From an uncultured bacterium (lineage in GTDB: Bacteria > Patescibacteriota > Minisyncoccia > Phycocordibacterales > UBA2100), in assembly GCA_903824595.1 (NCBI GenBank), contig CAIJXH010000007.1, forward strand, positions 5,184 to 69,183: a stretch of DNA of 64,000 nt. Direction: 5' to 3'. The notes below the pieces were generated by a model that was given only the letters and a program-made list of their open reading frames with translations, searched no databases and was not told the origin of the DNA. A program made the translations under genes and the position numbers. The number at the start of each line of letters is the position of its first letter. The first letter of the stretch is position 1. Positions 1 through 64,000 of this stretch are shown here, in pieces.

Positions 1-65
1 GTGTCGAGTGTCGCGCCGCTTTTGTCCAAGATGTAGACGTCGGCCTTGGGGATGAGATGCGCCAT
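1..65 (-). CDS. N-terminus of an unknown protein running off the window edge (MAHLIPKADVYILDKSGATLD...)
   Basis: ATG at 65 on minus strand, open frame to the window edge; too short to assign. Confidence 0.35.
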   Translation of the reverse strand, partial: MAHLIPKADVYILDKSGATLD

Positions 66-165
66 GAATACCCCGAAAATAGGGGACCCCGCGACAATAT
101 ATGAAACTGATTATATGTCAACATGTCAAGCATTTGCCAATCCATAGGAATCGTGCGATTATGAT

Positions 166-552
166 TGTCTGTGTTGGGTGGTCGCGCCATGAGTAATCGT
201 GGTGAGGAAAGTCCGGACACTGGCTCAGCAATGAGCAGCAGGGTAGAGGGTAACGCCCTCACGTCGCGAGACGAGAGATGCGAACAGTGACGCCACATCC
301 GAAAGGAAACGGGTCCCCGTGAGTGAGATTGTATTTCACGCATGGGGATAATCGCGCCGAAAAGCGCGGGTGCAACGGCAAAATTCTTACCTCTGTGCAA
401 GACCGTGCTTTTTGTGGGGTGCACCAATTGGACATCTCACAAAATGAGAGTTGCTTGACCTCGAGAGTAATCACGAGGCTAGATAAATGACCATCGTATC
501 CGTCTTTGTGTCACAGCTTTGACGTGATGATACAGAATCCGGCTTATAGACA
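166..552 (+). ncRNA. rnpB: RNase P RNA (bacterial)
   Basis: Hallmark GAGGAAAGTCC near the 5' end, AGATAAATGA and ACAGAATCCGGCTTAT near the 3' end; P1 pairing TGTCTGT/ATAGACA. Confidence 0.96.
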
Positions 553-560
553 CAGTCATT

Positions 561-586
561 ATGCCCGCCTCACGGCGGGTGTTTTG
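561..586 (+). terminator. Rho-independent terminator of rnpB
   Basis: ATGCCCGCC-TCAC-GGCGGGTGT hairpin followed by a T run. Confidence 0.7.
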
Positions 587-651
587 ATGCGTAAAAGTTA
601 TCCCGTCTGTTGTTCTGCCGAGCGATTCATATACTGTGGCACAATGGTGAC

Positions 652-2367
652 ATGCCTCGCGTGTATGCAGGACTCCGTTTGCTATCAACCGAAATACGCG
701 GTCTGCAAGCTGCGGTCTATGTTCTTGCAGGATGTGCGCTTGCGTCATCGCTTCTTGCGCTTGTTCGTGATCGTTTATTCGCGCACACGTTTGGAGCGGG
801 TGTAGAACTCGATCTCTATTATGCCGCATTTCGCATTCCAGATTTGCTTTTCGTGGCGACCAGCGCGCTGGTGTCGGCATACGTCCTCATTCCAGAATTG
901 ACGCGACGTTCTCATCTTGATCGCGTTGCGTACATCGACACCATTGTTACTGGATTTTCTTTTCTTTCGATAGTGGTAGCTTCAGTGCTCGCGTGGTGTG
1001 CTCCCACTATGCTATCTTTTTTGTTTCCGAGTTTCTCGAAAGCTGGGTTGCTTCCAGTGGTAACAAGCCTCACGCGCATTATGCTTATGCAACCAGTGCT
1101 GCTTGGGTGTTCGAATATTTTTGCTTCAATAACCCAATCGAGACGTCGCTATGCGCTATACGCGATATCGCCACTTCTCTACAATGTCGGAATCATCGTT
1201 GGCTTGTTGTATATATATCCGCTGTGTGGCATTACAGGACTGGCATGGGGCGTCGTGCTAGGAGCGCTGCTTCATGCGGGTATTCAGATTCCCTCAATCA
1301 TCAGCGATGGTTTTTTTCATCGAATACCTCGCATGCATGACGCGCGTACATTTTTCACAACTATCGCCACGTCTGTACCTCGTGCACTTACACTTTCCAT
1401 GAGTCAGCTTGCGTTTATAGGTCTCACCGCACTCGCCGCCACTCTCGCCCCAGGGTCAATAGCAATATTTATGTTTGCGTTCAATTTGCAAGCTGTGCCA
1501 CTCGCCATTATCGGAGCGTCGTATTCAGTCGCGGCATTTCCCGTACTTTCAAAATCAATCGCCTCTGGAAACCATGAAGTATTCATAGATCATATCGCTC
1601 GTGCTGCTCGATATATTTTGTTTTGGTCTCTCCCTGCATCGGCGCTTATCATGGTGTTACGAGCGCATATCGTACGGACAATTCTCGGATCAGGATCGTT
1701 TGATTGGACCGATACGCGTCTCACCGCGGCTTGTCTTGGTATTCTCTCGTTGTCGTTGGCGGCGCAAAGCATTCTCTTGCTCCTCGTGAGAGGGTATTAT
1801 GCTGCGGGACGCACTCTCGCCCCGTTGATTATCGCCAGTATCACTACCATCGCAACGCTTATTCTTGCGTCGGTATCTATTGCTCTGTTGCATAACGAAC
1901 ATGTGCTCGGCGCACTCGAACGCATGGTGCGTGCGGACGAAGGTCAAAATGGCATGATTATTGGACTCGCAATTGCATATGCAATAGGCTCGATAGGTGG
2001 AACATGCATACTTGTGATTCATTTCACACAAACATTCGGCGATTTCTTTTCCAAAATCACCCAAACACTGCGTCACGCATGTATTGCGGCGTGTACTGCG
2101 GGAGCTGCGGCATATACAATGCTCTGGCTGCTCGGACCTCTTACCACCTCGTCAACTTTGCTTGGTGTGGTAATTCGTGCAGGAATCGGTGGTGTTGCAG
2201 GCATTGGAATTGCAGGAGTAGTGTATGCAATTCTCGGCACCAATGAATATAGTGAGACGGTGCACTCTGCGAGCTCGTGTGTTACGCGTGCCGCTCCCGC
2301 TGGAGAGCCCTATCGTTTCTTCCGAAGATGTGGCACAGTAGAGCCTCATGGAACCAAAAATACGTAA
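652..2367 (+). CDS. murJ: Lipid II flippase MurJ (C-terminus probably frameshifted)
   Basis: Multi-TM protein with LDLYYAAFRIPD and YYA..T..P motifs of the MurJ/MviN family. Confidence 0.9.
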   Translation: MPRVYAGLRLLSTEIRGLQAAVYVLAGCALASSLLALVRDRLFAHTFGAGVELDLYYAAFRIPDLLFVATSALVSAYVLIPELTRRSHLDRVAYIDTIVTGFSFLSIVVASVLAWCAPTMLSFLFPSFSKAGLLPVVTSLTRIMLMQPVLLGCSNIFASITQSRRRYALYAISPLLYNVGIIVGLLYIYPLCGITGLAWGVVLGALLHAGIQIPSIISDGFFHRIPRMHDARTFFTTIATSVPRALTLSMSQLAFIGLTALAATLAPGSIAIFMFAFNLQAVPLAIIGASYSVAAFPVLSKSIASGNHEVFIDHIARAARYILFWSLPASALIMVLRAHIVRTILGSGSFDWTDTRLTAACLGILSLSLAAQSILLLLVRGYYAAGRTLAPLIIASITTIATLILASVSIALLHNEHVLGALERMVRADEGQNGMIIGLAIAYAIGSIGGTCILVIHFTQTFGDFFSKITQTLRHACIAACTAGAAAYTMLWLLGPLTTSSTLLGVVIRAGIGGVAGIGIAGVVYAILGTNEYSETVHSASSCVTRAAPAGEPYRFFRRCGTVEPHGTKNT

Positions 2368-4129
2368 TTTCAGCATCATCGCTCATATTGATCACGGCAA
2401 ATCGACACTTGCTGATCGTATGCTTGAGATAACGCACACGATTGAACCGCGTCGAATGCAAGAACAGGTTCTCGATCGGATGGATTTGGAGCGCGAGCGT
2501 GGTATCACGATCAAAATGCAGCCCGTGCGTATGCATTGGACGCATCACGGAGAGGACTACGTGATCAATCTCATCGACACGCCCGGACATGTCGATTTTG
2601 CCTACGAAGTATCACGTGCACTCTCTGCCGTAGAGGGAGTGGTGTTGCTCGTGGACGCAACACAGGGAGTGGAGGCGCAGACACTCTCTGTTTTGTCGGT
2701 GGCAAAAGATCTCAATCTCACCATCATACCTGTCGTGTCGAAAATCGATGCCCCACATGCTCGCACGGAGGAAATCGTGATCGAACTAGCGGCGCTTTTG
2801 GGCTGTGCAGATTCGACTGTATTGCGCGCGTCGGGGAAGACAGGCGAAGGTGTCGCACGTGTACTCGATACGGTGATAGAGAGAATTCCCGCACCGAAAG
2901 CGACGGGCGATAAGGTGCAAGCGCTTGTGTTCGACTTTGGCTATTCCGATCATCGCGGCGTCATTATCTATACGCGCATATGCGGAGGACGTGTCGCCAA
3001 GGGCGATGCGCTCACGTTGGTTGCGGCACACGCGTCATTCACCGCGCTTGAAGTCGGAGTGCTTACGCCCGAAGAAAAGCAATGCAGCGAGCTTTCCGCG
3101 GGTGATATAGGCTACATCGTGACAGGTATCAAGAAGCCTGGCGTGGCGTCTGTAGGCGACACCGTAACGTCGACGAAAAACGCAGCTTTGGGATTTCCCG
3201 GATATCGAACACCTACTCCTGTCATTTGGGCTAGCGTGTATCCTGAGTCACAAGATGACTTGCTTCTTTTACGTCAATCGCTTGAGCGACTTCGTCTTTC
3301 AGATTCTTCACTTTCGTATGAAGAAGAATCCTCTGGTGTCATGGGTAGAGGATTTCGATGTGGCTTTCTCGGCATGTTACATCTTGAAATAATCATCGAG
3401 CGTCTTCGGCGTGAATTTGGGCTCAATCTTGTCGTCACACAGCCGACTACCGTATATGAGATAACGCGCTCCGATGGACGCGTCGAGGAAATCTATGCAC
3501 CTGCACGTTTCCCAGACGATGGCACCGCGACTCTCGTGCGCGAACTCTGGGCAGCGATTACCGTTATTACTCCACCAGAATATCTCGGCAACATTACGCA
3601 GCTGCTCTATGAACACGAAGCCATCCAAGGTGAGACAGAGTCATTGCCAGACAAAGTACAGATACACGCACGTATTCCGCTACGTGAACTCATGCGAGGT
3701 TTTTTTGATCGTCTCAAAAGTGTTTCTTCTGGGTTTGCGTCATTATCATACGTGCTCGACGGTATGCATCCTGCCGATGTCATCCGTCTCGATATATTGG
3801 TCGCCGAAGAACCCGTGCCCGCATTTGCTCGCATTGTCTCACGTCGTCGCGTGCAACATGAAGCAGAAGCGATGGTGGAGAAGCTCGAAAAACTTCTGCC
3901 GCGTCAGCTTTTCGAATTGAAAATCCAGGCGAAAACACAGGGTCGTATTATTGCATCTCGACGCAAATCAGCGATGCGTAAAGACGTGACGGGATATCTC
4001 TATGGCGGCGACATAACCCGCAAAATGAAATTGCTCGAGAAACAGAAAAAAGGGAAGAAGAAAATGCTTGCGCGCGGGACGGTCGACATCCCACACGACG
4101 TGTTTCTGAAAGTGGTGAAAGAAGGGTAG
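2348..4129 (+). CDS. lepA: Elongation factor 4
   Basis: IRNFSIIAHIDHGKSTLADR, ERERGITIK, C-terminal YGGDITRKMKLLEKQKKGK. Confidence 0.98.
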   Translation: MEPKIRNFSIIAHIDHGKSTLADRMLEITHTIEPRRMQEQVLDRMDLERERGITIKMQPVRMHWTHHGEDYVINLIDTPGHVDFAYEVSRALSAVEGVVLLVDATQGVEAQTLSVLSVAKDLNLTIIPVVSKIDAPHARTEEIVIELAALLGCADSTVLRASGKTGEGVARVLDTVIERIPAPKATGDKVQALVFDFGYSDHRGVIIYTRICGGRVAKGDALTLVAAHASFTALEVGVLTPEEKQCSELSAGDIGYIVTGIKKPGVASVGDTVTSTKNAALGFPGYRTPTPVIWASVYPESQDDLLLLRQSLERLRLSDSSLSYEEESSGVMGRGFRCGFLGMLHLEIIIERLRREFGLNLVVTQPTTVYEITRSDGRVEEIYAPARFPDDGTATLVRELWAAITVITPPEYLGNITQLLYEHEAIQGETESLPDKVQIHARIPLRELMRGFFDRLKSVSSGFASLSYVLDGMHPADVIRLDILVAEEPVPAFARIVSRRRVQHEAEAMVEKLEKLLPRQLFELKIQAKTQGRIIASRRKSAMRKDVTGYLYGGDITRKMKLLEKQKKGKKKMLARGTVDIPHDVFLKVVKEG

Positions 4130-4299
4130 TGTGCCACGCTCTACATTCACACTCCGAGAAGTGACAAAAGACCGGGGGCGAAAAAGAGAACCATTCCCAC
4201 GATAACAAGCACGGCAACAACCGTCCACACCGCGTTGATCATTCTTTTTGTTTTGTGGTGGAAAAGAAAATTCATACGAAGTGATAGAATTATACCCAT

Positions 4300-4701
4300 A
4301 TGCAAAGATATGGTCAACGAGACGTGCGTAAACCTGTGCGGCTCTTGCTGCGGCGGATTGGATTGTTAGCGCTCGCACTGACAGTCGTATTGGCAAGTAT
4401 TGCTGTGTGGAATGTATTTCAAAAGGAGCGTGATTCCGCAATGATGCGCTCTCAAAATGAGCATGAGCTCGCAAATCTCACCGCACGCAAAAAGGCGCTT
4501 GAACAGCGTCTTTCCGAACTTGGTACCGAGCGAGGTAAAGAAGCAATTCTGCGCGAACAATACTCGCTCGCAAGCGTGGGAGAGGGCATGATCACTATTG
4601 TCGATCCGTCGGAGCCTGCAAGCAATACATCGTTTGCCACGTCATCACCAAGTACGTCATGGCTCCACAATCTCTTTCTCTGGTGGTACAGTGTGTGGTG
4701 A
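4300..4701 (+). CDS. Septum formation initiator (FtsB/DivIC-like)
   Basis: One TM helix, a coiled coil, then E..LREQYSLASVGEG motif. Confidence 0.65.
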   Translation: MQRYGQRDVRKPVRLLLRRIGLLALALTVVLASIAVWNVFQKERDSAMMRSQNEHELANLTARKKALEQRLSELGTERGKEAILREQYSLASVGEGMITIVDPSEPASNTSFATSSPSTSWLHNLFLWWYSVW

Positions 4702-4703
4702 GG

Positions 4704-4774
4704 GCGGGTATAGTTTAGTGGCAGAACGAGTGCTTCCCAAGCATTAGATCGGGGTTCGATTCCCCGTACCCGCA
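4704..4774 (+). tRNA. tRNA-Gly (CCC)
   Basis: GCGGGTA/TACCCGC acceptor stem, anticodon loop TTCCCAA, T arm GGTTCGATTCC. Confidence 0.96.
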
Positions 4775-4793
4775 CAGACGAACAACGTGAGTA

Positions 4794-4951
4794 GTGTGGG
4801 TAAGCGCAATGCTTGTGCATTGCGCGTCGGGGAATCGAACAGCGGAGCGATGCGAGGCGAGTACGCCGAGCCGCGAGCTGGTGTCCAGACCGAAACGAGC
4901 GACGGCGAGTTTCGAGTCGCGGACGATTCCCCGTACCCGCACAGACGAACA
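4794..4951 (+). repeat. tRNA-anchored structured unit A (inverted copy of tRNA-Gly 3' end + core + direct copy)
   Basis: CGGGGAATCGAAC (4828-4840) is the reverse complement of the T arm; 28-bp exact direct repeat at 4757-4784 and 4924-4951. Confidence 0.85.
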
Positions 4952-4967
4952 CGGCGCGTGTGGTACC

Positions 4968-6149
4968 ATGAAAGATATGTTCGCGCGTTTGTTTATGATC
5001 ACACTGTTTCTTGTGTATGCGGGGACGTGTTTTCCTGTATATGCGGTGATACGCCCTCCTGTCACGCCACTTGTATCAAATGGCATGGTGATTACCTTCT
5101 ATGTTCCGTATCATGGCGAGGGATGTGAGAATTCAATGGAGGGATGCGACCTCACGTCTCGTAGAGGACTTGATAATCGCGCGGTACCGCAAAGTCTCGA
5201 TCAAGTCAGGTTTGGACAGGCGACATACGTTACGCTTGCGTCGTGTCCAAACAATTACGGAAAATATTATGCAATCGGATCTATTACATACAAAAGTGCG
5301 CTTGACGATAAGATGTACACGGTAAAAGATGTTGTTGGCTATGTGCATGATACGGGTGGTGCGTTTAGAAATGGAGTCATGTACCATGGAACAGATGGAT
5401 GCAACAAAATAGATGTTGCTACTACCATTTGCACGAAATGCAAAACAAATGCTCAAGCGAGCGCGTATGCCACAGGCAACAATGTCCGATACAAGCCGTT
5501 CGGTCTTGGTGTGCCGCCCGCGGAAACTGAAGAAGAAGCTTCCTCTGATGATGAAACAGGACGCGCAGAAGAAAAAACTGCCGATAAAAATCAGCTCACT
5601 ACCATTGTAACGACGGCATCGCGCACGCAGCAATCAGCCGATCCAATGAATCTATCGTCACTTATTCAGACACTGGTATCGTCGGGTAATCAAGCGTCTC
5701 GCTCCGCGAGTACTATCAACACGCCTCAAGCGCGATCTCCGCTCGATGTGTTTTCAAACGCCGACCAGTCGCTTTTTATGAATACAGGAACTACAAATCA
5801 AAACGTACGCGACGGTAATGCGACGCAAGCGCTTACTGAATTGGCAAATAAGGATAGCCAAGCGACAGTAGACAATCAAACGTCCCGTGACCTTATGCCA
5901 ACCCGCACCACATCAGCGCAAGCGTTGCACGTCACGAATCAACCAACGGACACCGTTAGTCCACAGCTAAGCCAATCAGGAGCTCATGCATCACTTTCCA
6001 CCATACGTGATGGCGCGTATTTTACGGATCCACAGACAGCTGTTTCCGCACAGCCTCCTTTCACATCTTCTGATGCAGCAGGCACGCACGGTATACAAAC
6101 CATCCGTTGGGGACAATTGCAAGTTTCCCCGATTCCTGTTACAAGCTAA
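4968..6149 (+). CDS. Secreted protein with 3D-like (double-psi barrel) cell-wall domain and S/T/Q-rich tail
   Basis: Signal-like N-terminus; VHDTGGAF...KIDVA resembles the 3D-domain DTGG..IDI signature. Confidence 0.55.
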   Translation: MKDMFARLFMITLFLVYAGTCFPVYAVIRPPVTPLVSNGMVITFYVPYHGEGCENSMEGCDLTSRRGLDNRAVPQSLDQVRFGQATYVTLASCPNNYGKYYAIGSITYKSALDDKMYTVKDVVGYVHDTGGAFRNGVMYHGTDGCNKIDVATTICTKCKTNAQASAYATGNNVRYKPFGLGVPPAETEEEASSDDETGRAEEKTADKNQLTTIVTTASRTQQSADPMNLSSLIQTLVSSGNQASRSASTINTPQARSPLDVFSNADQSLFMNTGTTNQNVRDGNATQALTELANKDSQATVDNQTSRDLMPTRTTSAQALHVTNQPTDTVSPQLSQSGAHASLSTIRDGAYFTDPQTAVSAQPPFTSSDAAGTHGIQTIRWGQLQVSPIPVTS

Positions 6150-6153
6150 TCCC

Positions 6154-6465
6154 ATGACATTTATTCGTCGAGTCGAAGATTTTATGTGCGAGCACTGTGG
6201 CGCATGGGTGAAAGGTACGGGATATACCAACCATTGTCCGCGCTGTCTCTGGAGCAAGCATGTCGATGTTGATCCTGGTGATCGCCGTGCGCCGTGCAAT
6301 GCCATGATGGAGCCAATACGTATTGAGGGTACAACGCCGCACTATGTTGTCGTACATCACTGTGTTGCGTGTGGTTTTGAGCGTCGCAACAGAATAGACA
6401 CAGACGATAATCCAGACGCGATCATTTCTATCATCAACGCACACGTTCGTAAGAATGTCATATAA
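6154..6465 (+). CDS. RNHCP-domain zinc-binding protein
   Basis: F.CEHCG...YTNHCPRCLWSKHVD.DPGDR...C..CG. Confidence 0.85.
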   Translation: MTFIRRVEDFMCEHCGAWVKGTGYTNHCPRCLWSKHVDVDPGDRRAPCNAMMEPIRIEGTTPHYVVVHHCVACGFERRNRIDTDDNPDAIISIINAHVRKNVI

Positions 6466-6505
6466 GCAGCTCGCGTTTCGTGTATTTTTCGTATAGGATA
6501 GCGCG

Positions 6506-7606
6506 ATGGCTTTGAGTATTGGCATCGTCGGGCTACCCAACGTGGGAAAATCCACGCTCTTCAACGCGCTCACGAAAAAAGGCGTACCGGCAGAGAATTA
6601 TCCGTTCTGCACGATCGATCCGTCGGTAGGCGTGGTGGCGGTGCCTGATCACAGAATTGATGCGCTATCAGACATGTCGCACACGCAAAAAAAAGTTCCC
6701 GCAATAGTGGAATTTGTCGATATCGCTGGACTGGTAAAAGGCGCTTCGGAGGGAGAGGGACTGGGCAACCAATTTCTCTCGCACATCCGTGAAGTGGATG
6801 CAATTGCCGAAGTGGTGCGCATGTTTGACGACGAAGACGTGCATCATGTGCATGGCGACGTCGATCCGCGCCGAGACATTGAGGTGATTGATCTTGAGCT
6901 GGTGCTTGCCGATATGCAGACCGTCGAGAAGCGGTTTGATCGCGTCTCGCGTGACGCAAAAGGAGGTGACAAGGATCTCATTGCCGAGCGCGATGTGCTT
7001 GCCAAGATTCTTCCTGTACTTCAGCAAGGCAAGCCTGCGCGCATTGTGGAGCTCACCGAGGAAGAGAAAAAAGTCGCAAAAGGTCTACATTTGCTCACCA
7101 TGAAGCCGATTTTGTACGTGCTCAACAGAAAAGCGGGCATGATCAATGTGGATGCTGAGGGCGGCGACCGCTGGCAAGCGTTCAAAGATTTTATCGCCAC
7201 GCAGGGTGCGCAGTATGTGATTGTGGACGCGGGTGTGGAGCGCGACTTATCCGATGTACACGACGAAGAGCGTGCCGATTTCCGCCGCGAGCTCGGCGTA
7301 GCCGACGACGGACTCGACGCGCTCATAAAAGCAAGTTACTCGCTACTCGGTCTCATTTCATTTCTCACCACTGGGGAAGCGGAGACGCGCGCGTGGACAA
7401 TCTCACGCGGCGCTACTGCACCCGAAGCCGGTGCCGCTATCCACACCGATTTTCGCGACAAATTCATCCGCGCTACGGTCATTCGTTGGGATGTATTACT
7501 TCAAGAGGGTTCGATGGCAAAAGCGCGTGAAAAAGGGCTTGTACGCACGGAAGGGAAGGAATATGTGGTGCAGGATGGCGACGTGATGGAGTTTATGCAC
7601 AGCTAA
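6506..7606 (+). CDS. ychF: Ribosome-binding ATPase YchF
   Basis: [56 protein letters not shown]. Confidence 0.98.
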
Positions 7607-7634
7607 AGCATGGCATCCTGGGTGGTGTGATAGG

Positions 7635-8132
7635 ATGGAGCCTATGCGCAAAATCTTGCCGGCGAAAAAGGTGAAATCGACGAAAACGGATCATCACGCT
7701 GTGTTGCGTGCCGTCACGTATATTATGGAACATATGGCGACGCAGGAGGATGTGCGGGCGATCCGTCTGGAGATGGCGACCAAGCTCGCTACACGCAAAC
7801 ACATCGACGCACTACACAACGACTTCGAAATCATGGCGGAGGATATTGATTCGCTCAAAGCGGATGTGGATGTCTTGAAAACCGACGTTGCCGAAATCAA
7901 AAAAGAATTATCGGCAACAAAAACAGATGTGCTCACGTTCAAATATGAAACCGCCGAGAATTTCGTCGCGATCCGCGCGGAAATGGCGACGAAAGATCAT
8001 CTTTCGATGATGAAAGAAGAAATCATCGAGCGTCTGATGCCGACCGAACAAGCCGTCGACACCGACGCGACGACGATCGTCGGGCACGAACGACGCATCA
8101 CGCACCTTGAAAGACAAGTAGCAGTAGCCTAA
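7635..8132 (+). CDS. Coiled-coil hypothetical protein with MATK-type repeats
   Basis: HMATQED, LEMATK, AEMATKDHL repeats and heptad pattern. Confidence 0.65.
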   Translation: MEPMRKILPAKKVKSTKTDHHAVLRAVTYIMEHMATQEDVRAIRLEMATKLATRKHIDALHNDFEIMAEDIDSLKADVDVLKTDVAEIKKELSATKTDVLTFKYETAENFVAIRAEMATKDHLSMMKEEIIERLMPTEQAVDTDATTIVGHERRITHLERQVAVA

Positions 8133-8142
8133 CGCACCATAT

Positions 8143-9141
8143 ATGCAACCAATAAAAGTAACTCCTAAAGATTTCTTCCTCTGGGCAGGGGCAATGATAG
8201 CGCTGTATGCGAGCGTCTTTGCACTTATTTCGCTCTTTTTTGAGTATATCGATTACGTGTATCCCGATGCGTTGAATAGCTACGTCGATCCGTACTCTGG
8301 CTCCATGCGTAGCGCGATTGCCACGCTGCTCGTGCTCTTCCCGCTCTTTCTCGTACTCATGCGCCTCATTCGCAACGACATCGTCCGCGAGCCGGCGAAG
8401 AAGGATCTGTGGGTGCGGCGGTGGGCGCTCTTTCTCACGGTGTTTGTTGCCGGTGCAACGATTGCGATCGATCTCATCACGCTCGTCAATTATTTCCTCG
8501 GCGGCGATGTGACGATGCGTTTTGCGCTCAAGGTGGCGATCGTGCTTTTGGTGGCGGGAGGAGGCTTCATGCATTTCCTTGCCGACATTTGGGGGTACTG
8601 GATCGAATTTCCCAAACGAGCGCAGTGGGTTGGGTGGGGAGCGGGCGCGGTGATACTTCTCTCCGTTGCGGCGAGTTTCCTTATCATGGGCACGCCCGCA
8701 CAGATACGCCTGTATCGATTTGATGACCAAAAGGTGAGCGATCTCACCAGTATCCAGTGGCAGATCGTCAACTATTTCCAGCAGAAAGAAAAACTCCCTG
8801 AGACGCTTTTCGACCTCGTCGATCCCATTAGCGGATTCGTGGTACCGATTGATCCAGAGACCAACATGCCGTACCGATACGAGCGTATCAATCAGTATTC
8901 CTTCAAGCTTTGCGCCACGTTCAATCAGGCGACGCGCTCCAATACTTCTCAATCTCCGTACACCAAGCCGGCGCTCGCGGGCGGCCCCATCGGAGGCACT
9001 AGCGACCTTGAAAATCAGACATGGTACCACGGCACCGGCGACACCTGCTTCGCCCGCACCATCGACCCCGAGCGCTACCCGCCGTTCAAAAAATCGGATC
9101 AAACAGTGTCTAGCCAGCCAGCCCCGACAGTGGTACGCTAG
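8143..9141 (+). CDS. Membrane protein, DUF5671-like, with C-terminal pilin-like extracellular domain
   Basis: TPKDFFLW start, about 5 TM helices, R..RFDDQKVSDL, DPET..PY.Y..F.LCA.F. Confidence 0.7.
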   Translation: MQPIKVTPKDFFLWAGAMIALYASVFALISLFFEYIDYVYPDALNSYVDPYSGSMRSAIATLLVLFPLFLVLMRLIRNDIVREPAKKDLWVRRWALFLTVFVAGATIAIDLITLVNYFLGGDVTMRFALKVAIVLLVAGGGFMHFLADIWGYWIEFPKRAQWVGWGAGAVILLSVAASFLIMGTPAQIRLYRFDDQKVSDLTSIQWQIVNYFQQKEKLPETLFDLVDPISGFVVPIDPETNMPYRYERINQYSFKLCATFNQATRSNTSQSPYTKPALAGGPIGGTSDLENQTWYHGTGDTCFARTIDPERYPPFKKSDQTVSSQPAPTVVR

Positions 9142-9146
9142 CACTC

Positions 9147-11999
9147 ATGAAGCAGTACGATCACACAAAGATAGAGAAGAAATGGCAAAAAGAGTGGACG
9201 AAAAAAAAGCTGTATAAAACCGCCGACACGGTGAAAGGTAAAAAGAATTTCCACCTGCTCCTCGAGTTCCCCTATCCGTCCGGCAATTTGCACATCGGGC
9301 ACTGGTACGCCTTTGCGGTGCCCGACATTCTGGCGCGCACACTGCGAATGCAGGGAAAGAATGTGCTGTTCCCGTTTGGCTTCGACGCCTTTGGTTTGCC
9401 CGCCGAAAATGCCGCGATCAAGCGCGGACTCAATCCGCGCATTTGGACGTATCAAAACATGGCACACATGAAAAAGCAGATCGAAAGCTGTGGCGCGTCG
9501 CTCGATTGGTCGCGCGAGGTAGTTACCTGTGATCCATCCTACTATCGTTGGACGCAATGGATGTTTACGCAATTTTTCAAAAAAGGACTTGCGTACCAGA
9601 AAGAGACACCTGCCAACTGGTGCCCTTCGTGCAAGACCGTGCTCGCCAACGAGCAGCTCGTGGCAGGGAAGTGCGAGAGATGCGGCACCGAGGTGGAACA
9701 GCGCCAGATGCTTCAGTGGAATCTTGGTATTACGAAATATGCCGACCGCCTTACCGACGACCTCGCTGCCATCGACTGGCCCGAGCAGATCAAAGAAGCG
9801 CAACGCAATTGGATCGGGCGAAGCGAAGGAGCGGAGATTGATTTCAAGCTAACAATGGGCGAGAACATAACCGTCTTCACCACCCGTCCCGACACGCTTT
9901 TTGGTGCGACGTATCTCGTGCTTGCACCAGAACACCCTCTCGTAGCTCAATTCTACACAAGTCAGACTTGTGTAAATAGAGATGAAGTAGAAATGTATGT
10001 CAGACAAGCGAAGAAGAAGACCGATCTGGAACGACAGACGGAGCAAAAAGACAAAACGGGCGTCGAGCTCAAGGGTGTGAAGGCCATCAATCCTGCGACG
10101 GGAAAAGAAATCCCTGTGTGGATTGCCGATTATGTGCTTGGTCACTACGGCACCGGTGCCATTATGGCGGTGCCCGCACATGACGAGCGTGATTTTGCAT
10201 TTGCAAAAAAGTTCGGGTTGCCGATCGTGAATGTAATCGAGCCTCTTTCTGTTGATCTTGAAGGAGTGAGTCGCGCTCGACTCGACATGCCGTTTGTGGA
10301 GCGTCAGACCATTATCGCGTTTGTAAAACATTGGTCAGAAGACTCGTATCTTATTTTGGACTGGAAGCAGGTGGGGTGGCATTCGGGTGTTACGGGGGGA
10401 GTTGAAGATGGTCAAACACCGGAAGAGGCGGCGCGTGCGGAAATACACGAAGAAACAGGGTATCGCAACCTCAAGCTCCTACGAGTGTGCGGAAAAGGGC
10501 ATGAGAAATTTTTCCATGTTCCCAAAAATGTCAATCGATTGACCCACTATCAATGCTTTTTGTTTCAGCTTGAAAACGATGAGCGTGATGTGATTTCCGA
10601 CGATGAAGCACAAAAACATTCAATGCGATGGGTTCCTGCGCATCTTATCGAACATACTCTTACTGCCGCTGCGCAACGTTTTGAGTGGCGCATGCTTCAA
10701 TGTGAAGGTGCATACTGCGGTGATGGCGTACTACATAACTCCGGAGTATTCTCCGGACTCAATACAGAAGAAGCTGGAAAAAAAATGACAATGGCGTTTG
10801 GTCGCCCGAAGAAAACCTACCGCCTGCGCGACTGGGGTGTGTCGCGGCAGCGGTATTGGGGTGTGCCGATTCCGATTATCCATTGCGAAAAGTGCGGTGC
10901 GGTGCCGGTGCCCGACAAGGACTTGCCGGTGAAATTGCCGGAGGTGAAAGATTATTTGCCCACCGGTGATGGCAAATCGCCACTCGCAAAGGTGGAGAAA
11001 TGGGTCAGCGTGAAGTGTCCGCAGTGCAAAGGAAAAGCCAAACGTGAGACAGACACACTCGACACGTTCGTGGATTCTTCGTGGTACTTCTTGCGCTACG
11101 CCGATCCGAAGAACAAAACGAAATTCGCCGATCCAAAAAAGCTTAGTGCATGGATGCCGGTCGATCTCTACTCGGGTGGCGCGGAACACACTACCATGCA
11201 CCTCCTGTATTCGCGCTTCTGGCAAAAGGCGCTCTATGATTTGAAATTGGTCAAAGACAGCGAGCCATACACGCGCCGTATGAACCGCTCCCTCATCCTC
11301 GGACCCGACGGGCAGAAGATGAGCAAATCAAAAGGCAACGTGATCGATCCCGACGATGTGGTGAAGCGTCTCGGAGTCGACACAGTGCGCATGTATCTCG
11401 CCTTCGTGGGTCCGTACAACGAAGTGGCGAGCTATCCGTGGAATCCAGACGGCGTGGTGGGCGTGCGGCGATTTTTGGAGCGCGTGTGGCGTGCCGGGGA
11501 ATTGGTGGGGAAGAAGGAGGTCGCGACACTTGATGGCATCTTGCACAAGACGATCAAGAAAGTGGGCGACGACAACGCCGCGCTCAAATTCAACACCGCC
11601 ATCAGCGCACTCATGATTCTCCTGAATGCGATCGAAAAAGAGAAGGCGATAGGCACGAAACAGTGGGCGATCGTGCTGCGGCTGCTCGCGCCGTTTGCGC
11701 CGCACGTGGCGGAAGAATTGTGGCGCGCGGCAGGCAACAAAAAATCCATCCATCTCGAAACGTGGCCGAAATTTGATCCACAGAAACTCATCGACGAATC
11801 CGTGGTGATCGGCATACAGATCAACGGCAAAACGCGCGGCGAGGTTGCCATTGCCGCTGGCACCAGCAAGGAGGAAACAGAGAAAGCGGCGCGCGCGGCT
11901 ATCGCCGCGCGCCTTGAAGGCAAGCACATTCTCCGCACCATCGTCGTCCACAATCGTCTCGTGAATTTTGTTGTGAAGGAGGAATCGTCCCGCGACTAA
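9147..11999 (+). CDS. leuS: Leucine--tRNA ligase with inserted NUDIX domain
   Basis: FPYPSGNLHIGH, FTTRPDTLFG, GTGAIMAVPAHDERD, KMSKS; NUDIX box GGVEDGQTPEEAARAEIHEETGY. Confidence 0.97.
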   Translation: MKQYDHTKIEKKWQKEWTKKKLYKTADTVKGKKNFHLLLEFPYPSGNLHIGHWYAFAVPDILARTLRMQGKNVLFPFGFDAFGLPAENAAIKRGLNPRIWTYQNMAHMKKQIESCGASLDWSREVVTCDPSYYRWTQWMFTQFFKKGLAYQKETPANWCPSCKTVLANEQLVAGKCERCGTEVEQRQMLQWNLGITKYADRLTDDLAAIDWPEQIKEAQRNWIGRSEGAEIDFKLTMGENITVFTTRPDTLFGATYLVLAPEHPLVAQFYTSQTCVNRDEVEMYVRQAKKKTDLERQTEQKDKTGVELKGVKAINPATGKEIPVWIADYVLGHYGTGAIMAVPAHDERDFAFAKKFGLPIVNVIEPLSVDLEGVSRARLDMPFVERQTIIAFVKHWSEDSYLILDWKQVGWHSGVTGGVEDGQTPEEAARAEIHEETGYRNLKLLRVCGKGHEKFFHVPKNVNRLTHYQCFLFQLENDERDVISDDEAQKHSMRWVPAHLIEHTLTAAAQRFEWRMLQCEGAYCGDGVLHNSGVFSGLNTEEAGKKMTMAFGRPKKTYRLRDWGVSRQRYWGVPIPIIHCEKCGAVPVPDKDLPVKLPEVKDYLPTGDGKSPLAKVEKWVSVKCPQCKGKAKRETDTLDTFVDSSWYFLRYADPKNKTKFADPKKLSAWMPVDLYSGGAEHTTMHLLYSRFWQKALYDLKLVKDSEPYTRRMNRSLILGPDGQKMSKSKGNVIDPDDVVKRLGVDTVRMYLAFVGPYNEVASYPWNPDGVVGVRRFLERVWRAGELVGKKEVATLDGILHKTIKKVGDDNAALKFNTAISALMILLNAIEKEKAIGTKQWAIVLRLLAPFAPHVAEELWRAAGNKKSIHLETWPKFDPQKLIDESVVIGIQINGKTRGEVAIAAGTSKEETEKAARAAIAARLEGKHILRTIVVHNRLVNFVVKEESSRD

Positions 12000-12253
12000 A
12001 ACTTTTTCGTCAAAAAGTTTTGCCTGGGCACCGCCTCGCAGTTTTGCCTACTGACAAAACAGGACTCCGTCGATTCGATTGAAAATGGAATCGAGTCAAG
12101 CGCTCGAAATCGTGCCGCCGCACGATGTCTCCGCCTGACCACGCTCGCGCGACCCGCCGTACTCGACGAGTCCCCGCGCTCGCCGTTCGATTCCCCGTAG
12201 GGACCCGACAACGCCTAAAAGCCCGACACAATGTGTCGGGCTCCAAGGCGTTG
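11981..12253 (-). repeat. Two tandem tRNA-anchored structured units (B1 12087-12202, B2 11981-12080) downstream of tRNA-Glu
   Basis: 18-bp perfect inverted copy of the tRNA 3' end (12185-12202 vs 12257-12274); B2 ends AGTCGCGGGACGATTCC like unit A. Confidence 0.8.
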
Positions 12254-12325
12254 TGACCCTACGGGGAATCGAACCCCGATTTAAGCCTTGAGAAGGCTCC
12301 GTCCTAACCGTTAGACGATAGGGCC
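12254..12325 (-). tRNA. tRNA-Glu (CTC)
   Basis: Minus strand GGCCCTA...TTCTCAA...GGTTCGATTCCCCGTAGGGTCA. Confidence 0.95.
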
Positions 12326-12358
12326 ATTCAAGCAAAATACATCAAAAACATCTTTTGC

Positions 12359-12673
12359 TCAACGTGCCGGCGTGCTTTGCAATTCTTTGAGCTTATCTTG
12401 TGCTTGTTTGATGATGTCTTGAATGTTGCCGAGCGATTCTTGTGCCGCGCCTTTTGTACCCTGTACCTTTGTCACGGTTGCGTGCAAAGTTCCGACTATG
12501 GGTGACAGATAGGTCTGATATGCCCACCACGGCAAGACAACCATACACGCAACGTAGATCAAGAATTTGAATATACCGCCCCAAAACGCATTTCTTCGCA
12601 TCGCGTGGAGCATGCGATTGTTGTCTCTTGCTAAGCGTTCGATTTCGCTGATACGATCAACCCCGTTTTCCAT
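12359..12673 (-). CDS. Small membrane-anchored hypothetical protein
   Basis: L.RDNNRMLHAMRRNAFW followed by one TM helix. Confidence 0.7.
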   Translation of the reverse strand: MENGVDRISEIERLARDNNRMLHAMRRNAFWGGIFKFLIYVACMVVLPWWAYQTYLSPIVGTLHATVTKVQGTKGAAQESLGNIQDIIKQAQDKLKELQSTPAR

Positions 12674-12705
12674 GGCGAGATTATAGCATGCTATAGTTTC
12701 ATCGC

Positions 12706-12777
12706 GCCCTCGTAGCTCAATGGATAGAGCAGTCCCGTCCTAAGGGAACGATGTGGGTTCGATTCCTGCCGAGGGCA
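12706..12777 (+). tRNA. tRNA-Arg (CCT)
   Basis: GCCCTCG/CGAGGGC acceptor stem, TAGCTCAATGGATAGAGC D arm, loop GTCCTAA, GGTTCGATTCC. Confidence 0.95.
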
Positions 12778-12778
12778 C

Positions 12779-14308
12779 CTATAATTCGAACTGGTTCATT
12801 GATGTGTCGCTAGATAATGCATTCTTGAGTCTCTTTTCTGGTATTCTTGACATAAGTGCGAAAAAGGCACCAACGAGCATTACGCAAGAGGCGAGCATGA
12901 AGATCGTGTGGTATGCGGTAATCTGGGCCTTGAGTTCGATAAGCGCGATGAATTGTTGGGTGGCGTTTTGTGTATGTGTGTATAGTTCGCTGTTGTTTAC
13001 TATGGATAATACGTTGGATTCTGTGGTGTTTTTGAGTACGGTGCCAAAAATTGCTATACCGAATGCTCCCGCGATGTTGCGTACGAGCGCCAAGACTGAA
13101 GACGCTACGCCCATCTCGCTTTCTGGGACGAGTGAGGCGATCGCGTTCGTGCGTTGTGCCATGCCGAAACCAAGTCCAAACGACATGATAAAAAGCGGGA
13201 TCATAAGATCGAGAATGCTTGAGCGTACGTCGAGCCACGTGAAGAGCGACATGCCTATCGCGGCAACAATCGTCGAGAAAGCAATCACGTATTGTGTTTC
13301 CACTTTGCCGGTGAGCGCTCCGCCAATTGGTGAAGAAAGCATAAAGCCTGCTGCCATGGGAATGAAGATGAGTCCTGATTGCGTCGCACTGTAGCCAAGA
13401 AAGGTTTGTGCAAAAATAGGCAGGAGAAAAACACTTCCCATCATCCCCATGAATACAATAAAGTTATTCCCCAGTGTGTTGACGAATGGTCCGTGTGTAA
13501 AAAATTTGAGATCAATGATCGGCTCGGGGTGATGTTTCTCGATGCGATAGAACACATAACCAAAACCAAAAATACCGAGATAGCACAATGCGCTCTCGTA
13601 CGAAATCCAACCCCATTCTGTTCCTTTGTCGAGTACCAATACGAGCGATGAGAGTGCGATACCAAGCATGCTCGCACCCCACCAATCGAAGGCATGGGAA
13701 CTTCGTTCGACTTTCGATTCTGGAATGTAGGCGAGCGCCATGAGAAGTCCGATGATGCCGACGGGAAGGTTGACGAGGAATACTGATCTCCAGCCAAATG
13801 TATCGATCAAAGGACCTCCTATCAAAGGACCAAGAACTGCCGAAGCGGCAAAGGCGGATGACCATATTCCAAGTGCTTGCGCGCGCTCTTTGCCCTCGGA
13901 AAATGTGAATGCGATGATCGCCATTGCGGTGGGATAATCGGCAGAACTCGCAATTGCTTGAATGACACGAAATACAATCATGCTTCCAAGATTCCACGCA
14001 AACCCTGCCAAGACAGATCCGAAAATGAAGAGTCCAAACCCTGCAATATAGACGCGCTTTCTGCCTGTTGTGTCGCCAAGCTTTCCCCAGATAGGGACGA
14101 AGACAGCATTTGCGAGAATGTAGGCTGTCGCAATCCATCCAGCGGCGCTTACGGTGATCGAAAAGTCCTCAATGATTTTCGGCAGTGCAAGATTGACGAT
14201 CGTTTGATCGAGACGACCGAGAAACGTTCCGACGATGACGGTAATAAGAATGAGCCAGCGCGAGCTGTCTTTGGGTGCAAGCGAAGCCCCTACTGTTTGA
14301 ATACCCAT
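12779..14308 (-). CDS. DHA2-family MFS efflux transporter (EmrB/QacA)
   Basis: LDQTIVNLALPKI, WGKLGD..GRKR, GPLIGG, WRSVFLVNLPVG; 14-TM pattern. Confidence 0.93.
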   Translation of the reverse strand: MGIQTVGASLAPKDSSRWLILITVIVGTFLGRLDQTIVNLALPKIIEDFSITVSAAGWIATAYILANAVFVPIWGKLGDTTGRKRVYIAGFGLFIFGSVLAGFAWNLGSMIVFRVIQAIASSADYPTAMAIIAFTFSEGKERAQALGIWSSAFAASAVLGPLIGGPLIDTFGWRSVFLVNLPVGIIGLLMALAYIPESKVERSSHAFDWWGASMLGIALSSLVLVLDKGTEWGWISYESALCYLGIFGFGYVFYRIEKHHPEPIIDLKFFTHGPFVNTLGNNFIVFMGMMGSVFLLPIFAQTFLGYSATQSGLIFIPMAAGFMLSSPIGGALTGKVETQYVIAFSTIVAAIGMSLFTWLDVRSSILDLMIPLFIMSFGLGFGMAQRTNAIASLVPESEMGVASSVLALVRNIAGAFGIAIFGTVLKNTTESNVLSIVNNSELYTHTQNATQQFIALIELKAQITAYHTIFMLASCVMLVGAFFALMSRIPEKRLKNALSSDTSMNQFEL

Positions 14309-14919
14309 AGTTTCGCCGACATGCCGTTTTCAAGGTCAGGATGCGCGCGCGTGTCGAATGCGATTTTCACGTCAAAACTTTGTGTCGGGCGTTTGTCGGA
14401 AATCGAAAACACAACATCGCCTGAATGCGACGTGGGCGATATCTCATCAACAACGCCACCGAAAACTTTGCTTCCAAACGCATCAACAGTGAATTTTGCT
14501 TTCTGTCCGATTCGGATTGAAGTGAATCCCTTATCTTCCTCCACTTTTCCAACAACGCGTAATTGAGAAGGGTCGATCGTGGTGACAACGGGTGTGCCAG
14601 GGGCGATAGATGCGCCTGTATCGGTGCGCGCACTAATGACAAGTCCTCCCGTTGTTGACTTGACGAGTTCGACACCAACCTGTGCGACAATCGTATTCGG
14701 TGCGATCATGTCGCCAACGGAAACGTAGGTGTTGCGTAGCACGCCGCCCGCGCTAGAAGCAAGCTCCACCGACGGTGCGGTAATTTGTGCTTTATCGATA
14801 TAGACGGTGCGCGCTGATGCGGCGATGTATGCGGTAGCCGCGATGCCGCCTCCGCATACCATCACGATCGCGCAAGCAATCATAACAAGAGAACGACGTG
14901 TTGGTTGTGCATGAATCAT
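14290..14919 (-). CDS. Short HlyD/EmrA-like adaptor
   Basis: N-terminal TM, lipoyl-like halves, IRIGQKAKFTVDAF..F.G.VDEISP. Confidence 0.8.
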   Translation of the reverse strand: MIHAQPTRRSLVMIACAIVMVCGGGIAATAYIAASARTVYIDKAQITAPSVELASSAGGVLRNTYVSVGDMIAPNTIVAQVGVELVKSTTGGLVISARTDTGASIAPGTPVVTTIDPSQLRVVGKVEEDKGFTSIRIGQKAKFTVDAFGSKVFGGVVDEISPTSHSGDVVFSISDKRPTQSFDVKIAFDTRAHPDLENGMSAKLWVFKQ

Positions 14920-14921
14920 AT

Positions 14922-16310
14922 TTAGTGTGTGATGGGAATGGTAACGTTGGCGTTCATGCCGATGCCGATTGCGGGATCGTCCTGATCGAATTGTAGTGTT
15001 ATTTTGTATGCAGGAACGCCATTTTGCATCGTTGGTGCATGATCAACAATCGTTACGGTGGCAGGGAATACGCGATGTGTTCCGTACGCATCGAGCGTAA
15101 TCATTGAACGTGCTCCAACGGATATTGAGACTGCGTCTTTCGCCGACACGTACGCGTGTACTTGAAGCGCGCTTTTTGGTGATAATGATATTGCCGATGT
15201 ATTTGCCGCGACTATATCACCCACGTTGGCGTGTATGCTGGCGACCGTCCCATCGAATGGTGCGACAATAATCGCCTTTGCGATTTGTGCATTCGCAGCC
15301 GCGACCTGTGCTGCCGCCGCTTCCACGCGTGCCTCTTGCGCCGCGATATCCTGCGTCGTGGCAGGTGCGGTGATTTGATGAAGCGCGGCGGTAGCTGACT
15401 GCACGGCGAGTGTGTCGTTTTTGATGCGCTGCGATTGGTTTTGCGTGACAGAGATGAGTGCTCCAACGAGATCGCGTAGAGCGTTTGCTGATGTGTATGC
15501 GCCCGCGATGGAAACGCTGTTGAAGTTTGTGCTCGGGACTGCGTTGGTGAGTGTCTCCAGTAATTGATTACCGTATGCTCGCAACACGTCGAGGTGTGCG
15601 TTGGCTCGAGTGAGTGCCTCTACACGATCGCTGGATGATGAATCATCGGAGAGTGTTGAGATTTCTTGTTTCCATGTGGCGAGTTCGTTGCCGACAACAA
15701 CACGATTACTCACGAGATCGTTTACGTTTTGTGAATTGCTCGATTGAAATACGAGCGAGGGCGATGCCGAATCTGGATTGGAAAAGAGAGAATCTGAATA
15801 CGTATGTATGGCTCCATATGCTTTGCCGTAACTGTCGCGTGTCACGTCGAGCGCGTTGACGTAGTCATTAGCAAGTGTTTGCGATGCAATGTCACGCGCA
15901 GTCTGTTTTGCATCCACATCCACTTGTCGTGCACCGACGTTCATTGCGTCGAGCGTTGCTTGCTCTGCTTTTTGCGACGCAGCGGCTTGTGCGCGCGATG
16001 CAACAAGCGCGCTTGTGTCTACTGAAGCGAGTAGTTGTCCTTGGGAGATTGGTTGTCCGACAACAACATCGATATGTGTAACGCGACCACTCGTTTCAAA
16101 TGCGAGATCTGGATTTTGCGCTGGCTCTACGATGCCTGTACTCGTTATGTTTTGAAGTATCGTTGTGTCATCGATGTGCGGCGTGTCGCGCGGCGCGCTG
16201 GTTGCCTGATAGTAGTATGCGCCGCTTCCCAGAGCTGTGAAGATGACGAAAGCAAACGATCCGAGGATGATTGGATGCCTAAAGACGTTTTTTTCAAAGA
16301 GAGAGATCAT
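14922..16310 (-). CDS. Efflux periplasmic adaptor (MFP) with long helical hairpin
   Basis: LAFETSGRV..IDVVVGQ, IVAPFDGTV, GMNANVTI. Confidence 0.85.
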   Translation of the reverse strand: MISLFEKNVFRHPIILGSFAFVIFTALGSGAYYYQATSAPRDTPHIDDTTILQNITSTGIVEPAQNPDLAFETSGRVTHIDVVVGQPISQGQLLASVDTSALVASRAQAAASQKAEQATLDAMNVGARQVDVDAKQTARDIASQTLANDYVNALDVTRDSYGKAYGAIHTYSDSLFSNPDSASPSLVFQSSNSQNVNDLVSNRVVVGNELATWKQEISTLSDDSSSSDRVEALTRANAHLDVLRAYGNQLLETLTNAVPSTNFNSVSIAGAYTSANALRDLVGALISVTQNQSQRIKNDTLAVQSATAALHQITAPATTQDIAAQEARVEAAAAQVAAANAQIAKAIIVAPFDGTVASIHANVGDIVAANTSAISLSPKSALQVHAYVSAKDAVSISVGARSMITLDAYGTHRVFPATVTIVDHAPTMQNGVPAYKITLQFDQDDPAIGIGMNANVTIPITH

Positions 16311-16316
16311 ACTGTG

Positions 16317-16730
16317 TTAGCGATTATTGGAAACAATACTGTGTAATATGCGCGTGAATTCGCGACGATCACGTTCGCTCAAATGCGTAAGCATGTCGGT
16401 AAGGATGCGTGAGCGTCGTATGACACTCTTCTCAAACATCTTTGTGCCACGCGCCGTGAGTGCGAGATGTATTTTTCGTCGATCGTGTGCGTGGGATATG
16501 CGCGCGAGAAGGTGTAATGATACCATCTCTGCGATAAGTGCGGTGACCGTGGGGGCCTTCACCTTCAAGTGATGAGCGATATCTTGCATGGCAGGAGAGC
16601 CTGTGTCGTGCACAAAATGTAATACTTCGAGTTGCGGTAGAGTGAGCTTTGTTTCAGTACGCATGCGCGAACGTGCCATGCGTCCAAACTCAAACATAAG
16701 AGACAATATGCTGGGTGTTTGTTTTGTCAT
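16317..16730 (-). CDS. MarR-family transcriptional regulator
   Basis: LTLPQLEVL, HTH, DRRKIHLALTARG. Confidence 0.9.
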   Translation of the reverse strand: MTKQTPSILSLMFEFGRMARSRMRTETKLTLPQLEVLHFVHDTGSPAMQDIAHHLKVKAPTVTALIAEMVSLHLLARISHAHDRRKIHLALTARGTKMFEKSVIRRSRILTDMLTHLSERDRREFTRILHSIVSNNR

Positions 16731-16734
16731 ACGA

Positions 16735-16755
16735 ATAGTTAGATAACCTAATTGT
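16735..16755. promoter_or_regulatory. Putative MarR operator
   Basis: Imperfect palindrome ATAGTTAGATAACCTAATTGT just upstream of the marR start codon. Confidence 0.45.
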
Positions 16756-16836
16756 ATACATACCAAACTACCGTGTCAATGATGGTCGCGCACGTATACT
16801 TGCATTGCTTTGCAAGGTGTGGTATAAAGATTGCCT

Positions 16837-17961
16837 ATGACACACGCACGTTTCCTTGCTTTTTTTGTCACGTTATCATTTGTGTTGACGGGATCTGTAT
16901 CGGCGCAAACGTATACCGCGCTCGGTGGCGGCACTGTTACTCCTTCGTATTGTTCTACGCTAAGCGATCTGTCGTTTGGATCTTCGGACAGTACGTCGGG
17001 AGGTGAAGTGTCGCGCGTGCAGTCTGTTTTGGTTGCGCAACAGTATCCGGGCGGTGGCGCATGGATGATCACGGGTCATTTTGGAGCTGCGACGCGACAA
17101 GCAGTGCTTCTGTATCAAAGACAGCATAATTTGTATGTCACGGGTAGTGTTGATGAAAAAACACGCGCCACGATGGGTTTGTGCACTTCTTCTTTGCAGT
17201 ATGCTCCTGTTTCTCTTCCTACCGCGTATATGTCTACGGTGACGTCGCCTGTGTTTGGTAGTCCTTATGCAAACATTGTTTCGTCAACATGCGGTTTCGG
17301 GAGTTCGTTGTGTGCGACAAACGCTCGTCCAGCTATCACCTATGTAACGCCTCAAATCGGTTCGGTCGGTACAAGTGTTACCATATACGGTTCAGGCTTC
17401 AGTCGCTCAAATAATGCGATCCATTTTGGTCCGGGAGTTATTGCAAGCCTCATGTCTCTGGACGGCACATCGTTGTCGTTCACTGTGCCTGCATCTTTGG
17501 TTGGATATGGGTCTGGGGCGACGGTGCTCGGCACGTATCAAGTATCGGTAAGTGATGCGTCTGGAACGATCAGTAATCAGGTACCGTTCACCGTCGTTGC
17601 GTCTAATAGTACTCCTGTAGCGACAAGTTCGACGCGTGACGAGTCGGATACGTATACCAGCGCACCCGTGATTTCAAGTATTGTTCCTGCTGTGGGACGA
17701 CCTGGCGCGCTCGTGATCATTCAAGGAGCTAACTTCGCTCCATCAGGTAACATTATTCATTTTGGGACGGGTGGCTCGCTCAATGTATCTTCTTCCAACG
17801 ATGGAACTATTATCTATTTCACCATTCCCTATACGACGAGCTCATGCGATGTAGGTGGATCTTCGTGCAATCCTGTATCTGTGTCTGCTGGAGTGTATCC
17901 GGTGTCTGTTGAAACAGGCTCTGGTACGAGCGGTGTTCTCACGCTAACGGTTTCTCGCTAA
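16837..17961 (+). CDS. Surface protein: peptidoglycan-binding domain plus two IPT/TIG domains
   Basis: Signal peptide, EV.RVQ..L...TG.FG.ATR.AV..YQ, and two P.I...P..G..G..V.I.G..F repeats. Confidence 0.8.
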   Translation: MTHARFLAFFVTLSFVLTGSVSAQTYTALGGGTVTPSYCSTLSDLSFGSSDSTSGGEVSRVQSVLVAQQYPGGGAWMITGHFGAATRQAVLLYQRQHNLYVTGSVDEKTRATMGLCTSSLQYAPVSLPTAYMSTVTSPVFGSPYANIVSSTCGFGSSLCATNARPAITYVTPQIGSVGTSVTIYGSGFSRSNNAIHFGPGVIASLMSLDGTSLSFTVPASLVGYGSGATVLGTYQVSVSDASGTISNQVPFTVVASNSTPVATSSTRDESDTYTSAPVISSIVPAVGRPGALVIIQGANFAPSGNIIHFGTGGSLNVSSSNDGTIIYFTIPYTTSSCDVGGSSCNPVSVSAGVYPVSVETGSGTSGVLTLTVSR

Positions 17962-17995
17962 AAGACGAGGCTTGCGGGGATGGTATACTTCCGTC

Positions 17996-18355
17996 ATGGA
18001 AGCGCGCGTACCGCCAATGTATCAACACGAGGATCGTCCGTGGGGGAGTTTTGAAAGATTTACGCTCAATGAGCCAACAACAGTCAAGATAATTACTGTT
18101 CGCGCAGGGGAAGCGACAAGTCTTCAAAAGCACGCGCATCGTCGTGAATTTTGGAGAATCATTGCGGGTGATGGTTTTGTTTTGATAAATGGCGTGCGCG
18201 ATCATGCGCGCGAGGGTGATGAGTTTACGGTGCCACAGGGTACAACACATCGTTTGGAGGGAGGCGTCTCCAACATGGTGTTATTGGAGATCGCGTTCGG
18301 TTATTTTGATGAAAATGATATTGAAAGAATAGAAGATCGTTATCATCGTGTATGA
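17996..18355 (+). CDS. Mannose-6-phosphate isomerase, type II cupin
   Basis: RPWGSF, SLQKHAHRREFW, HRL, DENDIERIED.Y.R. Confidence 0.88.
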   Translation: MEARVPPMYQHEDRPWGSFERFTLNEPTTVKIITVRAGEATSLQKHAHRREFWRIIAGDGFVLINGVRDHAREGDEFTVPQGTTHRLEGGVSNMVLLEIAFGYFDENDIERIEDRYHRV

Positions 18356-19530
18356 TGCTGACCGCGATAGAGCGTTTGACCACAGTGATTACCCGTCCCG
18401 ATTTTGCACTACTTGATGCGAGTGTCTTTTTGTGTGGTGTATTGTTTTTGTTTTGGCTTGGAAGTGTGCGGAGGGATACGCGGCGACCACCTTCGGTGGT
18501 CGCCGCGTGCACACTTGCGCGTTTTACGCACAATCCGATTCTTACTCCCCATCCAGGACATGAGTGGGAAAACGAAGCAGTGTTCAATCCTGCAGCAATA
18601 GTCGATCGTGGACGCGTACACCTTTTTTATCGTGCTCTCGGATTTGACGGAATATCCCGTATCGGGTATGCGTGGAGTGATGACGGTTTCAATTTCACGC
18701 GTGTACCAGATCCTGTGTTTGCCCCAGACTCATGCGTTCCCGTGCGCGATGTGCAGACTATTGCTTCGGCACGCTATGATCGCGATATGTATGCGTCGGG
18801 AGGAGGATGGGGTGGTGTTGAAGATCCGCGTGCAGTGCGTATTGGTGATCGCGTATACATGTCTTTCAGTCTATTTGAACACTGGGGTTCTATTCGTATG
18901 GGAGTGACGTCGATTGAAATATCCGATCTTATATCGCATACGTGGACATGGGCATCGCATCGCGTGATATCGCCTCAAAATGAGACACATAAAAACTGGG
19001 TGCTGTTTCCAGAAAAAATACATGGGAAATTTGCTATCATACATGCACTCACGCCGCATAGTATGATTGAATACGCGGACTCTCTCGATCAATGGCATGA
19101 GCAGCCCATCAAAAGCAACAATCGTCGAGGGGGGAGAGTGGGTAAGTGGGATTCTTTTGTGCGTGGCGCCGCGGCACCACCTATACGCACAGAGAAAGGG
19201 TGGTTACTTTTTTATCATGGCATGGATCTTACAAAACCACGTATTGGATATCACGTAGGTGCCATGTTGCTTGATCTTGAAGATCCGACGATTGTTCGAT
19301 GTCGTTCTGATGAGCCGATTTTGTCGCCGATGATGCCGTATGAAAATGATTGGAAACCCGGAGTGGTGTATGCAAGCGGAGCCGTCATAAAAGACAATAC
19401 GCTTTTTGTATACTATGGCGGTGGTGACAAAACCGTAAACGTAGCAACGGCGCCGCTCGATCAATTTCTCTCGCAACTCACAGGTAATGTGCATATCGAA
19501 CTCGATTGCACCAACACTGTAGTATCATAA
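18352..19530 (+). CDS. GH130-like glycosidase/mannoside phosphorylase with N-terminal TM
   Basis: VFNPAA, GVEDPR, KNWVLFPEKI, YHG, VVY.SG, YYGGGD. Confidence 0.85.
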   Translation: MMLTAIERLTTVITRPDFALLDASVFLCGVLFLFWLGSVRRDTRRPPSVVAACTLARFTHNPILTPHPGHEWENEAVFNPAAIVDRGRVHLFYRALGFDGISRIGYAWSDDGFNFTRVPDPVFAPDSCVPVRDVQTIASARYDRDMYASGGGWGGVEDPRAVRIGDRVYMSFSLFEHWGSIRMGVTSIEISDLISHTWTWASHRVISPQNETHKNWVLFPEKIHGKFAIIHALTPHSMIEYADSLDQWHEQPIKSNNRRGGRVGKWDSFVRGAAAPPIRTEKGWLLFYHGMDLTKPRIGYHVGAMLLDLEDPTIVRCRSDEPILSPMMPYENDWKPGVVYASGAVIKDNTLFVYYGGGDKTVNVATAPLDQFLSQLTGNVHIELDCTNTVVS

Positions 19531-19534
19531 GTGG

Positions 19535-21457
19535 ATGTATATCGTACATCGTGATCCGCGCAACCCAATCGTCGGACCAAACGCAGAGCGTGCGTTTGAT
19601 GCGCGTGCGTCGTTCAATGGCTGTCCGATAAAAAAAAGAGGCGTGACGCATATTTTGTATCGAGCGCTCGGCGTACCCGATCCTCTTGGTGCGCGCGATG
19701 GGGCGTCTGTGGTGGCGATAGCTTCGGCAAAAAGCGGAGCCTCGTTTGTCGACAATCGTGTTTTCATTGCTCCACAAGAATCGTGGGATAGGTATGGATG
19801 CGAGGATCCGCGCGTTACTTTTTTTGAGGGGACACATGTTATTTTCTATACAGCACTCAACGGAGTGCCATTCAATGCACAAACCATAAAAGTGGGGGTT
19901 GCGCTTTCTCGTGATTTGAAAACGATCGATGAACGACATCTCGTGACACCGTTCAATGCTAAGGCGATGGCGCTTTTTCCCGAACGGATAGGTGGCAAAA
20001 TCACCGCCATTCTCACGGCTCATACTGATGAGCCGCCCACCAGAATCGCCATAGCGCAAGTGGATACGCTTGCACAGCTTTGGGATGAGTCGCGTTGGAA
20101 GGAGTGGCACGCATCACTCGCAGATCACTGCATAGGGGCTGCTCGTTTCGATACGGAACAAGTAGAAGTCGGGGCGCCACCCATAGCAACGAAAGAAGGC
20201 TGGCTCGTTATCTACTCGCGCATTCAGAGATATTTTGGGGGTGGTCAACCCATATTCGGCATCGAAGCACTTCTGCTCGACCGCAACGATCCCAGGCGCA
20301 TCATTGGACGTACCAAAGGGCCTATTCTCGCGCCTGAAGAATCATATGAGCGTTATGGAATGGTGCCTAATATCGTGTTCCCGTCAGGTGCTCTCGTGGA
20401 AGGTGATCGTCTCACGATATATTATGGAGCGGCGGATACGGTGTGTGCACGCGCATCGCTCTCGCTGAACGATCTTCTGGCGGCTATGGTTTTGGAGCGG
20501 CGAGCGGCAATTGCGATACGCGATACACACAATCCTATTATCACGCCTCAATCGGGTCATACATGGGAAAAAAAAGCAGTATTCAACACAGCCGCGATTG
20601 ATATCGGTGGAAGCATACATCTTTTGTATCGAGCAATGTCCGACATAAACACATCAACGTTTGGATATGCGCGTCTACGCGATGGGTTGTCGGTGGATGA
20701 GAGAAGTGACAATCCTGTGTATGTGCCGCGCGCCGATTTTGAAATGAAGCATGGTTCTTCAGACGGAAATTCCGGGTGCGAAGATCCGAGGCTTTCGATC
20801 ATTGATGACAGAATATATATGTGCTACACCGCTTTTGACGGCACTCACGCTTGGAGTGGTGCGCTATCTTCGATTTCGAAAACTGATTTTCTCGCGAAAA
20901 AATGGGAATCATGGTCATCTCCTCGCATCATCACGCCGGACGGAGTTGCCGACAAAGACGTGTGTCTTTTGCCCGAAAAAATAGAAGGGAAGTACATGGT
21001 GTTTCATCGCGTTGACTCCAGTCTCTCTATCGGAGCAGATTTTATAAGTGACATTGAGCGCGATCGCGTCCAGCACAGCGTAAGTATTATGAGTCCTCGT
21101 CCGGGACTGTGGGATAGCGAAAAAATAGGCGTAGCTGGCCCACCCATCAAGACATCGGCTGGCTGGCTTCTCATATATCATGGCGTATCACGTAATGCGA
21201 CATATCGTCTCGGAGCGGCGTTACTCGATTTGAAAGATCCGACGGTTGTTATTGCGCGCACCACCGATACTATTTTCGAACCAGAAATGCCTTATGAACG
21301 CGAAGGACAAGTCAAAAATGTTGTATTCTCGTGCGGAGCAGTCGCGCGCAAAGACACGCTCTTTCTCTATTATGGTGGCGCAGACACCGTGATTGGTGTG
21401 GCGACATTTTCGATCAAGAAACTTCTCTCCATTCTCCAACCTAACGTGCTTCTGTAA
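19535..21457 (+). CDS. Tandem two-domain GH130-like glycosidase
   Basis: Two copies of GCEDPR ... PEK/RI ... NV/IVF..G ... YYG.AD. Confidence 0.87.
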   Translation: MYIVHRDPRNPIVGPNAERAFDARASFNGCPIKKRGVTHILYRALGVPDPLGARDGASVVAIASAKSGASFVDNRVFIAPQESWDRYGCEDPRVTFFEGTHVIFYTALNGVPFNAQTIKVGVALSRDLKTIDERHLVTPFNAKAMALFPERIGGKITAILTAHTDEPPTRIAIAQVDTLAQLWDESRWKEWHASLADHCIGAARFDTEQVEVGAPPIATKEGWLVIYSRIQRYFGGGQPIFGIEALLLDRNDPRRIIGRTKGPILAPEESYERYGMVPNIVFPSGALVEGDRLTIYYGAADTVCARASLSLNDLLAAMVLERRAAIAIRDTHNPIITPQSGHTWEKKAVFNTAAIDIGGSIHLLYRAMSDINTSTFGYARLRDGLSVDERSDNPVYVPRADFEMKHGSSDGNSGCEDPRLSIIDDRIYMCYTAFDGTHAWSGALSSISKTDFLAKKWESWSSPRIITPDGVADKDVCLLPEKIEGKYMVFHRVDSSLSIGADFISDIERDRVQHSVSIMSPRPGLWDSEKIGVAGPPIKTSAGWLLIYHGVSRNATYRLGAALLDLKDPTVVIARTTDTIFEPEMPYEREGQVKNVVFSCGAVARKDTLFLYYGGADTVIGVATFSIKKLLSILQPNVLL

Positions 21458-21468
21458 CGTCTCTCGCC

Positions 21469-22776
21469 TCAAAAGAATGGTATTGAGATATTGAAAAATT
21501 GGGTGAGAAGTATGATGTTGAGGCACAATACCAATACCGCTCCTGCTGATGCGAAAATTTTGGTCAAGCGTCCGTTTGCGAATGTTCCCATAATATCGTG
21601 ACGCGACGTGAGCATGATGAGTGCTATCACGGGAACTGGGAGCGTGAGACTGAGGACTACCTGACTCAATACGAGTGCATGAGTCGCTTCTACCCCCAGT
21701 AATACAACGACGAACGACGGCATCATGGTTATCAATCGTCGTAACCATAGCGGAATCGATATCGTGGTGAAATCTTGCATGATGGTTTGTCCTGCCATAG
21801 TGCCAACCACGGAGCTTGAAATACCTGAAGCAAGGAGTGAAAGGAGAAACACTCCTGCGGCGGTAATACCCATGAGTGGTGTGAGTGTAAGGTAGGCGGT
21901 TTGAATGCTCGCTGCTTGAGAGTGACCTGTTGCATAGAATACAGAACTTGCCATCGCAACCATTGCCATGTTGACTATTCCAGCTGCTCCAAGTGCGGCG
22001 AGAACTTCCCAATTGGAATACCACAACACCGTACGACGATCTTCATCGTTGCGTACGCGCATACGATTTTGTGTGAGACTAGAGTGCAGATAAATCGCGT
22101 GAGGCATGACGGTCGCCCCCACGATACCTACGGCGAGTGTAAGTGCGTCGGCGTTTGAGATGTGTGGTACCACTGAATGATACGCAAAATCTATTATATT
22201 GGGACGTGTAATGAGAAATTCGACGAGGTAGCTCAAACTTATGAGAGATACAAATGCACCGATGACGATTTCCATCGGTCGAAATCCATAATTTTGCAGG
22301 AGCAATATGCCATACGTTACAAAACCGACAACAACGAGACTCGCGAGTATAGGCAATCCAAAAAGAATACTCAAACCGATTGCTCCACCCAAAAATTCTG
22401 CCAAATCGGTTGCCATGGCCGACACCTCGCTCGTAGCCCACATGCAATACACCACGGGAGCAGGGAAGTGTTCGCGCGAAAGTGACGCGAGACTCTTTCC
22501 CGTGATGATGCCTAATTTTGCTGAAAGCGATTGGAAGAGCATTGCGATACAATTGGAAACGACGACGACCCACAAAAGCTCATAGCCGAACTGCGCTCCT
22601 GCTTGAATGTTTGTAGCAAAATTACCGGGATCCATGTAGGCGATTGAAGCGATGATCGCGGGACCAAGAAATGGAAGGAGGCGTTTGATCCCGGAAGATT
22701 CTCCAGAAAGCGCTCGTTCTCCTGCCGATATGGTCCTATTCGACCATTCGGAGACATGTAGCAATTCACTAATCAT
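21469..22776 (-). CDS. mntH: Nramp divalent metal transporter
   Basis: AYMDPGN, GATVMPHAIYLHS, GTMAGQ, LVLSQVVLS. Confidence 0.95.
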   Translation of the reverse strand: MISELLHVSEWSNRTISAGERALSGESSGIKRLLPFLGPAIIASIAYMDPGNFATNIQAGAQFGYELLWVVVVSNCIAMLFQSLSAKLGIITGKSLASLSREHFPAPVVYCMWATSEVSAMATDLAEFLGGAIGLSILFGLPILASLVVVGFVTYGILLLQNYGFRPMEIVIGAFVSLISLSYLVEFLITRPNIIDFAYHSVVPHISNADALTLAVGIVGATVMPHAIYLHSSLTQNRMRVRNDEDRRTVLWYSNWEVLAALGAAGIVNMAMVAMASSVFYATGHSQAASIQTAYLTLTPLMGITAAGVFLLSLLASGISSSVVGTMAGQTIMQDFTTISIPLWLRRLITMMPSFVVVLLGVEATHALVLSQVVLSLTLPVPVIALIMLTSRHDIMGTFANGRLTKIFASAGAVLVLCLNIILLTQFFNISIPFF

Positions 22777-22936
22777 ATGAGATAGTGTCAAGTATACGCT
22801 ATATGTTGAATTCTATCCAGTATCAAAAGGTAGCATTATCCGCTCAATCACCCACTCACCCTGCTCTTTCCAAGACCTATTTCGTTCGCTATACTCTCAA
22901 ACAACACTGACGTGCGTATCAGTGTGTGACGATCAT

Positions 22937-23008
22937 TCCGGGGTAACTCAATGGTAGAGTGGCTCCCTGTTAAGGAGTAAGTTGTGGGTTCGAGTCCCAC
23001 CCCCGGAG
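22937..23008 (+). tRNA. tRNA-Asn (GTT), island integration site
   Basis: TCCGGGG/CCCCGGA acceptor stem, loop CTGTTAA, GGTTCGAGTCC. Confidence 0.95.
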
Positions 23009-24566
23009 CCGAAGGTCGGATAATATACCACCCTGAAAAAACCCATTGTTTTGGGCTTTTTCAGTTTTTGGTGTTTTGTAGAAGGCTTCCTCTGCTTGCA
23101 AAAGTTCTGCAAACAAGGGGGAGGGAACGGAGGTTACTATAACCCCATCGGCAACCTCGAAGTGTTCCCAGAAAAACGCAAGGTATTGCCGCTTGAGATC
23201 AAATGATGCTTTCGTGTATGCGTGATAGATGTCGCGTGCCAGCAGCAGTACCTCCTGCGCGACATCTACATTCATGTCTCGCTGATCTTCCAGTCCAAGT
23301 AGGTCGTCGTCAATGTCTGTCATTTGAGTCGTGATCTCTTTTCGTATTCGAGTGAAATCTGCGTCTTGAATGACACCATCGAAGAGTTTATCCTCTGCGG
23401 TCTTTCGTTTGCCTTCAAGGGCGGTTCTCTTGTTCACGAGTGCTTGTCGCCGACCATCGTACCTCTTCCGCCTATCAAGAAAGATGTGTTTCGTCTTGTT
23501 TATGACGATATTGATGAACTCGTCCGAGAATTGCAGGTCTTTGAACTTTTCGGCAATCTTGCTTTCAAGATCGACTTGCTCGCAATACCGCCCGCACCCC
23601 ATCCTGTTGGAGCAATGGTAGTAAGCGATACCTTTTCTAATGCCACTCTGCGACATAGCGTTTTCCATGATTGGCACAGCGCACGAAACCAGAGAGGAGC
23701 CATTTATGCTTTCGCCTGCGGCACGCCTTGTGATTGTTGTGTTCAAGTATCGTCTGTACCTGATTGAATGTCGCCTCGTCGATGAGCGGCTCATGCTTGC
23801 CGTTCTTGTTGTGTACCTTTCCCCACTTCACTTCACCGAGGTAGATGCGATTACGCAACAAATCATAGATGCGGCTCGGTGATAAGGGGTTCCCTTTGTG
23901 GCTTCGCAGTCCGCGACGACTCATCGCGTCGGCAAGGTCGTATACGCTGTATACACCAGTTGCATAGAGACGGAAGAGTTCGGTAATGAGTGGAGCGGCT
24001 ATCGGGTCTGGGACGATTATCTTGCGCCCAACACGACTCACGTTTGGGTCAGGATTATCGGTGTTGACATATCCTGCGGGAGGAATGGTGGGGAAGTAGC
24101 CCGCCTCGGTTTTTGCGTAGAGTGTACTTTTCACCTTGTCCGATATTTGGTCGCGGTAATACTGATTGATGTTCGCGTGCATTCGATCCGACATTTTTGA
24201 GTGAGCATTGTTTTCGGGGCTTGCCTGTTGAATGTAGATGAGTCGGATGTCGTTTTCGAAGATAAGATCCATGAATTCGATATGCGCTCGTTCGTTGCGA
24301 AACATACGATCCGACGCAAGGGTAATAACTGCCTCGATTTTCTTTGTTGTGATGAGGTTTCTGATGTGATTCAGCCCAGGTCGTTCGGCTTTATGACCGC
24401 TAATGCCGCCATCATCGAGAATCTCTAGCAGATCGTACCCGTCGCGCTCTGCACGTTCACGACAGAGCTTTTCCTGTACCTCCAAGGATAGTCCATCATC
24501 TTTTTGATCTTTTGAACTTACCCTTACGTAACCGACTGCCAATGGTTTTTCTTTTTTATGATTCAT
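22970..24566 (-). pseudogene. Large serine recombinase, frameshifted near 23640
   Basis: YVRVSS..Q...SL..Q catalytic motif and recombinase domain in one frame; zinc ribbon YYHC..C and coiled coil continue in another frame after AEWH*; ends LRGWDSNP antisense to the tRNA. Confidence 0.88.
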
Positions 24567-24653
24567 AGTGCGTATAATAAGTACTAATGTTTAGAAGTAA
24601 TGTGTACGCGAGTGTGGATACATGAGTTGTCTGAATCATCCACACTCAATCCG

Positions 24654-25664
24654 CTACTCATCGGAGGAAACACTAGATGGGTTTTCGTCCGATCCGACAG
24701 TTATCGAGTAATGTGCTTTGTTGTGTTTACTGGTTGTCCGTGCCAAACGCCCCTCGTCCACAAGTTGTGTGAGAGCCGAAGTGAGCACTGATCGGCTGAA
24801 GGCTTTTTCCACCGATTCGTCAATCTCTGTCAGGGAGAGTTCTGTAGCGTCTGTTTTTGCGAATGCTCCCATCACAGCGTTTTTTGCTTCATCCCGCTTC
24901 TCTCTTTGTTTGTCATATTCACCGATATATTCAAGACACACAGTGCCTAATGCAGTGTCCGCCATCACCTTTGCGGCAAACTCATCTTGCACGGGTGCCT
25001 GTCGAAGTTTATGTTGAGCAAATATGACGACACGCTCTTTCTTCTGGTACGAGAGCGCTATGTGGGAATCCACTGCCGCGAAGATGTCGGATGAGCCACG
25101 CAAGCTATTCGGCGACGTTGCACCCTGAAACAATTCTTTGCGATGATGGTGAGTACATATTACGCTCACGCCCTTGGCAGTGATTCTTTTCAGGTTGCCG
25201 AACACTACAGCAATCTGTCTCGAGTCGTTTTCATCTCCTTTGTGGAATCGAATAAGCGAATCTAAAACAATGAGTCCAATGCTCTCCTGTTCAACGTATC
25301 TAAGGAGTGCTGCGACATGCTCCTCCTTGTCTAACTGGAAGCCCTCGTCAAAGTTGAACCACACAAATGCATCCATCGATGCGCCAAGTGATATGAGTCG
25401 CTCTTTGATGTGCTTCGCATGGTTTTCTTTGTCGAGAATGAGTACATTGCGTTGGTGGGGGATTGTGAATTGTCCGAGGAATGGTTTGCGTCCAGCCACG
25501 CACAACGCGAGATGCAAGCACGCCCACGTCTTGTAACTTGCAGGCATTCCCGAGATGACCGTGATGGTCTGTGTCGGGATCAGTCTCTCGACGAGCCAAT
25601 TATCGGTGCCATATTCTGTACCGAGAATGTCGCGTACTGTCGTCGCTTCGAATTTCTTTTCCAT
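24654..25664 (-). CDS. AAA_25/RepA-like RecA-fold helicase with C-terminal winged helix
   Basis: WLVERLIP, Walker A GMPASYKT, LIVLDSLIRFH.GDENDS, HH.RK, RGSS. Confidence 0.85.
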   Translation of the reverse strand: MEKKFEATTVRDILGTEYGTDNWLVERLIPTQTITVISGMPASYKTWACLHLALCVAGRKPFLGQFTIPHQRNVLILDKENHAKHIKERLISLGASMDAFVWFNFDEGFQLDKEEHVAALLRYVEQESIGLIVLDSLIRFHKGDENDSRQIAVVFGNLKRITAKGVSVICTHHHRKELFQGATSPNSLRGSSDIFAAVDSHIALSYQKKERVVIFAQHKLRQAPVQDEFAAKVMADTALGTVCLEYIGEYDKQREKRDEAKNAVMGAFAKTDATELSLTEIDESVEKAFSRSVLTSALTQLVDEGRLARTTSKHNKAHYSITVGSDENPSSVSSDE

Positions 25665-25684
25665 ATCAGTGAATATGTTACTTG

Positions 25685-25846
25685 CTAATGGTTTCTAGGA
25701 GATTGCTCCTCCTCCAATCTTTCCTGTGCTTTTCGCTCGGCACCCTGTTCAAGGATTTGCGCCGCCAGAAGCTCGGCAAAAAGCAGTGCTGCCTGTGTTA
25801 TCCGCTCATGGTTCTTGTATGCGTTATTGTTGATAATGTCTCCCAT
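25685..25846 (-). CDS. Small helical hypothetical protein
   Basis: Short ORF co-oriented between island genes. Confidence 0.4.
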   Translation of the reverse strand: MGDIINNNAYKNHERITQAALLFAELLAAQILEQGAERKAQERLEEEQSPRNH

Positions 25847-25923
25847 GCGCGGGTAGTTTCCCAAAAGAAAACTGCCCAAACTATTGGGCAAGATAGAGCG
25901 ACGATAGGGCATCAGATTTTGCC

Positions 25924-26742
25924 CTATTCAGGGTACTCAACGATCATTAGATATTTACCTGCGCCCCTATCAGGATTCAGAACATCCACATGAATATCTT
26001 GTGATGACGCCTTTCTCAACTTACTTCGGATACGCCTCACATCATCGCGGAATTGATCTTTTTTGCGATTTGCAATTTTCAGCATTGCTTGGACGGAGGT
26101 AAGTGTTCCATCTCTGATCGACACATTACCGCGCTTCTCCATGCGATTCTCGAACAAGATCTCCACAATTTTGCCCTGAGAACGATAGAAAGGGACTTTG
26201 AATTTTCCATAGTCCAAATACCCATTCGCAAACTTCAAATGACATGCCTCGCGATTTCGGACGGATTTTTTCAAGTCATGTTCTATTTTTTTCAGCTTCT
26301 GTGGCAAGGTAGCTCCATCGAAAGAGAAATTGGCAACAATTGCGTCGATGGTGAACGGACCATCCACGTCGGGAACCTCAACGACTTGTGATTTGAGATT
26401 CTTGATGACATCCATTTTCTCAAGTTCAATCAGGAATCTCTCTTTGATCATCGAAACCACTCGCATCGTTGGATTTACGGCAACTGCTGAAAACAGTCCG
26501 ACAACGAGTGTGTAATCATTCGGTGCGGGTTTTTTGGCACGAACAATGGACAGAAGTTTTTCAACCATCTCGAGTTGGTACTCACTCTGACGAGAATATA
26601 TGCCGCGTAAAAATTCCTCATCCATCCTATCCGTGATCAAACGGACTGGTGTCTTGGAAATGCGTCGCGCTGTCTCTAAATGCTGAATCTCGTGAATGAT
26701 CTCTGGCGCAAGATTATCAAATGGCGGATGATTCATAGTCAT
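25924..26742 (-). CDS. Hypothetical protein, possible C-terminal OmpR-like winged helix
   Basis: QGKIVEILF...VRRIRSKLRK...RGAGKY pattern. Confidence 0.5.
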   Translation of the reverse strand: MTMNHPPFDNLAPEIIHEIQHLETARRISKTPVRLITDRMDEEFLRGIYSRQSEYQLEMVEKLLSIVRAKKPAPNDYTLVVGLFSAVAVNPTMRVVSMIKERFLIELEKMDVIKNLKSQVVEVPDVDGPFTIDAIVANFSFDGATLPQKLKKIEHDLKKSVRNREACHLKFANGYLDYGKFKVPFYRSQGKIVEILFENRMEKRGNVSIRDGTLTSVQAMLKIANRKKDQFRDDVRRIRSKLRKASSQDIHVDVLNPDRGAGKYLMIVEYPE

Positions 26743-26934
26743 CAGTAGTTTCCAGTTTTTATGCCCTATATAGTACATAAAAAACTAAAAACTACGAAAA
26801 GAATAGCGATAATGTCGCAATCGCTCTGCATCGGACAAAGACAGCCGCGCATAAACACGAGACGATAATCGAACCATTTGAACACTTTGATCATCCGCTT
26901 TTCGCAAGGGTGTGCGAACAGTGGTATAGTGGCG

Positions 26935-27097
26935 GGGTACGTTTCGGCGTACTCACACAACCAATATCGAGCCGCAAGGCTAGTGCCTAAACCATCGAGT
27001 CATCGGTGGCATGGTGCGAAAACGTAAGTCACAGAAAACCCGTCATTCAGGGCGTGACTTACGTTATAGGGGGAAACTCCTATATGACCGCAAGGTC
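26935..27097 (+). ncRNA. Candidate structured RNA with six hairpins
   Basis: TTCG, GCAA, GTCA, GAAA, GCAA loops and a 12-bp perfect stem, directly after TGGTATAGT. Confidence 0.55.
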
Positions 27098-27114
27098 TCC
27101 TGGTGGCGGGCTTT

Positions 27115-27720
27115 ATGTTGGAACAAAAAACACAATTTATTCAGAATGAAGTACTTGGCTTGGTTATTCGAGGTGCATTTCCGCCGTACACTAAAATCTA
27201 TGCCAAGATTGCCACGGAAAAAAACAGGGCACGAATGCGACACATAATCCGTGAGAAGATTGTTGAAATGGCGGAATTGTATCGGCAAAAGCATGTTTCT
27301 CCCGAGGCACATGTTGATAACATCGAGACATTGCAAAAATATATCAATACGCAATGTTGTAATTTTTTGACGAAAGAAATCTCTTTCGGTATCGCTCAAA
27401 AACTATTGAATCTCTATCTAAAATATGAATGGTGCCTGAATAGATTCAATCACGATGTACATCCGCCACATTGTCCTGTGGACTCCATTGTAATCAAGCA
27501 AGCGAACAAGGAGGGTGCGAAAATACCACCAAAGCCGCCATGGTCTCAAATGGCAGCGAATGATTACCTGTACGCGATAGAAGAAATTGGCAGGGTGGCT
27601 AGTAAGTGCCAAAAGAATATGCCCGCATGGGAATTGGATATCTTCAATGCGAATAATCCTGCCTACGGATTTGATGTCAGTGTGGATAAATCGGTTGGAT
27701 TTTTATCGGATGGAAACTAA
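27115..27720 (+). CDS. Hypothetical protein, possible HhH-type DNA glycosylase-like
   Basis: SFGIAQKLLNLYLKY ... HCPVDS.VI resembles HhH-GPD G..K....pvD motifs. Confidence 0.45.
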   Translation: MLEQKTQFIQNEVLGLVIRGAFPPYTKIYAKIATEKNRARMRHIIREKIVEMAELYRQKHVSPEAHVDNIETLQKYINTQCCNFLTKEISFGIAQKLLNLYLKYEWCLNRFNHDVHPPHCPVDSIVIKQANKEGAKIPPKPPWSQMAANDYLYAIEEIGRVASKCQKNMPAWELDIFNANNPAYGFDVSVDKSVGFLSDGN

Positions 27721-27742
27721 TATCGTATCGTACTAAAAAATC

Positions 27743-28837
27743 ATGAGAAACACATCATTCAAAATCTTTTTCGCGCTCGGCTTGTTTATTCTCATGCTTC
27801 CGCAATTTTCGTTTGCCGAGTTCACTTCAGATTTGCATTACGGTTCCACTGGTGCCGATGTTTCCGCGCTTCAAGAATTTCTTACCCAACAGAAAGTGTA
27901 TTCCGGTCCGACAAGTGGCAGTTTCTATTCACTCACCCTAGCGGGTGTAAAAAAGTTCCAATCTGCTGAAGGAATAACACCGGTGAGCGGCTATGTCGGA
28001 CGCGTAACGCGAGGAGTAATAAATCAAATTCTTGCAGGACAGGTTTCAACATCGGAAGAAAATGCCACTACGACGCGACCACCTGTGGATTTATCGCAAC
28101 AAAAAGATCAATCCTCCTCTATATCAAGTGTCTCACCAACTATTACACTTCCCAATGGTGCAATAGTGCGACTGAATACGGACGGTGCTGTTACTTCATA
28201 CACACCACCAACAACTCTTCGATCGTCAGTGGCAGAGCAAAATCAGAAATCTTCACGAGACATCACAACTCAAACACCGACACTGACCCCTCTTCCAACA
28301 CCATCAATAGCCATACCCACATCTTCGCCCATAATAGATTCATCTACCACATCGACTGTTGCTGTTGCGCGCGCTCTTACCATAGCAAATAGTCCGCACA
28401 CTGTTTCGAAAACGGTCGTTGTTGGTAGCCAAAGAGTATCCTTCGCGACAATCCAACTTGTTGCATCCGACTCGCCTTACGATATTTATGTAGGTGCACT
28501 GCCACTTATTCTCAATGTAGGAAATTCCGCAAAAGCAACTGACATTAGTGATTGTATGATATGGCTTAGTGGTAACCTGATCAATGCTGGCGCTAATATC
28601 GTGAGTTTTCCGAAGGTTGGCACAAAGACAATTTTTAGTTTTGACCCAACTGTAATGGTGCCAAAATACGGCGCACTCTCACTCCCTCTCACCTGCAATA
28701 TCGCAACCTCTTCTACACCTGGCGGAACATATTCATGGTCTGTCGACACGAATACAACAGACTATATTGGTCTTTCTTCCGCAACCATAATCAACGTAGC
28801 AGATGGTCCATCGCCAACAATTACTATCTCAAACTGA
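27743..28837 (+). CDS. Secreted peptidoglycan-binding protein
   Basis: Signal peptide; L.YGSTG.DV.ALQ.FL...G.F..LT...V.KFQ. Confidence 0.8.
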   Translation: MRNTSFKIFFALGLFILMLPQFSFAEFTSDLHYGSTGADVSALQEFLTQQKVYSGPTSGSFYSLTLAGVKKFQSAEGITPVSGYVGRVTRGVINQILAGQVSTSEENATTTRPPVDLSQQKDQSSSISSVSPTITLPNGAIVRLNTDGAVTSYTPPTTLRSSVAEQNQKSSRDITTQTPTLTPLPTPSIAIPTSSPIIDSSTTSTVAVARALTIANSPHTVSKTVVVGSQRVSFATIQLVASDSPYDIYVGALPLILNVGNSAKATDISDCMIWLSGNLINAGANIVSFPKVGTKTIFSFDPTVMVPKYGALSLPLTCNIATSSTPGGTYSWSVDTNTTDYIGLSSATIINVADGPSPTITISN

Positions 28838-28854
28838 GAGACATCCTTCAAACC

Positions 28855-29691
28855 ATGCAGGACTTGCTGTCATTTATAGTGAGACGTTTGGGTTGGAGGG
28901 CGTTGCATCTGATACTACCATTGAGCATCATTGCTCTCTCGGTGGCGGGCTGTGTGGCGATTGTGTACTACACGAGTAGACCTGCCGACAGTCTCTTGTG
29001 TCCAAGCGCATACACCACCACCGAAGAGGCGACGGCATCCTTCCAAGCATTCACGAATAACTTTTACGACGCACATCCAGATGCCTCACTGAGTGATCTT
29101 GCTGCCGCACGCCACGACTTCTATGTATCGCATCACTGCACGCAAGAACTTGCGGCATACCAACAAGCAGTAGATGGTAACGCTGATCCTGCGACAATGA
29201 AGATGATAGACCAAGCGATTGGAAAGGTTTTGACAGCAATAAAGGACGCCGAATCAAAACGCCCGCCCGGCATTGGAGCGTCACCCAGCGAAAAAGAAAT
29301 CTACGAAAATCCCTATATCAAGCACATCCGTACAGCCTTACACGGGTACTTGGACGGGACGAATGATGGGGTTGAAGTGGATAGTCTTGCTCTCGGCACA
29401 CAGAATGAGCGTTGCGGTCTTGAACACTTTGACAAATCGTATTACAGGAGCAAATTTGTCATTTACAGTGCCGAAAACAATGAGTACGGAGGAGTCGAAG
29501 CCAACATAATTTTTATTGATAAGCCCAACGCTGTATTCTGGGCTTGGGTCTATCAATATGGTGGTGATGAGAATGGCGATAAGAAATATGCCTTGAGAGG
29601 CTTTTGCGAGCAGAAATTACCTGCGGAACATAAAGCCGAATTGCTCAAGACAATGTCGGAGTTTGCACACGAATCCAAATACTCCATTTGA
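28855..29691 (+). CDS. Membrane-anchored hypothetical protein
   Basis: N-terminal TM helix, long open frame. Confidence 0.6.
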   Translation: MQDLLSFIVRRLGWRALHLILPLSIIALSVAGCVAIVYYTSRPADSLLCPSAYTTTEEATASFQAFTNNFYDAHPDASLSDLAAARHDFYVSHHCTQELAAYQQAVDGNADPATMKMIDQAIGKVLTAIKDAESKRPPGIGASPSEKEIYENPYIKHIRTALHGYLDGTNDGVEVDSLALGTQNERCGLEHFDKSYYRSKFVIYSAENNEYGGVEANIIFIDKPNAVFWAWVYQYGGDENGDKKYALRGFCEQKLPAEHKAELLKTMSEFAHESKYSI

Positions 29692-29892
29692 TCGGTGTTG
29701 AAGACGATGCTTCAAAGTGCGCACATCAGTCTAATGTTGGAACCTGCCACAAACAATATACGGTTCCACCTTTTCTTTTTGCTGCGAAGCGTTTAGGTGG
29801 GAATGATAAGGTGAGAGCGGGCGGAGTCATGTTATGTGAATCCGTGCGCAATCAAATACAACTGTGCGGGCGGCTCGCATTCTGTCTCCACA

Positions 29893-30085
29893 CATGCCAT
29901 AATTTCAACGGCAAGAACATTGCTTCAATCCCTGCACTACCGCTGGCTATTTATATGTCCGTAAGCCACGCGGGTTGGTACTTGAAAAGTGCCTTCATCG
30001 TCCTCAGATCTACGTAGAGCGGAGAATCGATACAGTAATGCAGGGATTGAAAGAATGTCGTTGCTTGTCGCCAACCCTATGACAG
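29893..30085 (-). ncRNA. Candidate ~190-nt RNA: long stem closing a multibranch domain
   Basis: 29910-29940 pairs with 30035-30065 (25/31 Watson-Crick); three mismatches become G-U on the minus strand. Confidence 0.45.
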
Positions 30086-30225
30086 AGTATCACAAAAACG
30101 AACAATGGGAAGTAAAATGCATACAAACAAGAGAACATAGCATGTATTTACAGAGATTTTTATGACATTTAGAGATACTGGTAAGGGTTGTTGACAGGAT
30201 AAATGGGAGGAGTAAAATCAGCTGT

Positions 30226-30600
30226 ATGGAAGAATATAACTTTGATGAGTTCAATTCGGTTGGGACAAGATTCAATCCAACAATTAGTCTTGGCGATTCG
30301 GAAAGGTTTTATTTGGGCGGTTCCTTCTGTAGGAAATACAACATATCCGATATGGTTGGGGTAAAACTTATGTACGATAAAGCAAAAAATGCTGTGGGTT
30401 TTAGGTTCTTGAAGCAGAAAGAAGACGGTATGATTGGCCTAAAGAGACTTGGTAAAGATTCCGCGTACATCAATGCAAAAGCATTTCTTGGCATGTATGA
30501 TATAGAGTATAAGAAGTTCTCGAATCGTTACTTACCAAAAGAGGTCAATAGTGGAGATAAGAAGATTCTGGTCATTGAACTCAAAGAGACAATGAAGTAG
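30226..30600 (+). CDS. Small AT-rich beta-rich hypothetical protein
   Basis: GGGAGGAG upstream, clean ORF with lower GC than the flanks. Confidence 0.7.
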   Translation: MEEYNFDEFNSVGTRFNPTISLGDSERFYLGGSFCRKYNISDMVGVKLMYDKAKNAVGFRFLKQKEDGMIGLKRLGKDSAYINAKAFLGMYDIEYKKFSNRYLPKEVNSGDKKILVIELKETMK

Positions 30601-30772
30601 ATTCGCTAAAGTTGTCGAAAATATCGTTTCGTAAAACGGACTACTATCAATGTTGATCAACAGATGTTTCCATTCGTTGCATCAATCTGATCATTATCAG
30701 CCGATGTTCCATCTGCAACATGAATTCTCTGTTGAAAAATAGGGGTATATTTATGTCATGTTCCGGGAGCCG

Positions 30773-30959
30773 CTGACATACATCGCCTACAGGGCGATTC
30801 TGTCATATGCGGCTCCGAGGGAGACAAGCGCCTGGACGCTTGTCGAGTGGGACGAGAACAGCGGAGCGATGTCGAGCAAGCTTGCGAGACCGCGAGCTGG
30901 TGCCTAACCCGAGCCGAGTGTCGATGAGGTGAGAGGTGAAGGAGAGTCTACCCCGGAGC
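30773..30959 (+). repeat. tRNA-anchored structured unit C (tRNA-Asn-matched)
   Basis: Shares GAACAGCGGAGCGATG and CCGCGAGCTGGTG exactly with unit A; ends GAGTCTACCCCGGAGC like tRNA-Asn. Confidence 0.8.
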
Positions 30960-31052
30960 AAAGAAGTTTTAGTTCCCTTTTCAATTTTTCAACCCCGATT
31001 TTTCTTTTTAGGCAGGGGCGGCGCAGAAATGCCAAAATACGGAGAGTGAATC

Positions 31053-31508
31053 TCAGCTCGATCGTACAATGTATTTTTTGCTCGCTATGTAAAATACAGG
31101 AATGTTGATTAAGTAAGTCATGAGCCGTAGTACAAGAACCGGAATCAGGTCAACGGTGGTGCCTTTCAAGATCATAAAAACGATTGGATCAGCGAAAAAT
31201 TCAAGCGAAAGAACCGCGACAAATACAAGCGAAAGAACCGCCAGATAGATTGTCGAAAGTCTCACAATTTTCATCGGATCGTTAACGATGTACATTCGAT
31301 TTACATAGCGCGCCGAATATATAACAGCGAGATATACGATGAGCGGCGACACGACGAGAGTAATAAGACCTTGCAGTAAGCCTTCAATATTCAATGAGCG
31401 AAATACAAAAGACAGAATAATGTCTCCCACAAACGGAACGACAAGCCCTGCTGTAAGATAGTGCGTCGTCGCAATATACCAATTCGCCGATGTCTTTTTT
31501 GCGGGCAT
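31053..31508 (-). CDS. Four-TM membrane protein
   Basis: Hydrophobic ORF; TATAAT upstream on the minus strand. Confidence 0.65.
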   Translation of the reverse strand: MPAKKTSANWYIATTHYLTAGLVVPFVGDIILSFVFRSLNIEGLLQGLITLVVSPLIVYLAVIYSARYVNRMYIVNDPMKIVRLSTIYLAVLSLVFVAVLSLEFFADPIVFMILKGTTVDLIPVLVLRLMTYLINIPVFYIASKKYIVRSS

Positions 31509-31638
31509 AATCTTATTATTATACCCCTTTCGTTAGCATGGCTGGCCACAAGTCCATGTCGGTGTGGGGAAAACTTGTCAGCTGGTCAAAAGACGCTATT
31601 TCCTCGATCCCGCCGACTTTCGAGGTGCTATAATCAGC

Positions 31639-32112
31639 ATGATGATTTTTTTGATGGTTGGATCTGCCGCGATTTTTATTGTGAGTGTCAGTTTTCTTTT
31701 TCTGTTCCGCGATACCATTGACGATTCGATATGGTTTATCCCACTACTCTCCGGCGTGATCGTCGGTTTCCTGTTCTTGCTCGCCGCCGTGAGCAAATTC
31801 ATACCGCAACATCCTCAAGCAGAAGAATTCCGCAGAGCGCGGAGAAAATCCAAGTTCATCAGAAATGCCATCGTATTCGCACTCTGTATACCTTTCATTG
31901 TCGCGGCAACACTAACTCCACGATACGTTCAACTCATAGTAACAGAAGAGGAATGGTCCCGCGTTTTCGTCGAAGAACAGTATCAGGGTAAATGTTATAC
32001 GAAGGAATGGAACCTCTCGCGAATAAAGTGTATCGGGACAGGTTTCGACTGGCCGCTTGAGAAACTGCTCTGGTTGATGAGCAAACCAGGTCTATTGAAC
32101 ATTCTAAGGTAG
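31639..32112 (+). CDS. Membrane hypothetical protein
   Basis: Three TM helices; TATAAT 4 nt before the ATG. Confidence 0.6.
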   Translation: MMIFLMVGSAAIFIVSVSFLFLFRDTIDDSIWFIPLLSGVIVGFLFLLAAVSKFIPQHPQAEEFRRARRKSKFIRNAIVFALCIPFIVAATLTPRYVQLIVTEEEWSRVFVEEQYQGKCYTKEWNLSRIKCIGTGFDWPLEKLLWLMSKPGLLNILR

Positions 32113-32401
32113 GCTGGTTTGGATGGGACGACGCTCCAGTAGTGCGCAACATAATAGTCGCTATATGATTATTGCGACACAATAGTACCGATTGCCACAT
32201 CTGCGGGACGAGCGTTTATGGATAATGGTGTCCCAATTTCTGACCCCAATTTTTGAGTAGTGTACAGCCAAAGCAAAAGACTGGACGAGCGGAATCAAAA
32301 GTGTCGCTCGCGTGAAGCTATCTATTTCTGCAAATAGGTACATACTCATGGTATTAGCTGAGGCATCAGCATGAGTGCTCTGATGCATAATCGACACTTG
32401 T

Positions 32402-32539
32402 ATGCTTACAACAATTGCAATCGTTCTTTTGGTTCTATGGGTTTTCGGTTTTATAGGATTTCATGTGCTAGGAGGGTTTATTCACATTCTTTTAGTCGTT
32501 GCCGTCATTATGTTGTTGTTGAGAATTATTCAAGGATAA
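32402..32539 (+). CDS. lmo0937-family small membrane protein (45 aa)
   Basis: MLTTIAIVLLVLWVFGFIGFHVLGGFIHILLVVAVIMLLLRIIQG; below the ORF-track size cut-off. Confidence 0.8.
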   Translation: MLTTIAIVLLVLWVFGFIGFHVLGGFIHILLVVAVIMLLLRIIQG

Positions 32540-32554
32540 GATTCATAACCACAT

Positions 32555-33490
32555 ATGACATACATGGCACACATATCAAAACTACGGAGACGTGGCGTAT
32601 TCATGACCCTCTTGTTATGTGTGCTTTGTGTCGTGTCATTCGGGATATTCTATTTCAAGAACGCGGCGTCCATTGTACATATCGCGAAGGTTATGGGCAT
32701 CACATCAATTTTAGAAATTGCGTCAAATGGGAGTACAACATTGATTGCGGGTATACAGCCAGGTGGAGGCAAAACCACTACAACCACATCCATGTTTGGT
32801 GTCGTACAACCGCCGCTTTCTGAATATATGGAGGTTATGGATGGATGTGGTCCATACTACGATACGGGGACATGCGTAAATATGCGTTCTGGTCCGGGTA
32901 TCACGTACTCCGTGGTTGCGCGTTTGCGCACTGGCGTAGTTTTGCGAGTAAAAAAAGAGGTCACAATTGATGGTGTGATATGGGATAACATCGGATTTGA
33001 TAATGAGGTGCGCTACAAAGATCGTCTTCCAGAAGATCTATATGTTGCGGCTGCGTTTGTTCGAAATTTCTATCATGACGGAAACTATGTGTGGATGAAA
33101 AGTGCCGCGACCACTACAAAGCGAATCGTGGTTGATGTATCGGAACAAATGTTATACGCCTATGATGGTGCCACTCTTTTTATGAAAGAGCCTGTGTCAA
33201 CAGGTCTTGAGCTAACTCCAACCGCACGTGGTACTTTTACCGTATTCAAAATGACACCAGCCCGATACATGCAAGGACCATTGCCCGGAGTGAGTGAGCA
33301 AATATATGACTTGCCGGGAGTTCCGTGGAATCTGTATTTTACAGAAGGAGGTGCCGTCATTCACGGTGCGTATTGGCACGATCATTTTGGTGAACCGTGG
33401 TCTCATGGGTGTGTGAATTTGCCACCCCAGAAGGCAAAGCAACTCTACGAGTGGGCGGTCATTGGCACAAAAGTAACCATTCAGAATTGA
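32555..33490 (+). CDS. L,D-transpeptidase (YkuD) with SH3-like domain
   Basis: VNMRSGPG..Y.VV; IVVDVSEQML, VSTG, IHGAYWH..FG.P.SHGCVNL. Confidence 0.9.
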   Translation: MTYMAHISKLRRRGVFMTLLLCVLCVVSFGIFYFKNAASIVHIAKVMGITSILEIASNGSTTLIAGIQPGGGKTTTTTSMFGVVQPPLSEYMEVMDGCGPYYDTGTCVNMRSGPGITYSVVARLRTGVVLRVKKEVTIDGVIWDNIGFDNEVRYKDRLPEDLYVAAAFVRNFYHDGNYVWMKSAATTTKRIVVDVSEQMLYAYDGATLFMKEPVSTGLELTPTARGTFTVFKMTPARYMQGPLPGVSEQIYDLPGVPWNLYFTEGGAVIHGAYWHDHFGEPWSHGCVNLPPQKAKQLYEWAVIGTKVTIQN

Positions 33491-33538
33491 TACGTGGTGT
33501 TTCCTTGTGTATCCGTGCAATCTATGTAGTATGGCGTA

Positions 33539-34174
33539 ATGATATTTCCATTCATCGTTATCAACACGCAATCATCCGTATTCACAACCACGCCTCACTC
33601 TCAACAAATTATTCTCGCGTCATCACGCACGCAAAGCGTAGAAGCTGCTCACACGGCTTCCGATGTCCCGTTTTATTCTCAATTTGTCGACATATCGGCA
33701 CCTGCGTGGAAGAAAGTCGGATGCGGGATTGCGAGTCTTGCCATGATTATCGATTTTTATAAACCTGCCGTACCAGTAAACACATTGTTGACGCGGGGCA
33801 TTGCGGCTGGCGCATACACACAAAATGCAGGCTGGTCGTACAAAGGACTCATTGCGCTCGCCCAAAAATATGGACTCGAAGGAGCTAGTTATGATCTCTC
33901 GAAACTCGGTACGAATGTCGCTCTCAAAAAATTCAAAACCCTACTCAATGATGGTCCTGTTATAGCATCGGTGCACTACAAATTTGACCCGCACAGTTCA
34001 ATACCGCATCTTGTGGTAATAAACAGAATAGAGGACGACACCCTGTATTACAACGATCCCGCTGCAAAGAGCGGAGACAAGCAAATCTCTGTCACTGATT
34101 TTGAAAGAGGGTGGAAAATGAGATTCATCGTTTTTAGGCCTGTTGTTGAAAAAGAAAGTGGCGCATCTGTCTGA
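33539..34174 (+). CDS. C39-like peptidase
   Basis: VPFYSQ, GCGIASLAM, HLVVI, YYNDP. Confidence 0.85.
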   Translation: MIFPFIVINTQSSVFTTTPHSQQIILASSRTQSVEAAHTASDVPFYSQFVDISAPAWKKVGCGIASLAMIIDFYKPAVPVNTLLTRGIAAGAYTQNAGWSYKGLIALAQKYGLEGASYDLSKLGTNVALKKFKTLLNDGPVIASVHYKFDPHSSIPHLVVINRIEDDTLYYNDPAAKSGDKQISVTDFERGWKMRFIVFRPVVEKESGASV

Positions 34175-34211
34175 TACGGGATGGTGGTCAACAAAATCAG
34201 TGTATACTGTT

Positions 34212-34757
34212 ATGATGCATACCATGCGAGCGGAAGGAGAAAAAGTACCAGATGTTGTATTCAAGACGCGCGTGCGCGATGAGTCGATTGGAGGAGAAAA
34301 TCCGTATCGTTGGCAAGACAGATCGTCACACGACATATTCGACGGTAAACGAGTCGTTGTGTTTGGATTGCCGGGAGCGTTTACTCCCACATGCTCATCG
34401 ACACATGCTCCTGGGTTTGAATCGGTATATGACGATCTTGTGTCGTGTGGTGTTGACGACGTGTACTGTTTGTCTGTGAATGATGCGTTTGTGATGAAGC
34501 AGTGGGCAGACAAACTCGGTATCAAGAACATCAAAATGCTTCCCGATGGCAACGCAGAATTTACGCGTGGCATGGGAATGTTGGTAAAAAAAGAAAATCT
34601 AGGGTTTGGAGAACGAAGCTGGCGCTACTCGATGCTTGTTGAGAACGGTGTAATCAAGAAATTATTTGTAGAGCCAGGGCACGCCGACAATCACGAAGAA
34701 GATCCATTTGAAGTTTCCGACGCGCTCACGATGCGTGCGTATCTCAAGAATACATAA
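34212..34757 (+). CDS. Peroxiredoxin (Prx5-type)
   Basis: VVVFGLPGAFTPTCS..H.PG, SVNDAFVM, RSWRYSM. Confidence 0.93.
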   Translation: MMHTMRAEGEKVPDVVFKTRVRDESIGGENPYRWQDRSSHDIFDGKRVVVFGLPGAFTPTCSSTHAPGFESVYDDLVSCGVDDVYCLSVNDAFVMKQWADKLGIKNIKMLPDGNAEFTRGMGMLVKKENLGFGERSWRYSMLVENGVIKKLFVEPGHADNHEEDPFEVSDALTMRAYLKNT

Positions 34758-34826
34758 CGCCTGCGTTTTGGCGCATTGGACAGCGCGCTTTCGTTTGTCG
34801 CACAATACCTATATAATGGGCGCTCT

Positions 34827-35897
34827 ATGAAGAATTACTACGATATTCTTGGGGTAGGAAAAACCGCCAGCGAGGAAGAGATAAAGAGCGCGTTTCGTAA
34901 GCTTGCGCATAAATACCATCCCGATAAGAAAGGTGGCGATGAAGCTAAATTCAAAGAAGCCAGCGAGGCGTATGCAGTGCTGTCTGATAAAAAGAAACGC
35001 GCCGAGTATGATACCTATGGTAAAACGTTTGCTGGTGGAGCAGGGTCTGGCGCTGGAGGATTTGGTGGATTTGATTTTTCAGGATTCCAAAATGGATTCG
35101 GCGGGCAAGGAGTCGAGTTCGATCTTGGTGATATTTTTGGCGACGTATTTGGGGGCGGATCCGCGCGATCATCTTCGCGGGGTCGTGACATATCAATAGA
35201 CATAGAGCTGTCGTTCCGTGAGTCGATTTTTGGTACCGAACGACGCGTGCTGCTCTCAAAGATGTCGACGTGCGAAGAATGCGCTGGTTCTGGCGCCAAG
35301 AAAGGAAGTAAGATTGTTTCCTGCAATCACTGCAATGGAAAAGGGGCCATCAAAGAAACCCGCAATACTTTTTTTGGTCAGTTCGTGTCGTCACGACCGT
35401 GCGCGACATGCCGCGGATCGGGTACTGTTCCTGAGACACCGTGCGCGCGTTGTCGCGGCGAAGGTGTATCGAAACGAGAAGAAGAAATTCATGCGGTGAT
35501 TCCTTCGGGTATTCAAGATGGGGAAATGATTCGTATGCCAGGCAAAGGAGAGGTGGCACGCGGTTCTTCGCCAGGAGATTTGTATATCAAAATACACGTA
35601 AAACAAGAGCGTGATTTTACTCGCGATGGTGTCAACATACTCACAACGCTCCCCATCAAGTTGTCCGATGCGCTCCTGGGTGGCGAGTACCGCATTCGCA
35701 CGCTTGACGGAGAAGAAACTATCACCATTACACCGGGCATACTTCATGGCGATATGTTGCGAGTCAAAGGTAAGGGAGTGCCACACGGAAGAGGCAGCAG
35801 GGGCGATCTTTTGGTGCGTATTGCTATCGATATCCCAAAGAAACTTTCTAAAGAGGCACGGGCTCTTGTGGAAAAGCTTCGTGCAGAGGGTATTTAG
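34827..35897 (+). CDS. dnaJ: Chaperone DnaJ
   Basis: J domain HPD, G/F-rich linker, four CxxCxGxG repeats. Confidence 0.97.
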
Positions 35898-35914
35898 TTT
35901 GTTAGAATCATTCA

Positions 35915-36400
35915 ATGAATCACAGCATGGCTGCTTTTATACATCTATCTCCCGATTGGATCGTGATCGGTGTGTGTGTCGTTGTTCTTTCGTTTGATGC
36001 GTTTCGTTCTGGTGTGGGTAGGGTAGTCGCGTGCGCACTAGCGTTTCCTATAACCTCTGTTTTTTTGGATGACGTCTCTCGCGCGTGGTTTGTCGAAACA
36101 TTCGTCGCGCGACTCTCGACACCTCTTCTGAATGCGGCAGAATACGGTGTCGTGTTTGCCGTCGTCTACGTACTCGTGTATCGCATGAGCATGTGTTATT
36201 TCGGAGAAAGCGGTCATGTGTTGCTCGCGCTTTTGTCTGGTATGGCTGGAACGGTGATCATTGTTACGTTCTTTGTGCACACGCCAGCTCTTGCGGTGTT
36301 GTGGAATATCGGACAGCCGATTCGCGCGCTATTTGCCGCGCACTATGTATTCTGGTGGCTTCTTGGTTCGTACGGTGCTCTCGCGTGGGCGCGAGGGTGA
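35915..36400 (+). CDS. Membrane hypothetical protein
   Basis: Several TM helices. Confidence 0.6.
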   Translation: MNHSMAAFIHLSPDWIVIGVCVVVLSFDAFRSGVGRVVACALAFPITSVFLDDVSRAWFVETFVARLSTPLLNAAEYGVVFAVVYVLVYRMSMCYFGESGHVLLALLSGMAGTVIIVTFFVHTPALAVLWNIGQPIRALFAAHYVFWWLLGSYGALAWARG

Positions 36401-36413
36401 CGTCGTATTGGTT

Positions 36414-37841
36414 TTATATTTTGTTTATTGCATTGACGATCGCGCCACTGATTGTTACAGGCGATCCGACAAAGAATGGTTTGATGGAATCCGTGTCGGT
36501 CGTCCCATCTTCGGTGAGAAATGCCGATGTGTCGCCTACGATACCCGTGTTTCCTGCGGGAATTGGATAAATACCATACCCATACGTATCACCCAGAAGA
36601 TAAATGCTCGCACCATCGTCTATAGTGAACTGAACGGTGCGATTTGATCCTGTTGTCCCTATATCGCCTTGGATATACACATCGAGCGTATTTCCTTTCT
36701 TGATGCGAATGCCATCGGGAAAGTTGGCGGTGTAATCGCGTCCGTCAACATCTGTTGCTGCCGACGTGTCACCCGCGATCACGCGCACATTTTGTATGTC
36801 AGAAGGATTTATCGTACCGATTTGGCGCCATGTTATCGCGTAAAGTATCTGATCTTCTTGGGATCCTGCGGTGATGCGAATGCCGGAAAAGCGCACGGAA
36901 GTATCATTGATCGTGTGGGTGGTTGCGACGCTTGGGCCGTACGAGGAGAGTGTTACCGACGCGGTACCTATTTGGAGACTTGCGTTGATTTTCTGGAACG
37001 TTCCTCGAACGGGTAGCGGACCGACGACAGGCGCGGATGCGTCGATTGCGTCGAGGGCAAACGTTGCCGTCTCATCATCATATTCTGAAAGATCGGCCGC
37101 CATGGCTCCCGCAATGGTAAGTGTTTTTGTTTCTCCTGCATGCACGATAAAGGGTTTGCTAAAGACAGCCTTCTGATCTGTGTGGAGATATGTGTAGCTC
37201 AATTCATTACCCGCTTCATCGAGTAATGAAAGATAGCTAAACGCGCCTATGTGCGACGGGCCGACACGCTCCACGGTGACGCTTCGCACGGTTATATCGC
37301 CGTGTTGTGCCGTCATGGTGAATGTGGTGAATGGCACGTAGAGTGCGTCGTGTGGCGCAATTGATGCGGCAGGTTGTGTGGTTGTGCCGATGCGCAACAT
37401 AACTGTTTCGACAGCCGCGACGGCAGCTGTTTGCGTGTTGGTGCTCATGTCCGTATTGGAAACAGTAGAGCATATGGCGTGCAATTTCTGTCGTGTCGCA
37501 ATACCGAATATGCCGCTACCTTTAGTAATTCCAGATGGGATGAGTATGTCTGATGCGTACTTTTCTTGAAATATCGAGAGTGCTCTTTTGGTTGCAAGCC
37601 CAAAATAGGAACTCTCTGCGCCGGGAGATCCCGCGCCATGTGCCGCGATGCGCGTATGGTTGTCTGCATTGAGAAAACGCTGCAGTGCGCGCACGTCATC
37701 ACCGTGCATTCCGATAGTAAGATTACGTTCCCAAGTAAAAGGACACACACTGGATGCGTGCGCGATCACAGGGAGACACGCGAACACAGTCAACATATAT
37801 GCAAACTTGATGGAAGTGGTGAACGTGAGCGCATTGCGCAT
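36414..37841 (-). CDS. Secreted peptidoglycan-binding, beta-rich surface protein
   Basis: C.FTW.RNL.IG..G.DV.ALQ.FLN...YFG.ATK.A...FQ.KY. Confidence 0.8.
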   Translation of the reverse strand: MRNALTFTTSIKFAYMLTVFACLPVIAHASSVCPFTWERNLTIGMHGDDVRALQRFLNADNHTRIAAHGAGSPGAESSYFGLATKRALSIFQEKYASDILIPSGITKGSGIFGIATRQKLHAICSTVSNTDMSTNTQTAAVAAVETVMLRIGTTTQPAASIAPHDALYVPFTTFTMTAQHGDITVRSVTVERVGPSHIGAFSYLSLLDEAGNELSYTYLHTDQKAVFSKPFIVHAGETKTLTIAGAMAADLSEYDDETATFALDAIDASAPVVGPLPVRGTFQKINASLQIGTASVTLSSYGPSVATTHTINDTSVRFSGIRITAGSQEDQILYAITWRQIGTINPSDIQNVRVIAGDTSAATDVDGRDYTANFPDGIRIKKGNTLDVYIQGDIGTTGSNRTVQFTIDDGASIYLLGDTYGYGIYPIPAGNTGIVGDTSAFLTEDGTTDTDSIKPFFVGSPVTISGAIVNAINKI

Positions 37842-37955
37842 GTATGCAAGTGTATCATGCGCAACGGGCGCGTGAGCTGGATTTTGTATACAATTTGTGT
37901 AAAGTGTCGCTCGGGAATGATGTTCTTTGGCAAATACGTAAGAGGGAGGGTATCG

Positions 37956-39008
37956 ATGCAAAACATAGCTGACTTTCTGATCGGGCGAAATCGCGAGCAA
38001 AGTGAGATTTTCTCCAGCCCTAATCAGCGACTTGTTAGGCAACAGTATCGGGCAAAACATCCGACAAAAGTGGTGGTAATAAAGTGTATGGATGGACGAC
38101 TCAATTTTCCTGTCATCACACGCACGCCACCGGGGATCATGTATCCGTTTCGGATGATGGGAGGGCTTTTTGACATGGGCTTCCCCTGGTTTGGAGACTT
38201 GGCTGGTGATCTGATCGTGAAGGCTATCTCAAAAGGTGCAGACTGTCTTTTTCTTTGCACCTATCACTTTTCAGAAGGTGACAATCCGCGTCGTGGGTGT
38301 AAAGGTTCCGGGTGCGACATTGGCAGAAGTCGTTCGGCGGCGTTTGCACTCAAGCACTCCATAGAAGAAATCTACGGACGCGGGCCCGTCTACCCGATCG
38401 TTGTGGGAGTCGAGACCGATTCCGACGCTCTCATCTTCCACGATGGTTCTGGTGGGGACGAGATCGATATCCGAGCGCATGTTACCTGTGGGGAGGATGA
38501 ATTACGCAGCGCCATAGATACGCTGTATTACGACATGAAGCAGGAGATAAGGAGAGATCTCCTTCCGATCGTGGTGGGTAATGTTGAGCACGTACGTTGT
38601 GTGCGTGCATCGAGGCGTACTCCTCTTGAGATGAATCACCTTGAACAAGCGGTTTGTGTGGGGCGAGGATTTGATTGGCTCCACCTTCCAAACAAAGCGC
38701 TTATCATTGGGCCTTTTAGCTCTAATTGGGAACATGAGATATATATCGCTGGAACTATCGTAGACATGAATCTTCGTCTTGCAGAAGCGGGGACACTGAC
38801 GTTGGATTACGAGGGAGCGGCGCTGGTGTGCGCGTCTTCGCATAGGGAAGGCGGCATAGAGAAAGATCGCGCATTGATGCGCGCACGCTATTTTGAGCGT
38901 GTTGCGACACATGTCCTGCGCACGCACGTGCCGAGTCTGAAGTTTCGTACCATCACCGGAACGGTGGACATGCAAACACGTTTTTTGAATGTCGCGAACA
39001 TATCGTAA
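37956..39008 (+). CDS. Beta-class carbonic anhydrase resembling CsoSCA-like proteins
   Basis: KCMDGRL and TYHFS.G...RGC zinc ligands; GGGAGG RBS. Confidence 0.7.
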   Translation: MQNIADFLIGRNREQSEIFSSPNQRLVRQQYRAKHPTKVVVIKCMDGRLNFPVITRTPPGIMYPFRMMGGLFDMGFPWFGDLAGDLIVKAISKGADCLFLCTYHFSEGDNPRRGCKGSGCDIGRSRSAAFALKHSIEEIYGRGPVYPIVVGVETDSDALIFHDGSGGDEIDIRAHVTCGEDELRSAIDTLYYDMKQEIRRDLLPIVVGNVEHVRCVRASRRTPLEMNHLEQAVCVGRGFDWLHLPNKALIIGPFSSNWEHEIYIAGTIVDMNLRLAEAGTLTLDYEGAALVCASSHREGGIEKDRALMRARYFERVATHVLRTHVPSLKFRTITGTVDMQTRFLNVANIS

Positions 39009-39075
39009 GTCACGATCAACGCCGACGAGCAGCAGCTCGTCGGCGTCTTCATGTGCGGTATGGTATGATTGGCGT

Positions 39076-39687
39076 ATGGACGTTCATGCGATGTTTGGCG
39101 CTGTTGCGGGAGTTCTCGTGTTTGTCGAATTTGGTCTGTACATTCTTGCAATATATGGACGCGACTATCGTCTATGCGCGCTTCGTGTACCCACAACCCC
39201 CAATCGAGCGACGTGGTTTATTTGGGCGCTGCTTGGTATTATCACTGCGGCAAGTTATTGGGCGATCGGTGCTACCGATACGGTGTGGTATGCGTGTGCG
39301 TACGCCATTGGTTTTATTTCCGTGGCGATCATGTCGATATGGTACGGAGAAGGGGGCGTGGACACGCTCGACATATTTTGTCTCTTGGGTGCAATGGTGA
39401 GCGCGTTGTTTTGGTGGAAGTTCAATTCGCCGACGGTTGCCCTTGTCATGACCATGACGATCGACGCATGTGGTATGGTCCCAACGCTTCGGAAAATATG
39501 GACAAAACCAGAAAGCGAGAACGCACTCGCGTGGAGTGTGTCTGCTGTCGCTAGCGCATCCAATATCTTGGCAATTTCATGGGTGAGCGCATCGCTGCCG
39601 ATCGTGGCGTACCCCGTGTACATGGCTGTTGCCAACATGAGCGCGGCGCTGCTTCTGCGTGTGCCGCGACCGCAGCGTTCTTCATGA
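39076..39687 (+). CDS. Multi-TM protein with PQ-loop-like duplication
   Basis: T.PNRATWFIW and PTLRK.W..PESE...W. Confidence 0.7.
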   Translation: MDVHAMFGAVAGVLVFVEFGLYILAIYGRDYRLCALRVPTTPNRATWFIWALLGIITAASYWAIGATDTVWYACAYAIGFISVAIMSIWYGEGGVDTLDIFCLLGAMVSALFWWKFNSPTVALVMTMTIDACGMVPTLRKIWTKPESENALAWSVSAVASASNILAISWVSASLPIVAYPVYMAVANMSAALLLRVPRPQRSS

Positions 39688-39713
39688 TCGAAATATAGTG
39701 TATACTTTTTGGT

Positions 39714-39860
39714 ATGGACAAGAATTCAAAATTGCTCATGATCGTATTTTTCTCGCTTTTGATCGCTTCGGCACTTTTGATATTTTATCGCACCATGATA
39801 CTTCGCGATTACGACGTCATAACCTCGAGCACACACGAGTATCCGCCCGTCTCCCCATAA
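39714..39860 (+). CDS. 48-aa single-TM microprotein
   Basis: MDKNSKLLMIVFFSLLIASALLIFYRTMILRDYDVITSS...; TATACT just upstream; resembles the C-terminus of 46322-47167. Confidence 0.6.
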   Translation: MDKNSKLLMIVFFSLLIASALLIFYRTMILRDYDVITSSTHEYPPVSP

Positions 39861-39870
39861 CAGGTCGTGT

Positions 39871-40902
39871 ATGACACTTTCATCGCAAACGCAAGAGACT
39901 GGCGCAGGCACAAAAGAAGGCGTGTCGTTTTCTGCGCACGATTACGCACACATGTACTATCCGCCTATCCGTAACGCGAAAGCATTTCTGCCGCTGGCGC
40001 GCTTTGTTCGGAAACAGTATGAGCAATCTCCGATACTCGATCTGCGTGCCGTCATGCAAGAGATGCCCGGCGTGGAATACATAGCGGCGGAAAATATAGT
40101 GATTCTTGATTTTCAGAGATTTGTGGTACGCGAGCTGCTTCCTTCTTTTGAAGATGGGGAAGCCGTTATTCTCGATATCGGAGGAGGTCCGACCATCTAC
40201 CAACATATTGCACTGTCACTCATCGCCAAACGAATCGTCCATTCTGAATATTCGGAAGAAAATCGTAATGAGGTATGGCAGTGGATCAATAAAGAAGAAA
40301 AATCATTTAGATGGGAAGGGTATTTTGATCTCGTGCGATACATGCTCCAAGAAGACGAGGTCGTCGTCAAAGAGGTGTTGCGACAAAAACAGATGTATCC
40401 ACTCTATGCGCGCGGTACCATATTGAGTTACCTCTTGACCACTGAAATACAGATCAGCGTATTGCAGCAGTACGTGCGCGACCTTATTACCGACGTGGCA
40501 CATGGCGACGTGTTCAAAAAAGATCTCGATCTGCCTGTTGAAGTGCCCGCAAAGTTTGATGTGGTGACGTGTAATTTCGTCATAGAAAGCGCAACAGGGG
40601 ATTGTGCTCAATGGGAGATTGGTATGAAAAATAGTATTGCCCACATACAGCAAGGCGGATATTTTGTACTTACGTCGATAAAAGATTGCGATTGGTACTC
40701 GGTGGGAGACAAGAAAGTTCCCGCGTGCAATGTCGACGAACACGACATCAAGGAAATATGTGAGCGCAATGGTATTCGCGTTATTGCGCAGCGCGTGTTG
40801 AATGGATGCGATAAAGCGACGTTTGGGTATGAGGGTATGGTGTTTACTCTTGGGCAGTTTGGTAAACCCGAGCCGAAGCCCGATTATAAATTCAAATGGT
40901 AA
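39871..40902 (+). CDS. NNMT/PNMT/TEMT-family SAM methyltransferase
   Basis: LDIGGGPTIYQ...EYSEENR.EV..W......F.W..Y; C-terminal WY.VG.K.... Confidence 0.8.
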   Translation: MTLSSQTQETGAGTKEGVSFSAHDYAHMYYPPIRNAKAFLPLARFVRKQYEQSPILDLRAVMQEMPGVEYIAAENIVILDFQRFVVRELLPSFEDGEAVILDIGGGPTIYQHIALSLIAKRIVHSEYSEENRNEVWQWINKEEKSFRWEGYFDLVRYMLQEDEVVVKEVLRQKQMYPLYARGTILSYLLTTEIQISVLQQYVRDLITDVAHGDVFKKDLDLPVEVPAKFDVVTCNFVIESATGDCAQWEIGMKNSIAHIQQGGYFVLTSIKDCDWYSVGDKKVPACNVDEHDIKEICERNGIRVIAQRVLNGCDKATFGYEGMVFTLGQFGKPEPKPDYKFKW

Positions 40903-40936
40903 GTGACGTGTATCTGGTGTAGATTTCTTTAGATAT

Positions 40937-41869
40937 ATGGAGCACTTTGGTATGCATGTAGTACGACGAGACGACCCGCGCTACATGGAAGCAGTGGTCA
41001 AAAAGAAGTCACAAGAAGATCCGCGAGAGATTGTGATCCGCGAAAAAACTGCCGCGCAGATGCTCAAGGAGGAGTGGGCGCGCGATGCGTTTGCGAGAAT
41101 TAGAGACATTCAGATCGAGTACCTAAAAGACGCCGTGGCACACGCGGATGACCAGGAACACGTGCACGCGCGCACACAAAACACGGTTCGTGAATTGTCG
41201 TCATTGCTACGCTCGAGTATCGTGAGCGGTTCTGAATTTCTCAAAGAAATACCGCGAGGCTCTCCTGTTCTTGTTGCCACCAATCATCTCGGCGCATACA
41301 AGCTCGTCGGAATAAAACCAAAAGAAGACATTGGTGTCGATATTCCCGGCTATGACGCCATGTACCCGTATCTCATGTATTTTTCGGCACTCGCACCTGT
41401 GGCTGATGCGCTTGGCGATACGATATACTACGTATCTGAAGATTTTCCCGGTGTATTCGGTGATGTTCACTCGGCGGCAGGTTTTGTACATGTTCCGCCT
41501 GCGTCTATTCCCATCGAAGGCGGTCGTACGGCGGTGCTCACTGAACAAACAAGAGCGACCATAATCAGGCACAAAAATGCCGCGATTGTGAATTTTCCAG
41601 AAGGTGGTACGAGTGGAAAATATACCGATCTTGATATTTATGATCTCGATCCATTCAAAACGGGCGGCTATGTAGTTGCTTCCGAACTCGGTATTCGTAT
41701 TGTACCTGTCGCGCAATACTTCGACAAAGATAAAGGAATGCAATTGTGTGTGTTCGATCCGGTTGTCCCTCCACAAGGAGCTTCAAAAGACGTGTACGAG
41801 CATCTTGCAAAAAACGATCAGGAGAAAATGCAGGCGTGGCTCGATGTGTGTCGCAATCGGATGAAATAA
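40937..41869 (+). CDS. PlsC/GPAT-like acyltransferase
   Basis: PVLVATNH, FPEGG.S, PFKTG, IVPVA. Confidence 0.65.
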   Translation: MEHFGMHVVRRDDPRYMEAVVKKKSQEDPREIVIREKTAAQMLKEEWARDAFARIRDIQIEYLKDAVAHADDQEHVHARTQNTVRELSSLLRSSIVSGSEFLKEIPRGSPVLVATNHLGAYKLVGIKPKEDIGVDIPGYDAMYPYLMYFSALAPVADALGDTIYYVSEDFPGVFGDVHSAAGFVHVPPASIPIEGGRTAVLTEQTRATIIRHKNAAIVNFPEGGTSGKYTDLDIYDLDPFKTGGYVVASELGIRIVPVAQYFDKDKGMQLCVFDPVVPPQGASKDVYEHLAKNDQEKMQAWLDVCRNRMK

Positions 41870-41950
41870 AATCAATCATGCCTGTTCCTGTGGTCAAGGC
41901 GACGTGTGTCTGGTACTATTTTTACATATCATAATCCTCTAATCTTACCT

Positions 41951-44900
41951 ATGCCCACGCCCCCACGCACTTTTCCAGTAACACAAACATACACCACCTC
42001 AACATGCGCGCTTGTAGCACTTTCCGTACTTTTTGGTGCATGGTATGCACACGCAGATACGATATCAGTGAATACCGACGACCGTGTTGCCACATCATCT
42101 GTACCAGCACTCGTGTCAGATGCAACCTCCACACCCGACACGGTCGCCACGTCCACCGATCCATCATCCGACGACGCGAGCACTACCGACGACGTATCTT
42201 CCGATGAAGAAGATGTAGCACTCGACCTCGGCGACGATCATACCGAGCTCGATGCCGCCAAAGACATGACCGGCGTCGTGCGCCAGAGCAAGCCATACAC
42301 CTGCGGACCAGCCTCGCTTGCCACCTTGCGCACACAAATGGGAGAGACCACGAGCGAGGAAGACGTGTTGCGCTACTTCACGGGCGACAACCTCACCGAA
42401 GACCGCGGCACCAACCTCCTTGCGCTCAAAAACGCCGCGCAGGAGCTCGGCAGCACCGTCTACCTCAAGAAACTCTCCGCCGAGCAGGTGCTCACGTACA
42501 TCCAAGACACCGGTGATCCCGTGCTCATTCACGACGAAAAGCCGGGAGTCGGCGGACACTTTTCCGTCATACGCTCATACGATGCCGACAGCGCGATGGT
42601 GGAACTTTCCGACACGGAAGCGGGCAACATCAAGTACTCGGTGGAGAGTTTCAAACACATCTACACAGGCGACACGCTCATCATTTCCGACGACACGAGC
42701 AACGATCTCCTCAACGCCACCTCCACCGATCTTTCCAACGACTATGCTGCGGAGGTGTGGGGCAAGTATGTGCCGGTGGCTGTGGCTGCCAACGGAAAGA
42801 GCGCGGCTGCCACGGCGGCGGTTACCGCATTCAACATCTGCATCACCAACGCGATGAAGACCGTCAACTACACCCAGCGCAACAATGCTCGTGCCGTCTG
42901 CTATACCACGCTCGGTACCGACCTGAAAGGCACGTCGTCCACCGATCCGCTCTCCAATTTCCAGGAGCTCCAGGTCGCCGCAACCGTCGAGGGGACGATG
43001 CTTCTCGGCAACCTCGACAAAACCAATGAAACCGCCATCGGCACGTCCGACCTTCTCGCCGCACTCCGCTCCGTCCTCGCCGCCCAACAGACATACATCT
43101 CCGTATTCCCCACACTCACCAGCTACCTCTCGCAAGCCAGTGCAACACTCGCCACGCTTGCAAGCACGATCACGACACTCCAAAACCAAATCACTCCGCT
43201 TCAGTCCAAGCTCTCACAAGCACAGACCGACAAGGGAATACTCGATATCGCTATCACACAAAAACAATCCGCCATCACTCCGCTGCAGAACGAAGTCAAC
43301 GGCGGTACCTTCGTCCAAAACGGCACCACCTTCTCGCTCGGCGCAGTCGGCAGTCAGCTCTCCGCACAGTCCACAACCCTGAAAACACTCTCGGCAAATC
43401 TCGCCAGCAAACTCTCTTCGCTCGACGGTCAAATAGCCAACAAGCGAAGCTCGATCAATTCATACACCAGTAGCCGTACCTATTGGCAAAATCAAATCAA
43501 CATATACCAATCCGATGTAAACAACTGGCAATCTCAATACAACAACGCCGTCGCCTCCGTGAGCTACTTCTGGAATCAGTACCAGGCAGACATCAGAGCG
43601 CGCCGCAGTACCTCATACGACTACACCAACTACGCCGCATGGCTCACCAAGCAAAACACCTACTCCTCCTACCTCAACACCGCCCGCTCCAACCTCTCCT
43701 CGGCACAAAACAATTACAGCTACTACAATTCTCAAATCAACCAGCTCACGAGCGACATCGCTTCGCTCCAGGCACAGAAAGATTCTGCCAATAGCGCCGT
43801 CTCCGCCGCTTCCGCCGAAGCCGCTCGCCTCCAACGACTCAAGGACTTTGGCGATCAGGAAATGAATCGCAAGAAAGGTCTGCTCGCAACACTCCAGAGC
43901 GAGCTCGCCAATCTCCAAAATCAGCTTTCTGCCAAAGTCGCTTCCATCACCAGCTACACCGCCCAGCTCACGCCACTCAAAGCAAAGCTCGCCACACTCC
44001 AATCCGCCCAATCCCTCGCCACCCAGATCACCGCGCAGACACAGATCATTGATGGTGTGAAGGCGAAGTATGGCTTCACAACATTGACGTACACAAATCA
44101 AGACGAAACAAATCGTCTCATCACCGAGGAGCTGACGAATGAGAAGGGGTGGGATCGTTCAGTGGAAGTCGGCGCTACCGCCAGTATCCAACAAGCAGCG
44201 GTGACCACTGCTCCAACAGGCGTGTGGCTCGTGGGTGCGATATCGGGCGTCGTGCAAGGATTGTATTCTGTCGCCGAAGGATTCGAGACACTCGTATTCT
44301 CTCCACTCACTACTGCTCAAAACATCGGAAGTGCCGTATCTAACTACGACAAAACCGCAACTGCCATCTACGATGGTCTCAAAGGTCGCGCCGTTGCCAT
44401 TGTATATGTCGACAACACCAACTTCTTCAGTATCTACAATGCGGGCGTAGCTGTTGGATCGACTGCGTTTGATGTATGTACGGTCGCTTGTACACTCGGT
44501 GGAGGCATTGCGGTCAAGGGTGTACAAGTATCGAAAACCGCGATAAATGTCTCCGGCACAGCTGATCGTACGGCGGAGATCACCAAAGTCGCGCAAACAC
44601 TCCGCGCCACACTGGCAGCAAAGATCACTACCATGGTTGCTGATCTGAAATCAGCATCGTCAATTTCCGCTCTGCTCACCAAGGTAGACGCTTACAATAT
44701 CCCCAATGTCGGCGTGGGCTCAACGAAAGTACTTCTCGGGAGTGCGAGTGATGCGAGGGTGGTGTTTGATGCAATGACGAAAGGGTGGAAAATTGAGAAA
44801 GATGTGGTCGCATCGGATGGATCTGCTATTTATGTGCGAACATCCACAGACGGCAAATACTCCCTTGATTACCGAACGAAGTCCACATCTTCAATCTCAG

Positions 44901-45001
44901 ATCCGACCTTAACGCATCAGGCGACGATTGATGTGGTGCCAAGAGATGCTGCTGGCAAACCAATCAGTGGCGCACAGGTTGAGATTAAATTTGCACAATA
45001 A
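41951..45001 (+). CDS. Secreted polymorphic-toxin-like protein: C39 peptidase + long coiled coil + pre-toxin region + C-terminal toxin
   Basis: RQS..YTCGPASLAT, GHFSV, LSD; heptad stalk; Gly/Ala hydrophobic segment; small C-terminal domain ending EIKF. Confidence 0.65.
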   Translation: MPTPPRTFPVTQTYTTSTCALVALSVLFGAWYAHADTISVNTDDRVATSSVPALVSDATSTPDTVATSTDPSSDDASTTDDVSSDEEDVALDLGDDHTELDAAKDMTGVVRQSKPYTCGPASLATLRTQMGETTSEEDVLRYFTGDNLTEDRGTNLLALKNAAQELGSTVYLKKLSAEQVLTYIQDTGDPVLIHDEKPGVGGHFSVIRSYDADSAMVELSDTEAGNIKYSVESFKHIYTGDTLIISDDTSNDLLNATSTDLSNDYAAEVWGKYVPVAVAANGKSAAATAAVTAFNICITNAMKTVNYTQRNNARAVCYTTLGTDLKGTSSTDPLSNFQELQVAATVEGTMLLGNLDKTNETAIGTSDLLAALRSVLAAQQTYISVFPTLTSYLSQASATLATLASTITTLQNQITPLQSKLSQAQTDKGILDIAITQKQSAITPLQNEVNGGTFVQNGTTFSLGAVGSQLSAQSTTLKTLSANLASKLSSLDGQIANKRSSINSYTSSRTYWQNQINIYQSDVNNWQSQYNNAVASVSYFWNQYQADIRARRSTSYDYTNYAAWLTKQNTYSSYLNTARSNLSSAQNNYSYYNSQINQLTSDIASLQAQKDSANSAVSAASAEAARLQRLKDFGDQEMNRKKGLLATLQSELANLQNQLSAKVASITSYTAQLTPLKAKLATLQSAQSLATQITAQTQIIDGVKAKYGFTTLTYTNQDETNRLITEELTNEKGWDRSVEVGATASIQQAAVTTAPTGVWLVGAISGVVQGLYSVAEGFETLVFSPLTTAQNIGSAVSNYDKTATAIYDGLKGRAVAIVYVDNTNFFSIYNAGVAVGSTAFDVCTVACTLGGGIAVKGVQVSKTAINVSGTADRTAEITKVAQTLRATLAAKITTMVADLKSASSISALLTKVDAYNIPNVGVGSTKVLLGSASDARVVFDAMTKGWKIEKDVVASDGSAIYVRTSTDGKYSLDYRTKSTSSISDPTLTHQATIDVVPRDAAGKPISGAQVEIKFAQ

Positions 45002-45008
45002 ATTAAGT

Positions 45009-45461
45009 ATGAAACCATCGTATTCCATTGAAAATGAAGTGCTTGAGGAGGTACTCACATACATTAAGAATAATCCGGACCACTCCTCGTTGGCGTATGT
45101 CATTGGCATTCTTGGCTATACTTCTGAACAAAAAAAGAAATACGGACTGCGGGAATATCCGCAGCCAGAATACACAACCACAGAATTAGAAGAGATTAGA
45201 AGCTTGGCATCAGTCGAGGTTAAAGAGCGGACTCTCTCCTACCTCAAAAAGCTTTTGAAGGATGGGCAGATAAAAGTAAGACTGATACATATTGACACAA
45301 AAGAAATGACTGACTTCAATACGTCCGATGATGCGGAAAGAATGGTCGGGACGCTTCGCAAGATGTGGAGTGAATGCCCACAGGAAGATCTCACAAGTTT
45401 TGAACTATCTCAATACATCACGCTCTTCGGAAACCCATGGCCCATTTATAAAAACCATTAA
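45009..45461 (+). CDS. Putative immunity protein
   Basis: Small cytoplasmic AT-rich ORF 7 nt after the toxin-like gene. Confidence 0.5.
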   Translation: MKPSYSIENEVLEEVLTYIKNNPDHSSLAYVIGILGYTSEQKKKYGLREYPQPEYTTTELEEIRSLASVEVKERTLSYLKKLLKDGQIKVRLIHIDTKEMTDFNTSDDAERMVGTLRKMWSECPQEDLTSFELSQYITLFGNPWPIYKNH

Positions 45462-45475
45462 GATAAATAAAAACT

Positions 45476-46213
45476 ATGAAAATAAAATATACGACATTGG
45501 CGATAATCGGATTTATGGTCGTTTGTGCATTTTGTTTTGCAGCATACATGAATATAGTATTTCGCGCTTCTCATGTGCAAGATCGAGATGCAGAACCAAT
45601 TCTTGACGCGACTTTTCCGCCCACTGCTGGTCGTGTACCCACGCATCAATCAGATGATATATCGCTATTAGAATACTTGCGTCGAGAAATCTACGAGGCG
45701 TCGCCTCCGAAATATACTCACATCAAGCTGGATCCTAGTGTTGAAAGCGCGACATGGTACTCACTCTCATATATTCCATACAACATCTCCATTGACCTGC
45801 CTTTCCCGGAACTTGATATAGCGACTGGTTATCCCAGAGACGGTCATACAATGAAGCTACCTGACGCAAATAGTATTGAGGTTTTCACTCTCGATTTCAA
45901 GCAAGCTTTTATCGACAGTGATAACATGAAAAATATCGTGACACATCTATGTGATCGGATATTAAAACAAGCAACAAGTGATCCTGTGTCACCCCTTGTG
46001 ATCACTTCATCAAAATCCGGCGTGAATAGAAACGGTATTGGATATGTGATCATTGATGCAAAAGGCTCACCTGCTTCTTCGCTCAGTGCTGTAACTTTAG
46101 TCACACTGCTTGCTCCAGAAGCGGTGGTAACGATGACCGTGGCCAATATTCCCAATCAATCAAGCGTTGTTGAATCGATCGTGTCATCGGCACATAGCCC
46201 AACGAAACCGTAA
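45476..46213 (+). CDS. Membrane-anchored extracellular hypothetical protein
   Basis: N-terminal TM helix; co-oriented with the two preceding genes. Confidence 0.6.
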   Translation: MKIKYTTLAIIGFMVVCAFCFAAYMNIVFRASHVQDRDAEPILDATFPPTAGRVPTHQSDDISLLEYLRREIYEASPPKYTHIKLDPSVESATWYSLSYIPYNISIDLPFPELDIATGYPRDGHTMKLPDANSIEVFTLDFKQAFIDSDNMKNIVTHLCDRILKQATSDPVSPLVITSSKSGVNRNGIGYVIIDAKGSPASSLSAVTLVTLLAPEAVVTMTVANIPNQSSVVESIVSSAHSPTKP

Positions 46214-46321
46214 GGTATCCGAGACAGCTGTCCACGCAGTCTCCTTACGTTCCTGTTTCCTCATGCACACTTTTCGACAGAGTGATATTCACAGGCTCCG
46301 TCGAGGTGGTAGAATTTCAGC

Positions 46322-47167
46322 ATGAGTCCAGCTCTGTGTAATTTTGGAGAGTCTCAATATCTATTGTTCGGACCAAACGTGGCACCTCTTGTGTATTATT
46401 CGCATATCCCCATAATGTTGGCGTCTTTGATGTTGGCGCTGCTTATTATCAGGCAGAACATGAATGGTCTGGCAAACCGTGTACTATTTTTCACCGTCAT
46501 AGTTTTTGCCACGTGGTTGTTTCTCGATTCTGTGTATTGGGCAAGCAACAGAAGTGACGTTGCTATGTTTATGTGGTCGGTTACTATCTTGATCGAACCA
46601 CTCGTGTACATAGGAAGCCTATATTTTCTCTATGTCCTCATTGATAAACAGGATGTGGCATTTCGTATCAAGCTGAAATGGTTCTTACTATGGGTACCAT
46701 TAGCCGTGATTGCTCCTACTCAATATCTTTTGTCAGGCGTTGAGGTGTCGTCTTGTTTAGTAAAAGAAAATTCGCTGTCATTTTATTCATATTTTATTGA
46801 GGTAGTGTGCATCATGTGGATAACAGCTCTCGCGTGCCAACGCTATCGTGCATCGACAATAAAAGAACAGAAGGACAAAATAATATTTTTGACCACGGGG
46901 GTGCTCTTGTTATGCTTGGCGTTCACGTGGGGTAATTTGTTCGGCAGTTTTACTGAAAATTGGCAGATCGCTCAATATGGATTATTCGGAATGCCTATTT
47001 TTATCGCATTTCTACTGTACGCAATAGAAAAATATAAAATATTCAATATCCACCTCATTGGATCCTTGCTGTTCCTTATCGTTATGGCATTTTCTATTAC
47101 GGCAACGTACTATCGCGCCATGGTATTGCACGATTACGATATCGTCGACTCAAGATCGCAGCAGTAG
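46322..47167 (+). CDS. Stand-alone HisKA_7TM-like sensor lacking a kinase domain
   Basis: Paralogous to the N-terminus of 47685-49328 (FGPNV..LVYY.H.P; GSFTE.W....YGLFGMP.FIAFL.Y.I.KY..FNI). Confidence 0.75.
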   Translation: MSPALCNFGESQYLLFGPNVAPLVYYSHIPIMLASLMLALLIIRQNMNGLANRVLFFTVIVFATWLFLDSVYWASNRSDVAMFMWSVTILIEPLVYIGSLYFLYVLIDKQDVAFRIKLKWFLLWVPLAVIAPTQYLLSGVEVSSCLVKENSLSFYSYFIEVVCIMWITALACQRYRASTIKEQKDKIIFLTTGVLLLCLAFTWGNLFGSFTENWQIAQYGLFGMPIFIAFLLYAIEKYKIFNIHLIGSLLFLIVMAFSITATYYRAMVLHDYDIVDSRSQQ

Positions 47168-47188
47168 ACTCATTGAGTCTCGCGTCTC

Positions 47189-47587
47189 CTATTCCTTGAT
47201 GTCCTCAAGCGACAGCCCGTTACGTTCGAAATACTTATTATCAAACTGGCGATAATCGCAGAGAAGCTCTTCTCCCGGGAGAATATCGCGCGCCGCGATG
47301 TCTCTCGTTGGCGTTGACTCGATATTCAATCGTTTTTGAGAATGATTGATGTATCGCTGACCATCGGCGCACAGGACGTATTTTTGCAATTGCTTGTCAA
47401 AATAGCAATAGTAGTACATATATGCCCGAGCCACAGGCGGCAGACATTCTATCTTTTCAGAAGGAAACGACACATCGTACTCAGGATCGTATTCCCACGT
47501 AATGGTGCCTTTTGGAATCATCTGATCCGCAAAAAGACCAAATCCGTGAACATCACTATCGCGCACTACCGTTTTTACTTTTATCAT
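47189..47587 (-). CDS. SET-domain methyltransferase
   Basis: HGFGLFA...I.KG, RYINHS, ARDI.PGEEL.CDY. Confidence 0.9.
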   Translation of the reverse strand: MIKVKTVVRDSDVHGFGLFADQMIPKGTITWEYDPEYDVSFPSEKIECLPPVARAYMYYYCYFDKQLQKYVLCADGQRYINHSQKRLNIESTPTRDIAARDILPGEELLCDYRQFDNKYFERNGLSLEDIKE

Positions 47588-47684
47588 CCGCTGATGATAC
47601 CATAGGAAATACGTTTGTACATTGCGTTGTATGTATAGTGTGTATAACGTGGTACATGCATTGTTCGGATGTTACAATCCGAAA

Positions 47685-49328
47685 ATGGATCCATCAGTGA
47701 CGTTTTGTAGTTTTGAGGGAGCAAAATTCCTCATTTTTGGTCCAAACGTACCTGCTCTTGTCTACTATGCTCACTTACCGAATATCATAATATCTCTGTG
47801 TCTGGCTTTTTTTATTTTATTTCAAAATAGAAAAATGCTAGCAAATCAGGTTTTGTTTGGCACAATACTTTCATTTGTGATCTGGGCGTTCTTTGCTCTC
47901 GTATTCTGGGCAACCAATAACCCAGGTGTCGTGATATTCAGCTGGTCGATGGATGTGTTATTTGAACCATTAGTATACGTAGGATGTTTATATTTGCTCT
48001 ATGTTTTGTTCGAAAAACGCGATCTTCCACTTACGTGGAAAAGCATGTTCACCATACTGTACGTACCCTTCGCGCTTCTTGTACCAACGCGACTCACCCT
48101 TTCAGGTGTAGATTTGTCAACGTGTCTTGCGGTCGAGGGTCCTGTTGCACTGTATTACTCCTATTTCATAGAAATCGTGATATCGATCTGGGCGTTCGTG
48201 TATGCGACTGGGCGGATTTTATATACAGCAAACCCAGAAACTAAAAAGGAGCGCCTCTTTCTATCTATGGGCGTTTTGTTCCTACTTTTCTCGTTTGGGT
48301 GGGGTAATATTATTGGCAGTTTTACAGAGGACTGGAAACTGGGTCTGTATGGCCTTTTTGGCATGCCTGTGTTTATTGCGTTTCTTGCCTACACAATCGT
48401 AAAATATCGAACGTTTAATATTCGTGTGGTTGGATCGGTGGCACTGGTTTTGGCGCTCTGCGCCCTCAATTTCTCGTTGCTGTTCGTGCAGCATGTCGAG
48501 GTATTCCGTGGTGTTGCGGCACTTACGTTTACTATTTCGAGCGTGTTCGGGTATCTGCTCATCAGGAATGTGCGCAATGCCATGCGTCAGCGTGCTTTGA
48601 TCGAGCAACAAGAACGCGCTCTTGAAGTTACCAACAATGAGCAGGAGGCGCTACTTCGTTTTGTGAGTCATGAAATAAAAGGATATCTCACCAAAAGTGA
48701 GGCGGTGTTTGCTGAAATTGGTGAAGGGACGTATGGCGAGCCGACGCCTCGTATCAAACAGATGGCGGAGGGAGCACTTGCCGAGATGCGCAAAGGCGTG
48801 GATATGGTCATGTATATTCTCAAGGCAGCTAATTTCAAGAAGGGTACGGTGGGATACGAAAAACATCCTTTTGACTTGAAGGCAGTCGTGCGCGCCTCTA
48901 TTGTCGCGCTTCAGCCATTGGCAGACGAACGACACATTACCGTTACGTCGTCCGTGAGCGATGAAGAGTTCACTATGACAGGCGATGAGTCGAAAATAAG
49001 CGAGCACGTCACACGCAATTTGATAGACAATGCTCTTCGGTACACTCTTGCGGGAGGGAAGGTGCACGTATCACTTTCACATTGTGTAAATGGCGACGTA
49101 TGTTTTGCGGTCACAGATACGGGGATTGGTATCACCAAAGAAGATATGCGCAACTTATTCACTGAAGGTGGACATGGCAAAGATTCTATTACCACCAACG
49201 TGCACTCGACTGGTTATGGACTTTTCATCGCGAAACAAGTCGTTGGCGCGCACAACGGAAGGGTATGGGCAGAATCGGATGGGGAGGGAAAGGGGTCGAA
49301 GTTTGTCGTCGAGTTTCCGCGGGAGTGA
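47685..49328 (+). CDS. 7TM sensor histidine kinase
   Basis: SHEIKGYL H-box, NLIDNALRYT, DTGIGI, TGYGLFI. Confidence 0.92.
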   Translation: MDPSVTFCSFEGAKFLIFGPNVPALVYYAHLPNIIISLCLAFFILFQNRKMLANQVLFGTILSFVIWAFFALVFWATNNPGVVIFSWSMDVLFEPLVYVGCLYLLYVLFEKRDLPLTWKSMFTILYVPFALLVPTRLTLSGVDLSTCLAVEGPVALYYSYFIEIVISIWAFVYATGRILYTANPETKKERLFLSMGVLFLLFSFGWGNIIGSFTEDWKLGLYGLFGMPVFIAFLAYTIVKYRTFNIRVVGSVALVLALCALNFSLLFVQHVEVFRGVAALTFTISSVFGYLLIRNVRNAMRQRALIEQQERALEVTNNEQEALLRFVSHEIKGYLTKSEAVFAEIGEGTYGEPTPRIKQMAEGALAEMRKGVDMVMYILKAANFKKGTVGYEKHPFDLKAVVRASIVALQPLADERHITVTSSVSDEEFTMTGDESKISEHVTRNLIDNALRYTLAGGKVHVSLSHCVNGDVCFAVTDTGIGITKEDMRNLFTEGGHGKDSITTNVHSTGYGLFIAKQVVGAHNGRVWAESDGEGKGSKFVVEFPRE

Positions 49329-49436
49329 GCAATATGCAGTTCCTATGATGAACAAAAAAGACTGGGATTTTGATTCCGTTGAGTGTTGGAGGAGACTCAT
49401 CTTGCGCAATTTGAAAGATGTGGAATCATTCTATGT

Positions 49437-49598
49437 ATGAAGCGCGCAGAATCGTATGACTTTGCAGCACGGATTGTGATCTCGCTGATTGCAATTGGTT
49501 TGGTAGGAGGTGCGGTTGTGTGGGCGGTGTCGCCTGTATCGTCTATGACGATTGCAATGCCATGGTCGGCATCGCACGCCGATACGGTGCAACCCTAA
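49437..49598 (+). CDS. Small single-TM protein
   Basis: One hydrophobic helix; fills the gap before the next gene. Confidence 0.4.
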   Translation: MKRAESYDFAARIVISLIAIGLVGGAVVWAVSPVSSMTIAMPWSASHADTVQP

Positions 49599-49605
49599 CG
49601 TACGT

Positions 49606-50055
49606 ATGAAATCTACCGTCTCATTTGCAGAATTGAAGAGAAAGCGCACACCGCTTCGCAACATCAACATTGAGCATCGTGAACGTCTCACGCGCGTGGA
49701 GCTATTTGCGGTGTGGATCACGGAGCACGTGGGCACCATGGGTTTTTTCGCTCTTATTTTATTGTGGACTCTTGCATGGCTAAGCTGGAATATCTTTGCT
49801 CCAAGATCGTTACAGTTCGATCCGTTCCCTGCTTTTGTGTTTTGGTTGTTCATTTCCAATATGATCCAGATTCTCCTCATGCCACTCATCATGGTAGGAC
49901 AAAATTTACAAGGAAAACATTCAGAGGCGCGAGCTGAGGCTGATTTTGAAGTAAACAAACAAGCAGAACAGGAAATCGAAATGATTATCACTCATCTCGA
50001 AAACCAGGAAGAGCTCCTGCATCGTCTTCTTGCGCGCATTGAAAATGACCGATGA
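49606..50055 (+). CDS. DUF1003-family membrane protein
   Basis: GTMGFF, FDPFP, PLIMVGQN, RAE.DFEVN..AE.EI. Confidence 0.85.
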   Translation: MKSTVSFAELKRKRTPLRNINIEHRERLTRVELFAVWITEHVGTMGFFALILLWTLAWLSWNIFAPRSLQFDPFPAFVFWLFISNMIQILLMPLIMVGQNLQGKHSEARAEADFEVNKQAEQEIEMIITHLENQEELLHRLLARIENDR

Positions 50056-50605
50056 CGAGCTCATAGCGCAGTATTTGAACGGTGATACATGCGCGCTCGA
50101 GACGCTCGTCGATCGATATATGGGGCGCGTATACAATCTCACGCTTCATATAACGAACGATCAGTCGGCGGCAGACGATGCGACACAGGAAGCGTTTGTG
50201 CGAGCATGGCGTGCGATACGCGGATATCGTACGGGAATGAGCTTCAAGGCGTGGCTGTTTCGTATCGCGCGTAACGCGGCACTTGATTGGGTGCGCAAAA
50301 AGAAAGACGTGGCATTTTCGGTGCTCGATCATGATACAGATGCGTCATTGCAATTTGTCGACACCATTGTCGATGAACACCCTCTTCCCGATGCGTATGC
50401 CATAACGCAAGAGAGTATTCGCCATACCACGGCACTCCTTGCGCGCCTGCGTCCAGACCATCGTGAGATTGTGGTATTGAGACACACCAGCAATCTCACC
50501 TTTGAAGAGATTGGCGCTCTCGTTCGGCGTCCGTTACATACCGTAAAGAGTCAATATCGTCGCGCGATTGCCGCGCTTCGTGAATGTGTGCACCAAAACC
50601 AGTAA
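50045..50605 (+). CDS. ECF sigma-70 factor
   Basis: DATQEAF.RAW, FKAWLFRIARN, LTFEEIG...TVKS. Confidence 0.92.
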   Translation: MTDDELIAQYLNGDTCALETLVDRYMGRVYNLTLHITNDQSAADDATQEAFVRAWRAIRGYRTGMSFKAWLFRIARNAALDWVRKKKDVAFSVLDHDTDASLQFVDTIVDEHPLPDAYAITQESIRHTTALLARLRPDHREIVVLRHTSNLTFEEIGALVRRPLHTVKSQYRRAIAALRECVHQNQ

Positions 50606-50623
50606 CGAGCTCGTATAGGTAGT

Positions 50624-51019
50624 ATGCACATGCCGATGATCAATCCGCCCGCATATGTACGGAGACGCGTCATTTCACGCATCGCGCGCATGGAATATCG
50701 ACGGTCGGCGGTCCGTTTTTCCGTACTGCTTACCGCGTGTTCTGTATCGACGAGTGTGACCGCTGTTGCTATAGTGTCGGTCTCGCAAGAACTCGCGCGC
50801 TCTGGTTTTTACTCGTATCTTGCACTGCTTGGTTCTGATTCAAATGTTATACTTGCCTCGTGGCACGATTTCGCACTATCTCTGATTGAAGCACTTCCTG
50901 TTGCAAACATAGCGTTTGCACTCGCCGCGGCGACAGCATTGTTCTTTTCGTTACCGCATCTTGTACGCGCTATGCGTGAATTACGCAGATCGCGCGAGTA
51001 TCATGTAGTACTGTCATAG
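50624..51019 (+). CDS. Putative membrane anti-sigma factor
   Basis: Directly follows the ECF sigma; short N-terminus plus TM helices. Confidence 0.5.
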   Translation: MHMPMINPPAYVRRRVISRIARMEYRRSAVRFSVLLTACSVSTSVTAVAIVSVSQELARSGFYSYLALLGSDSNVILASWHDFALSLIEALPVANIAFALAAATALFFSLPHLVRAMRELRRSREYHVVLS

Positions 51020-51030
51020 CAAAGTATTGT

Positions 51031-51528
51031 ATGCAATCATCAATACCAGCGTTATTTGAATCCAAAATGTTTCGAATGATATCGATTGGTATCGCGCTAC
51101 TGCTTGTCGCGGTATGTATATTCCGAGCAGGTATGAGTATTGGATATAGAAAAGCAGCTTTTACATACCAGCAAGGCGATAATTACTATCGTGCGTTTGG
51201 CAGACACGTTCCGCGCCCGTACGGGATACCTATGCATGATGAATTCATGGATACGCATGGTGCTGTGGGGAAAATAATCAGTGTTGATGCGGCGTCTATC
51301 GTCGTATCCAGTCCTGATGGTATCGAAAGAGTAATCAGTATGTCCACGACCACGCGCATAAAATATCTCGACGATACCGTCCCTGCGACGAGTCTTCATG
51401 TAGATGATTTTGTCGTAATATTTGGCGTTCCAGACAAATCATCGCGCGTGGACGCAAAACTCATCCGTATCTTACCCCCTCCGCCCGAGACATCCACCAC
51501 AAGCACGTCTCATCGTTCATCGCTATGA
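51031..51528 (+). CDS. Membrane-anchored DUF5666-like OB-fold protein
   Basis: G.IISVD..SI.V......T.......L.V.D.V.IFG. Confidence 0.6.
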   Translation: MQSSIPALFESKMFRMISIGIALLLVAVCIFRAGMSIGYRKAAFTYQQGDNYYRAFGRHVPRPYGIPMHDEFMDTHGAVGKIISVDAASIVVSSPDGIERVISMSTTTRIKYLDDTVPATSLHVDDFVVIFGVPDKSSRVDAKLIRILPPPPETSTTSTSHRSSL

Positions 51529-53300
51529 TGTCTCTTTTCTCGCGCGCTTCGTATAGTTCGGTGATTGCGACAATCAAAGCACATCGGTTGTTGGGTGCTG
51601 GCATTGTGGTGGTGTGCGTGATCGCGAGCTACTGGTTCTACGGCACGTATCTGTCTGCAAGCGCAACAACCACGTATGTACTGGGCACGGTTGAAAAGGG
51701 AACTATCGTCGCGTCGGTGTCGGCGAGCGGTCAGGTGTCGGCCTCCAATCAGCTCGATATCAAGCCGCGCGTGTCGGGCGAGCTTCTTTCTGTGTTGGTT
51801 GTCGCGGGTCAAAAAGTATCGGCAGGACAATTGATTGCGGTTATCGATCCATCCAGCGCGCAAAAAACAGTACGCGACGCAGAGGTCAATGTGCAGAGCG
51901 CGCAGCTGTCTCTCGACAAAATTCAACAGCCAGCCGATGCTCTTTCTCTTATTCAAGCACAAGATGCGCTTGCGCAAGCGTCGACCACGTTGGCAAAAGC
52001 ATACGACGACGGATTCAATGACGTATCGAATGCATTCTTGTCGCTTCCTGGTGACATGGATGGACTCAAAAATATTCTGTATGGATATGATGCAACGCCA
52101 TCAAAATCACAGAGCAATATCTCGGCGTACGCGGATATGGTCGATTCGAGCGATCCTGCCGTCATCGCCTTCAAACAGGACGCGGCAACGAAATATCAAA
52201 GCGCACTCGATGCCTACAACGCAGCTTTTCTCGCGTATCGCGCACTATCTCGTGCTTCTGATGTTGCAGCTATAGAGCACAGCATCTCGCAGACGTATGA
52301 CACGATCAAGCGCATTGCCGACGCAACCAAAAGCGCCAACGATTTTTTGGGACTGGTAAAAGGTAAATTGACCGACAAAAATCAACCCATCCCCACCACA
52401 TTGACGACACACATGTCTGCGCTCGGTACGTACATTTCCGACACGGGTTCGCATCTCGACGAGCTTCTAAATATCAAAAACACTATCACATCGTCGGAAT
52501 ATTCTATTGCGGAAAGAACACAGTCACTTTCCGATCTCCATGCGGGCGCAACTCCACTCGATATTCAATCGGCAAAACTCACGCTTCAACAACGACAAAA
52601 CGCGCTCGCAGATGCACAAAGCGCGCTGGCGGATTATTACGTACGTGCACCGTTTTCTGGCATTATCGCATCGGTGAATGCAAAAAAATACGATACTGCA
52701 GGATCGGGTTCCGTCATAGCTACACTCATCACCGATCAGCAGATGGCAGAACTTTCACTCAACGAAGTGGATGCCGCAAAAGTGACGGTAGGCAATAAAG
52801 CAACCGTCACGTTTGACGCGATCGACACGTTGACCATGACGGGCAAGGTGGCGGAAATCAACACCATTGGAACAGTATCGCAAGGAGTGGTTTCGTACGC
52901 GGTGCGCATAGGCTTTGATGCACAAGACGCACGTATCAAACCGGGCATGACGGCAAACGCCGCGATTCAAACCGAAGTGCATCAAGATGTGCTCATGGTG
53001 CCCTCGAGCGCTGTCAAGACAAAAAACGACGCAAACTATGTGCTCGTGTTTGATCCTGCGCTCTCGGCAGCAGAGGTGGCTAAAGCAGGTTCAACGGGCA
53101 TCGCCTCGAGTGTCGCGCCAAAACAAGTTCCAGTGCAAACGGGAATCGCGGATGATACAAACATAGAAATTGTCTCTGGGTTGTCCGAAGGACAACAAAT
53201 TATCATCCGATCGACGAGTGCTTCCGCAAAAACAACCACCACCTCGTCGACATCTTCGACGCGCAACGCACTGGGAGGCGGTCCGGGTATTCGTCTTTGA
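51525..53300 (+). CDS. MacA-like efflux adaptor
   Basis: VSASGQV, VRAPFSGII, KPGMTAN, VP.SAV, EIVSGL.EG. Confidence 0.88.
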   Translation: MMSLFSRASYSSVIATIKAHRLLGAGIVVVCVIASYWFYGTYLSASATTTYVLGTVEKGTIVASVSASGQVSASNQLDIKPRVSGELLSVLVVAGQKVSAGQLIAVIDPSSAQKTVRDAEVNVQSAQLSLDKIQQPADALSLIQAQDALAQASTTLAKAYDDGFNDVSNAFLSLPGDMDGLKNILYGYDATPSKSQSNISAYADMVDSSDPAVIAFKQDAATKYQSALDAYNAAFLAYRALSRASDVAAIEHSISQTYDTIKRIADATKSANDFLGLVKGKLTDKNQPIPTTLTTHMSALGTYISDTGSHLDELLNIKNTITSSEYSIAERTQSLSDLHAGATPLDIQSAKLTLQQRQNALADAQSALADYYVRAPFSGIIASVNAKKYDTAGSGSVIATLITDQQMAELSLNEVDAAKVTVGNKATVTFDAIDTLTMTGKVAEINTIGTVSQGVVSYAVRIGFDAQDARIKPGMTANAAIQTEVHQDVLMVPSSAVKTKNDANYVLVFDPALSAAEVAKAGSTGIASSVAPKQVPVQTGIADDTNIEIVSGLSEGQQIIIRSTSASAKTTTTSSTSSTRNALGGGPGIRL

Positions 53301-53313
53301 CACACATCATCGC

Positions 53314-54027
53314 ATGATCGAAGTTACTTCTATAGTGAAAACGTACGGATCTGGCGAAGCGGCATTTCAGGCGCTCAATGGAGTTTCTTTTACCATCAAT
53401 GACGGGGAATTTGTCGCCATTATGGGACCGTCTGGATCGGGAAAGTCGACGCTCATGCATATCCTTGGATGTCTCGATACCCCCACGTCGGGATCATATT
53501 TTCTTGATGGCAAAGACGTGTCTACGCGCACCGATGATGAGCTTGCCGATATTCGTCGCTTGCATATAGGATTTGTATTTCAGGCGTTCAATCTCCTTCC
53601 TCGCACGACGGTCTTACGCAATGTCATGTTGCCCCTTGTATATGCAGGTGTAGAAGAAAGTGAGCGCGATAAGCGTTCCAAAAAGGCACTCCTTGCGGCA
53701 GGACTGGCAGAATCTCATTTCGGACACATGAGCAATCAGCTCTCGGGCGGACAAATTCAGCGCGTTGCCATCGCTCGAGCGCTCGTCAACGATCCCACGC
53801 TCATACTTGCTGACGAACCGACAGGTAATCTCGATACAAAAACGGGAGAGGTAGTACTGGGCACGTTTCAACGACTCAATAGGGAACATGGGCGCACTGT
53901 CATACTGATTACTCATGAACAAGATGTCGCCGAGCACGCAGAACGCATCATCACCTTGCGCGATGGAATAATTATCACTGATTCGCGATCGCATACGCGC
54001 CGACAAGCACATCACCATGAAAACTAA
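53314..54027 (+). CDS. ABC ATPase (MacB/LolD-type)
   Basis: GPSGSGKST, LSGGQ.QRVAIARAL, LADEPTGNLD. Confidence 0.95.
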   Translation: MIEVTSIVKTYGSGEAAFQALNGVSFTINDGEFVAIMGPSGSGKSTLMHILGCLDTPTSGSYFLDGKDVSTRTDDELADIRRLHIGFVFQAFNLLPRTTVLRNVMLPLVYAGVEESERDKRSKKALLAAGLAESHFGHMSNQLSGGQIQRVAIARALVNDPTLILADEPTGNLDTKTGEVVLGTFQRLNREHGRTVILITHEQDVAEHAERIITLRDGIIITDSRSHTRRQAHHHEN

Positions 54028-55243
54028 CGATATCATACACGAAACATACACCGCACTATCTGCCAACAAAGTGCGTTCTGGGTTGACGATTCTCGGCATC
54101 GTCATTGGTATAGCATCAGTTATCGCGATGGTATCTATAGGCGCAGGCGCTTCGCAGTCGATCTCGTCATCCATAAAATCACTCGGATCGAATCTCATTC
54201 AAGTGACTCCCGGGGCGCAGCGAACGCAGGGTTTTGGAGCAAGTGGAGGTCGCGGAAATGCAAAAACACTCACCAACGCAGATGCGGCGGCAATAGCATC
54301 ACAGGTCACCAACATAGAAGCTGTCGATTCCGAGGTGTCTGGACGCTATCAAGTGACTGCAAAAGGCACCAACACCAATACGACGGTTATGGGGGTCACC
54401 TCGAAATATCCGCAAATACGCAACGTCGAAATAGCGGAGGGATCGTTCATTACCGATGCACAAAATGATACAGGCGCAAAGGTTGCGGTGCTCGGACCAA
54501 CGGTGCGTGATGATCTTTTTGGAGCTGATGCAGAGGGAATTGTCGGGCAACGTATCAGAATCAGCGGCGCAGAATTCAAAGTGATCGGCATTACGGTTGC
54601 AAAAGGGGGCACGGGATTCCAAAATCAGGATGACATGCTCTTCATACCCGTCACCACATCGCAACGATACCTATCGGGCAATCAGTATCTTTCAACCATC
54701 GCGATACAAGCCTCAAATCAGGACGTCATGACGCACGTGCAAAATGACGTAACGGCTCTGCTGCTGTCGCGACACAACATCTCTGATGCAACGCAAGCGG
54801 ATTTTAGCGTACTCAACCAAAACGACATCCTCTCAACTGCATCGAGCATAACATCGACGCTCACCTACCTGCTTGCCGCGATTGGATGTATTTCGCTTGT
54901 GGTTGGGGGAATTGGCATCATGAACATGATGCTCACCGCGGTCACGGAGCGCACGAGAGAAATAGGACTACGTAAGGCGATAGGAGCAAAGCGCGCGGAT
55001 ATCTCGGCGCAGTTTCTTGCAGAAGCTGTTGCACTCACTTTGGTGGGCGGCGTTATCGGGATTACGCTCGGGTGGGGAATAGCCTATCTCGTCAACATGA
55101 CAGGTGCGGTAAAAACGAGTGTCTCGCTCGCCTCGGTGCTGCTTGCTTTTGGTGTATCAGCATTGACGGGAATCATATTTGGATACTACCCAGCTCGTCG
55201 TGCCGCCTCGCTCAATCCGATCGAGGCGCTGCGATACGAGTAG
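54017..55243 (+). CDS. ABC permease (MacB-type)
   Basis: RS.LTILGIVIGIASV, VGGIGIMN.M..VTERTREIGLRKAIGA, PIEALRYE. Confidence 0.95.
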   Translation: MKTNDIIHETYTALSANKVRSGLTILGIVIGIASVIAMVSIGAGASQSISSSIKSLGSNLIQVTPGAQRTQGFGASGGRGNAKTLTNADAAAIASQVTNIEAVDSEVSGRYQVTAKGTNTNTTVMGVTSKYPQIRNVEIAEGSFITDAQNDTGAKVAVLGPTVRDDLFGADAEGIVGQRIRISGAEFKVIGITVAKGGTGFQNQDDMLFIPVTTSQRYLSGNQYLSTIAIQASNQDVMTHVQNDVTALLLSRHNISDATQADFSVLNQNDILSTASSITSTLTYLLAAIGCISLVVGGIGIMNMMLTAVTERTREIGLRKAIGAKRADISAQFLAEAVALTLVGGVIGITLGWGIAYLVNMTGAVKTSVSLASVLLAFGVSALTGIIFGYYPARRAASLNPIEALRYE

Positions 55244-55284
55244 CGTAGTACTATTAGAATGCGTTTACATAATACACATACCAT

Positions 55285-55707
55285 ATGAATCGTACACATG
55301 TAGTAACGGGAGTAGTGGGCATAGTCGTCATAGCATCGGGAGCGTTTTATGGAGGAATGACGTATGGAAAGAGCGTTGTTCCTTCGCGAGGTCAGGGCGG
55401 CAACGGGCAGTTTGGTGTTGGTTCAATGCGTCGAACTGCAAACGGCGGTTTTGTATCGGGCGCAGTTCTCACAAAAGATGCGACCAGCATAACCATAAAA
55501 ACACGAGACGGGAGCACAAAAATCGTACTCGTGAGCCCTTCAACACAGGTGATGAAAAGTGCATCGGGCTCATTTGATGATGTGGCGGTTGGCGCCGATG
55601 TCATTGCCACGGGTGCCGCTAATGCCGACGGAAGCGTTTCCGCGCAGTCGCTGCAAATCAGACCCGTCAATGACTCAGGACGTATGCAGACTCCTGGAGA
55701 CCGCTAA
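55285..55707 (+). CDS. DUF5666-like membrane-anchored protein
   Basis: TM helix, then G.V...D..SITIK..DGS.K...G..V...G..N.DGS..A. Confidence 0.65.
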   Translation: MNRTHVVTGVVGIVVIASGAFYGGMTYGKSVVPSRGQGGNGQFGVGSMRRTANGGFVSGAVLTKDATSITIKTRDGSTKIVLVSPSTQVMKSASGSFDDVAVGADVIATGAANADGSVSAQSLQIRPVNDSGRMQTPGDR

Positions 55708-55727
55708 TACGTGGTAGCATGGTGACC

Positions 55728-56702
55728 ATGCTTGTCGATGACATAACACTAGAGCTTAGAGCTGGAGATGGCGGAAGAGGTGCCGTTGCTTTCAACAAAG
55801 TGAAGCTTTCTCGTGGTCCAACGGGTGGTGATGGTGGAAGAGGTGGCTCACTATATTTCGAAGGGGTCGCCGATTTGAATGGTCTTGCTTCCTATGCGCA
55901 TCGCAAAGAGATCCGCGCCGAATCAGGTAAAAATGGAAGGGGACAATTTCTCGATGGTAGGGCAGGCGAAGATCTCGTACTGCCTATTCCAATCGGAACA
56001 TCTATCATCAACTCACAATCAGGATATGTGAGAGAGATGGAACGCGTGGGGCAGAGAATACTTGCAGCGGCAGGAGGCATGGGAGGAAAAGGTAATTTCA
56101 AATTCCGCTCCGCCATCAATACCAGCCCGCAAGAATACCAAGAAGGACTTGCTGGTGATCATCTTACGTTCAATCTCAAACTCAAACTGATTGCAGACAT
56201 AGGACTGATCGGTCTTCCAAACGCAGGAAAGTCGAGTTTGATCAATGAGCTCACGTCGGCGAAGAGCAGGGTTGGCGCGTATGCGTTTACAACACTCGAA
56301 CCGCACCTTGGTTCATACTACGGACTTATTATTGCCGATATACCGGGTCTCATTGAGGGTGCCTCCGCAGGCAAGGGGCTTGGGGTAAAATTTTTACAAC
56401 ACATTGAGCGTACGCATACATTGTTCCATCTCGTGTCTGCCGAGTCGGATGATCCTGTGCGCGACTATCGCATCATTCGCAAAGAACTCAAGGCGTATGA
56501 CGAATCTCTCATGGGGAAAACAGAGTATGTGTTGCTCACCAAAATAGACATGATATCCCCGGAAGAGCTCAAGAAGAAGCTAGCGGCTTTGAAGCGATCG
56601 CGCATACAGGTAATGCCAATTTCTGTTTTGGATGACAACACGCTTGCGCCACTCAAACAGCTGCTCAACGCGCTCAAGAAAGAAAAAATGCCGTCTCAAT
56701 AA
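55728..56702 (+). CDS. obg: GTPase Obg (short form)
   Basis: GP.GGDGGRGG, ADIGLIGLPNAGKSS, YAFTTLEP, DIPGLIEGAS.GKGLG. Confidence 0.97.
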   Translation: MLVDDITLELRAGDGGRGAVAFNKVKLSRGPTGGDGGRGGSLYFEGVADLNGLASYAHRKEIRAESGKNGRGQFLDGRAGEDLVLPIPIGTSIINSQSGYVREMERVGQRILAAAGGMGGKGNFKFRSAINTSPQEYQEGLAGDHLTFNLKLKLIADIGLIGLPNAGKSSLINELTSAKSRVGAYAFTTLEPHLGSYYGLIIADIPGLIEGASAGKGLGVKFLQHIERTHTLFHLVSAESDDPVRDYRIIRKELKAYDESLMGKTEYVLLTKIDMISPEELKKKLAALKRSRIQVMPISVLDDNTLAPLKQLLNALKKEKMPSQ

Positions 56703-56715
56703 TCAAACAGTACGT

Positions 56716-57753
56716 ATGTCAACATTCAGCAGTGGCGCCGCGCTAGATACACGAACTGACGTACAGAAACAAAAAGATTGGCAGCAGCGGGAGGTGCTTG
56801 CTTCTGCCGCTTCGGTGCAGTGGGCGGAGAAACCGCAAAGCGCATGGCGCACGTTCCCCATTTTCAATCAGGACGGTAGCGGGAGCTGTGTGATGCAATC
56901 ACAATGCAAAGAAATGGGTATTATGCGCTATCTCACCGACGGGAGATATGTACATTTTTCCGTCGCCGATGGCTATCAGCGTCGAGCCAACAAGCCTGCT
57001 CCAGGCATGGGCTCCGACGACGCGCGCCGCATCGCCGCGTCGGGAATCACGCTCGAGCTGCTCGCGCCGTCGCAAAACATGAGCGACGCGGATCTTGATG
57101 CAGAGACCGTCGAACCGTACAAGAGGGAAGTGGGGTCTGTGTTTGCGGTGCCCAATCATCTCGCGCTTCCGATAAAAAACATAGACGCGGTCGCTTCCAC
57201 CATACAGGCGACGCGCAAGGGTGTGATGGTATGGTTCTATTTTCTCATTGACGAGTGGACCGCAGTGCCTACGGTGAAATATCCGGCGCTCGATCTCGAT
57301 GCTCCGTCAGTCGCGCGGCACAGCGTGACCGCAGTCGATTTCACCATCCAAAACGGCGAGAAGTGTCTCATTATCGAAGACAGCTGGGGCACGTCGGCGG
57401 GCATCGCTGGGCAGCGCGTCATCACCGAGCGTTTTTTCAATGCGCGCAATTGGTTTGCCGATTACCTCGTCAATTTTGCATTCAAGGGCACACCCGCCAA
57501 GCCGCAGTATTTTTTTGGCACGAGCCTCGAGCTCAACGACCAAAACGGCGACGTAAAAGCACTCCAAGACTGTCTTCGCTACGACGGAGAATTTCCGAGC
57601 AACGCTGACAGCACGGGCTTTTTTGGCTCCATTACCAAAAAAGCAGTGGGCGACTACCAGCTCAAGCATGGCGTGATTTTCTCATCCGCCGACCCTGGAT
57701 ACGGCAGGGTCGGCCCCAAAACCCGCGCTGCTCTCAATACTCAATTCGCGTAA
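56716..57753 (+). CDS. Papain-like (C1) peptidase with C-terminal peptidoglycan-binding domain
   Basis: NQDGSGSCV, HSV, DSWG; DVKALQ..L...TGFFG.IT..AV..YQ...VGPKTR. Confidence 0.8.
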   Translation: MSTFSSGAALDTRTDVQKQKDWQQREVLASAASVQWAEKPQSAWRTFPIFNQDGSGSCVMQSQCKEMGIMRYLTDGRYVHFSVADGYQRRANKPAPGMGSDDARRIAASGITLELLAPSQNMSDADLDAETVEPYKREVGSVFAVPNHLALPIKNIDAVASTIQATRKGVMVWFYFLIDEWTAVPTVKYPALDLDAPSVARHSVTAVDFTIQNGEKCLIIEDSWGTSAGIAGQRVITERFFNARNWFADYLVNFAFKGTPAKPQYFFGTSLELNDQNGDVKALQDCLRYDGEFPSNADSTGFFGSITKKAVGDYQLKHGVIFSSADPGYGRVGPKTRAALNTQFA

Positions 57754-57780
57754 TAGTCAGAAAAGGTATAAAATCGCCGT

Positions 57781-58572
57781 ATGAATCAGAATTGGTCGCT
57801 GCTCAAATCGCGCACGTTCTGGACCCTGTGTTCTACGTTTATTATCAACGGGGTCAATGCTATGGCACCATTTATTCCCGCACAATATCAAGTGGGTGTG
57901 AATGCACTTTTGGCGATGTTGACCATGTATTTCCACGTCAATCCGAGCCAACAGTACGATTCAGTGCCAACTCCTGCGCCTACTCCGTATCCAGCCCCGG
58001 CTCCGACACCAGTGCCATTTCCCACTCCTGCCCCCATTCCTACACCAACTCCAAGCCCGACTCCCGTCCCTACGCCTACCCCCGCACCCATCGCAAATTG
58101 GACTATTCCCGTGCCGTCGCAATACTTCACACTCTCGCAAACGTACCTCAACGAAGACTGGACGCTCTATCCGAAATTCGGTCATCACACAGGCGTCGAC
58201 TACGGCGGACATGGACAAAGTGACATTCCACTCTTTGCGTGCGCCGACGGCGAAATCGTGTATCGCGATGGTGCGGAATCCGCGTGGGGTGCGTCGCTTG
58301 GCAACCATTTCGCGCTGTACGTCCCCTCAACAAATCAGTCATTCCTCTATTGCCACATGAGCTCGCTTCCCCCTGCGCTCGGCGCGGTGAAGGCGGGGCA
58401 ACAGATCGGCATTATGGGCAACACGGGGAAAAGTGCGGGCGGTGCGATCCACCTGCATCTCGAAGGATTCCACGGGCGATTCCAGATCGCTTGGCGCTCA
58501 TTTACCTCGCTCGACGATATCAAATCCAAGACCTTCGACGCCGATGCATGTATCCGTGCACAATTAGGATAA
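57781..58572 (+). CDS. Holin-like N-terminus + Pro/Thr linker + M23 peptidase
   Basis: LLKSRTFW plus two TM helices; (PT)n linker; HTGVD, Y.H, V.AGQ.IG.MG.TG.S...HLHLE. Confidence 0.8.
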   Translation: MNQNWSLLKSRTFWTLCSTFIINGVNAMAPFIPAQYQVGVNALLAMLTMYFHVNPSQQYDSVPTPAPTPYPAPAPTPVPFPTPAPIPTPTPSPTPVPTPTPAPIANWTIPVPSQYFTLSQTYLNEDWTLYPKFGHHTGVDYGGHGQSDIPLFACADGEIVYRDGAESAWGASLGNHFALYVPSTNQSFLYCHMSSLPPALGAVKAGQQIGIMGNTGKSAGGAIHLHLEGFHGRFQIAWRSFTSLDDIKSKTFDADACIRAQLG

Positions 58573-58602
58573 CGAAGCGCACAAAAGACAGTTTTCGTGG
58601 GG

Positions 58603-59881
58603 GTAACTCCTCACACCCCACTATCCCCACCTCGCGAATAGACGACCGTCAATACTCATGCCACCGTTGAGCGATGAGACTCACTCCGCAGACTATCCGC
58701 TCTCGCATGCAGGAGTGGCGCAACCTCAAGAAGCTTCACACGGCAAGGAACAGAGAACATCACGCACGAATGCTTCGTATCGTCGTGTGCTCCCACATCC
58801 CGACGACGTCACGAGACGTGAGCGTCATGCCATCGCGGATTGTCCACACGGACACGCACTCACCAAGAAACGAGATCGTATCTTCTTACACGCACGACAT
58901 TCCCGCGATTGTGTTGCCGGAAGTCGTCGAGCACACCATCGAAACGGGATACTGCGCGACGTGCAAGAAACGATTCAACGCCATGCCGATTCCTCCCGCG
59001 CCCGTCATGTTCGGTCCGTACATCAAACGTCTCGTCGCAACCCTCTCCGCCGTCCACCGCCTCTCGCATACGCAAATACAATCGCTCCTCTTCCTTCACT
59101 ACCATACGAGCGTGAGCGACGGAGAAATTGCCAAGATGCTCGCGGGGGAGGCGGAGAAGCTCCGACCAGAAAAAGAGCGCCTCAAGAGCGCCATTCAACT
59201 ATCGAGCATCCGGCATATCGACGAGACCAGCTGGCAGGTGTGCCTCGACGATGGGCAGGGGAAGTTCTGCTGGGTCATGTCCGACGCACTTTCCGCCAAG
59301 CGCGTGTACGAACTTGGCAATAGCAGAGGCAAGGGTAACGCGGATCGGCTTCTCGGTACGCATGAGAGCGTCACGGTCTCCGATGACTACGGCGCGTATC
59401 GAATGCTCACCAATCACCAGCTCTGTTGGGCGCACCTCGTGCGCGGCTTTCGCGACCTCGCGCAGTCAACACACCTTCCAGAGAGGATCAAGAAACACTG
59501 CCGCGATCTCTCGCAGAGATTGTCCGTCCTCTACCGCGCTATTGATGCACATCGCGATCCGTCCCGCGCAGAAGAGTTTGCCGCTTGTCTCCGCGATCTC
59601 GCGACTCCCTTTCAGGAAGAGCCGAAGAAACTCAGGACGCTCAAGACCACGTTGTTGAAAAACATTCCTCGCTATCTCACTGCGCTTTCGAATCCCCGCA
59701 TCCCGCTCACCAACAACCGCGCCGAACGCGACCTGCGTCACGTCGTCCTGAAGCGCAACGTTTCCTTCGGCTCGCGCAACGCAAAAGGTGCGGAGCACAC
59801 CGGCATCCTCCTCTCCTGTCTCATGACCAGAAAAGCCGAGGGGACGCTGGGGGAGTATTTGGCGTGGGTGTGAGGAGTTAC
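58603..59881 (+). mobile_element. IS66-family element (single-ORF type), degenerate
   Basis: 16-bp perfect TIRs GTAACTCCTCACACCC; flanks TCGTGGGG / CCGTGGGG (8-bp TSD, one mismatch). Confidence 0.9.
58674..59873 (+). pseudogene. IS66 transposase with scrambled/shortened N-terminus
   Basis: HIDETSW, VSDDY.AY, Q.CWAHL.R, TNN.AER.LR; the CPH zinc-finger segment lies in another frame. Confidence 0.75.
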
Positions 59882-59929
59882 CCGTGGGGGGATTTACAAG
59901 ATGAATACGGTGTGTTATTGTTGTCGCAC

Positions 59930-61195
59930 ATGGAAGTTTCAGGATCGGATGCACGACAAGCACCCTCATTCAATGGACTCGGCATCGCGCCAGCGATTTT
60001 GGAATTGTTGAACACGCGCAATCTCACGTCCCCGACCCCCATACAACACAAAGCAATACCCATAGGCATCGCGGGTCAAGACGTTATTGGCGTTGCACAA
60101 ACGGGTACGGGCAAGACGCTCGCCTTTGGGATACCTCTCATCCAGCGTATCGCCGCATCAAAAGGTCGTGCGCTCATTTTGCTTCCCACGCGCGAGCTAG
60201 CACTGCAGGTAGACGAAACGCTCGGACAATTCGGTGCGCGATTTGGTTTGCGTGGCGCCGTACTTATCGGCGGCGCATCAATGGGTATGCAAATTGCGGA
60301 TTTGCGTCGCAGTCCGCACGTCATTATTGCTACACCGGGTCGCCTGCTCGATCACATGCAAAACGGCACCATCCGCCTCGACGACATTTCAATACTCGTA
60401 CTCGACGAAGCCGACCGCATGCTCGACATGGGATTCTGGCCGCAGATTCGCGAGATTATCGCGGCGGTGCCCCGTGAGCGCCAGACCATGCTTTTTTCCG
60501 CCACACTCTCGCGCGAGATCACCGACTTGGCGACCAAACACATGAAGACGCCCACCTCGATCGAAGTAGCGCCGCCGGGCACAACCGCCGACAAAATCAG
60601 TCAGGAATTTTTCATCGTGCGCAAAGATCAAAAAATGCAGCTGCTCGAGAGCGTGCTTTCTAAATATCTTGGGAGCACGATCGTCTTCTCGCGCACCAAG
60701 CATGGCGCCAAACGCATTGCGCGCGCCGTGCGCGACATGGGTCATACATCGGCTGAAATCCATGCAAACCGCTCACTCGCGCAGCGTCGTGAAGCACTCG
60801 AAGGATTCAAAAGAGGGAAGTACCGCGTCTTGGTGGCGACCGATATAGCCGCTCGCGGCATCGACGTGCAGGATATTGAGCTCGTAGTGAATTATGACGT
60901 CCCATCCAAGACAGAAGATTACGTGCATCGCATCGGACGCACTGCGCGCGCAGGTAAGGATGGCCACGCGATTTCTTTTGCCATGCCCGATGAGAAGCGA
61001 GACATTCGCGACATCGAGCGCCTTATCCGCAAGCCGCTCCCTATTTCAGTGACGCCTGTCTTGCCGCCTGCACGCATCATGGCGCACGTGCCCGAATTTG
61101 ACGATCGTCCTCGTCACTTCTCACCGCGCCCGCGCAGCTTCGCTCCCCGCGGTCGCTCGTTCTCTCCTCGCAATCCGCATCGCAGTGCACGCTGA
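59930..61195 (+). CDS. DEAD-box RNA helicase (RhlE-like)
   Basis: AQTGTGKT, PTRELA, DEADRMLDMGF, SAT, HRIGRTAR. Confidence 0.96.
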   Translation: MEVSGSDARQAPSFNGLGIAPAILELLNTRNLTSPTPIQHKAIPIGIAGQDVIGVAQTGTGKTLAFGIPLIQRIAASKGRALILLPTRELALQVDETLGQFGARFGLRGAVLIGGASMGMQIADLRRSPHVIIATPGRLLDHMQNGTIRLDDISILVLDEADRMLDMGFWPQIREIIAAVPRERQTMLFSATLSREITDLATKHMKTPTSIEVAPPGTTADKISQEFFIVRKDQKMQLLESVLSKYLGSTIVFSRTKHGAKRIARAVRDMGHTSAEIHANRSLAQRREALEGFKRGKYRVLVATDIAARGIDVQDIELVVNYDVPSKTEDYVHRIGRTARAGKDGHAISFAMPDEKRDIRDIERLIRKPLPISVTPVLPPARIMAHVPEFDDRPRHFSPRPRSFAPRGRSFSPRNPHRSAR

Positions 61196-61207
61196 TAAGC
61201 TGTCGGT

Positions 61208-61322
61208 ACGTATCCCCTCACGACACGATTCTCCGAGGTCGGGATTTTTCTGCTGAAAAATCCCTCTGTCTCGCGCCGACGCGCTGCAAAGACCTCGTCG
61301 AACATGTCGTGAGGATATGCGC
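61208..61322. repeat. Nested palindromic (REP-like) intergenic element
   Basis: CCTCACGACA/TGTCGTGAGG and CGAGGTC/GACCTCG stems enclosing GGGATTTTTC-TGCT-GAAAAATCCC and GCGC-CGAC-GCGC. Confidence 0.65.
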
Positions 61323-61376
61323 GTGAAGCTGTCCACAGGAGTAACGTCTCTTTCGTGTCCTCGTGCGGTACAATGA

Positions 61377-61829
61377 ATGCATATGCGCTCTCTCATCGCG
61401 GCTTGTGTTACTGGCGTGGTCTGTGGAGTACTATGCTTCGTGCCTGTCACAACCTATGCCGACGATCTTGTGGCGACCATTCGACAGGAAATTATGAAAG
61501 ACCCACGCACAGCCCAGATGTCGCCTGCACAGATTGATCAGATGGTGCACGTACTCACCGTCACTGCACAAAAAGAGGGTATAACGGCACATGATATGAC
61601 GTGGCGACCTCCTGTTGTTGCCGCGCCAAAGCTGTCGTTTGCAGAGCAGCTCACTCATTCGCCATGCTCCGTCATCCCATTTGCATGTGCCATAAATATG
61701 GCGTTCGGATTTGATGATTCATATCCACAAATACCTCTCACGCTCGCTCTATCAGCAATGGCGCTCATAGCAATCACAGGACTTATACATCATCATCACC
61801 ATACGAAACACGACACAATCACAGAGTGA
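61377..61829 (+). CDS. Secreted/membrane hypothetical protein
   Basis: Signal peptide, C-terminal TM helix, His-rich tail. Confidence 0.6.
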   Translation: MHMRSLIAACVTGVVCGVLCFVPVTTYADDLVATIRQEIMKDPRTAQMSPAQIDQMVHVLTVTAQKEGITAHDMTWRPPVVAAPKLSFAEQLTHSPCSVIPFACAINMAFGFDDSYPQIPLTLALSAMALIAITGLIHHHHHTKHDTITE

Positions 61830-61896
61830 CAGTTGACCGCGAGTATGTTTGCGAGTACTATCATGAGGCAAGAGACCCGTGCGGTCTTTTCTTTTT

Positions 61897-63681
61897 ATGG
61901 AAATTAGAAACATAGCTATTATCGCCCACGTTGACCATGGGAAGACGACGCTTACCGACGCGCTATTGCGTCAGACAGGTGTTGCCGAAGAGGGGGTGTC
62001 GATGGACTCTAATGCGCTCGAACGCGAACGCGGGATCACTATTTACGCGAAAAACGCCGCCGTGTTTTATAAAGACACCAAAATCAACATTGTTGATACG
62101 CCTGGACATGCCGATTTCGGGAGCGAGGTTGAACGTGTATTGCGCTCAATTGATTCCGTGCTCCTTGTGGTAGACGCGCAAGAAGGGCCGATGCCGCAAA
62201 CACGTTTCGTCTTGAAAAAATCGCTTGAGCTTGGTTTGAAACCCATCGTCATCATCAACAAGATCGACAAGCCTGCAGCCGATCCTGCGCGCTGCGAAGA
62301 CGATGTGCTCGAGCTTTTCATGGAGCTTGGCGCTAGCGACGAACAGTGTAATTTCACTGTCGTGTATGCGATTGGTAAACAGGGCATCGCCAAAATGAAA
62401 CTCACTGACGAGTCGAAGGATCTCACGCCGCTTCTGGAAACCATTCTTGAAAAGGTCCCATCCTCCGCCGCGATGTTTACAGAGGGTAATGCCGCGCTGG
62501 CACAACCATTCAATCTGGGCTACGACAACTTTCTCGGACGTCTCGCGATCGTGCGTGTGTACGAAGGATTGCTCAAAACGGGCGACACGGTTTTCGTAAA
62601 GAAGCCAACAGGCGAAACACGCAGCGGTAAAATCACCAAAATGTTTACATTCAAAGGCCTGCAGAAAATAGAAGCAGCAGAGGTGAGCGCTGGAGATATC
62701 GCGATGATCGCAGGACTTCCCGATATATTCATAGGAGAAACCATTACGACCGACGAGAATGCAAACCCACTTCCCGCAATCGCGATCGACGAACCAACCA
62801 TTACCCTCAATTTCCTCGTCAACAATTCTCCCTTCGCAGGACGTGAGGGCAAGTTTGTCACGTCGCGCCAGATCCGCGATCGTCTCGAGCGGGAACTTGA
62901 AATCAATGTCGGACTCCGCATCAATTTCGATTCGGCGGATTCGTTCAAAGTTTCTGGTCGCGGCGAGCTGCATATTGCGATTCTTCTTGAGAATATGCGT
63001 CGCGAAGGATATGAAATGCAGGTGTCGCAGCCGCAAGTTATTGTCCGCGAAGAAGAAGGCAAAAAGCTTGAGCCGTATGAGGAAGTGATAGTTGACACGC
63101 CGCAGGAATATCAGGGCGCGATCATTGAGCGTCTCGGCACGCGCAAATTTGTCATGAAAGATTTGAAGGTTCACGAAAATCAAGTGCGCCTCATTTTTGA
63201 GGGTCCGACACGCGGACTTCTCGGCTATCGCAATCAGTTTGTGCTCGACACAAAAGGCGAGGGAATTCTTTCGTCACGCGTGCTTGGTTTTCGCGAATAT
63301 GCGGGCGAGATCAAGAAGCGCGCGGTTGGATCTATGATTTCGATGGCAAGCGGTAAAGCGCTTGGCTTTTCGCTCTGGAATCTTCAGGAGCGCGGCGTCC
63401 TCTACATTCATCCCGCGACAGAGGTGTATGAGGGACAGGTAATCGGCAATACGTCAAAGGGCGAGGAAATGACCGTCAATCCGACAAAAGGAAAGAATCT
63501 CACCAACGTCCGCGCTTCTTCTTCCGACGAAGCAATCAATCTTATTCCTCCGTATGAAATCACTATCGAGCGCGGCTTGGAAGTGATGGCGGAAGATGAA
63601 TACCTCGAAATCACACCACTTTCAGTACGCTTGCGCAAACAACAGCTTACCGAAAACGATCGAACGAAGGCGAGACGGTAG
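61897..63681 (+). CDS. typA: Translational GTPase TypA/BipA
   Basis: IRNIAIIAHVDHGKTTL, DFG.EVER, GRGELH, YLEITP.S.RLRK. Confidence 0.97.
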   Translation: MEIRNIAIIAHVDHGKTTLTDALLRQTGVAEEGVSMDSNALERERGITIYAKNAAVFYKDTKINIVDTPGHADFGSEVERVLRSIDSVLLVVDAQEGPMPQTRFVLKKSLELGLKPIVIINKIDKPAADPARCEDDVLELFMELGASDEQCNFTVVYAIGKQGIAKMKLTDESKDLTPLLETILEKVPSSAAMFTEGNAALAQPFNLGYDNFLGRLAIVRVYEGLLKTGDTVFVKKPTGETRSGKITKMFTFKGLQKIEAAEVSAGDIAMIAGLPDIFIGETITTDENANPLPAIAIDEPTITLNFLVNNSPFAGREGKFVTSRQIRDRLERELEINVGLRINFDSADSFKVSGRGELHIAILLENMRREGYEMQVSQPQVIVREEEGKKLEPYEEVIVDTPQEYQGAIIERLGTRKFVMKDLKVHENQVRLIFEGPTRGLLGYRNQFVLDTKGEGILSSRVLGFREYAGEIKKRAVGSMISMASGKALGFSLWNLQERGVLYIHPATEVYEGQVIGNTSKGEEMTVNPTKGKNLTNVRASSSDEAINLIPPYEITIERGLEVMAEDEYLEITPLSVRLRKQQLTENDRTKARR

Positions 63682-63727
63682 GGGGGTTGCGATAGTGTCG
63701 TGATTTTGTTAGTATCCCGTGATCAGT

Positions 63728-64000
63728 ATGTCAGCAACCGATATAAAAACATTGTTTGAAGCCGGAATGCACTCGGGTCTTGCTCGCGCGCGCCGTCACC
63801 CAAGCGCCGCACGTTTTATCTGCACTGCGAAAGATAGGGCGGATATATTTGATTTGGAAGAAACGGAACGGCGGCTTGCGACAGCCGCGGCGTTCGCTGC
63901 AGCATGTGCAGGATCAGGCAAACAAATCGTGTTTGTGTCGGGCAAACATGAAGCGATAGAGATCGTAAAACAGGCAGCTCTTAGAGCAGGCATGCCCTAC
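63728..64000 (+). CDS. rpsB: 30S ribosomal protein S2 (partial)
   Basis: LFEAGMH.G...RRHP, DIFDLE.T, IVFV.GK, GMPY; runs off the window edge. Confidence 0.9.
   Translation, partial: MSATDIKTLFEAGMHSGLARARRHPSAARFICTAKDRADIFDLEETERRLATAAAFAAACAGSGKQIVFVSGKHEAIEIVKQAALRAGMPY

What the first reader, a model, noticed from the sequence alone, without database searches (positions are those of the whole stretch)
4757..4951. tRNA-anchored structured element whose ends are copied from the host tRNA (unit A, prototype of a four-copy family)
Seen, in order after tRNA-Gly: GTGTGGGTA (antisense of the acceptor 3' strand); a perfect hairpin GCGCAATGC-TTGT-GCATTGCGC; CGGGGAATCGAAC (exact antisense of the T arm including its loop); a ~85-nt core with hairpin 1 (loop AGTA), linker GCGAGCTGGTG and hairpin 2 (loop GACG); then a 28-bp exact direct copy of the tRNA 3' end and flank. 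The same layout occurs at tRNA-Glu (twice) and at tRNA-Asn. In each case the termini match that locus's own tRNA, the stems differ, and the loops and linkers are largely kept. Inference, two models: (a) a non-autonomous mobile element that targets tRNA T arms and templates its ends from them; (b) a co-transcribed RNA that forms an acceptor/T-stem mimic with an expanded T loop, or invades the pre-tRNA to control its maturation. I do not recognise it as a named family.
Basis: partly seen in the sequence, partly recalled or inferred. Interest (0 to 1): 0.82.

Follow-up and report, generated by a model that had tools for sequence, protein, structure and literature searches.

The report
Self-guided mini-element at gene tails
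Behind this tRNA gene sits a short, gene-less, tightly folded DNA unit, also found behind dozens of other tRNA and housekeeping genes of ultra-small bacteria, that carries a forward and a backward copy of the gene's tail and likely inserts itself by base-pairing with that tail, using an enzyme not yet identified.

Summary
Unit A is real and far beyond chance. It belongs to a structured, gene-less family: 214 copies in 30 of 41 related genomes, strong covariation, no Rfam match, not found in ten paper searches. This scan noted the family before on other DNA. Added here: (1) the antisense arm ends at a sharp point, 2 nt (possibly 3) upstream of where the downstream tail copy starts, at T-loop sites, acceptor-end sites and protein genes alike; (2) it also sits in the 3' ends of topA, rpsI, rpsR and one unnamed gene; (3) in topA the two tail copies differ at 109 synonymous against 20 non-synonymous codons, so they come from different coding lineages; (4) near-identical cores occur at unrelated targets. 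Best reading: a mobile integrative mini-element (tail copy, hairpin, antisense guide, two-hairpin core) that likely moves as a folded single strand, pairs its guide across the insertion point and swaps in its own tail. No enzyme was identified; serine recombinases, Y1 transposases and IS110 do not track with it. Corrections: unit C lies 7.8 kb from tRNA-Asn behind an island, and B1/B2 lack a full tail copy. A regulatory tRNA-mimic RNA is unlikely.

The parts
4704..4775 (+). tRNA-Gly(CCC), the target gene
   Evidence: ARAGORN; Rfam
4755..4756 (+). T54-T55: the two target bases upstream of the junction that are still paired by the antisense arm (predicted toehold)
   Evidence: sequence; family-wide boundary
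4757..4784 (+). First tail copy (C56 to tRNA end plus 9 nt); completes the tRNA; likely the element-borne or host-corrected tail
   Evidence: 28-nt exact repeat; origin inferred from topA copies
4757..4923 (+). Predicted mobile unit, 167 nt; as a circle it folds into a three-way junction
   Evidence: z = -7.4 against 100 shuffles; the circle itself was not observed
4794..4802 (+). Antisense of the acceptor 3' strand (8 of 9, one G.T)
4804..4825 (+). Side hairpin between the two antisense segments; in the family its loop is most often CTGC (24 of 64)
4828..4839 (+). Antisense 'guide': reverse complement of 4755-4766
4840..4923 (+). Conserved two-hairpin core (arm P1 4841-4879, loop AGTA; arm P2 about 4881-4924, loop GACG)
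   Evidence: covariance model 87.6 bits; covariation
4924..4951 (+). Second tail copy, likely the displaced resident 3' end
   Evidence: role inferred
12087..12252 (-). Unit B1 behind tRNA-Glu(CTC) (12253-12325): full antisense arm, divergent core subfamily, 7-8 nt downstream copy
11978..12078 (-). Unit B2, stacked behind B1: typical core, short arms
   Evidence: 62.5 bits
30823..30959 (+). Unit C: hairpin, guide to the tRNA-Asn T arm, core, degenerate tRNA-Asn tail; separated from its tRNA by an island
   Evidence: 73.1 bits
23011..30772 (.). Serine-recombinase island inserted at the tRNA-Asn acceptor end, between the tRNA (22937-23010) and unit C; not part of the element proper
   Evidence: Pfam Resolvase + Recombinase on 23637-24566; short copy of the tRNA end at 30763-30772

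Best explanation
Unit A is one copy of a gene-less, strongly folded mini-element that sits in the 3' ends of tRNA, tmRNA and some housekeeping genes of Patescibacteria and likely moves as a folded single-stranded DNA circle that finds its target by base-pairing. Shown: the order tail copy - hairpin - antisense guide - two-hairpin core - second tail copy; one orientation; a guide that overlaps the junction by 2 nt (3 if the first base of the second copy belongs to the core); presence and absence at orthologous sites; two tails of different coding ancestry in topA; near-identical cores at unrelated targets. Inferred: the mobile unit runs from the first tail copy to the end of the core; in the circle the guide pairs with the element's own tail and leaves its last 2 bases free; these would act as a toehold, so that the target's sense strand pairs along the guide across the insertion point; an enzyme acting in trans would cut and rejoin one strand there, so that the element's tail completes the gene and the resident tail ends up behind the core; replication would fix the product. 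Also inferred: the first tail and the guide are then often re-copied from the resident sequence starting at the junction, which retargets the element to a new gene. The enzyme is unknown; the geometry fits a chemistry that leaves a free 3'-OH upstream of the cut (HUH tyrosine, serine or IS110-type; chemistries recalled except IS110).
For: Covariation: 92.7% of cells paired, 21 of 26 pairs change on both sides, 326 double changes against 99 +/- 8 shuffled, slid controls at most 42% paired (five pairs are invariant because of the search pattern). Orientation: tRNA/tmRNA within 300 nt upstream on the same strand in 73 of 105 pattern hits, 0 opposite; 45 of 65 model-found hits, 1 opposite; 117 of 148 in a third set, 0 opposite. 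Boundary: offset 2 is best in 75 of 92. In model-found copies classified without the two bases, they match in 18 and 17 of 19 acceptor-end copies while the next base matches 0 of 19; in 17 and 17 of 18 T-loop copies (third base 10, fourth 0 of 18). Own target: T-stem positions match 3.98 of 5 against 2.60 permuted (max 3.04 in 5000). Mobility: 0-23 copies per genome; 6 of the 30 best-scoring topA loci and 2 of 30 rpsI loci filled. Two lineages: 15 topA loci, 255 codons, 109 synonymous and 20 non-synonymous differences, 123 of 159 changes at third positions; the guide follows the first copy at 19 of 20 discordant sites. L347/L349 share element (0.95) and first tail (0.92) but not upstream gene (0.78) or second tail (0.62). 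Junction-anchored correction: in L243 and L312 the two tails are identical for 33-34 nt from the junction and then diverge. Retargeting: cores 96.5% alike at tRNA-Lys and at a protein gene; genome-specific cores at several tRNAs of G202 and G211; L038 holds a chimeric tRNA fragment beside an intact duplicate (read by eye).
Against: No enzyme found: none among 127 of 130 flanking ORFs, and presence does not track with serine recombinases (18 of 24 against 12 of 17), Y1 transposases (25 of 32 against 5 of 9) or IS110 (4 of 5 against 26 of 36). Which tail is the resident one is not settled: across 91 non-independent topA pairs the first tail tracks the upstream gene (rho 0.34) better than the second does (rho 0.09), and L345/L243 share the element (0.93) but only the distal part of the first tail (0.75 overall). 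In rpsI copy L272 the bases upstream of the junction follow the guide, not the displaced tail, which a plain one-strand swap does not explain. The junction is uncertain by one base (12 of 32 copies of one subfamily start the second tail with A instead of C; rpsI copies L307, L311). DNA against RNA is not resolved: the sense strand folds better in 55 of 55 cores under both parameter sets. No circle was observed.
Confidence: 0.58

Rival explanations
1. Only the core (with its hairpin) is mobile, and both the antisense arm and the second tail are copied from the local target during each insertion, by polymerase template switching or by capping a 2-nt staggered break with the folded core (a miniature inverted triplication). 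The first tail is then the resident one.
For: The 2-nt boundary is what joining a single strand across an end with a 2-nt 3' overhang would leave (inference). Guides match rare T-loop variants exactly. Genome-specific cores occur at many tRNAs. The first topA tail tracks the upstream gene better than the second. Direct copies vary from 3 to over 60 nt and often carry small errors next to the junction.
Against: A tail copied on the spot and then silent should change at all codon positions; the topA tails differ 109 synonymous to 20 non-synonymous, and in 8 of 14 loci are no more alike (0.66-0.75) than tails of unrelated empty alleles (0.73 +/- 0.05). Target-specific lineages exist (nearest core has the same target in 14 of 112, with 1.8% of pairs sharing a target). 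This route may still be how new targets are first acquired.
Confidence: 0.2
2. The unit is a co-transcribed functional RNA that mimics an acceptor/T stem or invades the pre-tRNA to control its maturation or stability.
For: Always on the sense strand behind the gene. The transcript can fold with the tRNA opened (-119.8 kcal/mol) or intact (-116.1). G.A and G.T pairs fall on the sense strand (58 against 2, 18 against 6).
Against: Patchy at orthologous loci and absent from 11 of 41 relatives. Same geometry inside protein-coding tails. Guide and second tail both decay (14 guide-only and 30 tail-only changes in 40 copies) with few shared changes. The acceptor-end class cannot form the mimic. Units persist kilobases from their tRNA.
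Confidence: 0.1
3. The units are att-site remnants (CIME-like) of larger islands, in particular of the serine-recombinase islands that sit at tRNA genes in these genomes.
For: A recombinase island lies between tRNA and unit in this window and in L200 and L201. tRNA and rpsI 3' ends are classical island targets (PMC5704250, passages).
Against: Those islands carry their own short duplication at the acceptor end and split a unit from its tRNA. Of 20 regions fetched around such recombinases, only 2 showed an island closed by a unit and a tail copy within the fetched range. No association across 41 genomes. One core serves 40 tRNA genes, tmRNA and four protein genes, unlike the site specificity of an integrase.
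Confidence: 0.08

Closest known systems
Integron attC sites / gene cassettes (PMC4792948, passages read)
   Same: Recognised as a folded single strand with little sequence conservation; one strand exchanged and the junction resolved by replication; units stack in tandem, and a few enclose a gene (L204 a RibD-C/DHFR-like gene, L026, L032).
   Different: No attI platform; the target is a gene tail that changes from copy to copy; no fixed AAC crossover; a branched three-arm fold instead of one hairpin; the unit brings a replacement gene tail; most units are empty.
CTX-phage folded attP(+) and other Xer-exploiting elements (recalled, no call)
   Same: Two inverted target-like halves on one strand fold into a duplex att site; one-strand exchange; a few bases of homology next to the junction.
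   Different: Targets are about 60 different sites, not dif; the guide overlaps the junction on the upstream side, which tyrosine-recombinase chemistry would not require (inference); no phage genes; no true match in viral contigs, phages or plasmids.
IS110 bridge RNA, right target guide (PMC11208158, passages read)
   Same: A guide pairs with the top strand over a 2-nt core and the bases to its right, and the top strand is cut just 3' of the core.
   Different: Here the guide lies in cis in the element's DNA, is 9-12 nt, has no left guide and no donor loop; the 2-nt core is not duplicated and not fixed; no IS110 recombinase in this genome and in only 5 of 41 relatives.
IMEs and CIMEs at tRNA, rpsI and other gene 3' ends (PMC5704250, passages read)
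   Same: Insertion in the 3' end of tRNA and ribosomal-protein genes with a direct repeat that restores the gene; gene-less derivatives; accretion in tandem.
   Different: A conserved structured core shared across targets, an antisense guide, and rapid retargeting; no cognate integrase nearby.
MITEs, REP/BIME and other small bacterial repeats (PMC3184786, passages read)
   Same: Small, non-coding, palindromic, multicopy, non-autonomous.
   Different: The inverted ends are target sequence and differ between copies; the duplication is the gene tail, not a short fixed target-site duplication; no such element in the passages read.

Membership tests
Any Rfam family | Score at or above a family's gathering threshold | tested here: not met
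   No hit on the units at gathering; best E 1.9, far below gathering, on 4776-4960
Integron cassette / attC | Palindromic site that folds on one strand with variable sequence | tested here: met
   Covariation; strand bias
Integron cassette / attC | Fixed AAC crossover and insertion at an attI platform | tested here: not met
   Junction bases vary with the target; insertion into about 60 different sites
Integron cassette / attC | Integron integrase with the I2 insertion in the genome | not tested
   The genome has one tyrosine recombinase of 305 aa; the I2 insertion was not examined; no unit lies near it
CTX-type IMEX | dif-like XerC/XerD binding sites and insertion at dif | tested here: not met
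   Targets are tRNA, tmRNA, topA, rpsI, rpsR and another gene tail
IS110 / bridge RNA | Guide pairing with the top strand over a 2-nt core and rightward | tested here: met
   reference geometry
IS110 / bridge RNA | Cognate IS110 recombinase gene and a core dinucleotide at both ends | tested here: not met
   PF02371 absent from this genome, in 5 of 41 relatives, no association; the two bases are not repeated at the downstream junction
CIME / IME | Direct repeat that restores the 3' end of the target gene | tested here: met
CIME / IME | att sites of one site-specific integrase, derived from a larger element | tested here: not met
   Same core at 40 tRNA genes and four protein genes; no association with serine recombinases; no larger parent found
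MITE | Family-constant terminal inverted repeats and a short target-site duplication | tested here: not met
   Ends are target-specific; duplication 3 to over 60 nt
REP / RAYT (TnpA-REP) | Palindromes flanking a Y1 transposase gene | tested here: not met
   Model hits in 2 of 63 loci around Y1, GIY-YIG and Xer-like genes; two genomes with 14 and 18 copies have no PF01797 match
Retro-elements (group II intron, retron, SINE-like) | Reverse transcriptase in cis or in the genome | tested here: not met
   PF00078 not found in this 97.6% complete genome nor among 127 flanking ORFs; relatives were not searched for it
Single-stranded circular intermediate (this report's model) | Circle joining the core end to the first tail | not testable with these tools
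   Only assembled contigs were available, which drop rare forms

The most novel reading that the evidence does not exclude
A new class of self-programming mobile DNA: a roughly 130-190 nt single-stranded trefoil whose own antisense arm is the guide and splint for insertion into the 3' end of almost any conserved gene, which rewrites its tail and guide from each new target, and which can carry genes as an integron-like cassette array anchored on tRNA genes.
Probability: 0.4. Interest if true: 0.92.

Novelty: categorically new. Interest (0 to 1): 0.8.

Why it matters
If the model holds, target choice is written in about ten bases of the element's own DNA, not in a protein or a separate RNA, and it is rewritten naturally at high rate. 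That would be a DNA-guided counterpart of bridge-RNA recombination and a minimal programmable insertion system, with an enzyme still to be found in the smallest bacterial genomes. It would also explain why tRNA 3' ends in these bacteria collect stacked hairpin units and cargo, and it shows that the C-terminal codons of topA, rpsI and rpsR are exchanged between species. The topA copies give a direct test, because synonymous sites mark donor and recipient.

Tried and rejected
Rfam: no match. Papers: ten searches listed nothing that describes this element; four papers were read as passages only, the rest as listings; subscription journals and supplements were not seen. Viruses, phages, plasmids: 0 matches; two viral matches lie inside a coding sequence and lack the fold. 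Thirteen of 120 pattern matches were dropped as chance hits in coding DNA without the hairpin. Enzyme hunt: flanking ORFs, own-genome searches, co-occurrence with PF07508, PF01797, PF02371; PF01541 is in 41 of 41 genomes and so uninformative; cargo ORFs gave only a RibD-C domain. The idea that the serine-recombinase island is the autonomous parent was rejected. The 32-against-4 preference of the guide for the tRNA over the second tail was first read as selection, then set aside: it is expected from neutral decay, and guide-only changes are also common. Sequencing runs: no RNA holder listed; only contigs could be laid, and they show no joint that skips a unit, which is no evidence either way. 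An all-against-all search of the fetched loci found no near-identical filled/empty pair. Tandem G.A pairs fall in pyrimidine-GA-purine contexts in 26 of 27 cases; from recall this context occurs in both DNA and RNA, so it was not used to decide between them. The first classification had an index error and was redone.

Full report
Observation. Unit A is present as described. tRNA-Gly(CCC) lies at 4704-4775. It is followed by an antisense copy of the acceptor strand (4794-4802, one G.T), a perfect hairpin (4804-4825), an exact antisense of G53 to the 3' T-stem strand (4828-4840), a core (4840-4923) and an exact copy of 4757-4784 at 4924-4951. In 2200 shuffles of tRNA-downstream DNA the longest such match was 10 nt, against 19 direct and 13 antisense within the 22-nt tail tested. 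Contigs from a second study cover units A, B and C without differences (run X2). The other window units are less complete than stated: B1 and B2 lack a full downstream tail, and unit C is 7.8 kb from tRNA-Asn, behind an island with a serine recombinase. Nine of the genome's 44 tRNA genes carry a whole or broken unit.

Family. A pattern from the core gave 119 loci (120 matches) in a partial scan of the species collection, mostly in records titled as Patescibacteria; 13 were chance hits in coding DNA and were dropped, leaving 107. On an alignment of 55 cores, 92.7% of cells pair, 21 of 26 pairs change on both sides, and slid controls fall to 42% or less; five pairs are invariant by construction of the pattern. 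A covariance model finds 214 copies in 30 of 41 related genomes, 0 to 23 each, and 4 of 140 genomes drawn from the rest of the phylum, a lower bound since at most 32 candidates per genome were scored. A tRNA or tmRNA lies within 300 nt upstream on the same strand in 73 of 105, 45 of 65 and 117 of 148 hits; one hit had an opposite-strand tRNA. At tRNA-Gly(CCC), 3 of 13 loci are filled. There is no Rfam match, no true match in viral, phage or plasmid collections, and no description in ten paper searches. Earlier reports of this scan noted the same family on other DNA.

Geometry. Write the target as ab|Y. The product reads ab, Y, spacer and hairpin, the reverse complement of abY (the guide), the core, then Y again. 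The downstream copy starts 2 nt inside the stretch covered by the guide: offset 2 is best in 75 of 92 copies. There are two tRNA site classes: the T loop (Y starts at C56) and the acceptor end (Y starts at position 72). In copies found by the model and classified without using a and b, these two bases match the guide in 18 and 17 of 19 acceptor-end copies and the next base in 0 of 19; in T-loop copies 17 and 17 of 18, third base 10, fourth 0; 2 of 39 could not be assigned. The guide is best or tied-best for its own tRNA in 39 of 47 T-loop copies, and the second tail is strictly best for it in 32 of 45. In 12 of 34 guides the two bases opposite G57-A58 are GA, which gives a tandem G.A pair. The junction may lie one base further on: 12 of 32 copies of one subfamily begin the second tail with A for C, and two rpsI copies read better that way.

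Protein-gene targets. The same unit, with the same geometry, sits in the last codons of topA, rpsI, rpsR and an unnamed gene ending in Gly-Ser-Ser. It fills 6 of the 30 best-scoring topA loci and 2 of 30 rpsI loci of the genus. In a set of 56 topA loci, partly chosen for having a second tail, 21 are filled; in the 15 with an intact second tail the two tails differ at 109 synonymous and 20 non-synonymous codons of 255, with 123 of 159 base changes at third positions. A silent local duplicate cannot decay that way, so the tails come from different coding lineages. The guide follows the first tail at 19 of 20 discordant sites, and base a matches in 20 of 21. L347 and L349 share element (0.95) and first tail (0.92; 68 empty pairs of similar relatedness average 0.73, maximum 0.85) but not the second tail (0.62). 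In L243 and L312 the tails are identical for 33-34 nt from the junction and then diverge, and the distal part in L243 resembles that of its sister element L345: this looks like correction from the resident sequence. Against a simple reading, the first tail tracks the upstream gene (rho 0.34) better than the second does (rho 0.09) over 91 non-independent pairs, and L272 has guide-type bases upstream of the junction.

Retargeting. Among 112 cores at 59 sites (40 tRNA genes) in 69 hosts, the nearest core shares the target in 14 cases and the host in 7; 91 share neither, and cores 92-97% alike occur at unrelated targets. Genomes G202 and G211 carry their own core variants at several tRNAs, each with a matching guide. 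So target-specific lineages exist, but retargeting is fast compared with core divergence.

Mechanism. The unit from the first tail to the core end (4757-4923, 167 nt), closed into a circle, folds into a three-way junction in which the guide pairs with the tail and its last two bases stay free (z = -7.4). I infer that the target's sense strand pairs along the guide, those two bases serving as toehold and splint, that one strand is cut and rejoined at ab|Y, and that replication fixes the product, as described for attC sites (PMC4792948, passages). The guide/cut geometry equals that of the right target guide of IS110 bridge RNA (PMC11208158, passages). The circle, its single-strandedness, the direction of the swap and the correction step are inferred, not shown. 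Folding energies do not separate DNA from RNA.

Enzyme. None was found. No recombinase, transposase or reverse transcriptase is among 127 of the 130 nearest ORFs. The genome has serine recombinases, three Y1 transposases, one small GIY-YIG protein, one tyrosine recombinase, and no reverse transcriptase or IS110 match. Presence of the unit does not track with serine recombinases, Y1 transposases or IS110, and the core occurs in 2 of 63 loci around Y1, GIY-YIG or Xer-like genes. The recombinase islands insert independently at the acceptor end and push units away from their tRNA. Three loci have a gene between two units or cores, one with a RibD-C domain, which hints at cassette behaviour.

Rivals and verdict. 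Copying of both arms at each insertion explains the boundary and the retargeting but not the synonymous divergence (0.20). A regulatory RNA fits the strand bias and the two near-equal folds but not the patchiness, the protein-gene sites, the lack of compensation between arms or the displaced units (0.10). Island remnants fit the choice of targets (PMC5704250, passages) but not one core at some 60 sites (0.08). The element works like an attC or CTX-type folded site with a bridge-RNA-like guide, and fails a defining test for each of those families, for MITEs and for REP/RAYT (PMC3184786, passages). I rate it categorically new as a family, with the self-guided integration model at 0.58 and interest 0.8.

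Noticed in passing
window 26984-27098: Rfam LOOT RNA (74.9 bits) inside the serine-recombinase island at tRNA-Asn.
   Followed up: no
window 22970-24566; L200-L219: Large serine recombinase genes in these genomes mostly lie just behind a tRNA and point towards it; in several the reading frame runs into the antisense of the tRNA, and near-identical island ends occur at tRNA-Ala(GGC) and tRNA-Glu(CTC) in two genomes (L212, L213).
   Followed up: partly
L282, L285, L291 (rpsI); L122, L017, L016, L205 (tRNAs): Other, unrelated hairpin cores sit in the same frame (tail, antisense arm, core, tail copy); at rpsI one fills 3 of 30 loci and its antisense arm seems to reach about 6 nt upstream of the junction.
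   Followed up: no
L080, L127, L206, L226, L248, L461, L462: An unnamed gene ending in Gly-Ser-Ser or a close variant is a recurrent target of the element; the gene was not identified.
   Followed up: partly
L142 (own genome, contig C12) and contig C4 behind tRNA-Ser(TGA): The same insertion sequence (IS3-type by its look, not tested) sits 2-3 nt behind two tRNA genes; at tRNA-Met(CAT) it separates the tRNA from its unit.
   Followed up: no
window 12054-12252: In run X1 the contigs on either side of unit B1 do not match the window across it (record 8 has 111 unaligned letters, record 7 six differences), while run X2 matches; possibly a second allele at tRNA-Glu.
   Followed up: no
L075, L077, L205, L440, L442, L444: Small separate palindromes are inserted inside the second tail or the core of some copies.
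   Followed up: no
window 9147-11999: Leucyl-tRNA synthetase with an in-frame NUDIX domain.
   Followed up: no
L034, L101, L063, L075: True copies in records titled Elusimicrobia or Gammaproteobacteria; transfer or mis-binning was not examined.
   Followed up: no
L073: ARAGORN calls a tRNA with anticodon TTA (reads a stop codon) whose body resembles tRNA-Lys, with a unit behind it.
   Followed up: no
L241: One copy lies at the 5' side of tRNA-Glu on the opposite strand, in a promoter-like stretch.
   Followed up: no
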